64,000 nucleotides of DNA from Mobula hypostoma (taxonomy: Eukaryota): contig NC_086101.1 in NCBI RefSeq assembly GCF_963921235.1, positions 27,094,001 to 27,158,000 of the forward strand, read 5' to 3'. The notes beneath the pieces were generated by a model. It had not been told where the DNA came from and ran no database searches. It saw nothing but the letters and a program-made list of their open reading frames with translations. Made by a program: the position numbers and the translations under genes. The first letter of the stretch is position 1. Every line of letters begins with the position of its first letter. Positions 1 to 64,000 of the stretch are shown here, piece after piece.

Positions 1-300
1 ACATCCATCCTTTCGCCTTCCGTGCCCAATCGATAACTTAGGGTTACAAGAGCTTCCACTATCAGGCAAACCTGACTTGCCTATCCCAGACGGCGCGTCG
101 GTCAGCTTCTCCTCTTCGGCTTTGCTTACAAAAGTTGTCCCCAGTCCAATATCTTGGTCATGACCAGAGCACGAACTCGCGCTGTCATCAGCAGGTCTCG
201 TGTGACGTCTCCTGGAGCCCCGCTACAGTCCCCATCCGTGGCCAACAGAGGGCGCTTCGCCGCCGGAAGTGAAATCCCAAGCACTTGAAGTCGCTGAGTT
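1..300 (-). promoter_or_regulatory. CpG-rich promoter / 5' end of an unidentified gene running off the left edge
   Basis: CpG-rich stretch with an ETS/GABP motif CCGGAAGT at 263-270. The minus strand reads ACTTCCGGCGGCG, typical of housekeeping start sites. One minus frame is open from about 222 to the window edge but has no in-frame ATG, so the product is not identifiable. Confidence 0.5.
242..256 (+). promoter_or_regulatory. CTCF-like motif
   Basis: CCAACAGAGGGCGCT versus the CTCF core CCASYAGRKGGCRS (one mismatch). Confidence 0.55.
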
Positions 301-404
301 GGCACCTTAAGGTTCTGCTTTACTCAGACAATAACCCCTTCCTCGCTGTCCATTCAAAAGAGCAAATGCATCAAGATTTCAGTATTTTATGTGAACTTCC
401 TCCA

Positions 405-895
405 CGTCCTGGTCAGCCACATAGACGCCATGACCAAGAAGGTGCACCAACGCCTCTATTTCCTTAGAATGCTAACGGAATTGAGCATGTCTCCACTGAC
501 TCCCACCTCATAGAAATTATCCTAGCCGAATGCATCGGGGTTTGGTATGGCAACTGATCTGTCCAAGACAGCAGAAAATAGCAGGGAGTCTCAGTCTATC
601 ACGGAAACCAGCCTCCCCACGTGTGGCTTGTCTGCATTTCCGCCGCCTCGGTAAAGCAGCCAACATGATCAAAGATCCACCCATATTCTCTGTCCCCTCC
701 CTTTCCAATGAGGAAAAAGCTGAAAACACACACCACCGGGCTGAAAGGCAACTTCTATCCCACTGGTATAAGGCTTTTAACTCCTGTATGCTGAAAATGA
801 ACCCTTGACCTCACGGCCGTTGTAACTTTTTGTCTACCTGCATTGCATTTACTTTGTAATTGTAACACTTTATTCTGAGTTCTGTTCTTGTTTTA
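405..895 (+). mobile_element. Decayed Rex1/L2-type LINE 3' fragment
   Basis: 'aagaaggtgcaccaacgcctctatttccttaga' and the downstream 3' UTR resemble the better preserved minus-strand copy at 33690-34665. Confidence 0.6.
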
Positions 896-896
896 C

Positions 897-1300
897 CTCA
901 AAGTTGGGTGGCGGGGTAGAGGTACGTCTCTACCAAAGGCGCTTCTTCCCTCTGCTGACCTGCATGTCACCCTTGAGCAAGTTGTAACACCCGCTTAGCA
1001 CCACCCTACCACCCCACCAGGATCACGCCAAGCCACGGGAGCAGCTGGTGGATGGCCGTATGAGTTGCCGGTGCATATCACAAGACTTGGTTATGCCACC
1101 TTCGACGCCAGGCAGATAATCTCTGAAGCCTATTGATAATGGCTGGGGTCACTCGTCTTGTAAAGATACTGCCCAGAAGAAGGCAAAGGGAAATCACTTC
1201 TGTAGAAAAAAAAATTGTCAAGAACAATTATGGTCCTGGGAAGAACATGATCTCCACGTCGTACGATGCGGCATATAACGAACGAACGAGCGTACCTCGA
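897..1300 (+). mobile_element. RTE-related non-autonomous repeat
   Basis: Recurs at about 7545-7910 and 52180-52500. Carries a 'gaaggcaatggcaaaccacttct'-type motif resembling RTE/BovB-derived 5' segments. Confidence 0.55.
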
Positions 1301-1404
1301 AATAGGAACGTTCGGACGGCACGTACATCTATGATTCAATGTTTCCCAGTTTAAGTGACAATAATAATCAATAATTGTAATCTATCACACATTTCTCCAA
1401 TAGC

Positions 1405-1900
1405 CTAAATTGTGAAGGTCCTCCATTGGTCGGAACGACCATGAATACTGCGTCCTAGCGTCTGCAAGACATCAGGCCAGGGCAGAATGATATGGAGGGC
1501 AACCTGTTGCCCATGCAGCTGGTTCCCCCTCTCCACGCAACTGGTGAATCTAAAGGAACTGCAAGGACCGATTCAGTCTGGCACCAGCGGCCTCGCAGGA
1601 GTTCCCAGTCACCGTTAAACTCAACCTTAGCCAGGAGTTCCCAGTCACCGTTAAACTCAACCTTAGGAACTCCAGTTCCGGATTTTCCCTCAGGATTTAC
1701 TCCCGAAGCCTTCACCACGAGCGGTTATAGCTGCCAGTAACGAAGTTCCGAAATCAGTTTTTCTTCGCCTAGGTGAGCTACCAGCTACGGCTGACGAGCT
1801 CCGTCTGCGTGAAGCGACTGGTTTTCAGGCGCCAGTAACCCGCCTTTGCTTCCTATTCTTCTGTCAGTAGAAACGGTTCTGCCGGGCTGAGTAACTAAAC
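1405..1900 (+). mobile_element. RTE-like repeat with an internal 36-bp tandem duplication (1596-1666)
   Basis: caggagttcccagtcaccgttaaactcaaccttag occurs twice with period 36. Related sequence lies at about 15900-16500 and 60100-60590. Confidence 0.45.
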
Positions 1901-4649
1901 CACGTGTGAAGGCAAGGAGCTGGATTGGGTTGTCAAGAGGCTGTTTGACGCGCACGCCATTGGGAGCAGTGAATTGGTACTGGGAGCCTATCCCCACAAC
2001 ATCCCCCGACAGCCTTAGCGAACCAAGCCTTAAAGAATCTTCACGATTAAAGATCAAATCTGGATATATGCAGACTCCTGCTGTTTAGAACCAAGAATCA
2101 GTATCTCAGCATATGGGGTTAGACATTAAACACGGTGATGAGGCAAAACAGGTGGTGGTGGTGGTGGTCTGAATCCAGTATTCTTTACCGCAAAAGGCTG
2201 ATGAGGACAATTGGCTCAAGATATTTAAGAAAGAGACAGACAGATGTTTGGAAACGGTGGGAACAGAGAGATAGAGCTGAACCGTAGTTGTATTGAGTGA
2301 CATAGCAAGGTTCAAAGGAACAAATATTCTAAATCTTCCAGATTTAATTTCAGAAGAATTCCCTGTTACTCTTCTATCACAGAGGGCAAAAGAAAAATTT
2401 TAACTTTACAAAAATCCTGACTGAAATTTGCACAGGGAACTAACAAGAGGGAACTAACAAGACAGGGACTCGCAGGAGTCCATATAAAAGCGCACAGAAT
2501 CATGAAATCATTCCACAGATCAGAAAGTATCCTGCAGAGAGAGAAATTGGATTAATATTTCAATTCGGAGTCCCTTATGGAGGCTGGGCAATGACTTTAT
2601 GAGGTTTATAAAATTATGAGGGCCATAGTCCTGTTCCCAGGGTAGGGAGGAAACGTAAACTCAGACCATGAGAGGCCTGCGACGGGCATTTTCATGCCTT
2701 ACAAGGCGCAGATTGGAAGTCTATGGGGGGCGCCAGTCCTCCTTGCACAGACACTAGAACAATGTGTGGTTAAGTGCCTTGCTCAAGGACAAAAACACGC
2801 TGCCACAGCTTGGGCTGGAACTAGCGACCTTGAGATCATTAGACGAACGCCTTAACCACTTGGCCACGTGCCCAAGTTAGGGAACACCCAGGGTAGAGAA
2901 GACTAAAATTAGGGACGTTAGGTTTAAGGTGAGAGAGGAAAGATTTAAAAGGTACCCGAGGGGCAACTTTTTCCACATAGAGGGTAAAGGGCATATGGAA
3001 CAAGCTGCAAGATGAAATCATACAACTTTTCCTGCTTACCAAACATTTGGACAGGTGAATGGATAGGAACGGTTTAGGCGAATATGGAGGAAATGGGAGT
3101 AGCTCATGTAGTTAGCTTGGTTGGAAAGGATGAATTGGACTACAGGGCCTCTTTCTGTGCTGTATAACTCAATGAGGCTATCACTGCATTGAAATTCTTA
3201 AAAGCAGTATTTTGGTTATAGATTCCTTATGTCACTCGGAACTTGTTCAATTTATAATTAATTCCAGTTCATTCTTCCATTGGGAATGTATATTTCTCTT
3301 GAAATGCAGATGCTGAAAATCTGAGATAAAATGATGCTAAGTTGTATTTTTCTGCCTTCTACAGACATACCCTGACCTGTTATGTTGTTTTTTTTAGCAT
3401 CCCTAGTTTTTATGTCTTTTCTTGATTTTATAAGGCTTTCGGAGAACGCTGTATATTTCAAAAAGTCGTTCATGAAATGTTGACGGGGATATGACGAAAT
3501 TGCAGAACAGAAATATGTGGGGACCTATCTCAAGGTTGTATGGTACTGTTTGTCCAAGGGCATTGGGTTATTTATAGAACATACTGGAAAGGGAATAAAA
3601 GCCTGGATCTTATGGCAATTTCTCAACCTTTTGAATATTGGAATATCTTCAGCGGTGAATTGTATTAGTGCACTGCCCAAAGGAAGCTCGCTGCCAGTTA
3701 ACGAAAGATTAGCTTTATTTGTCACATGTATATCGAAACGTGAAATCATATAGTGAAGTGCATCTTTTGCGTCAAATCAAATCAGCGAAAGTTTTGCCGG
3801 CAGCAACCTTTAAGTATCGGTAGGCGCCCGGCGTCATTATCGCATGCCCACTATTTATTAGCCCTCATCCGAACATCTTTGGAATGTAGGAGGAAACAGG
3901 AGCACCCGGAGGAAACCCACGCAGTCTCAGGGAGAAAGTACAGACTCCTTACACACAGCGCTGGGAGTCGAACCCCGCTCAGTCATCACTGGAGCTGTTA
4001 AACGACTGAGCTATCCGCTACGCTAGCGTGCTGCCCCAATTGTTGCTGGGGTTGTGCTCAGCAAGGTCCTGCACACAGCAACATCAAAGTCGCCAGATTC
4101 CTTTTGCAACGCAACATATCCCTGAACATGTTTGGTGAATAAAGTTCTAAATATTGCAGAATATTGGCTTAGCTAGGCTCCGGGAATGTAGTTTCCCTGA
4201 TCTCTTAAAGAGTGACATGAGGATTTTTGAAGAGTTGAATGGGGCCTCAATTTAGTAACTCACCAATGAGGAAATTGAGGTGGAAAATGAAACTACATGG
4301 ATTGCTCTTACCTCCCTGCCTCTGGAAAGAAACTAACATGGTTCTTTCTTCACATCCTTTCCATGGGCCAGAAGGTTGGCAACACGCGCCGCAGGCTCAA
4401 GGCGATCTTCAGGGGGTGACGAGGATAGGATTTCAGTACAGGTGAACAGAAAGAACCCACTGACAGCCCCCAGCCTGAAGATCGGGGAAGGGCGGGTTTG
4501 GTAGAGAGGGGTAGGCAGAGGGTCTCTTGACAATGGTGTCTCTTCCCAGCAGTTCCGGCATTTTGCGATTAACCTATCGGAGCACGTCACCATCGCCCAG
4601 CCCTCATTGCCTTTGGCAACTCAGTTCTGAGACGTTTACGTAATTCACT

Positions 4650-4960
4650 ACAGGTGGGTGAGTGGGGGCAATTAGTGCTATGCGAGTTCGATCCCGGCCT
4701 CTGGTGTGTGTACGGAGTTTGTGTACGTTCTCCCCGTAACCCATGAGTTTCCCCGGGTGCTCCGCTTTCCTCCCACATCCCAAATACTTGCGGTCGGTGA
4801 GTCAATTGCCCCCGTGTGTGGGTGAGTGGTAGAATCTGTGAGGAGTATATGGGAATGTGGAGAGAATAAACTGAGATCGGTGTAATCTGGTGGTTGATGG
4901 TCGGCATGGACTCAATGGGTCGAAGGGCCTGTCCCCGTGCTGTATCTCCCCATCGCTCTC
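4650..4960 (+). mobile_element. tRNA-derived SINE (V-SINE/HE1-like)
   Basis: B-box-like gagttcgatccc, central 'gggtgctccgctttcctcccaca', and a LINE-like tail 'gggtcgaagggcctgt'. Other copies at about 3830-4040, 9060-9290, 19600-19850, 30170-30620 and 55695-56100. Confidence 0.65.
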
Positions 4961-5640
4961 TGATAGAATTCTGCCGGTGGAGTGAATTGGGTCATCAGGG
5001 AAATTGTCGTGCCTGACTTGAAGAATAACCCCTAATCTAACAGCTATTAGAGGAGCTTTAGGCAGAATATATAAATGTCCTGCTCCTCCGATCAGACCCT
5101 GTACCCCGGTAAAACATCCTTGTAAGGCTGAGAGAAGATTTTGAGCGGCCAGAGAGACCTTTAGCCATGTGCCTGTCTGGTATCGGGCTCGTGGACGGCC
5201 CTCTCATATACAGTACTGAAAGATTGATCTCCCGATCTGCCTCGTCGTGGCTCTTGTCCTTTATTTGTCTGCCTGTACCGCATTTTCTCTGTAACTGTAA
5301 CAAGAATGCATATTCTGTATTCTGTTTTCTTTTTACTGCTTGGTTGTACTTACACATGGAACGATAAGTTTGCATAAAACGCAAATCGATGCTTCTCACC
5401 GTATCTCGGTACACGTGACAATAATAAATCAATGCCAATAAATAAAGGGAAATATAAAAAATGCCTTGAATACGTGCTGAATTAGTTAGTTAATTAATGT
5501 TCTCCATTATGTACATCCTCATGTGTATTTGCCCGTGTTAAAGTGACGGGGTATATCCTCACAACTAGTCGTAGTATCGCGTTGGCAATATTCTGCTCAG
5601 ATTTTTGATCCTCAGTCCTTGGACCTCGGAGCTGAACGTT

Positions 5641-5656
5641 GCGCCATCTGCCGGAC
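5641..5656 (-). promoter_or_regulatory. CTCF-like motif
   Basis: Reverse complement of 5641-5654 is CCGGCAGATGGCGC. Confidence 0.55.
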
Positions 5657-6179
5657 GCCGTGATTCTCAGAATTCGTCAAACAACTGGCTTTCATTCATT
5701 CTGTCATGGTTATTATTCTTTAGATTTGTCGAATAAGCTCGGAAGAAAATGAATCTCATGAGTGTATATGGATATAGATACTTCAATAATAAATTTACTT
5801 TGAACTTTGTTTCACACACACCTTTGCACATGGGTCACGTCCTCCCACTACTTGTCATTTTATTTTTTTCAGAAAATAAGAATCCAAAAGGATTTTTGTC
5901 CAATGGGGAAGCAATCCTTTCAGGAATGGTGCTTTAAACACGCTGGAGGAAGTCAGGGTGCCGAGCAGCATTTGCGGAGGAAGATGGGGTGGTGGTGAGT
6001 CCGGAGAACCGTGGGCAAAGAACTAGGAGGGAGAAGATTAAATGGACACTCCTTGCAAGAAGCCGGAATGAATATGGTGGCCTCCCGATTCTATCCTGAT
6101 TATATCGCCACTCTCCTTCATTTTATACCATCTCACCGCCCCCCGTCTCCGCTCTGAATTAACCATATTGTCTCTCCGC

Positions 6180-6415
6180 TCTCAGTCCTGATGCAGGGCT
6201 TCGACCCGAAACCTCGACCGTTCCTTCCCACATGCGGCGGTGTGAGGAACAGAATGAAATCCGGTAAATGGAATCAGCAGTCCTGCCGAAGGGTTTCGGC
6301 ACGAAACGTCATCTGTACTCTTTTCCGTAGACGCTGCCTGGCCTGTTGAGTTCCTCCAGCCTTTTGTGTGTGCTGCTCGGATTTCCAGCATCTGCAGGTC
6401 TTCTCTTGTTTTTAA
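6180..6415 (+). mobile_element. Two tandem Penelope pseudo-LTR remnants with degenerate hammerhead cores
   Basis: cctgatgcagggcttcgacccgaaac and cctgccgaagggtttcggcacgaaacgtc, followed by the 'gacgctgcctggcctgttgagttcctccagc' tail shared with the PLE termini. Confidence 0.65.
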
Positions 6416-6932
6416 ATGGAATTAATACAAGGTGCAGTTTTGACTGGGGCGGACAGGATGGGTCAAACGGCACGGCCCTCTACTGTGATTGGACAGGGCT
6501 CTCGTCCAAACAGAACAGGGCAGCCCTCAGCTCCAAGGTGAATAATGCTTCCGCTCTGAGAAAACTCCCAAAACGTTAACTGCGTCTCCATTTCCGCAGC
6601 CACTGCTCGACCTGCTGAGTGTTTCCAGCATTTTCCGATTTGTTTCAGATTTGCATCAACAGTTTTGACGTCTGCACCAGCTGTACTCCGCGCCTTCCTT
6701 GTTTGCCTCCGGCCTGCAAGATAACCCATCCCAATACCCTGCCCAATTAAAAAAGTGAGGTATCGCCAGATTCGACCGCAGCTGTTTCTACCTCCCGCCC
6801 TGTAACTGAGCGAATGGTAATCGAGAGCCTCCACTCCAGAATAATCTCTTTAATTACATTCTCGCCGTTACCGAGGACTGGGGCTGTGGTTTGCACGAAG
6901 CGATTCTGCCTGCCCGTATTAAACGCCCTCAG

Positions 6933-7061
6933 CCGCCAGCGTCCCCGTATACGGGTCTCGCCCAAACCGCCTGTTCCAGGTCTATTTCGAATTGCCTCAG
7001 GGAAATGTTCCTCGCCGATATGTTCTGGAGATGGACCATTTGCTACATTGCAACACAAGAG
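6933..7061 (+). other. Candidate upstream exon of the Ig receptor gene (coding status unclear)
   Basis: ctcag acceptor and strong AG|gtgagt donor. All three frames are open. The phase-1 frame could join ATGAAATCCG|gt (6254-6263) to the V exon, but the peptide is not a signal peptide. Confidence 0.35.
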
Positions 7062-7929
7062 GTGAGTTTAAAGTTTGAAAGAATATCAAAAAATAATTAC
7101 TGCATTTCAAAGGTAGGACTGTAGAGAGAGCCATCTGTGTACTTTGTAAATAACATACTATGGAGAACTTTGAGTACAACTATGGTTGACAGCGTGAAGA
7201 GTAGTCTATGTTAAGGATGAAACCTATGTTAAGGATTAATTTTATTTGACACGTGTCCATCGAAACATACAGTGAAATGCGTCGTTTGTGTCAACGATCA
7301 ACACAGTCCGACGATATGGTGGTCTCCATGCTTCCGGCGCCAACATAGGCGTCCACAGTTTACAACCCGTCCGTCTTTAGGCGGGAAGAAAGCCGCGAGG
7401 GGAGAACGTACAAACCCCTTACAAACAGCGGCCGGAATTGAAAGCGCTAGGTTAACTGTTGCACTACCCTGGCTAGTGAAAAGGACTGAGAAATGGCAAA
7501 TGAAGTTCAGTCCTGGTAAATATGAGCTTATGCTCATATGAGGTGGAGATAGATGTTTAGCAAAGCAGATGTAAGGCACACCTTCCCTCCAGTAGCCTGC
7601 AGGTTACCCTAGCGCCTGCTTGGCCATTACCTCCCACCCCCCACCCCGATCAGGGTCATGGGAGCAGGTGGTGGATGGACGTATAAGAAGCTGATGCATA
7701 TCGGTAGTCGAGGTTTTTCAACCTGTGACGCCAGGCAGACAATCTCTGAAAAGTATTGATCATGGCTGGAGTCACCCATCCTGTAACGATATTGCCCAGA
7801 TGAAGGCAATGGCAAACCACTTCTGTCAAAAACTTTGCCAAGAACAATCATCATCATGGACAAGACCATTATCGTCCACGTCTTACGACATGACACCTAA
7901 TGATGATGATGACTGGACCTAGAGTTTAC

Positions 7930-8620
7930 ACCACGAACAGTAAGGACATTGGGAATACTGAGCAATGGACGAACTTCAGTGTGCATGTCTAAAGGTCCTT
8001 GAAGATTGTTGCACAGGCAGATAACATAGTTGAAAAGGAATATGGGATGCTGAGCTTCATTTGATGGTGCATTGAATACAAGAGTAGGGAGTTTGTGCTC
8101 CAACCTTATAAAACGTTAGCAGACTTCATCTGGAGTATTGCATGCATTTCTGGTAACCACATTATGGGAAAGGTATGACAGCACTGGAGAGGGTGCAGAG
8201 CAGATTCACCAGATATTGCCTCGGATGGAGCATTTTTGTTATGAGGAGAGATTGAACAGGCCGGGCCTGTTCTCCTGGAGTGGCATAAGTCAGAAGGAGA
8301 ATTATTGAGGTACATTAAATGATAATAAATAGGGTAGACTGCAGGGCATGATACCACTTACGGGGGTACATTAGCCCTGTAAGTCATATAATGATTTATC
8401 ATTTGAGGTGTAACTTTCTCACTCAGAGTGCAGTGAATACCTGGAACACAGGGCTTGAGAGACTGGTGAAAGTAAAGACACTGACTTTACTGAAGAATTG
8501 TCCAGACTAGCACTTGAATTGTGCAGGCATGCTGGGAGATGGGATTAATATGGATTGGTGGCTACTGATCAGTGTGACATGGTGAGCTGACTGGTCTGTT
8601 TCTGCACTGTTTGATCCTAC
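7930..8620 (+). mobile_element. Decayed CR1 LINE RT/3' fragment
   Basis: Typical CR1 3' ORF2 text (cagataacatagttgaaaaggaatatgggatgctg...; agagcagattcaccag) with many stops. Confidence 0.7.
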
Positions 8621-8631
8621 GCACCAGCCAC

Positions 8632-8995
8632 ATTGAGGTACAGACTCTATTGTGCATGAGTGGTATGGTGGTACAGACTCTATTGTGCACCAATGGTGTA
8701 GTGGTACAGACTCTAATGTGCAACTATGGTATAGTGGTGCAGAGTCTATTGTGCAACTGTGGTATAGTGTTACAGACTCTATTGTGCACCAGTGGTATAG
8801 TGATACAGAGTCTATTGTGCAACTGTGGTATAGTGTTACAGACTCTATCATGCACAAGTGGTATAGTGGTACAGACTCTATCGTGCACGAGTGGTATAGT
8901 GGTACAGACTCTATCGTGCACGAGTGGTATAGTGGTACAGACTCTATCGTGCACGAGTGGTATAGTGGTACAGATTCTATTGTGCACTTGTCATA
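8632..8995. repeat. 33-bp minisatellite, about 11 units
   Basis: Unit approximately agtggtatagtggtacagactctatcgtgcacg. The 11-aa periodicity is visible in four overlapping ORFs. Confidence 0.9.
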
Positions 8996-9591
8996 CAATG
9001 GATAGAGCTGCTGCTTCAGACTCCCAGCACTGTCTCTGCATGTAGTTTGCACTATCTTTTCATGACCATATGATTCCCTCGGATGCTTCAGTTTCCTCCC
9101 ATAACCCAGAGATGTGCAGTTCGGTGGGCTAAATGGCCACTGTAAATTGTCCCTAGTGTGAGGGTGAGGGGAAGTATCCCTGGGGAGGTGGCGGTGGGAG
9201 GTGTTGAGGAGAATGCAGGGAGATTAAATGTGCGGTTGGTTGTCAGCACAAACTTGGTCGGCTGCAGGGCCTGTTTCTGTGCTGTGTGACTCTGTTGGGA
9301 CCATCATGGTTTCTGAAGGGTTGGACATCAGATACAGTAATTGGAGGCTTGTTCTAAATAATAAACAAGGTCAGGTCTGTGGAGGAGAACATCTGCTGGT
9401 GTACGTTGGTTGGGGGTGGTGGGGGATTAGTGTTGAGAGATGTAACAGAAGAAACATGGTCTAGTAACTGCAAAGCACAGCAGATAATTTTTGGCTTTGT
9501 TTTGCTCAATTCTCTATCCATAACGATTGCCATAAATGAACATGATGCAGAAGTTGTGGATTCTTAAAGCAGCATTTTCAATTCTGTGCAG

Positions 9592-9954
9592 GTTGTGAGA
9601 CATCGGCCAGTCTGAGAGTACACCAGGCTCAAATGACTGGAGTCGTCAATCAGTCCGTCCTCTTCCCCGTTTCCTATGTGGCTGGATGCCAACATTATGT
9701 TAAGATCTCCTGGAGATACGAAGCCTTCCGAACCTCATTCCTGATATGGAGCTCCCTGAACGTTTCCAGTAAGTACAGCTGGCACAACTTTACCTGGCAT
9801 TCCTACAGTCAACGCACAACTTTTTTCCCTGAAAACGCTTCCCTGATTCTCCACAATCTGCAGCACAATGACAGCGGCATCTATCAAATAAAGATCAAGG
9901 GGAATTCATGGTCAGACACTGGGCGAGTCAAGCTAACCGTACTTGGGGAAGCAG
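9592..9954 (+). CDS. Ig V-type domain exon (CEACAM N-domain/CD2/HEPACAM-like, lacking the B-F disulfide)
   Basis: tgtgcag acceptor, CAG|gtaatg donor, 363 nt, phase 1-1. Peptide has SVLFPV (B strand), KISW (C-strand Trp) and FPENASLILHNLQHNDSGIYQI (E/F strands, Gln in place of Cys), with 5 N-glycosylation sequons. Confidence 0.85.
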
Positions 9955-10199
9955 GTAATGTGTATCTGATGTACAAATGGTCCTATTTGGGACATAGTTC
10001 ATGCTGCTTCACAAAGGATGGTATCAGGTTGATGTAGCACCTTCCATAAGCCAATGAGCACTTCTGAAGTGTAGTCAGGAACCTCACATTGTCTGAGCTA
10101 CCCTGAGGTCCATCTCAATGGGCATCAATGAAGAACCTATTAGCTTCTTCAACCTGGAATACTGGATGCAATTCTGATCTGTGAAGTCACAGACACAAG

Positions 10200-12350
10200 T
10201 GATTCTGCAGATAACAGGAATTCTGCAGATGCTGGAAATTCAAGCAACATACATCAAAGTTGCTGGTGAACGCAGCAGGCCAAGCAGCATCTATAGGAAG
10301 AGGTGCAGTCGACGTTTCAGGCCGAGACCCTTCGTCAGGACTAACTGAAGGAAGAGTGAGTAAGGGATTTGAAAGTTGGAGGGGGAGGGGGAGATCCAAA
10401 ATGATAGGAGAGGACAGGAGGGGGAGGGATAGAGCCAAGAGCTGGATGGGTGATAGGCAAAAGGGGCTACCAGAGGATCATGGGACAGGAGGTCCGGGAA
10501 GAAAGACAAGGTGGGGGGGTGACCCAGAGGATGGGCAAGAGGTATATTCAGAGGGACAGAGGGAGAAAAAGGGGAGTGAGAGAAAGAATGTGTGCATAAA
10601 AATGAGTAACAGATGGGGTACGAGGGGGAGGTGGGGCCTTAGCGGAAGTTAGAGAAGTCGATGTTCATGCCATCAGGTTGGAGGCTACCCAGACGGAATA
10701 TAAGATGTTGTTCCTCCAACCTGAGTGTGGCTTCATCTCCACAGTAGAGGAGGCCGTGGACAGACATGTCAGAATGGGAATGGGATGTGGAATTAAAATG
10801 TGTGGCCACTGGGAGATCCTGCTTTCTCTGGCGGACAGAGCGTAGATGTTCAGCAAAGCGGTCTCCCAGTCTGCGTCGGGTCTCACCAATATATAAAAGG
10901 CCACATCGGGAGCACCAGACGCAGTATATCACCCCAGTCGACTCACAGGTGAAGTGATGCCTCACCTGGAAGGACTGTTTGGGGCCCTGAATGGTGGTAA
11001 GGGAGGAAGTGTAAGGGCATGTGTAGCACTTGTTCCGCTTACACGGATAAGTGCCAGGAGGGAGATCAGTGGGGAGGGATGCGGGGGCGAATGGACAAGG
11101 GAGTTGTGTAGGGAGCGATCCCTGCGGAATGCAGAGAGAGGGGGGGGAGGGAAAGATGTGCTTAGTGGTGGGATCCCGTTGGAGGTGGTGGAAGTTACGG
11201 AGAATAATATGTTGGACCCGGAGGCTGGTGGGGTGGTAGTTGAGGACCAGGGGAACCCTATTCCTAGTGGGGTGGTGGGAGGATGGAGTGAGAGCAGATG
11301 TACGTGAAATGGGGGAGATACGTTTAAGAGCAGAGTTGATAGTGGAGGAAGGGAAGCCCCTTTCTTTAAAAAAGGAAGACATCTCCCTCGTCCTAGAATG
11401 AAAAGCCTCATCCTGAGAGCAGATGCGGCGGAGACGGAGGAATTGCGAGAAAGGGATGGCGTTTTTGCAAGAGACAGGGTGAGAAGAGGAATAGTCCAGA
11501 TAGCTGTGAGAGTCAGTAGGCTTATAGTAGACATCAGTGGATAAGCTGTCTCCAGAGACAGAGACAGAAAGATCTAGAAAGGGGAGGGAGGTGTCGGAAA
11601 TGGACCAGGTAAACTTGAGGGCAGGGTGAAAGTTGGAGGCAAAGTTAATAAAGTCAACGAGTTCTGTATGCGTGCAGGAAGCAGCGCCAATGCAGTCGTC
11701 GATGTAGCGAAGGAAAAGTGGGGGACAGATACCAGAATAGGCACGGAACATAGATTGTTCCACAAACCCAACAAAAAGGCAGGCATAGCTAGGACCCATA
11801 CGGGTGCCCATAGCTACACCTTTAGTTTGGAGGAAATGGGAGGAGCCAAAGGAGAAATTATTAAGAGTAAGGACTAATTCCGCTAGACGGAGCAGAGTGG
11901 TGGTAGAGGGGAACTGATTAGGTCTGGAATCCAAAAAGAAGCGTAGAGCTTTGAGACCTTCCTGATGGGGGATGGAAGTATATAAGGACTGGACATCCAT
12001 GGTGAAAATAAAGCGGTGGGGGCCAGGGAACTTAAAATCATCGAAAAGTTTAAGAGCGTGAGAAGTGTCACGAACATAGGTCGGAAGGGATAGAACAAGG
12101 GGTGATAAAACAGTGTCGAGGTATGCAGAAACGAGTTCGGTGGGGCAGGAGTAAGCTGAGACAATAGGTCGGCCAGGACAGGCAGGTTTGTGGATCTTGG
12201 GTAGGAGGTAGAAACGGGAAGTGCGGGGTGTGGGAACTATAAGGTTGGTAGCAGTGGATGGGAGATCCCCTGAGCGGATAAAGTCGGTGATGGTGTGGGA
12301 GACAATGGCCTGGTGCTCCTTAGTGGGGTCACGATCGAGGGGTAAATAAA
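10200..12350 (-). mobile_element. Penelope-like retroelement (5'-truncated RT + GIY-YIG endonuclease + 3' pseudo-LTR)
   Basis: Frame open from about 12348 to 10639: FYLLPKIHK, PGRPIVS, MDVQSLYTSIP, GVAMGTRMGPSYA, RYIDD, then VIYCVWCSRCGLLYIGETRRRLGDRFAEH (GIY-YIG). Confidence 0.93.
10306..10343 (-). ncRNA. Minimal type I hammerhead ribozyme (Penelope-associated)
   Basis: Minus strand TAGTC-CTGACGA-AGG gtctcgg CCT-GAAAC-GTC-GACTG: intact CUGANGA/GAAA core, stems I and II, palindromic ACGU stem III and a GUC cleavage triplet. Confidence 0.8.
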
Positions 12351-12351
12351 C

Positions 12352-12690
12352 TGTCCATCACCTCCCTCTGGTTTCCCACCTCCTTCTCTATATTCCATTG
12401 TCCACTGATCTCTCTTATCAGATTCCTCCTTCTTCTGCCCTTTGCTTTTTCCACCTATCACCTCCCAGCTTCTTACGTCATCCCCTTTCACACCCACCCA
12501 TCTTCCCCCTCACCTGGACTGACCTATCACCTGCCAGCTTTTCCTCCTCCCCCTACTTTCTTATTTTGGCTTTTGACCTTTTCCTTTCCTACCCTGTTGA
12601 AGGGTCTTGGCCAAAAACCGAATGTTCATTTCCCTGCATAGATGCCGCCTGACTAACTGAGTTGCTCCAGCATTTTGTGTGCGTTACGCT
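12352..12690 (+). mobile_element. Inverted, older Penelope pseudo-LTR abutting the truncated 5' end of the PLE
   Basis: Pyrimidine-rich body, degenerate core cctgttgaagggtcttggccaaaaac, and tail 'gatgccgcctgac...ccagcattttgtgtg'. Confidence 0.65.
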
Positions 12691-13486
12691 GTAGGAGAGA
12701 TGTGATTGTGCCGAAATAGACGCAGAGGAGGTTCGCCTAGATTAGAACACTGCAGTTCTTAGAGAGATCGGATGGGCTGGATTTGTATTCGCGGGAATGG
12801 AGGAGGTTGGTGGGGAAGCAAGCGTGGTGTACAAAATCATGAGGGGGTTAGACAGCAAGAATCATTTTCCCATGATGGGGAAACAATCTTTACTATGTTC
12901 TGTACCCTCTCAATACCTAAAGCAAGAGGGCATGGTTATAAATTGAGAGGTAGGATATTTAGAAGGGGATATGAGGGGTAGTGTTTCCACCCGGAACGTG
13001 GTTGGAATGTGGACGCACTGCTTGAGGGGTTGGTGGAGGGAAAGTCTCTCACAATATTTAAGCAGCATCGAGACAAGTACGTGAATCTTCCAAGGCATGA
13101 AAGGCCGTGGACCAAATGCAGGTAAATAGGATTAACATCGATAAGTGTCATGGTCGGTATGGGTGTGGGGGGGCCGTTTCCAAGCGGTAAAACTCTATGA
13201 TTTTAAATGTCTCAGCCAAGTTTACAGACAGCAAGGTGCAACGACAGCAGTGTGATCATGATCGGGTTGCTGTAGACCGGTGTAGCAGGTGATATAGCTA
13301 AAGAGTCATTTGAACAGCAGAGGATCTCAGTGAATGTCCCACCTCAGTGGAATCCTGACCAGCGGGGAAACTGTGCTTCGCACCGCCAAGCCACTGTGCT
13401 GCGAATGTTTACGTGCCGTAGAAATGCAAAGATACACTGTGGTTCTTCCTTCTAAAGAGCAAATTTTGGTTGTCTTTATTTTCTAG

Positions 13487-13626
13487 TGACCACGGAACAA
13501 TCTAACGGAAACCAGGATGCAAACAAGGTGTCTGAGTTTGTCAACCACATCAGAACTGTGAATATCATCAGGCTTATTCTGGGCTCTCTCCTCGTCCCTC
13601 TCTGCTTCATTTTGAAAGCTTTCTGA
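13487..13626 (+). CDS. Stalk/transmembrane terminal exon of the Ig receptor (Arg in TM, no cytoplasmic tail)
   Basis: tctttattttctag acceptor. Joined in phase 1 to the V exon it gives VTTEQSNGNQDANKVSEFVNHIRTVNIIRLILGSLLVPLCFILKAF-stop. Confidence 0.75.
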
Positions 13627-15222
13627 AACAGCACCTGATTACTCAGCTTCAAGTTGGTTTCAGACAGTACACAGTGACATATATCAATGTATGTGTGAGA
13701 ATGAGAGGGTGAGAGAGAGTCAGAGTGGCTTTAGAGTAAAATGTGTTTGATGGCTGGCGTGGACAAAGTGGCTGCTTCTATGCTCTTCCTCTTTGTTTTT
13801 GATTCTAAATCATGTCGTTTTAGGAATACAATTGTTAGAAATGTGCGTAACATCTAAGCTGTGGGGATTCATATTCAGTCCGGCAAAAAACCAGAAATAC
13901 CCCAAGCAGAATAATTATTTTATTTGGCTTTGTGTGGCTAATGGGGGGGGGGGGGCAATATAACCTAACTAAATTGGTTTATTAATGTCACGTGTACAGA
14001 TGGCCAGTGAAAACCTTTGCCTTGTATGCCAACCACAGAGATAATTTTGCAACATCAGGGCACAGCTTTCTCAATACGTACACCATGGGGAAGACTGGAT
14101 GGGTACATCTATTAAAAAATGCTATTTGGTTTGAAGCCAATGACCATTGTGAGCTGTAATTAATAGATTAAATTAAATTAGCTTTATTTGTCACATGTAC
14201 ATTGAAACACACAGTGAAATGCAGCATTTGTGCCAGCAGAGTCCGTGGAACTCAAAAGTTTAATGTAACATTTTGTGGTAATGCATTAGCCACTTTCTAG
14301 TCACTGTAGTTGATGGACGTCACCTTAATAGGTGCAGAGGAAGTTTTTAGCAAATACCATTGTCTCAACTTTCACACTCACTTGCTGCCCAATAAACTTG
14401 TCAGCCTTGTGGCTACAGAAATTGTAGAGCAAGTTCAGGCTCATCTTATCTTCCCTCTGTTGTGGTTATGACGAAGTGGTCAGTCAGCCCCTTTCATTTT
14501 TCAGCCTGAGGGGGAAGATAAGCCTGAGCTAAACTGTGTTGCATTTCAAAACACGCAGTAGGTCAGGGGCATCTGTGGAGAGACAGCTCAGAGATGCTTC
14601 ATTACAACTGGGAAAGGATGAAAACTATTAGTTTTAGGCTGCAGAGAGAGTTGGGGAGTGATGGAGAAGAGAACGGGGATACATTGCCATCAAAACTTGT
14701 TTATTGCTCTCTCATGTAAAGCCAGGAAATGCAGAAAATATTCAACAGGGCAGACAGCATCTGTGGGGAGAGAAATAGAACAAGCATTTTAAATCCAAGC
14801 TCTAAGCCACTTTATTACGTACACCGGTATACCTACTCGTCAATGTAAATATCTAATCAAACAATTATGTGGCAACAAGTTAAAGCATGCAGATATGGTC
14901 AATGGGGTTCAGTTGATGAGGTAGGAGAAATAATAACAGGGGACAAGGAGCTGGCAGATGAGCTAAATAAGTATTTTGCATCAGTTTTCACTGTGGAAGA
15001 CACTAGCACTGTGTCAGATATGGTACTGTGAAGGAAGAGAAGTGGATGCAGTTACTATCACAAGGGAGAAGGTGCTCAAAAAGCTGAAAGACCTAAAAGT
15101 ACTTAAGTCACTCGGACCAGATGAACTGCACCCTAGAGATTGTGGCTGCATTAGAAATGATCTGCAAGGTTTAATGGACTGCAAGGGTAAGGACGGAGAG
15201 CAGCCGAAATAAAGGACTTACA

Positions 15223-15690
15223 ATGATGGCAGACCTTAAATTGGCGTGCTTGAATGTGCGCAGTTTGAAGAGTACTGGGCGATGCGTCAGCGTGCTCCAG
15301 TACCTGGACACTGTAAAGGCCGACGTGACCTTCCTCCAGGAGTGCGGACTACACCTCCGTAACTACCGGAGGTGATCACGGTGGTGGACCAAAGGTTTGT
15401 CTGTGGGGTCGGGGGGTAACGATTGTCGCGCTTCCGGCCTGGGGATTCTGCTGCGGGGAGGCAACTTCTCAATCACCCAGTTAAAGAGGTGGTTGCGGGG
15501 CACCTCCTGGTAGCAGATGTCAAATACCGGGGCACTCCGCTCCGGCTGATCAACGTGTCCGCCTCCCCCGTGCGGAACGAGCGGCTCCCACAGCTGCTGG
15601 TGACGTCCCAGCCGGAGACTTCAACTGCACCACTGATGCGGCTGGAAGATCGGGCAGTGCCGACGGCAGGATGCAGGCTTGGACACGGCA
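15223..15690 (+). mobile_element. Tx1/L1-clade APE endonuclease fragment embedded in a CR1 remnant (14918-15820)
   Basis: MMADLKLACLNVRSLKS...VTFLQECG...SGLGILL...GHLLVADVKYRGTPLRLINV; stops and frameshifts are present. Confidence 0.7.
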
Positions 15691-17039
15691 TCAAAGGTTA
15701 CAGGGAGGTCAGGAACTTGGGTTGAGGAAGAGAGTAAAAAGAGAATCAGCCATGTTTGAATGGCAGAGCAGACTCGATGGGCCAGATGCCTAATTCTGCT
15801 CCTATGTCTTACTGTCTAATTTGGTGAACTGGCTTGAATATGAGCACAAAAGATTGACACAATGTACAAAATGCTGCGTGTTACTCATTAAAGGATTGTC
15901 CAAAACCCCATGACAGATTAGTTTTGGCTTTTGGACGGTGGTTGTCCGTTGCGTCCGGTGATGACAGGAAACCTGTGGTATGCTTGTTCCACTGGACTCA
16001 TGCTTCTGAGGTGAAGTGTGGACCCGCCCCCGTGCTCTTCCACTTTAAAAACTCTTTAAAGTTGTTTAAACGTTTTAAAGTGGACGAGCCGTCGCACTGG
16101 TACAGTTCTACCATCTTCACTGAGAAGTCAGAGTCCAGTGGTACTAACCAGCGTAACAAACTGGGGTCTCCTTTGGTGGTCCTGGATGACCATGGGACTT
16201 TATCTGTGCCTCGTCATGCCTTCGCTCCCCAGAGCGTTGCTGTACCACTTTCCTGGCCGTCCAGTCCGCCGGAGCCAACTTCGCACGCTGGGCTGACACG
16301 TCCCTAACCCACTGGGGTAGGAGGCTGCTAGCTAACCTCACCTGGTCTAGCCCGCCAGTCTAAACAGTGTACCGGAGTGCGGTTGATATCGCATGCAAAC
16401 AGCTACTTGGAGCCTCAGATGAGAACTGAGTGTCCGGTGGGGACGAAAGTGGACACAAGCCCCTTCACCAAAGGTGCTACCACTTCCTGGACACCCCAAA
16501 CACATCTTTGGCTTGGGTAGTCACTGAATAAAAACGAGGTATAATGAATGCACAAATTGACTGATGGTATAGGATCTGGTTACATTATCCACCAAGTCAC
16601 ACAATGGGGAAAATTCATCTCTCAAGATCAAGGTCAGTTGATAAGGTTGGTGTCTGCACTTTATACTGTCCCAGCTCTCTATCACATTTCAAAGTTCAGA
16701 GTAACACACACAAAATGCTGGAGGAACTCGGCAGTCAGACAGCATCTATGGATAGAGTAAACAGTCGACGTTTCGGGCCAAGACTCTTCATCACTACTGG
16801 AAAGGAAGGGGGAAGAAGCCAAAATAAATTTAATATCAAAAGTTTTTATCTGTTACCATGAGTTTCATTTTCTTGCAGGCATTTACAAGAAAAATGGAAG
16901 TACAAGAGAATTTTATGAAAAGGCTTACATAAACAGAAAAAGATTGGCAAACAACTGATATTCAAAGGAAGACAGACAAGCAAATCAATACGTGTCATAA
17001 TGAGAATATGAGTGGAAAGAGTCTGCAAGTGGTAGAGTC

Positions 17040-17620
17040 TGTTCAGAGCAGTGGTGAATGAGGTATACACACCCATTCAGGAGCCTGATGGTTGTACTGT
17101 TTTCTGAACCTGGTGGTATGGGATGTAAGGCTCCTGTACAGTGGCAGAAATGGGCATGTTTTGGATGGCAGACACCTTTGATAAAAGTACTCAGTGGTGG
17201 GGAGTGTTTTACCTGGTATGGACTGAGTGGTATTCACCATTTCCAGTCCTGCAACCAGATTAACAGAGACGCCACCGTAACCTGCTTAGCGACATTTATG
17301 TGCTGGTCCCAGGGCAGATCCTGATATATTGATACCAAGGAATATAAAGCTAATGACCCTCTCCACCTTCATTCCCCTAATGAGGACTGGTTTATGGATC
17401 TCCTGTTTCTCTTCCTGTAATCGAAAATCAGCTCTTTGGTTTTGCTGACATTGAGTAAGTGATGGTTCTTGTGGTACTATTCAACCACATTCTCAATCTC
17501 CCTCCTACATGCTGATACATCACCACCTTTGATTCAGACAACAGTTCCAGTTCCCATTCCCAGAGGATTGCAGATGTTGAGTCACCAAACCCACTCAAAG
17601 CCAGAACAGAATTTTGGGTA
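17040..17620 (-). mobile_element. Decayed Rex1/L2-type LINE fragment
   Basis: Similar to 33950-34620 (atcagctctttggttttgctgacattgag). Confidence 0.6.
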
Positions 17621-17986
17621 ATGGAGAGTAATGAACTCCATTCTCGCATGTTGAAAGGACTGTATGGTCTATACCTGCTCCTATATATTGAAGGGGATTA
17701 TGGTGAAACACAGATGCCTGGAAAGACCATTACACATCATAATCTTGAGCATCCAGGTGTTCATTTGGGAGAGTCTATAGAAGAATGTATGTATCAGCAT
17801 ATAATTCCTTGAGATTAATTTTCTCAAGTGTAGTGTTCATGGATTCAATATCTGTTTAGGAATCAGATGGCAGAGGGGAAAAGCTGACATTTCCAAGAAT
17901 AAAAAATGTTTCCCTCAAAAGGCGTTCATGATGCTGATCTTCAAACTATTTAATTTCAACTTTAACTTCCTGTTAAATAGATGAGA

Positions 17987-18002
17987 CCAATAGATGGCGC
18001 TA
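17987..18002 (+). promoter_or_regulatory. CTCF-like motif between the convergent 3' ends of the Ig gene and RPS18
   Basis: CCAATAGATGGCGCTA. Confidence 0.55.
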
Positions 18003-18389
18003 GGATGCAATGTTTTTGAAATGAACTCTCTCGAAAATTATTTTCTTTATATACCAGCAAGTCCATGTGACAGGAAGTGGGAAATGTCACATATAGACAT
18101 TCAAACCCAGCACTTCAGTTACAGGAAATAAAATAGGTCACAATTCAAAAGGCAAGAACAGCTTAGTGAGAGCAGAGCAATACTTTAAAAAAATCAGATC
18201 TTTACGTAAAGACCTTAATTGTGTCAGCGCAGAAAACTCCTATCACTGGTTGGAGCTGGCATGAATCTGTGCAGCACGAGACCAATTTGACACTTGCAAT
18301 AATACTAATTAAAAATGAAAACAGATGTGCAACTCTCAATCATTACTGTCTGTATCAGAAAGCATGCAAAAACAAAGGTTCTTCATCAG

Positions 18390-18495
18390 ACAACACACAT
18401 CAAAGTTGCTGGTGAACGCAGCAGGCCAAGCAGCATCTATAGGAAGAGGCGCAGTCGACGTTTCAGGCCGAGACCCTTCGTCAGGACTAACTGAG
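18390..18495 (-). mobile_element. Solo Penelope pseudo-LTR fragment with an intact hammerhead (18452-18489)
   Basis: About 100 nt with only 2 visible mismatches to 10245-10347; the hammerhead core is identical. Confidence 0.8.
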
Positions 18496-19342
18496 TGTCA
18501 TTTTCGGTGCGATCTTCGAAGGGACAACACCTGATCACTGCCTCTCAGTTTAAGGACGGATTAGCAGACAAGTGGGAGAGCCTGTTCAAAATATCACACA
18601 CCAGGTTGATAAGCTAAAAATTTACTTTCAGGGGATACCTTTGCTTTTGTTCACTGCCACTAGTTGGCTGCCCCCAGTTTACTACAGGGTTATATTCATG
18701 AGAGCTATTTGTAACAAACTGCTAGTATATCAAATGAACAGTATGTGGAATATGATCACAGAAACAGTAGTTGAAGCAGCGATCAGCTAGACTCAAGACT
18801 TCGGGAGCGAGCATGCCCAGTGTTTACAGTTCTGCTGGGCCCCAAGTAGCCCTCAACTGGTCTGTCTTTGTACAGACAGAAGGCACGGAAAAATACATTC
18901 ACAACTGGCAGGAGATGTCTGAAGCCCTGCAACAGCTGGTGAGGCCTCTCCCATCCATCCCACCCCTCTCCCAAATACTTGATTCTATGAACAGGCTGAC
19001 CCCAAGCAGGCCTTTTATAATGTGGGGAGGGGCCTGTGCTCAAAATGTTCCAGGGAGCAATCAAAGGCTACATCTGACACTCGGCTACACACAAGCCTCC
19101 ATTCTCCCCACCGAAGTAATCAGAAGGATGCAGTGAATTTAACCCCAGATATATAATCCCTAGAAAGGAAAGTAACATCCCTAGGGTAACAGAACAAATC
19201 ACAAACCAACAAGGAAGCAATACAATCACTCAACAGTTTACACAAAGATCCCTATCACACAGCCGAAGGAGACATGGAGAAGAACCCAGCCACTTTTGTA
19301 GTGTAATATATAAATGAAACACAGGAACAGTTCAATGAGAAA

Positions 19343-19348
19343 TTTATT
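19343..19348 (-). terminator. RPS18: RPS18 polyadenylation signal AATAAA
   Basis: tttatt on the plus strand, about 27 nt after the stop codon. Confidence 0.8.
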
Positions 19349-19374
19349 AACGAATTTGAGATCATTTGTAATAT

Positions 19375-19450
19375 TTACTTCTTCTTGGACACACCGACTG
19401 TGCGTCCTCTCCGGCCCGTGGTCTTGGTGTGCTGGCCACGCACACGGAGA
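19375..19450 (-). CDS. RPS18: 40S ribosomal protein S18 exon 6
   Basis: (G)[24 protein letters not shown]-stop; cag acceptor, phase 2. Confidence 0.97.
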
Positions 19451-20423
19451 CTGTAGAGGAAAAAGGAGTCATGTCACAGGGACGTTAAGGCAGAAACAGG
19501 CTCACTAACAGCACCCAGCAGGGCTTTGACCAGTATAAAATCCCCAACATAAATACAAGACATATTAACACTATCACACCTGCTAACTAGAACCTGCACT
19601 AGATCTGGCACAGCAGTTAACGCCTAACCCTCACAGTTCCATGAACACAGGATCAATCCCAACCAGAGGTGTTGTATGAAGTCTGATTCATGTAGAGGTG
19701 ATTGTGGAAGTTTCCTCCCACACACCAAAGGCAGGGTAAATGACCCCTAATACCCTCTGACTGTAAATTACAGTGGAATAGTTAAAAGGAGATAAGGGAC
19801 TCGATGGAAAGTGTGAAGACACAAGTTGTAATACGCAGGGAAGAAGCGGAATAGAGCTAATGGGATTGCTCCCCATGAGATGCTATTGTGCACAGGCCAA
19901 ATAGATTCAAAAGACCAAATGCCCTACACACGCAACCGTGGAAGACTCTACAGCTGGCAAAGCATGTGTCTTGTTAGTCAGGGAACTAAGCTGAAAAGTT
20001 GGGAAGTTATAGTAAGCTGAAAAGTTGGGAAGTTATAGGACTCTAGTTTGGACACATCTGGTGTTTGCTTTCAGTTCTGGTTGGCCCAAGAACGTTAATG
20101 CTTTGGAGGTGTAGGTGGTTTACCAGGATGCTGCCTGGATTAGAGGATGATGGACAAACTTGGCTGGCTTTCTCTAAAGCAGCAGAGACTAAGGGGAGAC
20201 ACAGGTCAAACAGTAGAGGCCAGATTAAGGGTGGCCTACTGGTCCTCCAGGTTCAGGGGTTCAGCTCAGGGCTGACAACCCTGACTGGCAAAACAAAATT
20301 GTTACGGAAACAGTAATGAAGAATCCTTCTACATCCGAGTGTGACGGCATTCCTGAGTCTCCTCCCAGGACTCGTATGACCGCCAGTAGTGAAAACCAAG
20401 CGGAAGTTACTGACATAACGAAG

Positions 20424-20652
20424 CAAACACCAGGAAATCTGCAGATGCTGGAAATTGAAGCAACACACACAAAATGCCGGTGGAACGCAGCAGGCCAGAC
20501 AGCATCCATAGGAAGAGGCACAGTTGACGTTTCGGACCCAGACCCTTCGTCAGGACTAACTGCGAAGGGTTTCTGCTCGAAATGTTGACTGTGCTTCTTC
20601 CTACGGATGCTATCTGGCCTGCTGCATTCCACCAGCATTTTGTGTGTGTTGC
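20424..20652. mobile_element. Palindromic (head-to-head) Penelope pseudo-LTR insertion with a 14-bp target-site duplication
   Basis: Direct repeat ctgacataacgaag at 20410-20423 and 20653-20666; inverted arms of about 90 bp around 20551-20563. Confidence 0.8.
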
Positions 20653-21258
20653 CTGACATAACGAAGGAAGCTCTGTACGTCACCAGTCATCTAGACTTTC
20701 ATTGCTGTCTGCCCTAAACGCCAGCAGAGTAAAGACCAGTAAGTAAATTCAAAAAGCTTAGGTAGGCAGAACGAATGTGCAGGAAATAGCATATGGAGAA
20801 CTGGGTTGACAAAACAGGATTAGTGTGGTTGGGCATTTGATTGTTAACTGCATCAGCACTACATTGTGCGCTGAAGGGCCTGTTTCATTGATGTACTGTT
20901 TTACGTTCAGATATTGTCCCTCTCTGTCTCAGACACCAATTTGCTTTTCTAATACTGGAGAAACAAGGTCAGCACACAATCAAGGATCTCTGATCAAGAG
21001 CAAGGCAAGGAAAAGAATGCGTGATCAACACACCCACACAAAGTCCGCAGGCAATGGCCAGGCACATATTCACATTTATGCATCCATCAGTCAATGCTGG
21101 ACATCCTGCAGCAGATTACCTGGCCAAGGATAGAACTACCCAGTTATCCAAGAGCTCGGGGTTACTGAGAATAACCCCTTTCCCACATTTTCAATGCCAG
21201 CCAGTGTCACTGATGCAGACAGCCAACTCCCGAGGATGGTACTGAGCAACAGAACTCA

Positions 21259-21441
<183 letters not shown>

Positions 21442-23043
21442 TCAGGGTAAGGAATTCACAGATCACACAGGAAAACCACTTTCTTTGCTGTAGACAGGAT
21501 CTGACTTGCTGCACAGAAGGAAATCCTTTGTGGATCCGCTAGTGTTTGCCTTTCATGCAGACACCCACCTACCTGCATCACCAGACCCTGCTGGACACAC
21601 ACACACACAGATAAACCACGTGCCAGATAAAAGACCACTTCTCTGCTGGTGATGCTGGAACCACCGGTGCTTTAGGCCAGGACGGGACCCAGTTTCTGTC
21701 CTCGCAAGTCAGAAACACGGAACAGTACAGCACAGGAACAGACCTCTGGCCAATGATGTTGTGCCGAATTTTGTTGAAACTACAATTTTACCCAACTAAC
21801 CCTTTCCACTCTATTTTCTGTGGCCAAAAGTCTCTTAAATGCCTCTAGTGTATCCTGCCTCCTTCTCTGGAAGCACATTTCAGGTACCTATCACCTTACA
21901 AAAACCTGTACACCTTTGAACATGTCCCCTCACCTTATATGCATACACTGTAATATTAGATATTTCAACCTTGGGGATAAAAAACTCTTACTAATGCCTC
22001 TCAATCTTATAAACCTCTATTGAGTCTTCCCAAAAATCCACAAAAATGGTATAGAGAAAAATGAAATCTTAGTTCCTTCTAAAACCTACTAATATGGGCA
22101 AATGGACAGAACTGATGAGAAGCCACTCAGATTAGTTAGGAAGGGGACCTTTTCTCACAGGCTGACAGACAGCAAACACAATTAATAGAACTGCTGTAAG
22201 AACTTGATGTCTGGCAGCATCTGTGGGGGAAAATTGAACGGTCTGACCCAAAACACTGGTCACTAATCAGAACACCTCCACAAATGTTGTCCGAGTTCGT
22301 CCAGTAGTTTACTCTTTGCTCCTTTCACACACAATTGAGTATTTAGCCAGAATCAGGAACAGGGACTTCGGCTATCATACCCACGTCAATCCAATCACCT
22401 GAATGCACCTATGCTCTCAACTTCTGAGAATCTCAAAAATAAACTTAAAGGGACAGTGTAAGGATATTACAAATTGTACGACTATTCATTTAATTCCACA
22501 ATAAAACAGTGATTGAATGATGCCCTGAATACCACTCCCCAACAGCACACTGAGTGAAGACAGAACACAGTCCTATTTCCATCAGGGAGTTTGAATTTGA
22601 ATTTTGCACCCATCTGTGGAAGTTTCTCAACACAAATGACACTGGAGTGCTCCACTGACATGGGATATTTTGTCAACCAGACAGTGCCATTGCAAGTATT
22701 CACACGAAGAAGGAAGAAGGAAGGATCTAACATCAGGAATCTGTACTACCTGGGTCATGCCCTCTTCCCACTGCTACTGTCAGTCAGGGGTTACAGAAAC
22801 TGGGAGTCTCACATAACCAGATTCAGGAACAGCTACTTTTCTACAACCACCATGATCTTGATCTTGAATGAACTTGCACAAGCAAAATGCAGGGCTACAT
22901 GAGAGGGGTTAAATTAGAGTAGAGTAAATGGTCAGCATTACACTGTGGGCTAAAGGGCCTGTACTGTGCTCTACTGCTCTATGTTCTATCACACAGTATA
23001 ACCTTGGAAGAAATACCGGTCTACACTCTGTAACATGTTATCA

Positions 23044-23301
<258 letters not shown>

Positions 23302-24411
23302 TCAGGACATTATTTGCACCTGAATTTAAAAGACTGGTTGGCCAGTAAAGACACACACATGCATACATGGCACAACATGAGCCAGCTTCAAAGACAAGCC
23401 ACCCTGCCGTCAAGGGTATCTTCAAAAAGGCAGTGCCCATCAGCACTGGATCCTTGACATCCTAGGCATGACCTCTTATCACTACCATCATGGAGGGGGT
23501 ACAGGAGCCTGAAGACACATACTCAATGTCTTAGGAATAGCTTCTTCTTCTCTACAGTCAGATTTTTGAATGGTCTGTAAACTGATACACAACCTCACTC
23601 TTCCTCTTTTGCACTTTTTTTAATTGTGGCTTCATAGTAATCTTTTATGTCTTGCACTGCTCTGCTGCCACAGAAATGGCATACATCAGTGATAATAAAT
23701 GTGAGTTGGATTCTGGTGAGGAGACCAATAGTGCACTGCACTTAGTAAGCATGAAGATGCAACACCATGCATTGTCACGCACTATCAGAACAGTCAAGCA
23801 GATGTGCAATGTAAGAGGAAGTCTTTAAGGTGTTCTATCATGTGGGGAGAACTATGGAAGGAATCCCACTGTGTGGGACCCAAGGAACTGAGACTTCTGC
23901 AGAAACAGAAGGGCAGGCGTTTCAAAATAAACACTCTCAGAAAGTTAGGCAGTAGATGCTTAGGGCGCTGACTAAACAGCACTCAAGACAGTTCAGACAA
24001 AGATGCTGAAATCAGAAACACAGTGGATCGAGCAGCGTTGCTGGAGGTAAGGAACTGTTTACATTTTTGGTCAAAAAGCTGAAAACAGACAGTTCGACCC
24101 GAAACATTGACAATGCTTTTCCTCCAATGCTGCTCGAGTGGCTGAGTTCCTCTACCACATTCTCTGTTACTCACAACACCTCAATGGATCCACAGGTACT
24201 GACGTACACAGGGTCGCCTCTGTAAACTGGAGTTAACATAGCAGGTCGGCGTGAGGCAGGGAAATGGAGCAACAGCAAATCCAGTTCTTGCTGATATTCT
24301 TATTTATAGTCCTTGATCCCACATTATAAAGTTTATACTGCATTCTATCCAACAATTACTAATCAGTACAATCAAAGCTGTTTGCCAGGTCCCCAGATGC
24401 CAATGACTCAC

Positions 24412-24498
24412 CTCTTCTTCGGAAAGCTCTCCGGCTCTCTTGCTCAAGTCAATATCTGCTTTCCTCAGCACCACATGAGCATAGCGTCTCCCAACACC
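24412..24498 (-). CDS. RPS18: RPS18 exon 3
   Basis: [29 protein letters not shown]. Confidence 0.97.
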
Positions 24499-27400
24499 CT
24501 GACAACAGATTATTGCAGACAATTAGAGAGGCTCACAATAGATAGCATCAGAATCAATATCCTGAAGACATTACATCAAGCCGTTGGAGCAAATGAAAGT
24601 AAATATGGCCAAGATTCAGGGAAGGTATGGGACTAATTGGATCTAGATCTTTACAAACACGCTCTTTAGAACGTCCTTAACCTAAACTGCATCAAATTGA
24701 CACATCACCCCCACATGTACCTTCAAAACACCAGCAGGTCAGTCAGCATCTGTGGGGGCAGTGAGATGGCCGACATATTAGGCCGAGACCCTGCATCTGG
24801 ACTGTACAACAGACATCTCAGAGAAGGCTAGGGGAAAATGGGATGAGGAAGAATTGAAAACATGCGGCCAACACAATGTTCAGTCCTGACCTGGCAGAGC
24901 TGTATTTTTAGACAATAAGGCAACAGCACAATTAGGCCATTTGCTTCACCACCATGGCCCATTTATTATCCCTCTCATCCCCATTCTCCAGCCTTCTCCT
25001 CGAAGTACCAATATAATTTTACCCCATTTTACAGATTAACAAAAATAACTACCACCAAAAATGAAAACACTGTCAAATGCACAAAACTCCAGCAAAGTGC
25101 CAATAAATGGGATGAGTTAACCAGTTTCAAGAGGGGAAACTATCGAACAGAGTGAATGATGGCACGGCCACAAGGGGCAGAGTGCTTAAATTCAGAAAAC
25201 TAGTGACTGCAGAAACTCAGCAGGCCAGGCAGTATTTGTGGAGGGAAAGGGACTGTCAAAGATTTGGGTCAGGCCTAATGCAGACAGTTAGAGGCTCACA
25301 ATAGATAGCAGCAGAATCAATACCCTGAAGGCATTACATCAGGCCGCTGGAGCAAATTAAAGTACTGCCGAGATTCAGGGAAGGTATGGAACTGAAATGG
25401 CAGTAATTCTCCCTCCTGTCACAGAAGCTGCTCGACCCACTGACTTTCTCCTGCAGTTTGTTTTGTGGTCAGAAGATAAGAGAACAATTAAAATCAGAGT
25501 GTGCCTGGCTAAACTGAGAGCCAAAAGAGAGTAATGGACTTATAAGCACGGGGCAGACCACAGCCCGAATGAGCTAATGGATGCTTCAGATCTACAATTT
25601 TATGTCAAGAGTCAAATGCAGTAAACTGTGACAGTGCACTATTCGGAAATCCCAAAGGCCAGATCTCCCTTGAAATGAGCAGAGCACGGGAAATTGCTGC
25701 CTGGGAGGGTGGCAGGAGCTGGATCATTGGATGCAGTACAGAAGTTGGCAGATAAACTTTAGATGAAGGAATTGAGGGTTATGGGGAACCAGCAAGGCTG
25801 GTATAAATCAAGTGCTATCATATTGAATAGTGGGGCTCAAGTTGCTGAATGGCCTACTCTAGTTCCTTAAAATAACGTACACGTGGTAACAATTGACATT
25901 TCCAGTAGTTTCTAAAGGGCAGGGAATGGGAGAAGAAAGTTGCTGGAGGCTTGTGGGTTGCAAACAGATGGGTAAGAATGCAATGCTGTGAGTGCACAGC
26001 CACCCAGCCACAGAACAGCAGCAACACTGGGAAGGCAAAGGTCTGTCTGACTACTTTACAGGACGAGGAAGGGAATTATCTTTGCAGAATGAAATTAGGG
26101 GTTCTAATGAAAATGGCACTGACCAACGTTTTTGAAGAGACAAGTATTTGGAGTGGGGGCAGGAGTTTAAAGACAGAAGTCAAGAGTTTGAGAGGGGCAA
26201 TAATGAAGAGAAGGAACAGTCAGTTTAGACTGAATGGTTGACCAATGGCGTTCTAGAGGACAGCGGCATCCCAGTTATTCTCAATTTATACAAAAGATTT
26301 GCTAGAGATGAAGCGTAGCATACCATGTTCAATCGTCACAAAGCTGTACGGCAGCTTGAGATGAGAGGGCAGTGTGATAGTCATACTTTATTGATCCCGG
26401 GGGTACAGACTCCAGTAGGAAAGAGGAATTCAAGGTAGAAATTGGTGAAATCACCCATGGGTGGAAATAACAGGAAAGTTAATTTTCAAAATGGCGAAGT
26501 TGAGGCGCGCTGATGCAGAGGGACCTGGGTGTGCTGGTACACGGATCACTGTGGGTATGGGTACAGCAGATAATGCTGACCATCACTACCGAAGTTATAC
26601 AGACCCCGGGGAAACCACACCAGGTATAGAGGATGTGCAGTGAAGCTTCACTCCATTGATTCCAGCGTCAGGGTCCAAGCGGGTAAATAAACGGCCTTTT
26701 ACACTTAAAACGAAAACATTCCTCCAATTGGGGGGGGGGGGGAGAGAGAGAACCTGGAGCAAGGCTCAGTCTCCAGATAAGGGATCTTTACCGAGTACGG
26801 CATAACTCACCATGATGTCAGCGAAGGCTCCGCCACAAAGTACAATTCCAATAGGCCGCTTCAGAAGCTGATGCTTTGCCAAGTCAGCTTTAAATGCAGA
26901 TACCAGCCATGAGTGGGTTGAGTGTTATGGAAGAAAATTACAAAAGCTTGACTAGCTAGATATTGCTCAAGATCTGGGTCATGAGGGTGACAGGATAAGA
27001 GGCAGATGCTGCCTTGCTTGTGCGAGTTATTGATAGCTAGACATAGATCATGCCAGTGACGAGGTATTGTTAACCTAGTGGTCACCAACCTTTTTAAGCC
27101 CAAGATCCCCTACCTCGGCCTTAGTGAAAGGCAAGATCGACCTACTAAATCGTTTAGACACAAGCATGCGCACCAGGCAGAAGGGACCAGAAGTGGAACC
27201 CCGCAGCCCCGGAAGCTGTCTCTCTTTGCAGGCAGCTTTCCGTAGCGGGAGTGTTGCTATGTTACCATTTCCTTAATTGGTATTACTTATCTTTATAACG
27301 CTCACATTACAACACCTTTAATTCTATGTTTATCTAATTTTATTTCAACACGAAAAATAAATGAATAAAAATTGACTGTTGCACTCAGGGTGATGACTAG

Positions 27401-29620
27401 GGCTGAATACTTTCTGCTAGTTCCCTGAAATTTGGCTAACTACAGGCAGCCAGTTTGAGACAGTCTGTGAGGTGTCTGTCAGTAAGACAGCACCTGTACT
27501 TAGATTTAATAATTTTCATCTGTTGCAGCATAGCACCCTCGCAAACCTCCTGACAGACTGAATATTTGACTGGAGAGTTTCCTTTGTTGGACTGAATGTT
27601 GAATCTGCCACGTTTTTCAGGTGTTTTGTATTGGTAAACTGTTACTGAGACACTAGTATAAGTTTCAGAGGTACGCAAGCTAATGACACCATTGTTTGTT
27701 GTTTCCCAATTCTTTTACATTAGGGGAATGTTGGAATTTAAACAGGGAGAAGTGTTGTAATGTGAGCATTATAAAGACAGGTTGATGCCAATTAGGATAA
27801 TGATGATGTAGCAGTGCTCCCGCCATGGGGAGCTGTTTCTGGGGAGAGGTTGTTTCCGGGGTTGCGGGGTTTTGCTTCCGGTATTTTCTGCCCGGTGCGA
27901 ATTTTTCATTTTTTCCCCAGGATCTACTGGGAAAGTCTCAAAGATCGACCGGTCAATCACAATCGATTGGGTGGTGACCACTATGTTAAACCAAGATGTC
28001 TAGCAAGTAGCAAATAGAGGAACAAACTGTAGGCATGTATCTACTATTGTGTGTACCACATAGGAACGTTAGTAAACCTGATACCCAGGAAGTGTTTAGC
28101 TGTTGGCTATTGACCAAAATTTACTCTCTCAATCTAAGCTGAAATCTGACATTGTCAGTCGTAAGACATCACCCTGTGATCACGTAATAAACGGGTTAAC
28201 CACATACCGAGGACTGTGTTCTTACTTCTGTTCCCTAACTGAGAAAAGTCTCTCAGTGTTTGGTGACAAAATTTTTTGACAGCAAATCAGAGTAAATTCT
28301 TCTACAGGCGTGTAATCAGGAGTGGGAAAACTAACGTTCAGAAAGCTGAGTCAGGTGTACTGCTAGAGCAACTTTCAACTTGCTTGACCAGAAAAAAAAC
28401 AAAATTTACAGATAAACACTGACCGGTTCTGTTCTCAACACCACCTTAAACCCACAAGCACCCAGTTGTCCGTGCTCCCTTTAAATTTAGCAAGATCACT
28501 ATAAAATTTACCATGGAAGAAAAGAGTAAAGTAGGAAGTCTGTCAGACCAATACAAATAACAGCCAATAGTTCACCACCACCAAATTCTTCAGGATGCCA
28601 GAGAAGAGTTTTGCTGTAGTTCAGGACAGAAATCCACAAATTGGACATTAATGGAACAAGGGATATGGGGCAAGTACAGGACCACAGGAGATCGACCATG
28701 AATGGTTGAACAGGAACAAGAGCCCAAACGACTCACCCTGCTTCTATTTTTATTTTAAATAAAAACAAATTATCTTTATTTCATTGCTCTGCAGGGAACT
28801 TCAGCATGAGACAAGCTCCAACCAAGCTAGGGCACCAAATTCATTTCCTAAAGATGATACCATCCAAATTCTGGCTACAGGTACAACGAATCAAATGATG
28901 CAACTGAAGTTATTTTACATCAGATTATCAATCATTCTCTATACTATGCCACTCGAGTGAACAACACTTAAACCATGGCACAATGAATACAAGATCACAT
29001 GCCAAGACCACTACCAGCGTACACTTCCGTTTTGCCTCCAGAGGTTTAATTGGTTCCTGAAATTAACAGCCCAGAGAATGCTGGATGATTAAAAAAAGAT
29101 AGGAATAGATCAACCAAGAACTCACACCAGATCATTTGAGCTGATTGAAATAAACTCAATGATTTGTTGAAGTTTCTGCAAAACAATTTCATACCTGTAA
29201 AATTATCTAGATACTAAACTTTAGCTGAATTATTTTACTCGGACGGTAGATTTGGTCACAGAAGCCCAAGAACAACCAGACTGAACGAATTGATGCTCAC
29301 AGTGGTGATGGTACATTGAAAGACAGACTGTAACAATTTAAACTCACTACAGTAAGTTCAAAGCACAAAGACAAATACAAAGGACCATCACAGAACCTTG
29401 ACCTGAAATGCTGAGCATCCCTTTGCCTGCTTGACCCACTGAGACCTACCAGGTGCAGACAAAGGTCAGTGGCTTTAAACACACTCAGAATGGATGCTCG
29501 TGCTAATGGCACTCAACACTGTTGGTCATGTCAGCTCCAGTCACAAGGAATCAGAGGGGGCCGTATGACCATTTTAGGACTTCCCGAGTCTTTTTCCCCT
29601 TCAGATTTCTGGGCAATCTA

Positions 29621-29764
<144 letters not shown>

Positions 29765-31019
29765 TTATTAATAGAGGAATAGACAGAAGAAAGCAAAATT
29801 GAATTCTTGGACACTATACACTCCCTCAATATGTTATACCAAGTTTTAAAAATTAATAAACTTTTCTAAACACAGAAAACAAGCTTCTGCTTCAAGTCAA
29901 CAGGTCAGGCAGCAAAGGGATAGATGATCAATGTTTTTCTCTATAGATGCTGCCTGGCCACTGAGTTCCTTCAGTAACTTGAGTTTTGCCACAGATCTCA
30001 GAACTTACATAAAGACAGGGCCATATACAACTCAGCACAGAGGAGGTGAGAAAAAAAAATTCATCACCAGAGGGAAAACCAGGGAGGGCATTCAGCCCAC
30101 CAAGCTGTATCAGTGCTTCAATTCTCAACTATTATCACACTTTCCCATACACTGAACAATAAGCAGCTCAGTTAACTCACTACTTGGGCCCCAGAGACCC
30201 GGCTTCAGTCCTGACCTGTGGGATATGTGGAGTTCCCATGATCTCCTTGGGTGGAGATTATTTTATTTTACCCATACAGTGCAGAGTAGGATCTTCCAGC
30301 CACGCCACCCCAGAAAACGCAAAACCCTGATTGACTGTAACCTAATCACGGGTCAATTTGCAATGACAATTAACCTACCCAGTACATCTTTAGACCACGG
30401 GAGGAAACCATGCATTCCCCGGGAAGATGCTGACTCCTTACCGATCAGCACTGGAATTGAACCGTGAACTCTGGAACACCCCCAGCTGTAATAGTGTCGT
30501 GCTAACCACTTGATCCAGGTGCTCCGCTTTACTCCCACATCCCATTAAATGGCTGCTTGTAAACAGTCTCAAAGGAGGTGCAAAATTGCAAGATAGAGAA
30601 GGGAATGGGATGGGCTGCAGTTCAAAAAGGGTTTGACTCCATACATCAACATATCCCTCTACATATGCTGCCTGATGCACTGGGATCTTCGAGATGCACA
30701 TTCCAGTGCGGGTACTGTCTCCAATCAGACAAGGCCGCTCCACGGAAGCCAAGTTGCCACCCAAGGTCTTCAGGGGCTTCAGAGCCACGCAAAGCCCAGC
30801 TCACTGAAAGAAATTCCGCATGCCCCAGGTTTAGAGGTGCACCCATCTCGAGCATCACATCCTGATGTGGCAATTACTCTGCCCAAGAACACACGAAATC
30901 GCTGAGCTGTGCACAGACCAGTCCATCACAAAAACAGCCTCCCTACCATGGACTCTGCCATTAGGTAGGAGGTACAGAAGACTTAGGTCCCTCAAACATC
31001 AGGCTCTTGACTTCCAATA

Positions 31020-31480
31020 CCAACAACTTTCCTGGCAAATGTACAGCCCCTGGGAAAATAAAATCTAAGATCGCAGAGTTAGAGTGCTGTACCAGAGGGA
31101 CATTAGGACCAGTTGTGTTTTCTGTTTCACAGAATCCTGGTCCGTTCCCGACAAAGCAATTCAGCTTGACGGTTTACACCACCAACACACAGGACAGCAG
31201 TCTTTCCAAGGCAGAATGCATTACGATCAGATCCTCCTGGTGCACAAATGTGGTGGCCCTGGAACATCTTGCAATCATCTGCTACAAGACATTTCAGCAA
31301 ACGTCTTGGTAGTGGTGTACATCCCACCTCAGGCCAATGTCAAACAGGATCTAGACGAACCGAGTGATGTTATCAGCAGGCATGAAACAGTGCATCCTGA
31401 TGCCTTCCCCATCATTTTGGGGAATTTTAACCAGGCCAGCTTGAAAACAATCTGTAAACAATCCATACCAACAAATCACT
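31020..31480 (+). mobile_element. LINE endonuclease fragment (Rex1/L2-type) in RPS18 intron 1
   Basis: FCFTESW...VVVYIPPQANVKQ...IILGNFNQA, APE-like motifs with internal deletions. Confidence 0.65.
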
Positions 31481-32591
31481 TGTATGACGAGCCTCCTGGT
31501 TTATCCTCAGCTTTTGATTCAGGTACGTAAAAGTTCTCGTAGACACACGCTCATCCAGGTTCTAACTGAAGTCAGTGACTCATTCAGGCTCGAAGATGAA
31601 TCCCGGAATACAGCCCAGTCCACCAATTCAAAGCAGTAGACGACACCATCAAGACCACTCACCATGCCTCAAAAAGCTGGCAACCATCATTAAGGCCAGG
31701 CAGCACCTCTTCCTAGAGATGCTGCCTGGCCTGCTGCGTTCACCAGCAACTTTTATGTGTGTTGCTTGAATTTCCAGCATCTACAGAATTCCTGTTGTTT
31801 GTGCCCATCATTAAGTCCATCACCCTGGTCTCATTGCTACCATGAGGAAGGAGGTACTGAAGCATAAAGGCACATGCTCAACAATTCAGAAATAGCTTCT
31901 TCCCCACTGCAATCGGTTTTCTGAATGGGCATCAAACACTACCTAATTGAACTATTTATATATTTATTTTTAGTACAGCTGCTTACTGTAATTCAGTTTT
32001 TCTCTATAAAGTATTACATGGTATTGTTGTGGCAAAGTTTACAAATTCACGACATATGCCCATGATACTAAAACTATTAACGGCATGCCAAGTTTTTCTC
32101 CACTGTATCTCAGTGCATGATCAAGTGATCAGGCTTCCCATCTCCTGCCCCTAATCACTGATTCTAGCCGCTACCCCCACCATGGTTGGCATTTACTTTA
32201 CTAAAAATGAGCGGCGCCCCAGCAACAACCCTCAGTCCCATCTCTCCTCCTCCTCCTCCCCCTCCCCCCGCCCAAACCAAGTGCCTCTCACTCCTCCGGG
32301 CAACACTAGCCTCCCTCCGGTCTCTCGCCATACTGGAGGTTGCTACGGTCAAAACCGCTTTCCCGTCCCCAGAGGCTTACAATAGTTACCGACCATCGCT
32401 CTGCCACCACCCGCTGGGCCCGCGGCCTCAACATCCCACCACCCCCTTCTCCCCCAGTACGGCGGATTCCCCCAGCCGGTAGTAAATTGGAAGCGGGATG
32501 CCTCAAATGGAGCGAACTCCGGCGAATGGAGTCGGATTAGGGCGGATTGGAAGCGGATGGCAAAGGATTGAGACGGCGGGTCGGGACTCAC

Positions 32592-32594
32592 CAT
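32592..32594 (-). CDS. RPS18: RPS18 exon 1 (initiator ATG only)
   Basis: gccgccATG|gtgagt. The six exons sum to the canonical 152 aa. Confidence 0.93.
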
Positions 32595-32614
32595 GGCGGC
32601 CACGGCGCTCGCTC

Positions 32615-32685
32615 GGTCTGAAAGAGGAAAAGGAAGTGGGTCCCACTGCCTTTATATATGACTGGGAATCGACTTCCGGTAAGTG
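32615..32685 (-). promoter_or_regulatory. RPS18: RPS18 core promoter: 5'TOP tract, TATA box and ETS site
   Basis: Minus strand CTTCCTTTTCCTCTTTC (about 32620-32636), TATATAAA (32651-32658) and CCGGAAGT (about 32673-32680), inside a CpG island spanning about 32130-32800. Confidence 0.8.
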
Positions 32686-32999
32686 CAGCGCTACGAGTCC
32701 GCCTGGAAACCCCATTCTGGGAAATAGGTTCCGCATGAGAACTTTACGGAGAACCAGAGAGAATCAGGATGCAGGCGCCGAAATCTGGAGAAACCTCTCT
32801 GGGTCTGTAGATGTTTCCAGAATTTTTAGCTGGATTAAACAGAACTTGACAAAAACAGAGTTTCTGTGAAGGGAAATCTTGCCTGAGAAACCTGTTAGAA
32901 TTATGCGAGGAAGGTGCCTCACACGAGGCTGCTTCACAAGATAAAATCCTGTGGCGTTACAGGAAAGATACTGGCATAGCTGACAGGCGAGAGGCCGCA

Positions 33000-35020
33000 A
33001 AGGAGAATAAAATGGGCCTTTTCTGGTTTGGCTGCCGGTGACTAGTGCTGTTCCTCAGGGTTCAATACTGGGATTGCTGCTTTTCAGGTTGTTTGTCAAT
33101 GATTTGGATAATGGATTTGATGGCTTTGTGGCAAAGTTTGCGGATGATACGAAGGTAGGTGGAGGGGTAGGTAGTGCTGAGGAAGCAATGCGATTACAGC
33201 AGCACTTGACAAATTGGAATAATGGGCAAAAATGTGACAGATGGAATGCAGAATTGAGAAATGTATGATAATGCATTTTGGTAAAATGAAGAGTGCGGAC
33301 TAAATGGGGAGAAGGTTCAAACAACAGAGGTGCAAACGGACTCGGGAGTCTTCGTGCAAGACTCCCAGAACGTTAATTTACAGGTTGAGTCAGTGGTAAA
33401 GAAGGCAAATGCAATGTTGGCATTTATTTCAAGGGGCATAGAATATAAATGCAAAGAGATAATGCTGAGTTTTTATAAGACACTAGTCAGGCCCGACTTG
33501 GAGTATTGTCAACAGTTTTGGGCCCCTTATCTCAGAAAGGATATACAGTATTATCATTGGAGAGAGTCCGGAGGAGGTTCACGATGATGATTCTGGGAAT
33601 GAAGGGGTTAACATATAAGGAGCTTTTGGCAGCTTTGGGCCTTTATTCATTGAAATTTAGTGGAATATGTGGGGATCTCATTGAAACCTATCGAATTAAG
33701 TCAAGTCGCTTTTTATTGTCATTTCGACCATAAACTGCTGGTACAGTACACAGTAAAAACGAAACAACGTTCCTCCAGGACCATGGTGCTACATGAAACA
33801 ACACAAAACTACACTAGACTTCAGACCTACACAGGACTACGTGAAGTACACAAAACAGTGCAAAGCAGTACAATAAATAATAAACAAGACGATAGGCACA
33901 GTAGAGGACAAATTACAATATAATAATAAATAATGTAGATGTCAATATAGACTCTGGGTATTAAGGAGTCTGATGGCTTGGGGGAAGAAACTGTTGCACA
34001 GTCTGGTCGTGAGAGCCCGAATGCTTTGATACCTTTTGCCAGATGGCAGGAGGGAGAAGAGTTTGTATGAGGGGTGCGTGGGTCCTTCACAATGCTGTTA
34101 GCTTTGCGGGTGCAGCATGTGGTGTAAATGTCTGTAATGGCGGGAAGAGAGACCCCAATGATCTTCTCAGCTGACCTCACTATCCGCTGCAGGGTCTTGC
34201 GATCTGAGGTGGTGCAATTTCCGAACCAGGCAGTGATGCAGCTGCTCAGGATGCTCTCAATACAACCTCTGTAGAATGTGGTGAGGGTGGGGGGGGGGGT
34301 GGGAGATGGACTTTTCTCAGCCTTCGCAGAAAGTAGAGACGCTGCTGGGTTTTCTTTGCTATGGAGCTGGTGTTGAGGGACCAGGTGAGATTCTCCGCCA
34401 GGTGAACACCAAGAAATTTGGTGCTCTTAATGATCTCAACAGAGGTGCCGTCAATGCTCAGCGGAGAGGGGTCGCTCCGTGCTCTCCTGAAGTCAACAAC
34501 CATCTCTTTTGTTTTGTTCACATTCAGAGACAGGTTGTTGGCTCTGCACCAGTCCGTTAGCCGCTGAACCTCCTCTCTGTATGCTGACTCGTCGTTCTTG
34601 CTGATGAGACCCACCACGGTCGTGTCATTGGCGAACTTGATGATGTGATTCGAGCTGTGTATTGCTGGGACAGCAGAGTGAGCAGCAGTGGACTAGATAA
34701 GGTGGATGTGGAGAGGACTTTTCCTCTGGTGGGGGCATCCAGAACTAGAGGGTACAGGCTCAACATTGAGGGGCGACCTTTTAGAACAGAAGTAAGGAGG
34801 AGTTTTTAAACTAGAGAGTAGTGGCATGCTCTGCCATAGACTGTGGTGGAGGCCAAGTCTGTGGGTATATTCAAAGTGGAAATTGGTAGATTCCTGATTG
34901 ATCGGGGCATCAAGGGATATGGTGAGAGGGCAGGTGTATGGGGTTGAGTGGGACCTGGGATCAGCCATGACTCCACCATTAGGTTAAATGGCCTAATTCT
35001 TCTCCTATGTCTTATGGTCT
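33000..35020 (+). mobile_element. CR1 RT/3' end interrupted by a minus-strand Rex1/Babar-type LINE (33690-34665)
   Basis: CR1: VPQGSILG...FADDTKVGG. It breaks at gaaacctatcgaa and resumes at ggactagataaggtggatg. Insert: GLISKNDESAYREEVQRLTDWCRANNLSLNVNKTKEMVVDFRR. Confidence 0.85.
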
Positions 35021-37879
35021 TATTCTCTTTGCCAATGTTTAGCTCAGTAAGGGTCCAAAAGCACTACGGCAAATATTTTCTATCACGGTTGGCTTGAGTT
35101 GTTCTCCGATCTTGGCAATTAATTTGCAAACGTTTCATCCTCATATGAGGTGATATCATCAGTGCGCTGTTAATTCTCTATCATTCTGCATTCCTAATGT
35201 TCATGATACAAAAGCAACTCGAACAATCTGATGTTAAGAAACAGCAGCTTGGCAGTTGATTATTTTCACATGTTCAGAGATAGAGTGAAAAGTTCATTTT
35301 GCTTGTCGTTCGTACAAATCAGGGCATTGAGGTAGTAACAGGGTAAACGTGATCAGAATGCAGAATAAAAAGTTACAGAGAAAGTGTTATGCAGGCACAT
35401 AATAAAATGAAAAAGGCAGAGTGTGAGGTTAGGGGTCCACTTTATAGTACAAGCAATCAATAATCTTAAAAAATTCATAGGATAGAAGCTACTCTGAAGC
35501 TGGCAGTGCAGGTTTTATTTTATTTTGTGGTGGAGAGAATGGGGGGGAGGGGAAGAGGCATAAATCTGAAATGTTCACAGGCACAAGGGTACTATCAAAC
35601 GGTTATCGGCTGAGCTGCATAAAGAACATATTTGGTCATTAAAATCAATGGGCCGGCATGGTACTCTGAGAAGGCTGAAGCGAGCTGGTCTGTGCAGAGT
35701 AGAGAGCATCCTTACACACTGTATGGTACGGAAACTGCCCTGTGGCAGGCAGGAAGGCTCCACGATATAGAGTCCCAATACATCATTGGCACCAGACTAC
35801 CCGCCATCAAGCATGTATCAAGTTCAAGTTCAGTTTATTGTCATTCAACCGTACGCACATGTACCGCCAAACAAAACCATGTTCCTCTGGACCAAGGTGC
35901 ACAACACAGCACACAACTCATGAAGTCATATTACTACAAATAAATCAATAAAAGTTAAAACGTAAACAGTATAATGCTACTGGTGCTTCAGACATGATGA
36001 GAGCAGGGTGGTGGTGTAGGATTTTGTGAATAAAACATGCGACAGTCATTTTATGTGCTTAACAAAAGCTGCGGCCCTTTACTTCCATTACGAACAAGCC
36101 AAAAGCAGCCGCCTTACATTGGACTGATTTGAGTGTGTGAATTAGAAAGGGTCCAATGTGGCAAATATACAGAAAGGTGCTGGAAAAGGGCCAGTAATAT
36201 CATGAACGATTCCCAGCCACCCTGCCCACAGACAGTTTGGCCCACTCCCATCAGAGAGGAGGCTACGTAGCATCCATGCCAGAATCACCAGTTATAAACA
36301 GTTACTTTCTGCGAGCAGTAAGGCAGATCAACACCTCCACCACTTTATCATTTCATGTACAAACCCTCCTGTGCCTAGCATCACTGTATGGACATAAAAT
36401 CAATGTACAGTACATAATCTATCTTAGGTATTCATTTATAGTTATTGTGTTTATTTTGTGCTACATTAGATCCAGAGTAACAATCATTTTGTTCCCCTTT
36501 ACACTTGTGTACTGGAAATGACATTGAACAACTTGGATCTTGAATCTAGAATGGAAGTGCAGTGGCTAAACGAGGTGCAGAATTAGACAATTTGGCCCAT
36601 CAAGTCTGCTGATTTATTCTCTCTCAATTCCATTCCCTGCCTTCTCCCTGACACCCTGACTAATCGAGAACCTATCAACCTCAGCTTTCAGTGTACCTAA
36701 TAACTCGGCCTCCACAGCCGTCTGTGACAGTGAATTCTACAGATTCACCACCCTCTGGCTGAAGAAATTCCTCCTCATCTCCGTTCTAAAGTGACTTCAT
36801 TCCATTCTGAGTCTTGCCCACTGCCAGACACATCCTCTCCATGTCCACTCTATCTAGGACTTCCAATAAGATAGGTTTGAACGAGAACTCATCCATTCTT
36901 CTGAGCATCAGCAAGTACAAGCCCAGAACCATCAGACGGTCCTGTATATTAACCCTTTCATTCCTGGGATCATTCACATGAGCCGCGTCTGGCCAGTCTC
37001 CAGTGCCAGCACATCCTTTCTTAGGCAAGTGGTCCAAAACTACTCACAATATTCCATTCCATGCAGAATGTGGGATGATTTCACGGGAATACACAAGTTT
37101 AACAGGCTGAGGATGTTTTCCAAAGTGGAGGGGAATCTGGAATTAAACAAATGAGGAATTCCTTTTCTCAAGAGATCCTAAATATATGGAATTCTCTATT
37201 ACAAAGAGCTGTGAGGTGGAGTCCGTCAATGTATTCAAGGCCAAGGTGGACAGACATTTAGGCAATGATGGAGGTTGATTGTCAATAGGGAAAGTCTGGA
37301 GTTATGAGAAAGGGTAGAAAAGTGAAGTCAGGATTATATCAGCCACAATCTACCTGAATGACAGAGCAGATTCAAGGAGCTGAAGGCCCAACACCTGCTT
37401 CTATTTCTCCTACAACCAACTTTTAAAGATGAGTGTTCATCTTTCAAATGTTTGGTGACTGTAAGTACGATAAAGTGTGTGATTGTGCTTACTGTGTTTT
37501 TTTCACTTGTCCCCAGGAGAACACTGCTTTATATTTGTGTATGGTTGAATGACAATTAAACTTCAACTTGATGGTCAGAGGCAAAAAAACACATTGACAA
37601 CATGCAGAGTTGCAAAATATCCAACAATGTACAGCTGCAGTGATGAGTTCAAACAATATCCTGTCCCAAAAAAAAATCTAAAATGAAATACCTGTTGTAT
37701 TATGTGACAACATTAAGGACAATATTTAACATTTTGTCTTAAACTCAAAAAAATGGCATCTGTTGCTGAAATTGAGAGAGATTGAAAATTAACCCTTTGG
37801 TTGAAGAGCCCTTTGGTTGCACATAATTAACACAGAACTGTTTCCTTTTGGGGGAAACTTGCCCGACAAATCTGCTGGA

Positions 37880-39040
37880 ATTCTTTCAGGAAATAATAGA
37901 TCAGCTAGAAAAGGAGTTTGTGGATGTTATTTGGATTTTCAGAAGGCCTTTAATATGGTGCTGCACACGAGGCTGCTAAAGAAGATAAGAGCACTTGGTA
38001 TGAGAGGTAGGACGCCAGCACGCATAGTTTAGCTGACTGGCAAAAGGCAAAGAGTGGGAATAAAGCAGGCCTTTTCTAGTTTCAACACTGACTCATGACC
38101 TACAGGGGTCAGGATCAGAACATTGAATGTCAGTGATTTGGATGATGGAGGTTTGGCTTTGTGGCCAAGTTTGCTGATGATAAAAAAAATAAGTGGAGTA
38201 GTGTCGAGGAAGTAGGAAGTCTGCAGAAGAAAATAGATTGAGAATGGGCAAAGAGGGGGCAGATGGAATACAGTGCAGATACTCTTGTCTTTGATAGAAG
38301 GAATAAAGGCATAATCTATTTCCTAAATATGGGGGGGGGGGAGAGCGGGGGAGGAGAGGAAATCAAAATTCAAAGGGACTGGAGTCTTTGTGCAGAACTC
38401 CCTAAAGGTTCACTTGCAGGTCGAGTTGGTGGTAAGGAAGGCAAATTCAATGTTATCATTTGTTTTTGAGAGGACTAGGTACACAAACAAGGATGTAATG
38501 CTGAGGTTTAAGGCATTGGTCAGACTGCCCTTGGAGTATTGAGAGCAGGTTTGGGCCCCAAAGCTGAAGGAAAGGTCTGCAAGCTTTGGAGAGGATCCAG
38601 AGGAGGTTCACAAGATTTATACCAGGAATCAAAGGGTTAACATACGAGGAGCATTTGGTGCCATTAGGCCTGTTCTCACTGAAGTTTGAAGAATGGGGTG
38701 GGTGGGGGTTTGGGGGTGGAGGGGAGATCTCTGAAACCTATCAAGTATTGAAAAGCCAAGAATGAATGGACATGGAGAGGATGTTTCTAATGATGGGGGA
38801 CCCTAGGAACAGGGGGCACAGCCTCAGAATTCAAGAATCTCCCTGCAGAACAGATGAGGAACTGCTTTAGCTAGAGGGAGGTTGATCTGTGGACTTATTG
38901 CCACAGATGGCTGAAGAGGTTGAAAGGTTCTTAATTAGTAAGGGCATCAAAGATTACGGGGAAAAGACAGATGAATGGGGTTGAGGGGGACAATAAATGG
39001 AATGATAGAGTAAACTCAATGGGCCAAATGGTCTAATTTT
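37880..39040 (+). mobile_element. Decayed CR1 RT/3' fragment
   Basis: ggattttcagaaggcc..., gccaagtttgctgatgat..., and a CR1 3' UTR. A further fragment lies at about 40740-41150. Confidence 0.75.
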
Positions 39041-41149
39041 CTTAAATTTATAATCAGGACTAAGTAGTGTGGGAAAATGAGCCTGTTTCAGGTTACAGGA
39101 AAGGAAGGCTGGAAAGAATAGAGGCAACATCTGTGATTGAATGACAATCAAGATTGCCCTGGTGAAACAGTTGGGTTTCGCGCCATGCAAAAGAGGGATG
39201 AATCATTGGTCAATGCTTAGTGTAAGGGAGTATGTATGAGGGTATAGAAAAACCTGCAAGTACAATGCAGAAAGCAGCAGTTGCTGGAAATCTGAAATAA
39301 AACATTGGAAATACCGAAATCAGCTTGTCTGAAGGGAGAGGAAAATGAACAGGTTACTGTTACAGAATGACCTTCCATCTCTTCTATGGAAGAGACTAGT
39401 TACGTTAAATAAAGGCAGCTTCAGGTGTGTAGTGTTCAAATGGGAACTAAATTTATGAAATAAGCCACATTTCTGTTGTGGGGGGGGTGGGGTGGGGAGA
39501 GACAGAGACAGATAAACTGCTCTGTGTCTGTGAGATCCTGACTTGGAGCCTCAACCGAAAAAAAGAGATCCTCCTTGTGGCTGAACAACTGTTATTTATA
39601 TAGCACCAGTGGTAGGAGGATGAAGGGCTTGACATAGCAAGATTGTGGCTGCCAGTGGATGAGTGAATGCAGGAACAACTGTTCTTTTAGGGTTAGAAGC
39701 TACAGACGCTGGGAGAGGGGGGATCTGAACAAGGGTACATTCTGTAATGTCCTCTGAATCTACACCTACTGCTCAAGACTTCCAGCAGCTGCAGAATCTG
39801 CTATGCCTCTGAATTTACAAGGACCTAGAATCACCCCAACCTTGACAATATTTGAACTGCTAGGAGCCCAGATTTCAGTTTCTATTGTAAATAACTCAGG
39901 AGACTCATCTTGTACTCCCTCACACCAGTTTTCCTAGGTACCTTGTGTTTTTTTTTTAAATTAAAAATTCACCAGCAAATGTAGGAAAGCAACCAGTTGT
40001 ACACAGCAAGTTCTTGTGAATACTAATACACAATTAAAAACTGATAATCCAGGTTTGCTCAATCTCTGCATGACCATAGGTTTCCAACATCCCAACCACA
40101 TGCTGGTAGTTAAGTGGTGTGGAATCTGGATGGAATTGATGGGGAGTGAGGGAAAGAGAAGAGAAAGAAAATAGGGCAATTATTGCAGGAATATGGATGG
40201 GGGGGGGGTGCGTGAAATACAACAGATTACTGCAGTTTTGAGTAGGCACCCGATTGTCAACAGGAACTCCGCACATTTCTATGGAACTCGACTATAATGA
40301 TGATTTGTGCCTGTGATGCTGCTGCAAGTTTTTCATTGCACCCTGTACACAATAAATTTCAGTTTTGACTAGCTGGAGATAGTCAACTAGCTGCACAACA
40401 CAGCAAACTTGTAGCTTTAAAATAATACAAGAAGAGGGCAACCATACTTAAGCTTCTCAACCAAAATCCACTGATGAAAGTGCTATAGTAAAAGCCCACA
40501 GTGCAGAAACTTGTACAGAATGAACATCCTAACTCAGAAGCCAAAATGCTTAAGGCACAAGAGGAATTGAAGAATGTCTGTTCACAGCAGTGAGGACAAA
40601 CTGCACAAACAAAGGGCAGTGGATTTAGATGCAAAAGATGTGGAACTGAAAGAGTCCCTATAAGAGAAAAACAAAGAATTCAGCAACTTGGATCGAGCAT
40701 GCCTGGCTAAAAGCACAAATAAATTAAAATACAACAGCAAGGGTGTGATGCGTGGCTGAACAAGGCATTGATCAGACTGTACTTGGAATATTGAAAGCAA
40801 TTTTGGGACCCTTATCTTAGAAAGGATATGTTGGCATTGGAGAAGCTCCAGGAGGTTCCTGAGAATGATCCCAGGAATTAAAGGATTAACAATATGAAGA
40901 GTATTTAATGGCCCTGAGCCAGTACTTGCTGGAGATTAGATGAAGGCGGGGAATCTCATTGAAACCTATCGAATACTGAAAGGCCTAAATAAAGTGGCCA
41001 TTGAGAGAATGTTTCCAATAGTGGGAGAGTCCAGGAAACATGGGCACCGCTTCAGAATAAAACCCTTAACAAGAGATGGAAGAATTTCTTTGACTAGAAT
41101 ATGTGGAATTCATTGCCAAAGACAGTTGTGGAGGCCAAGTCATTGGCTA

Positions 41150-41640
41150 TACACTCAGTGGCTACTTTATTAGGTGCAGCTGCTTGTTAATGCAAATATC
41201 CAACCAGATAATCACGTGGCAGCAACTCAATGCATAAAAGCATGTAAACATAGGCAAGAGGTTCAGTTGTTCAGACCAATCATTAGAAGGGAGAAGAAAC
41301 GTGATGCAAGTGACTTTGACCATGGAATGATTGTTGGTGCTAGATGGGGTGGTTTGACCACCTCAAACTGCTGATCTCCTGGGATTTTCACACGCAGTCT
41401 CTAGAGTTTACAGAGAATGGTGTGAAAAATGAAAAAAAAAAGTGTACAGTGATTGTTAGAGAGGTCAGAGGAGAATGGTCAGACTAGTTCAAGCTGAGAG
41501 GAAGGCAACAGTAACTCAAATAACCGGTGTTAGAATAGTGAAGAGCATCTGAGCACACAACACATTGAACCTTGATTTTGATCGGCTGCAGCAGCAGAAG
41601 ACCATGAACATACACTTAGTGGCCACTTTATTATGTAGTG
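41150..41640. mobile_element. Tc1-derived non-autonomous element
   Basis: cactcagtggc(c/t)actttattaggt-like motif at both ends and remnant 'catggaatgattgttggtgctag'. Confidence 0.5.
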
Positions 41641-41927
41641 GAGTACATAACAAATAGGCCAGTGTCTTTACAGAAAGAGTTTTTTTTGAGTAACAAGGGC
41701 ATCAAATGTTACAGTAGAAGGCCAAAGAATGGAGTTGAGAGGGATAGAAAATTAAACATGATGCAATGATGGAGCAGACTTGATGGGCTAGATGGTCTAA
41801 TTCTGCACCTATGTCTTATGGACTTGGTCTAAATTTCAGAATTAGGGCGAAAAATTCAGTGGGTTCACAACTCTATCACTTTAAATAAATAATAAAAACA
41901 AGTGTGCAGTCGTATAACACTTCATAC

Positions 41928-41933
41928 TTTATT
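41928..41933 (-). terminator. PDXP: Likely PDXP polyadenylation signal
   Basis: tttatt on the plus strand, about 185 nt after the stop codon. Confidence 0.55.
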
Positions 41934-42117
41934 GTCAGAATTATAAATGGATAAATCATCCCTGCTAGTCCTTTGTTAGCTGATCCATGCTCTGTTTTGT
42001 CCACAACTCCAAGGCAGATGCACAGACGCCACCAGTGTGCAGACAGCTTCCTCCCATCACCAGTGAGGTTGGATGGAGTCAGTGAGGCTAGTTTGGCACC
42101 AATGTCACCCCCTTCAG

Positions 42118-42452
42118 TCAGCCCGTTAGCAGGGGAAGGAAATCTGCAATGCTGTCCACATAGAAGTTGGGGACCATCCTCTGGCGGTCAAGGCACGTGC
42201 TCGTCATGTTGTCCTGTGCCTCCTGCAGGGTGGAGACACCCGTCAGAGTCAGCACCGTCTGCACCCCGCAGTTGGAGCCAAAGAGGATGTCCGTGTCCAG
42301 CCGGTCACCAATCATCAGTGTGCGGGCAGGGTCGAGGGGCTCGCCCGCTCCCCTCTCATTGATGCAGTCGAACATGAACCTGCTGGGCTTGCCGATGACT
42401 TCTGCCTTGCGGCCAGACGCTACCTCCACAGCTGCCGTCAGGCTGCCAGTGC
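42118..42452 (-). CDS. PDXP: Pyridoxal phosphatase (chronophin) exon 2
   Basis: ttctcctttacag acceptor; (G)TGSLTAAVEVASGRKAEVIGKPS...GDRLDTDILFG...LTG-stop (HAD motifs III and IV). Confidence 0.92.
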
Positions 42453-42900
42453 CTGTAAAGGAGAAAGGAATGAGATAGTCATTCCGATCAGGGTTACATC
42501 TCTCTCCCAACTCCTCCTCCTGCCCTGTCATCCTCATCTCTCAACAATAAATGCCAGAGACTGCAAATTAGCAACCTACAATCTCAATTGCATTATCTCA
42601 AAGCTTATCCCACGACATGAAAAGCTCCAGTTTAAAAATGCCTATTTTGCAAAAAGCTATTCTACTTGGTGAACTACTGATAGTTTAAACTTTATTAAGT
42701 TGAATTAAGGCTAATGAAGTCTGATAAACTTGTTGCTCTGTCCCCTCATTTTACCTAACTCAAGAATGTGACCTTGTTCCTTATTCTGCAAGTTAACACA
42801 GTCAGCAAGTATTAGAACAAATTGAGACTTAAATTAGTAGTAGGCCATTCGTCTTTTGAATCTTTGGGACAAGATCATTGTGGAATTGACTAACCACAAA

Positions 42901-45247
42901 CCTGTGTCCCCCGCTTTTCAAACCCTCACTCTTACGAAAGACCTACATTAGTACCCTGTTTTCACTTTCAGAAGGTGTTTTCACTGTTACAAAGAAAGGC
43001 AGCGTGCACCCCGAGCAGCCGCTCTCCCCTGGATTCAGAATGGCTTTGCTTAAACGCGTGCCTCTGAGCAGCCATTAGCAAGAGGAGTTCTATGGTATCG
43101 GAAAAGCCTGAAAGAGCTGGTAAGGGTGTTACACTTAACGTAAAACTAGACATAATTAAGCGTTTCAATTGTGGTGAACGAAGTAAGGACAAAGTGAGTT
43201 TGGCTTGTGGAAGATGACGAAGATGATGTTGAAGAGGTTTTGGCATCCCATGACCAAAATCTGATAGATGAAGAGCTGATGCAATTGGAAGAGGAAAGGA
43301 TAACAATCAAAACCAAATGCAGTAGCAAAATGAACGTGAAGCAACTGCATGAGATTTTCGCTGCAATGATAAAGTATGACTTTAATTTTGAAAGGGTACG
43401 TAGGTTTAGGGAATATTTGCAAGATGGTTTGGGTCCTTACAAGGAACTGTATGATAGAAAAATGTGCAATGCTCAGCAGTCAAGCAAGCCTTCCACATCA
43501 GCCACAGCAGACGACGAACCTCGACCTTCGACATTGAGGCAGGCAGTCATAGGAGAAGATGAGCTGCCTGCTGTAATGGAAACAGACGACGAGATGACAC
43601 CCCAGTGTCCCACCACCCCAACCCCCAGGCCACGGACAGATACCGATTTGTGGAGAATGCAACAGTAGCCAGGAGGCACACAGCACATCTTTAAGAAAAA
43701 AGCCAAAATAAACATGCTAATTTATTAGGTGCCACCCAACACGTAATTGTCGGCCCAGATCAGAGACGGTGCAATCGGAAATCGGCACTGATCTGGGCCA
43801 ACAATTACGTGCTGGGCGGCACCTAATTAATTGGCATGTTTATTTCGGCTTTTTTTTCTTAAAGATGTGTTGGGTGCCTCCCAGCTACCGCTGCACCCCT
43901 GCATGCTTCGCGGTTCAGTATCGGTCGGCGGCCTGGAGGGTGGGGGCCACTGCAGCACCCAACCTGCGATGACTTAGTCTAACACACCATCAGTGTGCTC
44001 TGCGCTGAACCAATTCCGGTATTAATACTACACTGTACATACAATTATTTCTACTTTATATAGGCTGTATTTTTACGTGTTATTTGGTATGATTTGGCAG
44101 CTTCATAGCTTAAAGGTTACTGGAGAGTGCTTGCATCGTGTTTTTGCCGACAGCGCTTGTGTGAGATTTTCTGCCGAGAGTGCTTACGTGAGATTTTCGC
44201 TACGGAGAACAGTACAGTAATGATTGTGGAAAAGTATTTCTACTTTATATAGGCTGTGTATTTATCATATCATTCCTGCTTTTACTATATGACTACTAGT
44301 ATTAGACTATTATTTAAATGGAGAAAGAATTCAAAGTTCTGAGATGCAATGGGACTTGGAAGTCCTCGTACAGGATACCCTTAGAGTTAACCTCCAGGTT
44401 GAGTCTGTAGTGAAGAAGGCGAATGTAATGTTGGCATTCATTTCTAGAGGAATAGAGTATAGGAGCAGGGGTGTGATGTTGAGGCTCTATAAGGCACTGT
44501 GAGACTTCGCTTGGAGTACTGTGGGCAGTTTTGGTTTCCTTATTTAAGAAAGGATATGCTGACGTTGGAGAGGGTACAGAGAAGATTCACTAGAATGATT
44601 CCGGGAATGAGAAGGTTAACATAGGAGGAACATTTGCCCGCTCTTGGACTGTATTCCTTGGAGTTTAGAAGAATGAGGGGAGACCTCATAGAAACATTTC
44701 GAATGTTGAAAGGCATGGATAGAGTGGATGTGGCAAAGTTGTTTCCCATGATGGGGGAGTCTAGTACAAGAGGGCATGACTTAAGGATTGAAGGGCGCCC
44801 ATTCAGAACAGAAATGCGAAGAAATTTTTTTAGTCAGAGGGTGGTGAATCTATGGAATTTGTTGCCACGGGCAGCAGTGGAGGCCAAGTCATTGGGTGTA
44901 TTTAAGGCAGAGATTGATATGTATCTGAGTAGCCAGGGCATCAAGGGTTATGGTGAGAAGGCGGGGGAGTGGGACTAAATGGGAAAATGGATCAGCTCAT
45001 GATAAAATGGAGCAGACTTGATGGGCCGAATGGCTGACTTCTGCTCCTTTGTCTTATGGTCTTATGTTACTGTTATTTTAGGTTTTATGTGTTACTTGGC
45101 ATGATTTGGTAGGTTATTTTTGGGTCTGCGAATGCTCACAAAACTTTCCCATATAAATAAATGGTAATTGCTTCTTCACTTTACGACATTTCGGCTTACG
45201 AACCATTTCATAGGAACGCTCTACCTTCGGATGGCGGGGGAAATCTG
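42901..45247 (+). mobile_element. Decayed Tigger/pogo DNA transposon with a nested CR1 3' insertion (about 44300-45065)
   Basis: VTLNVKLDIIKRFN HTH-like remnant; right terminus cttcggatggcgggggaaatctg|ta; the internal text resumes after the CR1. Confidence 0.7.
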
Positions 45248-46140
45248 TATTCTCCAATCCTTTGCAGCAACCTTTCACTCCTTAGCAACCAATTTATCTA
45301 CCTTACTGCTAAGGAAGATACACAACCCTAAAATTCTACCCTGCTCATTTTCAATGGGCAACTCCTGAAGGGATTCTGAAGATGCTGATAATCCACAGCA
45401 ACACACTAAAATGGAGGAATTCAGATCAGGCCACATCTCTGTTGGGAAATAAACTTGTTTTTCATCTCCATAAATGCTGACTGACCTGCTGACTTCCTCC
45501 AGCATTTTGTATCCACCCCTTATTTCAAGGCAGTGACCCCTTATAGTTCTAGTTCCTCCCACGGGAGCAAATAACCTCAAATTTTACTAAGACCCTTTGT
45601 TTCAATCCCTTCTCCTCAGCTCCAGCCTTGCATGGTCCACAATTCTTCTGAAGAACTTGCCCACACCAATAAACTTTTGACAAACTGCTTCTACGTCTAA
45701 GATTATGAAACAGCAAGGCAGGTCATATTAAATATACACAGACACATGCTCTGCAAAGTTTCCATTGTATATGCCTGCACTTGAATAGAGCAGACAGATG
45801 CAATAGAAACCTTGTAGAATTCAAGTTAAAATTCAGCAAGTGTAACCATTACAAATAACATAACAAAACTTTTGGTAGAAATTAAAGTCATAGATATCCT
45901 CAGGACTATGAAATGACAGGCAAGTGTACTTGTTCAAATGAAAGGTAATTATTCTGCTCAATTCTAATCATGCAATATCAAGCAATCTCATTGCTACCAT
46001 TGGTGAGGTGGTACAGGAGCCTGAAGACCCACACTCAATTTCTTAGGAACAGCTTCTTCCCTTTTACCATGAGATTTCTGACCAGCTCATAAACCCTACC
46101 TCATTAAAAATTGAAATAAATGTTATTATCAGAGCTTATA

Positions 46141-46860
46141 CAGTGGCATGCAAAAGTTTGGGCACCCTTGGTCAAAATTTCTGTTACTGTGAATAGCTAA
46201 GTGAGTAAAAGATGAACTGATTTCCAAAAGGTATAAAGTTAAAGATGACACATTTCTTTAATATTTTAAGCAAGAAAACTTTATTTCCATCTTTTAGTTT
46301 CAAAATAACAAAAAATGAAAAGGGCCCAATGCAAAAGTTTGGGCACCCTGCATGGCAGTACTGAGTAACACCCCCTTTGGCAAGTATCACAGCTTGTAGA
46401 CGCTTTTTGTAGCCAGCCAAGAGTCTTTCAATTCTTGTTTGGGGGATTTTCACCCATTCTTCCTTGCAAAAGGCTTCTAGTTCTGAGAGATTCTTGGGCC
46501 GTCTTGCATGCACTGCTCTTTTGTGGTCTATCCACAGATTCTCGATGATGCTTAGGTCGGGGGACTGTGAGGGCCATGGCAAAGCCTTCAGCTTGTGCCT
46601 CTTGAGGTAGTCCATTGTGGATTTTGAGGTGCGTTTAGGATCATTATCTTGTAGAAGCCATCCTCTTTTCATCTCAGCTTTTTTTTTAATATTACAGAGG
46701 GTGTGATGTTTGCTTCTAGAATTTGCTGGTATTTAATTGAATTCATTCTTCCCTCTACCAGTGAGATATTCCCCGTGCCACTGGCTGCAACACAAGCCAA
46801 AAGCATGATCGATCCACCCCCGTACCTAACAGTTGGAGAGGTGTTCTTTTCATGAAATTC
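46141..46860 (-). mobile_element. Tc1/mariner transposon 3' half
   Basis: TA|cagtggcatgcaaaagtttgggcacc TIR with an internal direct repeat near 46330. Peptides GGGSIML...A and QDNDPK...SPDLSIIENLW...KGGVTQY; frameshift at the poly-T run near 46680. Confidence 0.9.
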
Positions 46861-47698
46861 AAGGGTGCTTTTATGCAGAATGCAAGTATGAGGTAGGAAT
46901 GGAAAATGCAGAAGACAACTGCCAGGTGAAGAACAAGACTGGACAGAATGGCCTACTTCTTGCAGATTCCTCTGCAAATGTTGCCAATTTCTAGATGGGT
47001 TCCGATACAAACTTTGAAATACCGATTTCAATTTGGTAGAATGCTAATTAGCTCACCTTTTAAAGAATTTAATCAAAATAGGAAGCAAAAAAAAAAACTA
47101 CATTCAGCAACATGACCCAACAATTATTTGCCAAGCTTTTTCCAAAACATAGTTGGTCCATCCTCTCCTGTATGATATGTCCATATATGGAGGGTATATT
47201 CAGCCCATCAAAAGCATGCTCATTCAATGCATTTCTTTCTATTTTCCTTGTAACCAATTCTCCCCACATTTTCTTGAAGCTGCCCCCCACCCAGATTTTA
47301 CACCTCAAACTTTGGTTGCTATAAATTGCACCCAATGAATCTCCCTATCTGCATAACTCTTGCGATGTGGGAGAGCATACTGAAGAAGCCCACAGCCACC
47401 AGGACATGCATACTCCACAGATTGCCTGTCCGTCAGGACTGAACCAGAGTCATTGGATATGAGAAAGTCTGCAGATGCTGGAAATCCAAAGCAACCTACA
47501 GAAAATGCTGTTGGAACTCAAGTCAGGCAGCAGCAATGGGAATCTATTCATTTCCACAGACGCTGCCTGACCCGAATTTGTCATTGCACCATGCCCCTCA
47601 AATTCCCAGAGTCTCTTCTTAGGTTTGGCAGCAATTTTATCTTGTCAGAGGAAGGAGATTTTAAAAATACAGAAAAAAATATATGCTGACACTCTTAC

Positions 47699-50600
47699 AG
47701 CTGAACTGCAGGAAGCCATGTACTGTCAGCGGTGTAATTATACTGAGCAGCAAGGGTTTCCACAGTAGTGTTACATGGAAGGGCAGATTCTCTCGAATGA
47801 ACTTCCCCGTGACCTTGGTCTGAAAGGGCCGGGAGAAAAGAATGCCTCATGAACTAAGGAAAGGGAATAAATAGGGAATTTTACAGTCAGGACATCCCAG
47901 AGCATCTCATACCTATTAGAACGTTATAACACTGGAAACACCAGGCAGACTGAATTCGGAAACTCCCACAATTAGGTAATGGCAAGAAAACACTTAAGCA
48001 ATATTGGATTAATGACTTTAAAAAAATTATATATAAACAAGGCAATTCTGTTTTACTTTCAATTCAGCACCTTGGAATTCTTGGCATCTGCCTTTTGGCA
48101 GGCTCCCAATTAAACATGTTAATCAAAAACTCAACTGTAAAGCTCGACCTTAGTCTCCCACTGGGGATGCTGCAGCCAGAAAAATCAAACCCTTCACAAG
48201 GGAGAAACTTAAAAACAGAACGTGCTTAAAAATTCTAAAGAGAAATGAAGTACAGTTCACTTGTAGCCAATACTCAATTTAGGATTGATTAAAACACCAG
48301 TCTAATATCACCAGGTGGTGAAATGAATGTACAGACAGGGCATTGGCTTGTTAGTATTCAAAGCAGAGAATGTATCGTCCAAAACTTGCTGCATCTTTCA
48401 ATGATGTGCAAAGGGGAAACAAAGGGAACCATTTTTCCAAAGTAATGAAAGGAAAACTTTCTTCCATTTGACCTTGTCTGAACCCACCCACCTCATTGCT
48501 CAAATCCTCAAGTCTTTTCTATGCTCTTCTACGCAGCCTCCCACCTACCACCTGACAAACCAGCCTTCGCCAATAGGTTGACTCCAAATCCCATTAGAAA
48601 TTGTTTCCAGGCTATACCAGCTTCAGTTGATACAGAAGCTTGACATCATGCATAAACTTCAATCTCCTCTGTGAAGCATCCACATCTCTCTAGAGCAGGA
48701 GTTCCCAAACTTCTTTTTTAATGCCATATACCAATGCCATTAAACAAGGGGTCTGTAGACCCCAGGATGGGAACCCCTGCTGTATAGGTATTCTAGACCA
48801 TTACACTTCAAACCTGTGTAACGCTCAGCTATATTGGCTCGTATATGTTTGGGGGAAATCCTGCCCAGCACCTGCCAGAACGCTTCCCACTGCTGCCCGA
48901 ATCAATCCCAAACATCAATCATCAGCTAGCACACACAGTACGTTTTACCAAGTACACTTTATAGATATTGCTAAGTCTATGAAATTAATATAAATTCGAT
49001 ACAGAAAAGTAATGAAAAAAAAGGCGCCAGACTTATCAAAGTCCAGGTTCTTCGCGCACAACCGTTGGAGCTCAGGAATTCCTGACGCCCACCTGGATCC
49101 TGTCGACTCACGGCTCAGGACCACCTGAAGTGATCGACTGGAGCCTTTCCGCACGTCCGCCGTCCTCCCCGTCTCTCCTCCGACTCCCCGTCAAAACCCC
49201 GTCCACAGTCATATGAGACAGCATTATCATCCCCAAAAAAAATCAATACATGAACACCCATTGGCTAATAACACCCTGCTATCTGTATTAACCCAAGCAA
49301 ATGTCCAGCTAGAGACTTTCTCAGCATTTAACATAACAAAGAAGCCATTTTAATCCACATACGCAGCAATTAAAAGATTAACATAACAAAGAATCCATTT
49401 AAAATTTAACATACAAAAATAAAAGACACCGTACACCTGTATCAGGTGCAAGGATTTGCCATCTATGGGAGCCTGCTCTGCATGAGCTGGGTTTCCAACA
49501 TCAGCTATACAGAAGAGGCATACCATGGATAGCCAGAGGCTTTTACACCCCAGGGTGGAAATGGCTAACCCAAGAGGTCACAATTGTAGGGTGACTGGAG
49601 GAAAGTATAGCGAGGGATGTCAGAGGTCTTTACACAGAGTGGTGGGTGCATGGAATGCCCTGTCAGGGGTGGTGGTAGAAGCACTGGGGAATTTAAGAAA
49701 CTTTTAGATAAGTACACTGATGATAGAAAAAGTTAGGGCTATGTAGGAGAAGGGGTTAGAGTGATCATGGAATGGGTTAAAAGTTCAGTTTATTGTGGGC
49801 CAAAGGGCTGGCCTGCACTGTGCAGTGATGTTCAATGCTCTGTACTTCACAGATCACAGAGCACCACAGGATGTTGGGGTGGGAAGTACTATGTTAAAAA
49901 CAATTAACCAGGACCGGAATTTGAGGACAATTGACTAAGGAACAATCCAACTATTAAATTCTCCTTTGCAGAACCCATGCATGCAAGGAAGCTTTCAAGA
50001 TCAACCAATGAGCATTTCAGTAGGAGGTTGCCTCAGAACCAGAACTGTGAAAGTCTGAGGCTCAAGCAAGATCCCAGGACACCATTCTGATGATGTTCTC
50101 TCACTGTGTTGCCCCACATCTCAATTGCCAAATACAGAACAGGGCTTATGGTCTCATTTTCACACAGGATAGCATTGTCCGCAAATTGCCTCCCAAATTT
50201 CCTACAACAGAACTTCAAAAGTTTGGACTGTAAGGAGCTTCACAGAGAGGAAGTTGGTCAATAGAAAAAGATAAAGTTCCCCTTTATCCAGTTACATATT
50301 TTCCAGTTACAGAGTGGTAAGTGAGCTGGAAGAATCTAACCTGCCTCCTAAATATAAGCAAGCTGTCCACACCATTCAGACTAACTGAGTGTAGAGTCAA
50401 GTAGTTGACTGACTAAATAAAAAGAACACTAGAAGTAAAAGATGCTTTAGTTTCACTGCTAACCAGATTCATTCCAGGGATAGCAAGACCAACACTCCAG
50501 AGACAAGGTTGATTGGACTTGCATCCACCAGAACCTGGAAGAATTAGAGGGATCTCAGACATCCAGTGCTTGTCTAAAAGCAGGAAGTTTTTTTCCTGAT

Positions 50601-52968
50601 ATGTGAGTGGAAGAGGCAGAAGAGATCCAGGACTAGAGAGTCACCCAGTCCAAGTCTACAGTACTGCAAGATTTATTTTTAAATCCAGAAACGTGAATTT
50701 ATTTTTTAATTGTCAAAATTGAATATTCAATGTGGCGTGGCAAAGCAGACTCAGTAATTTTGCTTCCAACCAGACGAACCCTCAACCTGGGGATATGCAA
50801 TCACAAAACACTTCAAGCCAAATGTTGTCAGCACTTCAGTTTTTAAAAATAACAATCATGCAAGTTCAGGACCTGCCATCCAGCACCTCAAGCCTGCTTT
50901 ACTATTCAGAGCAATAGCTAATATTCACCTCACTACTATTTTCCTGCAGTGAGTCCTTGATTTTCTATTAGTCTCTTGAACGAACTCAGCAAAATGCAAC
51001 AGTTCATTAATCTTGCATGAAGTTCCTTCTCAGCCTTAATATGCTACTAATATATACACTGTTCCTCTGGTCCTAGGCTCCAGTCACAGGGGAAGCACCC
51101 AACCAGCTTCAAAAAAACTATTCAATTCATCCTCCCTTATAACCCTGCAAGTTTATACTGATTCAGCTGACTTCCTTGCAAGGTTGATCATGATTTCTCG
51201 ACAAAATTTGTATCTTGCCTTTCTCCAAAGGTTTCTTCCTGGCCTTGGAATGACAACAAATCCTGAATAAAGCAGGACCACAATCGAGAACTTGAACGTT
51301 TACATCAGTCGAGATTCATACCTGGCCGCACCGTGCAGGTGATTTGATTTTTGGGCTCCACATCTTCATCATTGGGGTTCAGCACCTTTAAGCCTAGGAG
51401 TGACCATATAAAAAGAAACAAGGTTTAAAATGGATTATCACATTTCTAGCCATGGACAAGGACTTCTGTTTTGCCCAAACGATACAACCTTGGCCTTGTG
51501 GTCATTTGAGCCAAGTCCTGCACCTCTACAGAACTAGTTTCAGACTGTGCTCTTTAAGTTCACCCATCTGGACTCTGCAAAAGTGAGAGGCATCTGTTGG
51601 CTGAGGAGAGAATTTCCATTCCTGCTGACTGCCAGGAACAAAAGACTACAAAGCAATTAGCAAGATCAATGAATGTTTGAGTCATGCAGTTCTGTGTACC
51701 TCATTTAGTAAAGCTCAACAGGATTAAAAACTGGATTAATACTTCCTTCAGACAAGGAAAAATATGCACAGGCTATCCATTCACATGCTCTAACGTCCAC
51801 CTCTCAAGAAACAAAACATTTAAAAATTGAGGACTGGATTAACTGATGACAGAATTAGTGGGACTAGGAGCAGTGAATACAGGTAGGAGAGAGAAAATGA
51901 TTAGGATCAATTCATCAGAAGTCAATGAATTTCACAGAGAAAGACTTTCTGCAAATTCCTACTTTCCAGCTCTTTCTAGACAGTGTGCAGCACTCATCTT
52001 AGTGTTTAAATATAAGCCACCAAGCTGTTCACAAACAGATCAGATCTACAATTGTGTGTTAAAAATCTTGCCAGATATATTAAGATCTCTTCATCACCCT
52101 CCAACACGGTTCTTGTTATCGCCAAGAGAAAAAGGTCCTTTCCGGGACTCATTTTCATCTTCATTTAGATCCTATTTGAATCAGGGTGGAGTGGAGATGC
52201 ATCTGTACCAAAATAGGTGCAAGGCAAGGTGTAGCATCTGCTCAGTTCCCTCCCCACTGATCTTGGTCAGATGGAGCCATGGAAGCAGCTGGTACACATC
52301 ACAAATCCTGGTGATGTGATCACTGACGCCAGGTAGATAATCTCTGAAGAGTATTGATAATGGCTGGGGTCATCTGTTTTGTAGACACTGCCCAGAAGGC
52401 AGCAATGGCAAACCACTTATGTAGAAAATTTGCCAAGAACTATCATTGACAAAGGGCCACAATCACCCATATCATACGACACAGCACATAATAATGCTGA
52501 TGATTCTAATCTAGCTGGTTGTCACTTTACAGCAACCTTGTACATCTTGGCGTATCTAATGAAGGGGAAAAGGCAATAATAGCCCAATTTATACTTTCTG
52601 AAATTTGGAAAACTAATGCTTACTTTATAGTTTTTTTAAATTAGTTACCAATATTCACCAGCCCTGTTAATATTGAAATAGTTTATTCTGCATACTAGCT
52701 TTCCCCAAGCACAATTTGGAAAGAGAAATTCATCAGGGCATTACAGATATTTGCTATTTCTATGAGTATCGTTGGGTTGACGTTTCATGTAGACTGAATC
52801 CGGCACACTTCCACCCCTCTCCCTCATTGATCTTGTGTGTCAAGTGGTGGATAATGGGTTGGCCATCTGTACTGCACAACTGTCCTTCCCACTTCCTACT
52901 GATTCTTGTGCTGAACCTGCTCCTCATTAACTCTACTGGAAATGCTATAAAATCCGGTCAGGCAGCAC
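47699..52968 (-). CDS. Unidentified multi-exon coding-like array nested in the PDXP intron (candidate exons 52968-52917, 52171-52098, 51628-51564, 51393-51322, 51262-51172, 50201-50105, 47819-47699)
   Basis: Each block has an AG acceptor (mostly pyrimidine-rich) and a GT donor. Phases chain 2-0-2-1-1-2-0-1 with no stop over about 190 aa. No family was recognised, sites were chosen by hand, and one intron is only 59 nt. Confidence 0.45.
48696..48779. mobile_element. hAT-Charlie-like MITE
   Basis: TIRs caggagttcccaa / atgggaacccctg; imperfect 8-bp TSD ctctagag / ctgtatag. Confidence 0.7.
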
Positions 52969-53134
52969 CTGGGAAAAGAAAGCGATTTATGGTAAAGAAA
53001 AATGCTGCCAAATATTTATAGCAAATTTTCTTATTTTAAATTTCCCATACCAGCCATCACTACCCAAGTGAAAAAGAAACTACTTGGCCAGGTTCAATAG
53101 CCAGGAATCAGGTATGTTTGCACTCCTGGAACTT

Positions 53135-53760
53135 GCTGCCTAGACCCTGTGGGGTGGCCAAGTGAGTGGTAGCATCTTCTGGGTTATCAAGGGGGCGCCC
53201 TCTTTCCTCAGTGTTTCGCTGATAGGCCCACGACACCTCCGGAGGGTTCAGCAGTGAATCCCGGCGTCCCGGGCTCACCCCCTAGATGCCTTTCACTCAC
53301 TTGGGGGCCAAGGTAGAATCCTTTCTCTTCATCCAGAGCCACTGACTACCCTTTTCAGCAGCTCTGGAGAGGTCATTGACTGCTTGTCGGTGTGTCCTAC
53401 CTCACACTCCCAACTCCCGGAGTAGCCTTGATGTTGATGTGGCTACAAATCCTCTGCATTTACTTCGACCGGTCGGACCCTTGCTTTCCAGCCACGTTGT
53501 TGCGCATTGGTTGCAAGCTCAGTGTACCGCAGCTTGTTGCGCTCGTAGGCCTAAATGCAGACATAGAAGACCACCTCACGGAGGCATCTCAGTCAGCACA
53601 GATGGACTGCGCTGAAGGACAGATTTCCACACTGTCCATCTCTGGACACTCAAGTTTGACACTACACAGGAAGACAACTTGACTATCCGCCTAAACATGC
53701 TCCGACATCTGAAGGCAACTGGGTTATTTTGCCTACGTGCGGTATGAGCAGCAATGCAAA
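53135..53760 (-). mobile_element. HERO/R2-like (restriction-like endonuclease) non-LTR retrotransposon 3' fragment
   Basis: PVEV-(frameshift)-CRGFVATSTSRLLRELGV*GRTHRQAVNDLSRAAEKGSQWLWMKRKDS. Confidence 0.65.
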
Positions 53761-56700
53761 TTGTGGTGTCAGGAAAAATTGATTCTTCTAATTAATTTAT
53801 AATAGAAGATGCATTTTTTTTTGTGAGCAATCTGTTCAGCTTGAACAGGGACAGAGCAAGACTGATAGCAGAAACTTGTAAATGAAACATCAGTTAACCC
53901 AAGTTTAGCACGAAGTGACCAAAACTTCTGCAGAAGTGCGTGTGAAACAAGTATTCCACAGGGCAAGCAACACTGTCGGCAAGAGAAGAGGAGGAAATAA
54001 GGTTAAATTTAATATTGATAACAAAAGTTTGTTAGCAAGAGGCAGTAAAAATAACCACCTATGATTCATCAAATATCTTTTATCTTCAAATACTAAAATA
54101 GTACTTCTGAAGTGTAGTTCAATTAAATTATAACAGAAGACAGCAAAACAAGGACAGCCAAATAACCCTGCATTTAGCAATCTCTGGATGTAAAAAAAAA
54201 TGATGCACAAGAAGATAATCAAATAGGCTTCCTGTACTGTGCAAAAGTCTAGGCACAATTGTACACATAAGGCGCCCAGATTTTGCACAGTACTGTAGTA
54301 ATTTTATGTACTGCTGCAAAAAAAAACAGATTTCAAGACAAATGTAACTGATGATAAACCTAAGTCAGATACGTGTCCGTATTATAGACTGAGGTTGGGA
54401 AAGGGGCAAGGAGAGAGGTATCATGGTTGGGAAAGGTGGGGGGACGGGGTGAAGAGAGACATTCTGTAATGATCAATAAACCAATTGTTTGGAATCAAGT
54501 AACCTCATCTGGTGATTCAGGGATGGGTGCATCTGCCACCAACCCTCTGCCCCACCCAGCACTCTGTCTCTGCCATCGATCCTAATCTTAGTATACTCTC
54601 CCCCTGCAGCGCTCCACCCTCACCATTGCCAACATCCTTTGCTCCTGCCAGATTTACCAACTTGCACTCCACATTGGTAAATATAGTACTGTGCAAAAAT
54701 CCTATGCACCCTAGCTGTATACATGCACAGTACTGTACATCTACTATAGAATGGAGGGGACTTTGAACAAAGGCAAGTTTATTATCACTTGATACATGCT
54801 ATAAAATTTGTTCTGTGGCAGCAGCCCAGTACAAGACAAAAAAAAAACTACAAGTTACAATTAAAAAAATGCAAAAGAGGAATACTGAGGGAATGTTCAC
54901 GGACCATTCAGAATTCTGATAGCAGAGGGAAGAAGTTGTTGAATGTTGATCTGCAGGCTTCTCTACTTCCTCCCTGATGGTAGTAGTGAGAAGAGGACAC
55001 ATCCCAGATGGAAATGCAAACCTAACAGAAACACCATGCATGTAGTCAGTCTAGCCCTGATAATTGAGGGGGCACTGTTATAGGGCAGGAAATTGCACAA
55101 AAATAAATTACTTTTAAGTAGTATAGAATGTGCTACCATAGAAGGCAATGAAGTCAAAGCCATAAATGTGCTCAGGTGGCAGATACATTGCTTAATTCTA
55201 GAGAGATCAAGAGGAACGTGGAGAAGGTGGGAATAAAGTCCAGACTTAAGGGCACAATAAATTCAAACTATGCCAGACAAATGATGGATCAGGCTCAAAG
55301 GCTTCCATTACCTGGTTTTATAGCAGAGATAAGCATCAGCCAAGTCAGAGAAGGGGACTGACAAAGGGTTTATTACCCAAAACATTAACGTTCTACAAAA
55401 GCTGCCTGACTCGCCAGTTCCAGCATGTTCTATTTCAGGTTTCCAGTATCTGCAGTTTGATTTTCAGGGAATTCTTCCCTGCTTTATAATATTACCTTCC
55501 TTCCATAAAGCTGAATACATCTTTTACACAAGGAATTAGTGTGTATAATTCCAATTTATTATATTAAAGCACTGCACTGGATTGATATCAGAAGTTTTAT
55601 ACTAAGATTAGGACAGGTGACCAGCTCGGTTAGGCTTGAAACATTAAGGCAGCAAATCCGTGGTTACAAAAGGGCATTATCTAAAGATAAGTTCTGACCC
55701 ATTGGCGCAGCTGGTAGAGCAACTACCAAATGGCACCAGAGACCCAGGTTCAATCTCGACCACGGGTGAGCATGTGGGCTTCCTTCAGGCACTTTCTCCC
55801 CCTACCCAAAGACCAACAGCACATGTGTCAATTGGTTGTGGTAACTCACCCTCAGTGCGTTGATGGCTGGACTCACAAGAGAGTTGACATAGGGAATGTA
55901 TTGGTGCAAATAGATGGTTAGTATTAACTCAGCAGGCCAAAGGGCCTGTTTTAACTGTAAGGAGTCTGTATGTCCTCATCGTGAACACGTGGGTTTCCAC
56001 TTGGTGCTCTGGCTTCTTCCCACATTTTAACAATGCACAGATTAGCAAGCTGATTGTTCATATGGGGGTAATAGACTGAAAGGGCTTTCACTGTGCTGCC
56101 TCTCCAAAATAATCAAAAAACTAGCATCCAAGCACAGGATTAGAATACGGGAATGGCAAGGTGGTCACACATACCAAGGTACAGTGAAAAGCTGTTTAAA
56201 CTGCCATCCATAACATATAATCACAGAGCATTGAGGGAGCACAACGCATAGTAGGTGTTACAGAAAAAGTACAGTGAAGGCAGACAATTAGGAACAAGGG
56301 CATCATTAAGTCAAGGTAAAGAGTCATTTTATCATACTAATAAGCCATTCAGTGGCCTTGTAGTAGTCCGAGCCCGGTGAACATAAGCAGGATGTTGGCT
56401 CAGTGAGCCTGCTCCACCATTCAATATGCTCAGGATGGACCTGACTGTGACCTCAGCTCCATTTACCTGCCTTTGCCATAACCCTTCATTCCCCTACTAA
56501 GCAAAAAATCCCGCTGTCTTGAATATATTAAACAAGGTAGCCTCTCCTGCTTCCCTGGACAGAGAATTCCACAGATTCATTACTTTCTGGGAAAAGCAAT
56601 TTCTCCCCATATCCATCCTAAATCTACTCCCCAAATCTTGAGGCTACGTTCCCTACTACTAGTCTCATCTAGCATTTGTATGTGATTACCATATTCAGAA

Positions 56701-58094
56701 TCGGGGAAGTTAGGGGGCAGTAATATCAAATGCAATAACAGACATGCCACAGGAGGTTTACACAATCCAGCAGCGGTTATATTAACCGGAGTAACAGACA
56801 AAATGTTGGAGGAACTCTAAAGGTCAGGCAGCATTTATGGAGAGGAATAGAGTCAATGCTTCTGACTAAGATCCTTCATCAGGCTCGAAACATTGGCTAT
56901 TTCTCTCCACAGACCAGGGGATTCCAAGCGCTTTTTTTTTTTTAAAATGAGGGGGACCCCTACCATTAACTGAGCAGTCCATGGACCCCCGGTTGGGAGC
57001 CCTTGCCACAGATGATGGCTTATTTGCCAAGTTCTTCCAGCAATCTGCACGTTACTCTGGATTTGCAGCATCTGCAGAATTGCATGTTAAGATATTAACA
57101 TGCCAGGTACCTATAATAAACCCAGCAGCATACTGGTGACACATCCTAGATGTTATCTTGTGGCATGGCCTCAAGCAGGCTCCACACAAAGCTCTTTGCC
57201 CCTCCACCTACTGTTAGACCAGCAATATCTGTTGAAGCAAATTCCACATACCCACTCTGCACTGGAGGGTCTTTGAATTTCAGACCCAACTGACAAGAAC
57301 TAGCTAGCCTCACGCCAGCTATACTGCAAGGCTTTGCAATTTGGAAAGAGATTTACTGGGCCACGATACAGTACAAGCTTGTGCTTTGTGTGTCAGGCAG
57401 ATCAGGTCATACACTACTACATCAAAAAGGTAAAAGAGACCAATGCAGAGTATGGTGTTGCAGTTAACTGAGAAAGGGCAGCACAGATAGGCAAGGGTGG
57501 AAAAGAGTTCAATAGTACAAGAGTACACAAGAGCACACGAGGCTGCAGACCTATCCAGCCCCATCATAGGCAGAACCCTTCCCACTATCATGAACATTTC
57601 CAAGAGGCCATGCCACAAGACAACATCCCTCACCAAAGACCCTCACCATCTGGACATGCCCTCTTCACGTTAGCATCATCACAGAGCTACAGTCCCACAC
57701 GCCATTCCACAGCTTCTTTCTCTCCACTACCAGATTTAGGGGTAGTCCATGAACACTACTTATCGTAGCGTTATGTTTTTGCACAGGTCCTGAACAACAC
57801 AGAAAATGTTGGAGGGACTCAGCGGGTCAAGCAGCATCTGCAGAGGGAAAAAGGCAGCCTACATTTCGATAGAATCCTTTCCCTCCTTAGATGATGCCTG
57901 ACCTGCTGAGTTCCACCAGCATTTTTGTGCCTCTTGCTCCACATTTCCAACACCCGCAGAACCGGTCTCACAAGTTTCAACTCACCTAAATAACACATTT
58001 GAGCCTTACGAGGGAAGGGAGATGAGTGGGTGGACTTAAGCCAGTGCAAAGCGGATACGTGAACCCGGAGCCGCAATAAAGGATGTCCGCTCAC

Positions 58095-58695
58095 CTGGGA
58101 CCGCTGTGCCTCCTACCAATGGGTGCCAGGGATCTGGGTCGGTAGCCACAAAGAGACACCGGGGGTCCCGCAGGTAGCTGCATGCCTTGGCCAGCCGCAC
58201 GAAGCTGAAGTGTTCGTCGTAGCCGACCAACACAGCGCCGACCTCGGGGTCCAGGGCACAAATGGACACAGGCAGCTCCTCGGCATCCTGTGGGCCACCC
58301 GTCACCCGCAAACCGGCTGCCTGCAGTTCGCCGCACAGGGTTTCGCTGCCCAGCACATAGACCTTGCGGCGGAGGCGAGCGATGTCGCGCAGATAGAGGG
58401 CCGAGCAGTAGCCGGTGACGTAGACTTGCTCGGGCTCAGCCGCTAAACCCAGAGTCCCGAGCTTGGCCACTACCGCGTCCCGGGGGCGGCTGCAGTTGTT
58501 GCTGACGAAGTAGACGCGCTTGCCCCGAGCCTTCAGCCCAAGCAGCACCTCGGCCGCCCCGCGAATCGCCCGCGGCCCGTTCCACAGCACGCCGTCGCAG
58601 TCCAACAGGAAGGTGTCCACGGCCGCAACCAGCTCCCGGCCACAAGACCCGATGCTCAACTGCCGGCAGCAAAAACCACCCGGCAAGGCGGCCAT
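58095..58695 (-). CDS. PDXP: Pyridoxal phosphatase (chronophin) exon 1
   Basis: LLDCDGVLWNG (motif I) and VSNN (motif II). VGYDEHFSF and ATDPDPWHPL match PDXP rather than PGP. CAG|gtgagc phase-1 donor. Confidence 0.93.
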
Positions 58696-58699
58696 TCCT

Positions 58700-58900
58700 G
58701 AATTATCCAGCTCTCAGACCAACCTCTTACCCACCAACACCAATCAGATCCGACGCCCGCTCAACCTGCTTCGCCGGTTGGGGTTTTAGAAGCAAAGAGG
58801 CGGGATTACGATTCTGTGAGCCAATCGTTTATTCCAAGAGGGTGACAGGCTGTTTAACCAATGGGAATCGAAATTCCAGACAACTGCGCCTTTCGCTCAG
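58700..58900 (-). promoter_or_regulatory. PDXP: PDXP promoter region
   Basis: CpG-rich, with CCAAT boxes near 58820 and 58858. Confidence 0.55.
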
Positions 58901-58971
58901 ATTCCAGATCAGAGAGCGCTAAAACTCACATGGCCAACGCAAAGTTGGGGAAAAGTGGACAAACAACACAG

Positions 58972-59470
58972 TCTGAGTACCCTCATCCCACAACCTCCAA
59001 AATCCGATATTTTTACGCGCTGACATGACGTCACAAAAGGCACGGCATTTTTTAAAGCGTCTGCTGATCGCGAAAATCTAATACCAGAAGTTTATAATGC
59101 CGATTGTTATTATACCCTACACAAAACCTTTAAAAGTAAAATACAAATGTAGTGTGCTGTAACCTATTATCAAAACACGGCATTGTAGGTGGAGACTGAA
59201 AGCCTGTCGTTGATTGTTGATGTTCAACAGATAATTCAGGAATTCTGATGCGGCCGTGCTGCAGTCGTTACCCTGTACTGTTCGTATTTTTATTATACTA
59301 TTTCTAGTTTTTTTTTACTGCTACGTACATATGTGTGATGAATAAGTGCAAGTCAAGGACTACTTCAGAGACAGAATGATGGCAATCCCAATCCATATAT
59401 ATTCCAAAATCCGAATAAGTCCAAAATCCAAAATACTTCCGGCTCCAAGCATTTCGGATAAGGGGAATTA
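58972..59470. mobile_element. Tigger-derived non-autonomous element (MER46-like termini)
   Basis: gagtaccctcatcc at the left end and ccaagcatttcggataaggg at the right end. Confidence 0.55.
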
Positions 59471-59759
59471 TGCAGCAACGATATTGGTCAGTTGGGGTAC
59501 ACAGAGCGTAGGGATGGACCATTAAGAACATGGTCTCCTCTCATGGTCTGTGACTGACAATTTCTCAAAGTTAGGTGCAGAACGGAGCAGAATGCTACTG
59601 GTACAAGGATTCCAGGTAGATGAGAAACTGGGAGTCGGGATGGGGGAGCTGGCACCGTTGTTGTCTGTCCATTTTTGCCAAACTGCAGTTTTCATGATGT
59701 CAAGTTCAAATACATTGTCAAATGTATGTATTCCCCAGGTATAAATGTAATGAAACTTA

Positions 59760-59990
59760 TAAGCACAAGGGATCCTGCAGATGCTGGAAGTCTGGAGGGT
59801 TTTGTTCCTCCAACCCGAGTGTGACCTCATCGTGGCAGTAGACCAACATGTCAGGATGGGACTGAGAAGTTGATTTGAAATTGGTGGCCTCCAGGAAACA
59901 CTGGCTTCTGTGGTGGATAGGAAAAAAAAGGTGTTCAATAAAGCAGTCGCCCATTCTATGAGGGGTCTCATATGTGTGCATTTGATGACA
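59760..59990 (-). mobile_element. Decayed Penelope GIY-YIG 3' fragment
   Basis: RMGDCFIEH...STSQSHPD...LGLEEQ, resembling the C-terminus of the 10639-12348 ORF. Confidence 0.6.
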
Positions 59991-60839
59991 TTACAGTCTC
60001 TTTGTGAGGAGGCCGCAACTAAATACCCCAGTGCTGCCCACAGTGCCTGACTCTCTCACTTGTGCCCTTGGGTGCTGGCCTGGAGTAGAGGGTTCGGAGT
60101 ACTGGTCAATGCCTGACCCCACAGACATCCAGTGGAGTAAGAAATTCTATGTGCTTCAAGTACAGTAGTCCAATCACCATTTCAATAAGTGAGGACACCC
60201 GCCCTTTGACAGGTCTTGTTTTTCATCCTGCAGGGTGTCCAGCCACCTTCCTCATCAGGCAAGCCTGGTGGGGGAGCCAGTTTAGTCGCTGACCACCCCA
60301 CCATGTGACAGTTAGTACCGGGTTACATGGTACTCAGGAGAGTGACCTGACCAGTACGGCGGATGAACCCTCTCGTAGGGTCAACGGCCATCTAGCAAAC
60401 ATGTGCCTTGAAGCGTGGAAAGGGCATCCCTTGCATCAAAGCTTGGTCTGGCCATTTACTACAACAGAACTTCCCACAGTCGTCTTGGACCCCACCATGC
60501 CGCTGGATCTGGGAGGGGATGTCGAGAGGGTGGGTCTGGACCTGTGTAACCCCCTACTCACTTAAAATCCATTCATGCACACGCTGTTCCTTTCTGAGTG
60601 AAAGGAACCATCGTCATCCTATGGAATGGATAGCCAGAGAATTGAGGACACTATCACAGGCACCCCTTGTGATTGCCATTCCTCTCTGATTTTTTTTTCT
60701 CTTTCATATACCTATCATATGTTTCAAATATATTAATATATATTCATATATTTTACTGTCTGATCAATGGACCAAACTACACCATATCAGATAGGACATT
60801 TGATATAACACCGAAGACTCAAGCAAGTTTCTATAGATG

Positions 60840-61630
60840 TGTAATGTCCTGGTTCAGATTTTTACTGTTATGCTGTAGGTATTTCATTTTAGCAGTACTG
60901 TAAGAATAATCTGTTCTGCTTTCAGCCTGTTTGGGTTTGAGCTGAGATAAGAGGCTTTGTTGTTCAACTTAGGAATGTGGTGTCAGCCAATCAGGATAGT
61001 GGAATTCGGAGAAGGTTCTAGAGAATACTGGGCAGAGAGTTTTTGTGTGGGTCGAGATCTTTATGGCGGGAGCTGGGAGAAGACAGGAGGGAAGATGGCT
61101 GAGGATGCCACTCCAGTTTCACATTGTGCAGATGAATGGCTTCAAGGAGGGTCAATACTCCCATGGGAGAGCCCGTTTGTTCGAGTGACATTCGGAAGGT
61201 GGCGTGTGCTTTCCCGCAGATCGAGGATACCATGTCTGAGTTAAAGACAACTTCAGGAGGAGCTCCAACTTATACGCATATTTGACTGTTTAATTATGGT
61301 GAGCCCTTTTGTTTTTTCTTCTTCTTTATTTTCTTTAATTTTTATTTGGTTAGGTTAACATTCTTAAATATACTTGCTTTATAAGTGTACGGTCTGTTAT
61401 TTCTTGCTGACAGGAGATTGCACGGGAGCAGTAAGTTACACAGCATTCACACAAATCAGGGTTCGGGAGGGTGAGACATCCCAACTTCACGGGTTTGGTG
61501 GGACCCAGTCACATTTACTCTGGACGTACGGAGTCTGAGGAAGGTGCTTTTCTCCCAGCTGAGTCCAGTGGCTGTTAGCAAGGGGCTATTGAGCCGAATC
61601 TCTAGAGATGCCCAGTAAAAGGGGTTTTCA
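60840..61630. mobile_element. Solo LTR (TG...CA, 791 bp) with a 4-bp TSD
   Basis: gatg|tgtaatg...ggttttca|gatg. It splits a LINE remnant that reads through as ctatagatgtatggtggag. Confidence 0.75.
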
Positions 61631-62829
61631 GATGTATGGTGGAGTGCATTACGACTGGGTGGATTACCGTTTGGTATGGAGACTTCAATGGACAGGATCA
61701 CAAGAAGTTGCAGAGTGGTTGTAGACTCTACCAGCTCCTTCATGGGCATCATCTTCCTCACCAGCAAAGACATTCTCAGCAGGCAGTGCCTCAAGAAGGT
61801 GGCATCTATCATTGGATCCAGATGTATTTGTCAATTGTACATCGAAACACACAGTGAATTGTGTTGTTTGCGATAACAACCAGCATACCCAAGAATGTGC
61901 TGGGGGCAGCCCACAAGTGTGGCCACACACTTCAGCACCAACATAGCATGTTGACTACACCTGAGACACACCCGCTTCTCATTACTACCATTGGAGAGGA
62001 AGTTCAGGAGCCTGAAGACCCATAATCAAGGTTTTAGGAACAGATTTTTCTCTCTGCCATCAGATTTATGAATGGTCTGTGAACCCACGAACACTATCTC
62101 GCCATTTCATTTGCAAAAATTTATTTATTTACTTTTATTGTCTCAGATCTTGGTCTGAAGCATTGACCATTTCTTCATTTCCACAGGCGCTGCCTGACCT
62201 GCTGTGTTCCTCCAGCATTTTGTGTGTATTGCTTTGGATTTCCAGCATCTGCAGAGGTTCTTGTCTTCATTATTTTTATTGTAACATAGTATTTTATATG
62301 GCTTGTACTGTACCAAACAGTAAATTTCATGACTTATGTCAGTGATAATAAACTTGATTCTGATCCTGACATTGCATAAACAAAGGAGCTTAATTGTCCA
62401 TTCTGTTATTTTATTAAATCACCGTATTTCAGACATTGCCCTTGTTCCATTCATTGCCTTCCAGATAAAGGGTCTCAGCCTGAAATGTTGACTGGCAATT
62501 TCCCGCTAATACATGCTGCCTGATCCGCTGAGCTCCTCCAGCATTTTGAGTGTCAGCGCTTCTCATAGACTGGAAACCATGGAATCTGGAGCAAAACCAA
62601 ACCAGCCTGCTCTGCAGATTGAGCAGGATCTGTGGAGGCAGAGGGATGGCTGACATTCTGGGTTGTGATCCTGCAGTCAGATACCGCTTGACCCACTGAG
62701 CTCCTGCAGCAGTTTGTCTTTTTTGCTCTTTCATATATGTTGTACCTGACAAAGAGTATTTGAGACAATGACAATCTATGAGGAAGTTAACACCAGCAGA
62801 GGAATGTGTTACCATTCTTGGAAAGGAAT

Positions 62830-63720
62830 AAACAGTTGACATCTCAGGCCAAGACCCTTCTTCAGGACTAGAAAGGAAGGGGGGAAGATGACAGAATAAA
62901 AAGTTGGAAGAAGAGGAAGAAGGGTAACTATGTGAAGTCAGACAGGTGGGAAGGGTAAAAGTGCTGGAGAAGAAGGAATCAGATAGGAGAGGAGAGTGAA
63001 CCACAGGAGAAAGGGAAGGAAGAGAGGACCTAGGTGGAGCTGATAGGCAGGTGAGAAGAGGTAAGGGGCCAGAGTGAGTAATAGAAGGGGGGGGGGATTT
63101 TTTTTACTGCAAGGAGAATACGGATGGAATACAAGTTGTTGCTCCTCCACTCTGAGGGTGGCCTGATCGTGTCACAAGAGGAGGCCATTGACTGACATGT
63201 TGGAATGAGAATAGGAATCTGAATTAAAATGTCTGGGCACTGGGAAGTTCCACCTTTGGTGGATGGAGCGGAGGTGCACGAAAAAGTGGTTCTCCAATTT
63301 CCGATGGGTCTCACCAATGTAGACAAAGCTGCATTAGGAGCACCAGATAAATGACCCCAACAGATTTGGAGATGCAGTGTTGCCTCAAATGGAAGGACTC
63401 TTAGGGGCCCTGAATGGAGTTGAGGGAGGAGGTGGCACTTTAGCCACTTGCAGGGAGAAGTGCCAGGAGGGAGATTAGTACGGACAAGGGCATCGTGGAG
63501 GAAAGCGGGAAGGAGGGGTAAAGATATTTTTGACAGTAAGATCCCTTTGGAGATGGCAGAAGCTGCGGAGAATGACGTGTTGGATGTGGTGTCTCATGAG
63601 GTCATCGGTAAGGATGAGAGGAACTCTATCATTGTTAAGGCAGTGGGAAGATGAGGTAAGTGCAGACATTCAGGAAGTGGAGAAGAGTGCAGGTGTTTGG
63701 GAAATCACCAAATTGTCTCT
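62830..63720 (-). mobile_element. Decayed Penelope-like element 3' part with pseudo-LTR
   Basis: Parallels 10300-11300 (ccaatttccgatgggtctcaccaatgtag). The hammerhead core is mutated (GAGA for GAAA). Confidence 0.7.
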
Positions 63721-64000
63721 GAATTTCTTGTGTTTTTGTATTACCATCCTGTTTGTTATTCCAATGCTTTAACAATGGAGAGTTTGTAGTTGTGAAATTC
63801 CTTGAGTGCATGTTCTTGGTTCTCACAGAGTTATACAGTACAGAAACAGGTCCTGTCATCTATGTTGACTGAGGTGCCCAGCTAAGCTAGTCACATTTTC
63901 CTGCATATAGCCTGGATTCCCTCGAAGGCGTTACCATCCATTCACAAATCCAAATGCCTTTTTAAATGTACCCAACTCTACTACTTTCTCTGGCAACACA

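What the first reader, a model, noticed from the sequence alone, without database searches (positions are those of the whole stretch)
9592..13626. Orphan activating-type Ig receptor: Cys-less CEACAM/CD2-like V domain plus an FcR-gamma-type transmembrane Arg, next to RPS18
The spliced product is one heavily glycosylated V domain, a short stalk and TVNIIRLILGSLLVPLCFIL with essentially no tail. The N-x-x-R transmembrane pattern resembles that of FcR-gamma-coupled receptors (LILRA, FCAR, NKp46, GPVI). Those receptors use C2 domains, while disulfide-less V domains typify the CEACAM/CD2 families. RPS18 is an extended MHC class II gene in mammals, so this may be an MHC-linked innate receptor of a type not yet described in cartilaginous fish. 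A GPI-signal reading of the C-terminus (CD48/CD58-like) is the alternative.
Basis: partly seen in the sequence, partly recalled or inferred. Interest (0 to 1): 0.75.

Follow-up and report, generated by a model that had tools for sequence, protein, structure and literature searches.

The report
Ray single-V receptor with membrane arginine
This is a real, transcribed ray gene for a small surface protein with one antibody-like domain and an arginine in its membrane anchor, the hallmark of immune receptors that signal through a partner chain. It has unnamed counterparts in a sawfish and a shark, and the ray copy shows several signs of decay.

Summary
A V-set exon (9582-9954, not 9592) and a stalk/TM/stop exon (13487-13626) belong to a three-exon gene. 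The product is 189 aa: leader, one V domain without the canonical disulfide and with five N-glycosylation sequons, a stalk, TVNIIRLILGSLLVPLCFIL, then KAF.

It is not an orphan. Orthologues exist in sawfish (77% identity, same TRIM / gene / RPS18 order) and in Mustelus (55%). All three keep N-I-I-R in the membrane segment. The V domain belongs to a wide family that databases label CEACAM-like or HEPACAM-like, and many of its paralogues carry ITIM/ITSM tails.

An NxxR membrane segment is the published signature of FcR-gamma-coupled receptors, so an adaptor-coupled activating receptor is the best reading. It is inferred, not shown. A GPI anchor is unlikely.

The ray copy looks impaired:
- The V-exon acceptor reads AA.
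- A 10-nt deletion shifts the frame and shortens the TM end.
- The only RNA joint seen into 13487 comes from a cryptic donor at 9768 and removes half the V domain.
- No contig covers 9880-9954.

MHC linkage cannot be tested here. The scan's unchecked notes list other CD2/CEACAM-type IgV genes in this genome.

The parts
6630..7004 (+). Inferred 5' untranslated part of exon 1. The start is approximate.
   Evidence: The X1 contig carries 432 letters upstream of its first match at 9582, and the X2 contig carries 297. Counting 432 back from the donor at 7061 gives about 6630.
7005..7061 (+). Coding part of the leader exon: MFLADMFWRWTICYIATQE, phase 0, followed by the donor gtgagt.
   Evidence: tblastn of sawfish P0001 (REMFLAAAFWSVCFVTAQ) hits 6984-7058. 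Sequence read. The sawfish donor is at the same place. The upstream extension in the sawfish model is out of frame in the window.
9580..9581 (+). AA where the V-exon acceptor AG should be.
   Evidence: Window ...cattttcaa|ttctgt against sawfish ...cctttcag|ttctgc. RNA-like contigs nevertheless begin to match at 9582.
9582..9954 (+). V-set (N-type) domain exon, 373 nt, ending in phase 1, with five N-glycosylation sequons and no canonical disulfide.
   Evidence: Pfam V-set. AlphaFold pLDDT 92.7. Same length and boundaries as the sawfish exon, 82.5% nt identity, dN/dS 0.25. Contigs cover 9582-9879.
9769..9774 (+). Cryptic donor GTAAGT inside the V exon, used in RNA. The joint 9768|13487 is in frame and removes 62 codons.
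   Evidence: X4 contig record 25 lies on 9682-9768 and 13487-13604. X1 records 1, 2 and 7 form the matching branch. Translation. Sawfish has GGGTAATT here.
9887..9892 (+). AATAAA hexamer inside the V exon (codons Q-I-K). Contigs of two runs end 8-9 nt before it.
   Evidence: Sequence. X1 and X2 contigs end at 9878 and 9879, and depth is 0 over 9888-10084 in all four runs. Any role is a conjecture.
10200..12350 (-). Penelope-like retroelement (reverse transcriptase and GIY-YIG ORF at 10639-12000) that fills much of intron 2.
   Evidence: ORF with ...GVIYCVWCSRCGLLYIGETRRRLGDRFAEHL. Summed contig depth here is 1e4 to 3e5 in all runs, as expected of a repeat family.
13487..13626 (+). Last coding exon: stalk, TM segment and three-residue tail, with stop TGA at 13624-13626.
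   Evidence: Acceptor ttttctag, phase 1. Contigs begin exactly at 13487 (X1 record 7, X4 record 25). Homologous to the last exon of sawfish and Mustelus.
13561..13572 (+). Codons for N-I-I-R, the NxxR motif at the outer end of the membrane segment.
   Evidence: AAT ATC ATC AGG. Identical NIIR in sawfish P0001 and Mustelus P0005/P0151.
13611..13612 (+). Site of a 10-nt deletion relative to sawfish. It shifts the frame, so the C-terminus is ...CFILKAF instead of ...SFTAALVGNFRK.
   Evidence: DNA alignment A3. Mustelus has the long form ...SFVALFVDMFLK, so the ray state is derived.
13627..13891 (+). 3' untranslated region, at least this far.
   Evidence: X1 contig record 7 runs unbroken over 13487-13891.

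Best explanation
The stretch is the ray orthologue of an uncharacterised shark-and-ray gene (sawfish LOC127585852, Mustelus LOC144496832). It lies between a TRIM gene and RPS18.

It encodes a type I membrane protein. The parts are a leader, one glycosylated V-set domain of the CEACAM/HEPACAM-like kind that lacks the canonical disulfide, a short stalk, a membrane helix with a conserved Asn-x-x-Arg at its outer end, and a tail of 3-5 residues.

The most likely mechanism is this. The V domain binds a ligand. The membrane arginine pairs with the membrane aspartate of an ITAM-bearing adaptor of the FcR-gamma/CD3-zeta type, which supplies the signal. The gene would then be the activating counterpart of the ITIM/ITSM-tailed paralogues of the same V-domain family.

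Shown: gene structure, transcription, orthology, synteny, conservation of NIIR, and purifying selection on the V exon. Inferred: adaptor pairing, the activating role and the ligand.

In this ray the copy carries derived defects and may be weakened or dying:
- an AA acceptor
- a frameshifted, shortened TM end
- a charged leader core
- use of a cryptic donor in RNA
For: - V-set domain.
- Orthologues at 77% and 55% identity, with the same three-exon layout and GT-AG boundaries in sawfish.
- Collinear flanks, with RPS18 downstream in both species.
- The three sequences form a well-supported clade (99/91).
- dN/dS of the V exon is 0.25.
- NIIR is identical in three species, and the orthologues end in basic residues after 22 residues following the Arg.
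- The NxxR membrane type is documented as the FcR-gamma-associating type in mammals, birds and Xenopus, and was tested by co-expression (PMC2413239, PMC6557307, PMC4536121).
- Family members with ITIM/ITSM tails occur in the same taxa, among them Mobula P0175 (SEYAGI), Callorhinchus P0021, Hemitrygon P0025 and Mustelus P0030.
- RNA-like contigs show the exon 1 to 9582 joint and use of the 13487 acceptor, with no depth on unique intron sequence.
Against:
- The other features reported for LRC-type NxxR segments are missing in the window: the DYT motif and an acidic residue at the inner end.
- The Ig domain is V-set, not the C2 type of LRC receptors.
- NxxR members of the family in gar and lungfish do not group with this gene, so a single origin of the motif is not shown.
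- In the ray, the full V to TM joint was not seen.
- The acceptor reads AA.
- The membrane segment is five residues shorter after a frameshift and contains a proline.
- No protein product of this gene was found for any Mobula in the databases searched, although Mobula paralogues are present.
Confidence: 0.5

Rival explanations
1. In this ray the gene is a transcribed pseudogene or null allele. The family-level function may hold in sawfish and sharks, but here no working protein is made.
For: - AA replaces the acceptor AG.
- A 10-nt frameshifting deletion at the end of the TM is derived relative to sawfish and Mustelus.
- The leader core is interrupted by Asp and Arg, unlike both orthologues.
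- The only joint seen into exon 3 removes 62 codons of the V domain. No contig covers 9880-9954. Run X2 has the V exon but no exon 3.
- The window's tree branch is 0.23 against 0.07 for sawfish.
- No Mobula product for this gene appears in the protein searches.
Against: - The reading frame is open through all three exons.
- dN/dS is 0.25.
- The excess of ray-specific changes, 19 against 10, is not significant (p = 0.14).
- The exon 1 to V joint is made at the proper place in RNA.
- The shortened TM still has about 20 residues.
- Contig holes prove nothing at depth 5.
Confidence: 0.3
2. It is a non-signalling surface protein, either a decoy or an adhesion molecule. The single V domain binds a ligand or a pathogen, and the membrane arginine serves another purpose, such as assembly with a non-ITAM partner or retention control.
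For: - A 2026 preprint proposes single-IgV, tail-less transmembrane CEACAM1-like proteins in turtles as a new kind of decoy (PMC13278318).
- The closest fold matches among reviewed proteins are VSTM5, HEPACAM2 and HEPACAM, which are adhesion-type molecules.
- Gar and lungfish family members combine NxxR with 40-45 residue tails.
Against: - Asn and Arg inside a membrane segment have been kept since before sharks and rays diverged. Such conservation is usually explained by a partner helix.
- In every system tested, the NxxR type pairs with FcR-gamma.
Confidence: 0.12
3. The hydrophobic C-terminus is a GPI-attachment signal, so the mature protein is a lipid-anchored V domain like CD48 or CD58.
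For: The ray C-terminus is short and ends three residues after the hydrophobic run. CD48 V domains appear among profile and fold matches.
Against: - By my own reading of the sequence, no site upstream of the hydrophobic run has small residues at both the cleavage position and two residues after it (...SEFVNHIRTVNIIR...).
- The orthologues end in NFRK and MFLK, as stop-transfer sequences do.
- NIIR would be discarded with a cleaved signal, yet it is invariant in three species.
- No GPI predictor was available, so this is reasoning, not a test.
Confidence: 0.06

Closest known systems
FcR-gamma-coupled receptors with an NxxR membrane segment (LILRA2, FcalphaRI, NKp46, GPVI, OSCAR; Xenopus XFL and SLAM-like receptors)
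   Same: N-x-x-R at the outer end of the membrane helix and a very short tail without motifs. ITIM-bearing relatives exist in the same family.
   Different: The Ig domain is a single V-set domain without the canonical disulfide, not C2-type domains. The DYT motif and the inner acidic residue are absent in the ray. No adaptor was tested. The host is a cartilaginous fish, for which I found no description of this membrane type.
CEACAM family N domains (CEACAM1, 5, 6, 8) and the CEACAM-related genes reported in frogs, reptiles and fishes
   Same: A V-like domain without the canonical disulfide that shares the E-F strand motif (family consensus ...FPENASLLL..LQ.NDSG.Y against CEA ...YPNASLLIQNIIQNDTGFY). 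Frog relatives in the hit list are labelled CEACAM3-like. The family mixes activating and inhibitory members.
   Different: There are no IgC2 A/B domains, no ITIM/ITSM or ITAM tail and no GPI signal. The neighbours are TRIM, RPS18 and a HAD phosphatase, not the CEACAM-locus markers listed in PMC3628338. The profile match covers only the second half of the domain.
VSTM5, HEPACAM and HEPACAM2
   Same: Best fold matches among reviewed proteins (TM-score 0.75-0.78, 20-25% identity). VSTM5 is also a protein of about 200 aa. NCBI labels relatives HEPACAM-like.
   Different: Identity is too low to claim orthology. Their membrane segments and gene neighbourhoods were not compared here. HEPACAM proteins are more than twice as long (416-491 aa).
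CD2/SLAM family (SLAMF5, SLAMF6, CD48, 2B4)
   Same: The family profile matches the V domains of SLAMF5 and SLAMF6 over nearly their full length. The best Atlas cluster carries the 2B4 family in 23% of its members. Xenopus SLAM-like receptors use NxxR membrane segments.
   Different: The membrane-proximal C2 domain that defines the family is absent. Scores are no better than for CEACAM, CAR or JAML.

Membership tests
NxxR-type (FcR-gamma-associating) activating Ig receptors | Asn-x-x-Arg at the extracellular end of the membrane segment | tested here: met
   NIIR at 13561-13572. Identical in sawfish and Mustelus.
NxxR-type (FcR-gamma-associating) activating Ig receptors | Short cytoplasmic tail without tyrosine motifs | tested here: met
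   KAF in the ray. Sawfish ends ...NFRK and Mustelus ...MFLK.
NxxR-type (FcR-gamma-associating) activating Ig receptors | Accessory features reported for LRC members: a DYT motif before the TM and acidic residue(s) at its inner end (PMC6557307) | tested here: not met
   The window has ...SEFVNHIRTV before the motif and ...CFILKAF after it. Only Mustelus has an inner Asp.
NxxR-type (FcR-gamma-associating) activating Ig receptors | Physical and functional association with FcR-gamma | not testable with these tools
It needs co-expression experiments.
CEACAM family | N-terminal IgV-like domain without the canonical disulfide, carrying the conserved E-F strand motif | tested here: met
   No B-strand or F-strand Cys. 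The profile hits CEA, CEACAM1 and CEACAM6 N domains, with a best domain score of 27.8 bits over positions 69-114.
CEACAM family | IgC2-type A/B domains, and/or an ITIM/ITSM or ITAM tail, or a GPI anchor | tested here: not met
   Three exons only, with the stop in the TM exon.
CEACAM family | Location in the conserved CEACAM neighbourhood (ATP1A3, LIPE, CNFN, PAFAH1B3 and others; PMC3628338) | tested here: not met
   The neighbours are TRIM (sawfish), RPS18 and a HAD phosphatase.
CD2/SLAM family | A V domain followed by a membrane-proximal C2 domain | tested here: not met
   No second Ig exon lies between 9954 and 13487 or in the orthologues.
GPI-anchored IgSF proteins (CD48/CD58-like) | A C-terminal signal with small residues at the cleavage site and two positions on, a polar spacer, and a hydrophobic end without a basic stop-transfer | tested here: inconclusive
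   By inspection no suitable site was found, and the orthologues end in basic residues. No GPI predictor was run.
Extended-MHC-linked receptor | Linkage to MHC class I or II genes, or to several framework genes of the region | tested here: inconclusive
   RPS18 is the only such marker in the 64 kb. Its other neighbour is a PDXP/PGP-type gene.

The most novel reading that the evidence does not exclude
The NxxR adaptor-coupling membrane module was already in use before cartilaginous and bony vertebrates split. In sharks and rays it sits on a CEACAM/HEPACAM-like single V domain, encoded between a TRIM gene and RPS18. That would make this gene an ancient activating partner of the ITIM-bearing members of the V family, and a receptor class not yet described in cartilaginous fish.
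Probability: 0.35. Interest if true: 0.55.

Novelty: new member of a known kind. Interest (0 to 1): 0.38.

Why it matters
According to the papers I could read, receptors with an NxxR membrane segment have been traced in mammals, birds and amphibians. A conserved example in sharks and rays would push the module, and by implication FcR-gamma-type coupling, back to the base of jawed vertebrates. It would also add a fourth Ig family to those that use the module, after LRC, FCRL and CD2/SLAM.

The gene offers a simple test object: one domain, one helix and no tail. Its position beside RPS18, conserved between ray and sawfish, makes it easy to follow across genomes.

The ray copy also offers a small case study. 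A cryptic donor and a lost acceptor appear to be taking an immune gene apart while its frame is still open.

Tried and rejected
- The word-indexed protein search with the V exon found nothing. With the sawfish protein it found only itself. The exhaustive search and the alignment search were what worked.
- Folding without an alignment gave a poor model (pLDDT 47).
- Foldseek against the PDB gave only generic V domains such as PD-L1, CAR and sodium-channel beta subunits, so it does not settle the family.
- Pfam on all 35 family domains gave only generic V-set or I-set matches.
- I tested whether NxxR members share one origin. They do not group on the V-domain tree: three changes are needed, and the gar and lungfish rows sit on long branches.
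- Other copies in the window: tblastn of the V and TM exons found none.
- Paper searches for NxxR or FCER1G in sharks returned nothing useful.
- No DNA was available for the Mustelus locus. The look-up for the Mustelus ITIM paralogue P0030 was not sent because the queue was full.
- No complex prediction was run, because no adaptor sequence from a cartilaginous fish was in hand.
It is out of phase with the leader exon and is not the boundary seen in RNA.
Full report
**What is in the sequence.** Between 9582 and 9954 the plus strand holds an open exon. Its product matches the Pfam V-set model above the curated cut-off (E 3.1e-07, 31 bits against 26). With an alignment of 35 relatives it folds as a V-type Ig domain at mean pLDDT 92.7. 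A fold without an alignment was poor. The two cysteines that normally bridge strands B and F are absent, both here and in every relative aligned. The domain carries five N-x-S/T sequons. A second exon starts at 13487 after ttttctag. It is in phase 1, as is the end of the V exon at 9954 (cag|gtaatg). It reads VTTEQSNGNQDANKVSEFVNHIRTVNIIRLILGSLLVPLCFILKAF and then stops at 13624-13626.

**Corrected gene model.** The exhaustive protein search found two close relatives:
- P0001, uncharacterised LOC127585852 of the sawfish Pristis pectinata, 77% identical.
- P0005/P0151, LOC144496832 of the shark Mustelus asterias, 55% identical. One isoform is labelled 'HEPACAM family member 2-like'.

Mapping P0001 on the window revealed a leader exon, ATG 7005 to 7061 (MFLADMFWRWTICYIATQE), followed by gtgagt. 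The sawfish acceptor is ...cctttcag|TTCTGC, which corresponds to window position 9582. The leader exon ends in phase 0, so joining it to 9592 shifts the frame and meets a stop after seven further codons. Joining it to 9582 gives an open 189-codon frame. The N-terminal extension in the sawfish model is out of frame in the window, so the conserved MFLA... is the likely start.

**RNA evidence.** Four runs of the same species label behave as RNA. They have no depth on unique intron sequence (9297-9493, 9888-10084, 12843-13433), and their contigs break at splice sites.
- Contigs of X1 and X2 begin to match exactly at 9582 and carry 432 and 297 further 5' letters. That fits an exon 1 running from about 6630 to 7061.
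- X2 covers 9582-9879 without a break.
- An X4 contig lies on 9682-9768 and 13487-13604, a joint from an internal donor (cca|GTAAGT at 9769) to the 13487 acceptor.
- In X1 the same joint is implied. One contig ends at 9768, a second starts 30 letters earlier and runs on through the exon, and a third covers 13487-13891 with a 30-letter overhang. That is the pattern of a branch in a 31-mer graph.

The 9768|13487 joint is in frame but removes 62 codons, the whole second half of the V domain. X2 has the V exon but no depth on exon 3. The contigs stop 8-9 nt before an AATAAA that lies within the exon (9887-9892). This could mean premature polyadenylation or just thin coverage at depth 5, and I cannot tell which. 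The end-of-V to TM joint therefore rests on the sawfish model, whose exons map with GT-AG boundaries at the homologous places, and on the Mustelus protein, which continues from the V domain into the TM segment.

**Orthology and selection.**
- The sawfish locus is collinear with the window from about 0.2 kb to 19.5 kb. It has the same order: a TRIM gene on the minus strand, this gene, then RPS18 on the minus strand.
- On a V-domain tree, window plus sawfish (99/90) and then Mustelus (99/91) form a well-supported clade.
- Between window and sawfish the V exon has dS 0.52, dN 0.13 and dN/dS 0.25, so it has been under purifying selection for most of that time.

**The membrane segment.** All three species have N-I-I-R at the outer end of the hydrophobic run. 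The orthologues continue for 22 residues after the Arg and end in NFRK or MFLK.

The literature describes an 'NxxR' membrane type as the conserved feature of FcR-gamma-associating receptors (LILRA2, PIR-A, NKp46, GPVI, OSCAR, FcalphaR). The same type occurs in Xenopus FCRL-like and CD2/SLAM-like receptors. In 293T cells a Xenopus receptor of this type needed FcR-gamma to reach the surface (PMC2413239, PMC6557307, PMC4536121). That is the basis for the proposed mechanism, and nothing here tests it. Other features reported for LRC members, a DYT motif and an inner acidic residue, are absent from the ray sequence.

A GPI signal is unlikely for three reasons:
- By inspection, no suitable cleavage site precedes the hydrophobic run.
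- The orthologues end in basic residues.
- A cleaved signal would not be expected to keep Asn and Arg unchanged in both sharks and rays.

No GPI predictor was available.

**The family.** The gene is not an orphan. The exhaustive search found 173 relatives at E <= 0.001, in the following taxa:
- rays: Hemitrygon, Hypanus, Mobula
- sharks: Scyliorhinus, Hemiscyllium, Heterodontus, Heptranchias, Mustelus
- chimaera, gar and lungfish
- frogs (labelled CEACAM3-like) and a salamander
- turtles and birds

Many have ordinary membrane segments and tails with ITIM or ITSM motifs. Examples are Callorhinchus P0021 (IVYAMI), Hemitrygon P0025 (VEYDKI), Mustelus P0030 (LTYSFL) and Mobula P0175 (SEYAGI). A few others carry NxxR, namely gar P0090 (NVIRLVLSVLIPLFCYFLL, much like the ray segment) and lungfish P0022. 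They do not group with this gene on the tree.

A profile of the family finds the N domains of CEA, CEACAM1 and CEACAM6 among its best solved matches, through the ...YPNASLLIQN..QNDTG.Y stretch. SLAMF5, SLAMF6, CD48, CAR and JAML score at similar levels. Fold search ranks VSTM5, HEPACAM2 and HEPACAM first. 'CEACAM/HEPACAM-like V domain' is as precise as the evidence allows. The gene fails the CEACAM tests of domain layout, tail and neighbourhood. CEACAM-related genes in cartilaginous fish are already on record (PMC3628338, PMC5112662). In the papers I could search, I found no description of a tail-less NxxR member.

**State of the ray copy.** Several derived features point towards loss of function.
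1. The acceptor dinucleotide before 9582 is AA where sawfish has AG. RNA is still joined at 9582, so either the RNA donors or the other haplotype carry G, or a GT-AA intron is spliced.
2. A 10-nt deletion between 13611 and 13612 shifts the frame, which replaces ...SFTAALVGNFRK with ...CFILKAF and shortens the segment by five residues. Mustelus has the long form, so the ray state is derived.
3. The leader core is interrupted by Asp and Arg, unlike both orthologues.
4. A strong cryptic donor inside the V exon is used.
5. The ray branch on the tree is three times the sawfish branch (0.23 against 0.07). The count of lineage-specific changes, 19 against 10, is not significant (p = 0.14).
6. No product of this gene from any Mobula turned up in the protein searches, although Mobula paralogues did. 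Earlier notes of this scan call the genome a devil ray.

Against decay, the frame is open throughout and dN/dS is low.

**Context.** RPS18 runs from about 29.7 kb to 19.4 kb on the minus strand. Beyond it lies a HAD-type phosphatase gene of the PDXP/PGP kind, with exons at 58039-58713 and 42121-42540 on the minus strand, plus transposon remains. No other marker of the MHC region is in the window, so linkage cannot be judged. Earlier unchecked notes of this scan list a CD2/CEACAM-type single-IgV gene with ITIM/ITSM-like motifs about 5 Mb upstream on the same piece, and other such genes elsewhere in the genome. These are leads for the inhibitory partner and were not tested here.

**Verdict.** This is a real, transcribed, three-exon gene. 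That reading remains untested. The gene belongs to a known kind of receptor and to an existing though unnamed family, and the copy in this window may not work. Interest is moderate.

Noticed in passing
window 10200-12350 (ORF 10639-12000, minus strand): A Penelope-like retroelement with reverse transcriptase and a GIY-YIG endonuclease motif fills intron 2. Summed contig depth on it is 1e4 to 3e5 in all four RNA-like runs, so the repeat family is abundant in them. The sawfish also has Penelope-like sequence in the same intron.
   Followed up: partly
window 8637-8987: A tandem repeat of 33 bp in 10.6 copies (89% matches) lies in intron 1. It is open in several frames and produces spurious ORFs of 117-181 aa.
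   Followed up: partly
window 58039-58713 and 42121-42540, minus strand: Two exons of a HAD-family phosphatase gene (Hydrolase_6 E 2.2e-27; Hydrolase_like E 3.3e-17), of the PDXP/PGP type, lie 15.5 kb apart. This gene is the neighbour of RPS18 on its 5' side.
   Followed up: partly
window 46187-46732, minus strand: A DDE_3 transposase remnant (E 1.9e-07) lies inside the long intron of the phosphatase gene.
   Followed up: no
window 9580-9581: The V-exon acceptor reads AA in the assembly, yet RNA contigs are joined exactly at 9582. This is either a polymorphic splice-site variant or a rare GT-AA intron.
   Followed up: partly
L001 1-2572, minus strand (sawfish): A TRIM gene (RING, B-box, PRY/SPRY) lies directly upstream of the sawfish orthologue. 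By collinearity its ray counterpart would begin just off the left end of the window.
   Followed up: no
P0090/P0160 (Lepisosteus oculatus): A gar relative has a membrane segment, ELINVIRLVLSVLIPLFCYFLL, that is strikingly like the ray one, but followed by a 45-residue tail. Another isoform (P0159) lacks the segment.
   Followed up: partly
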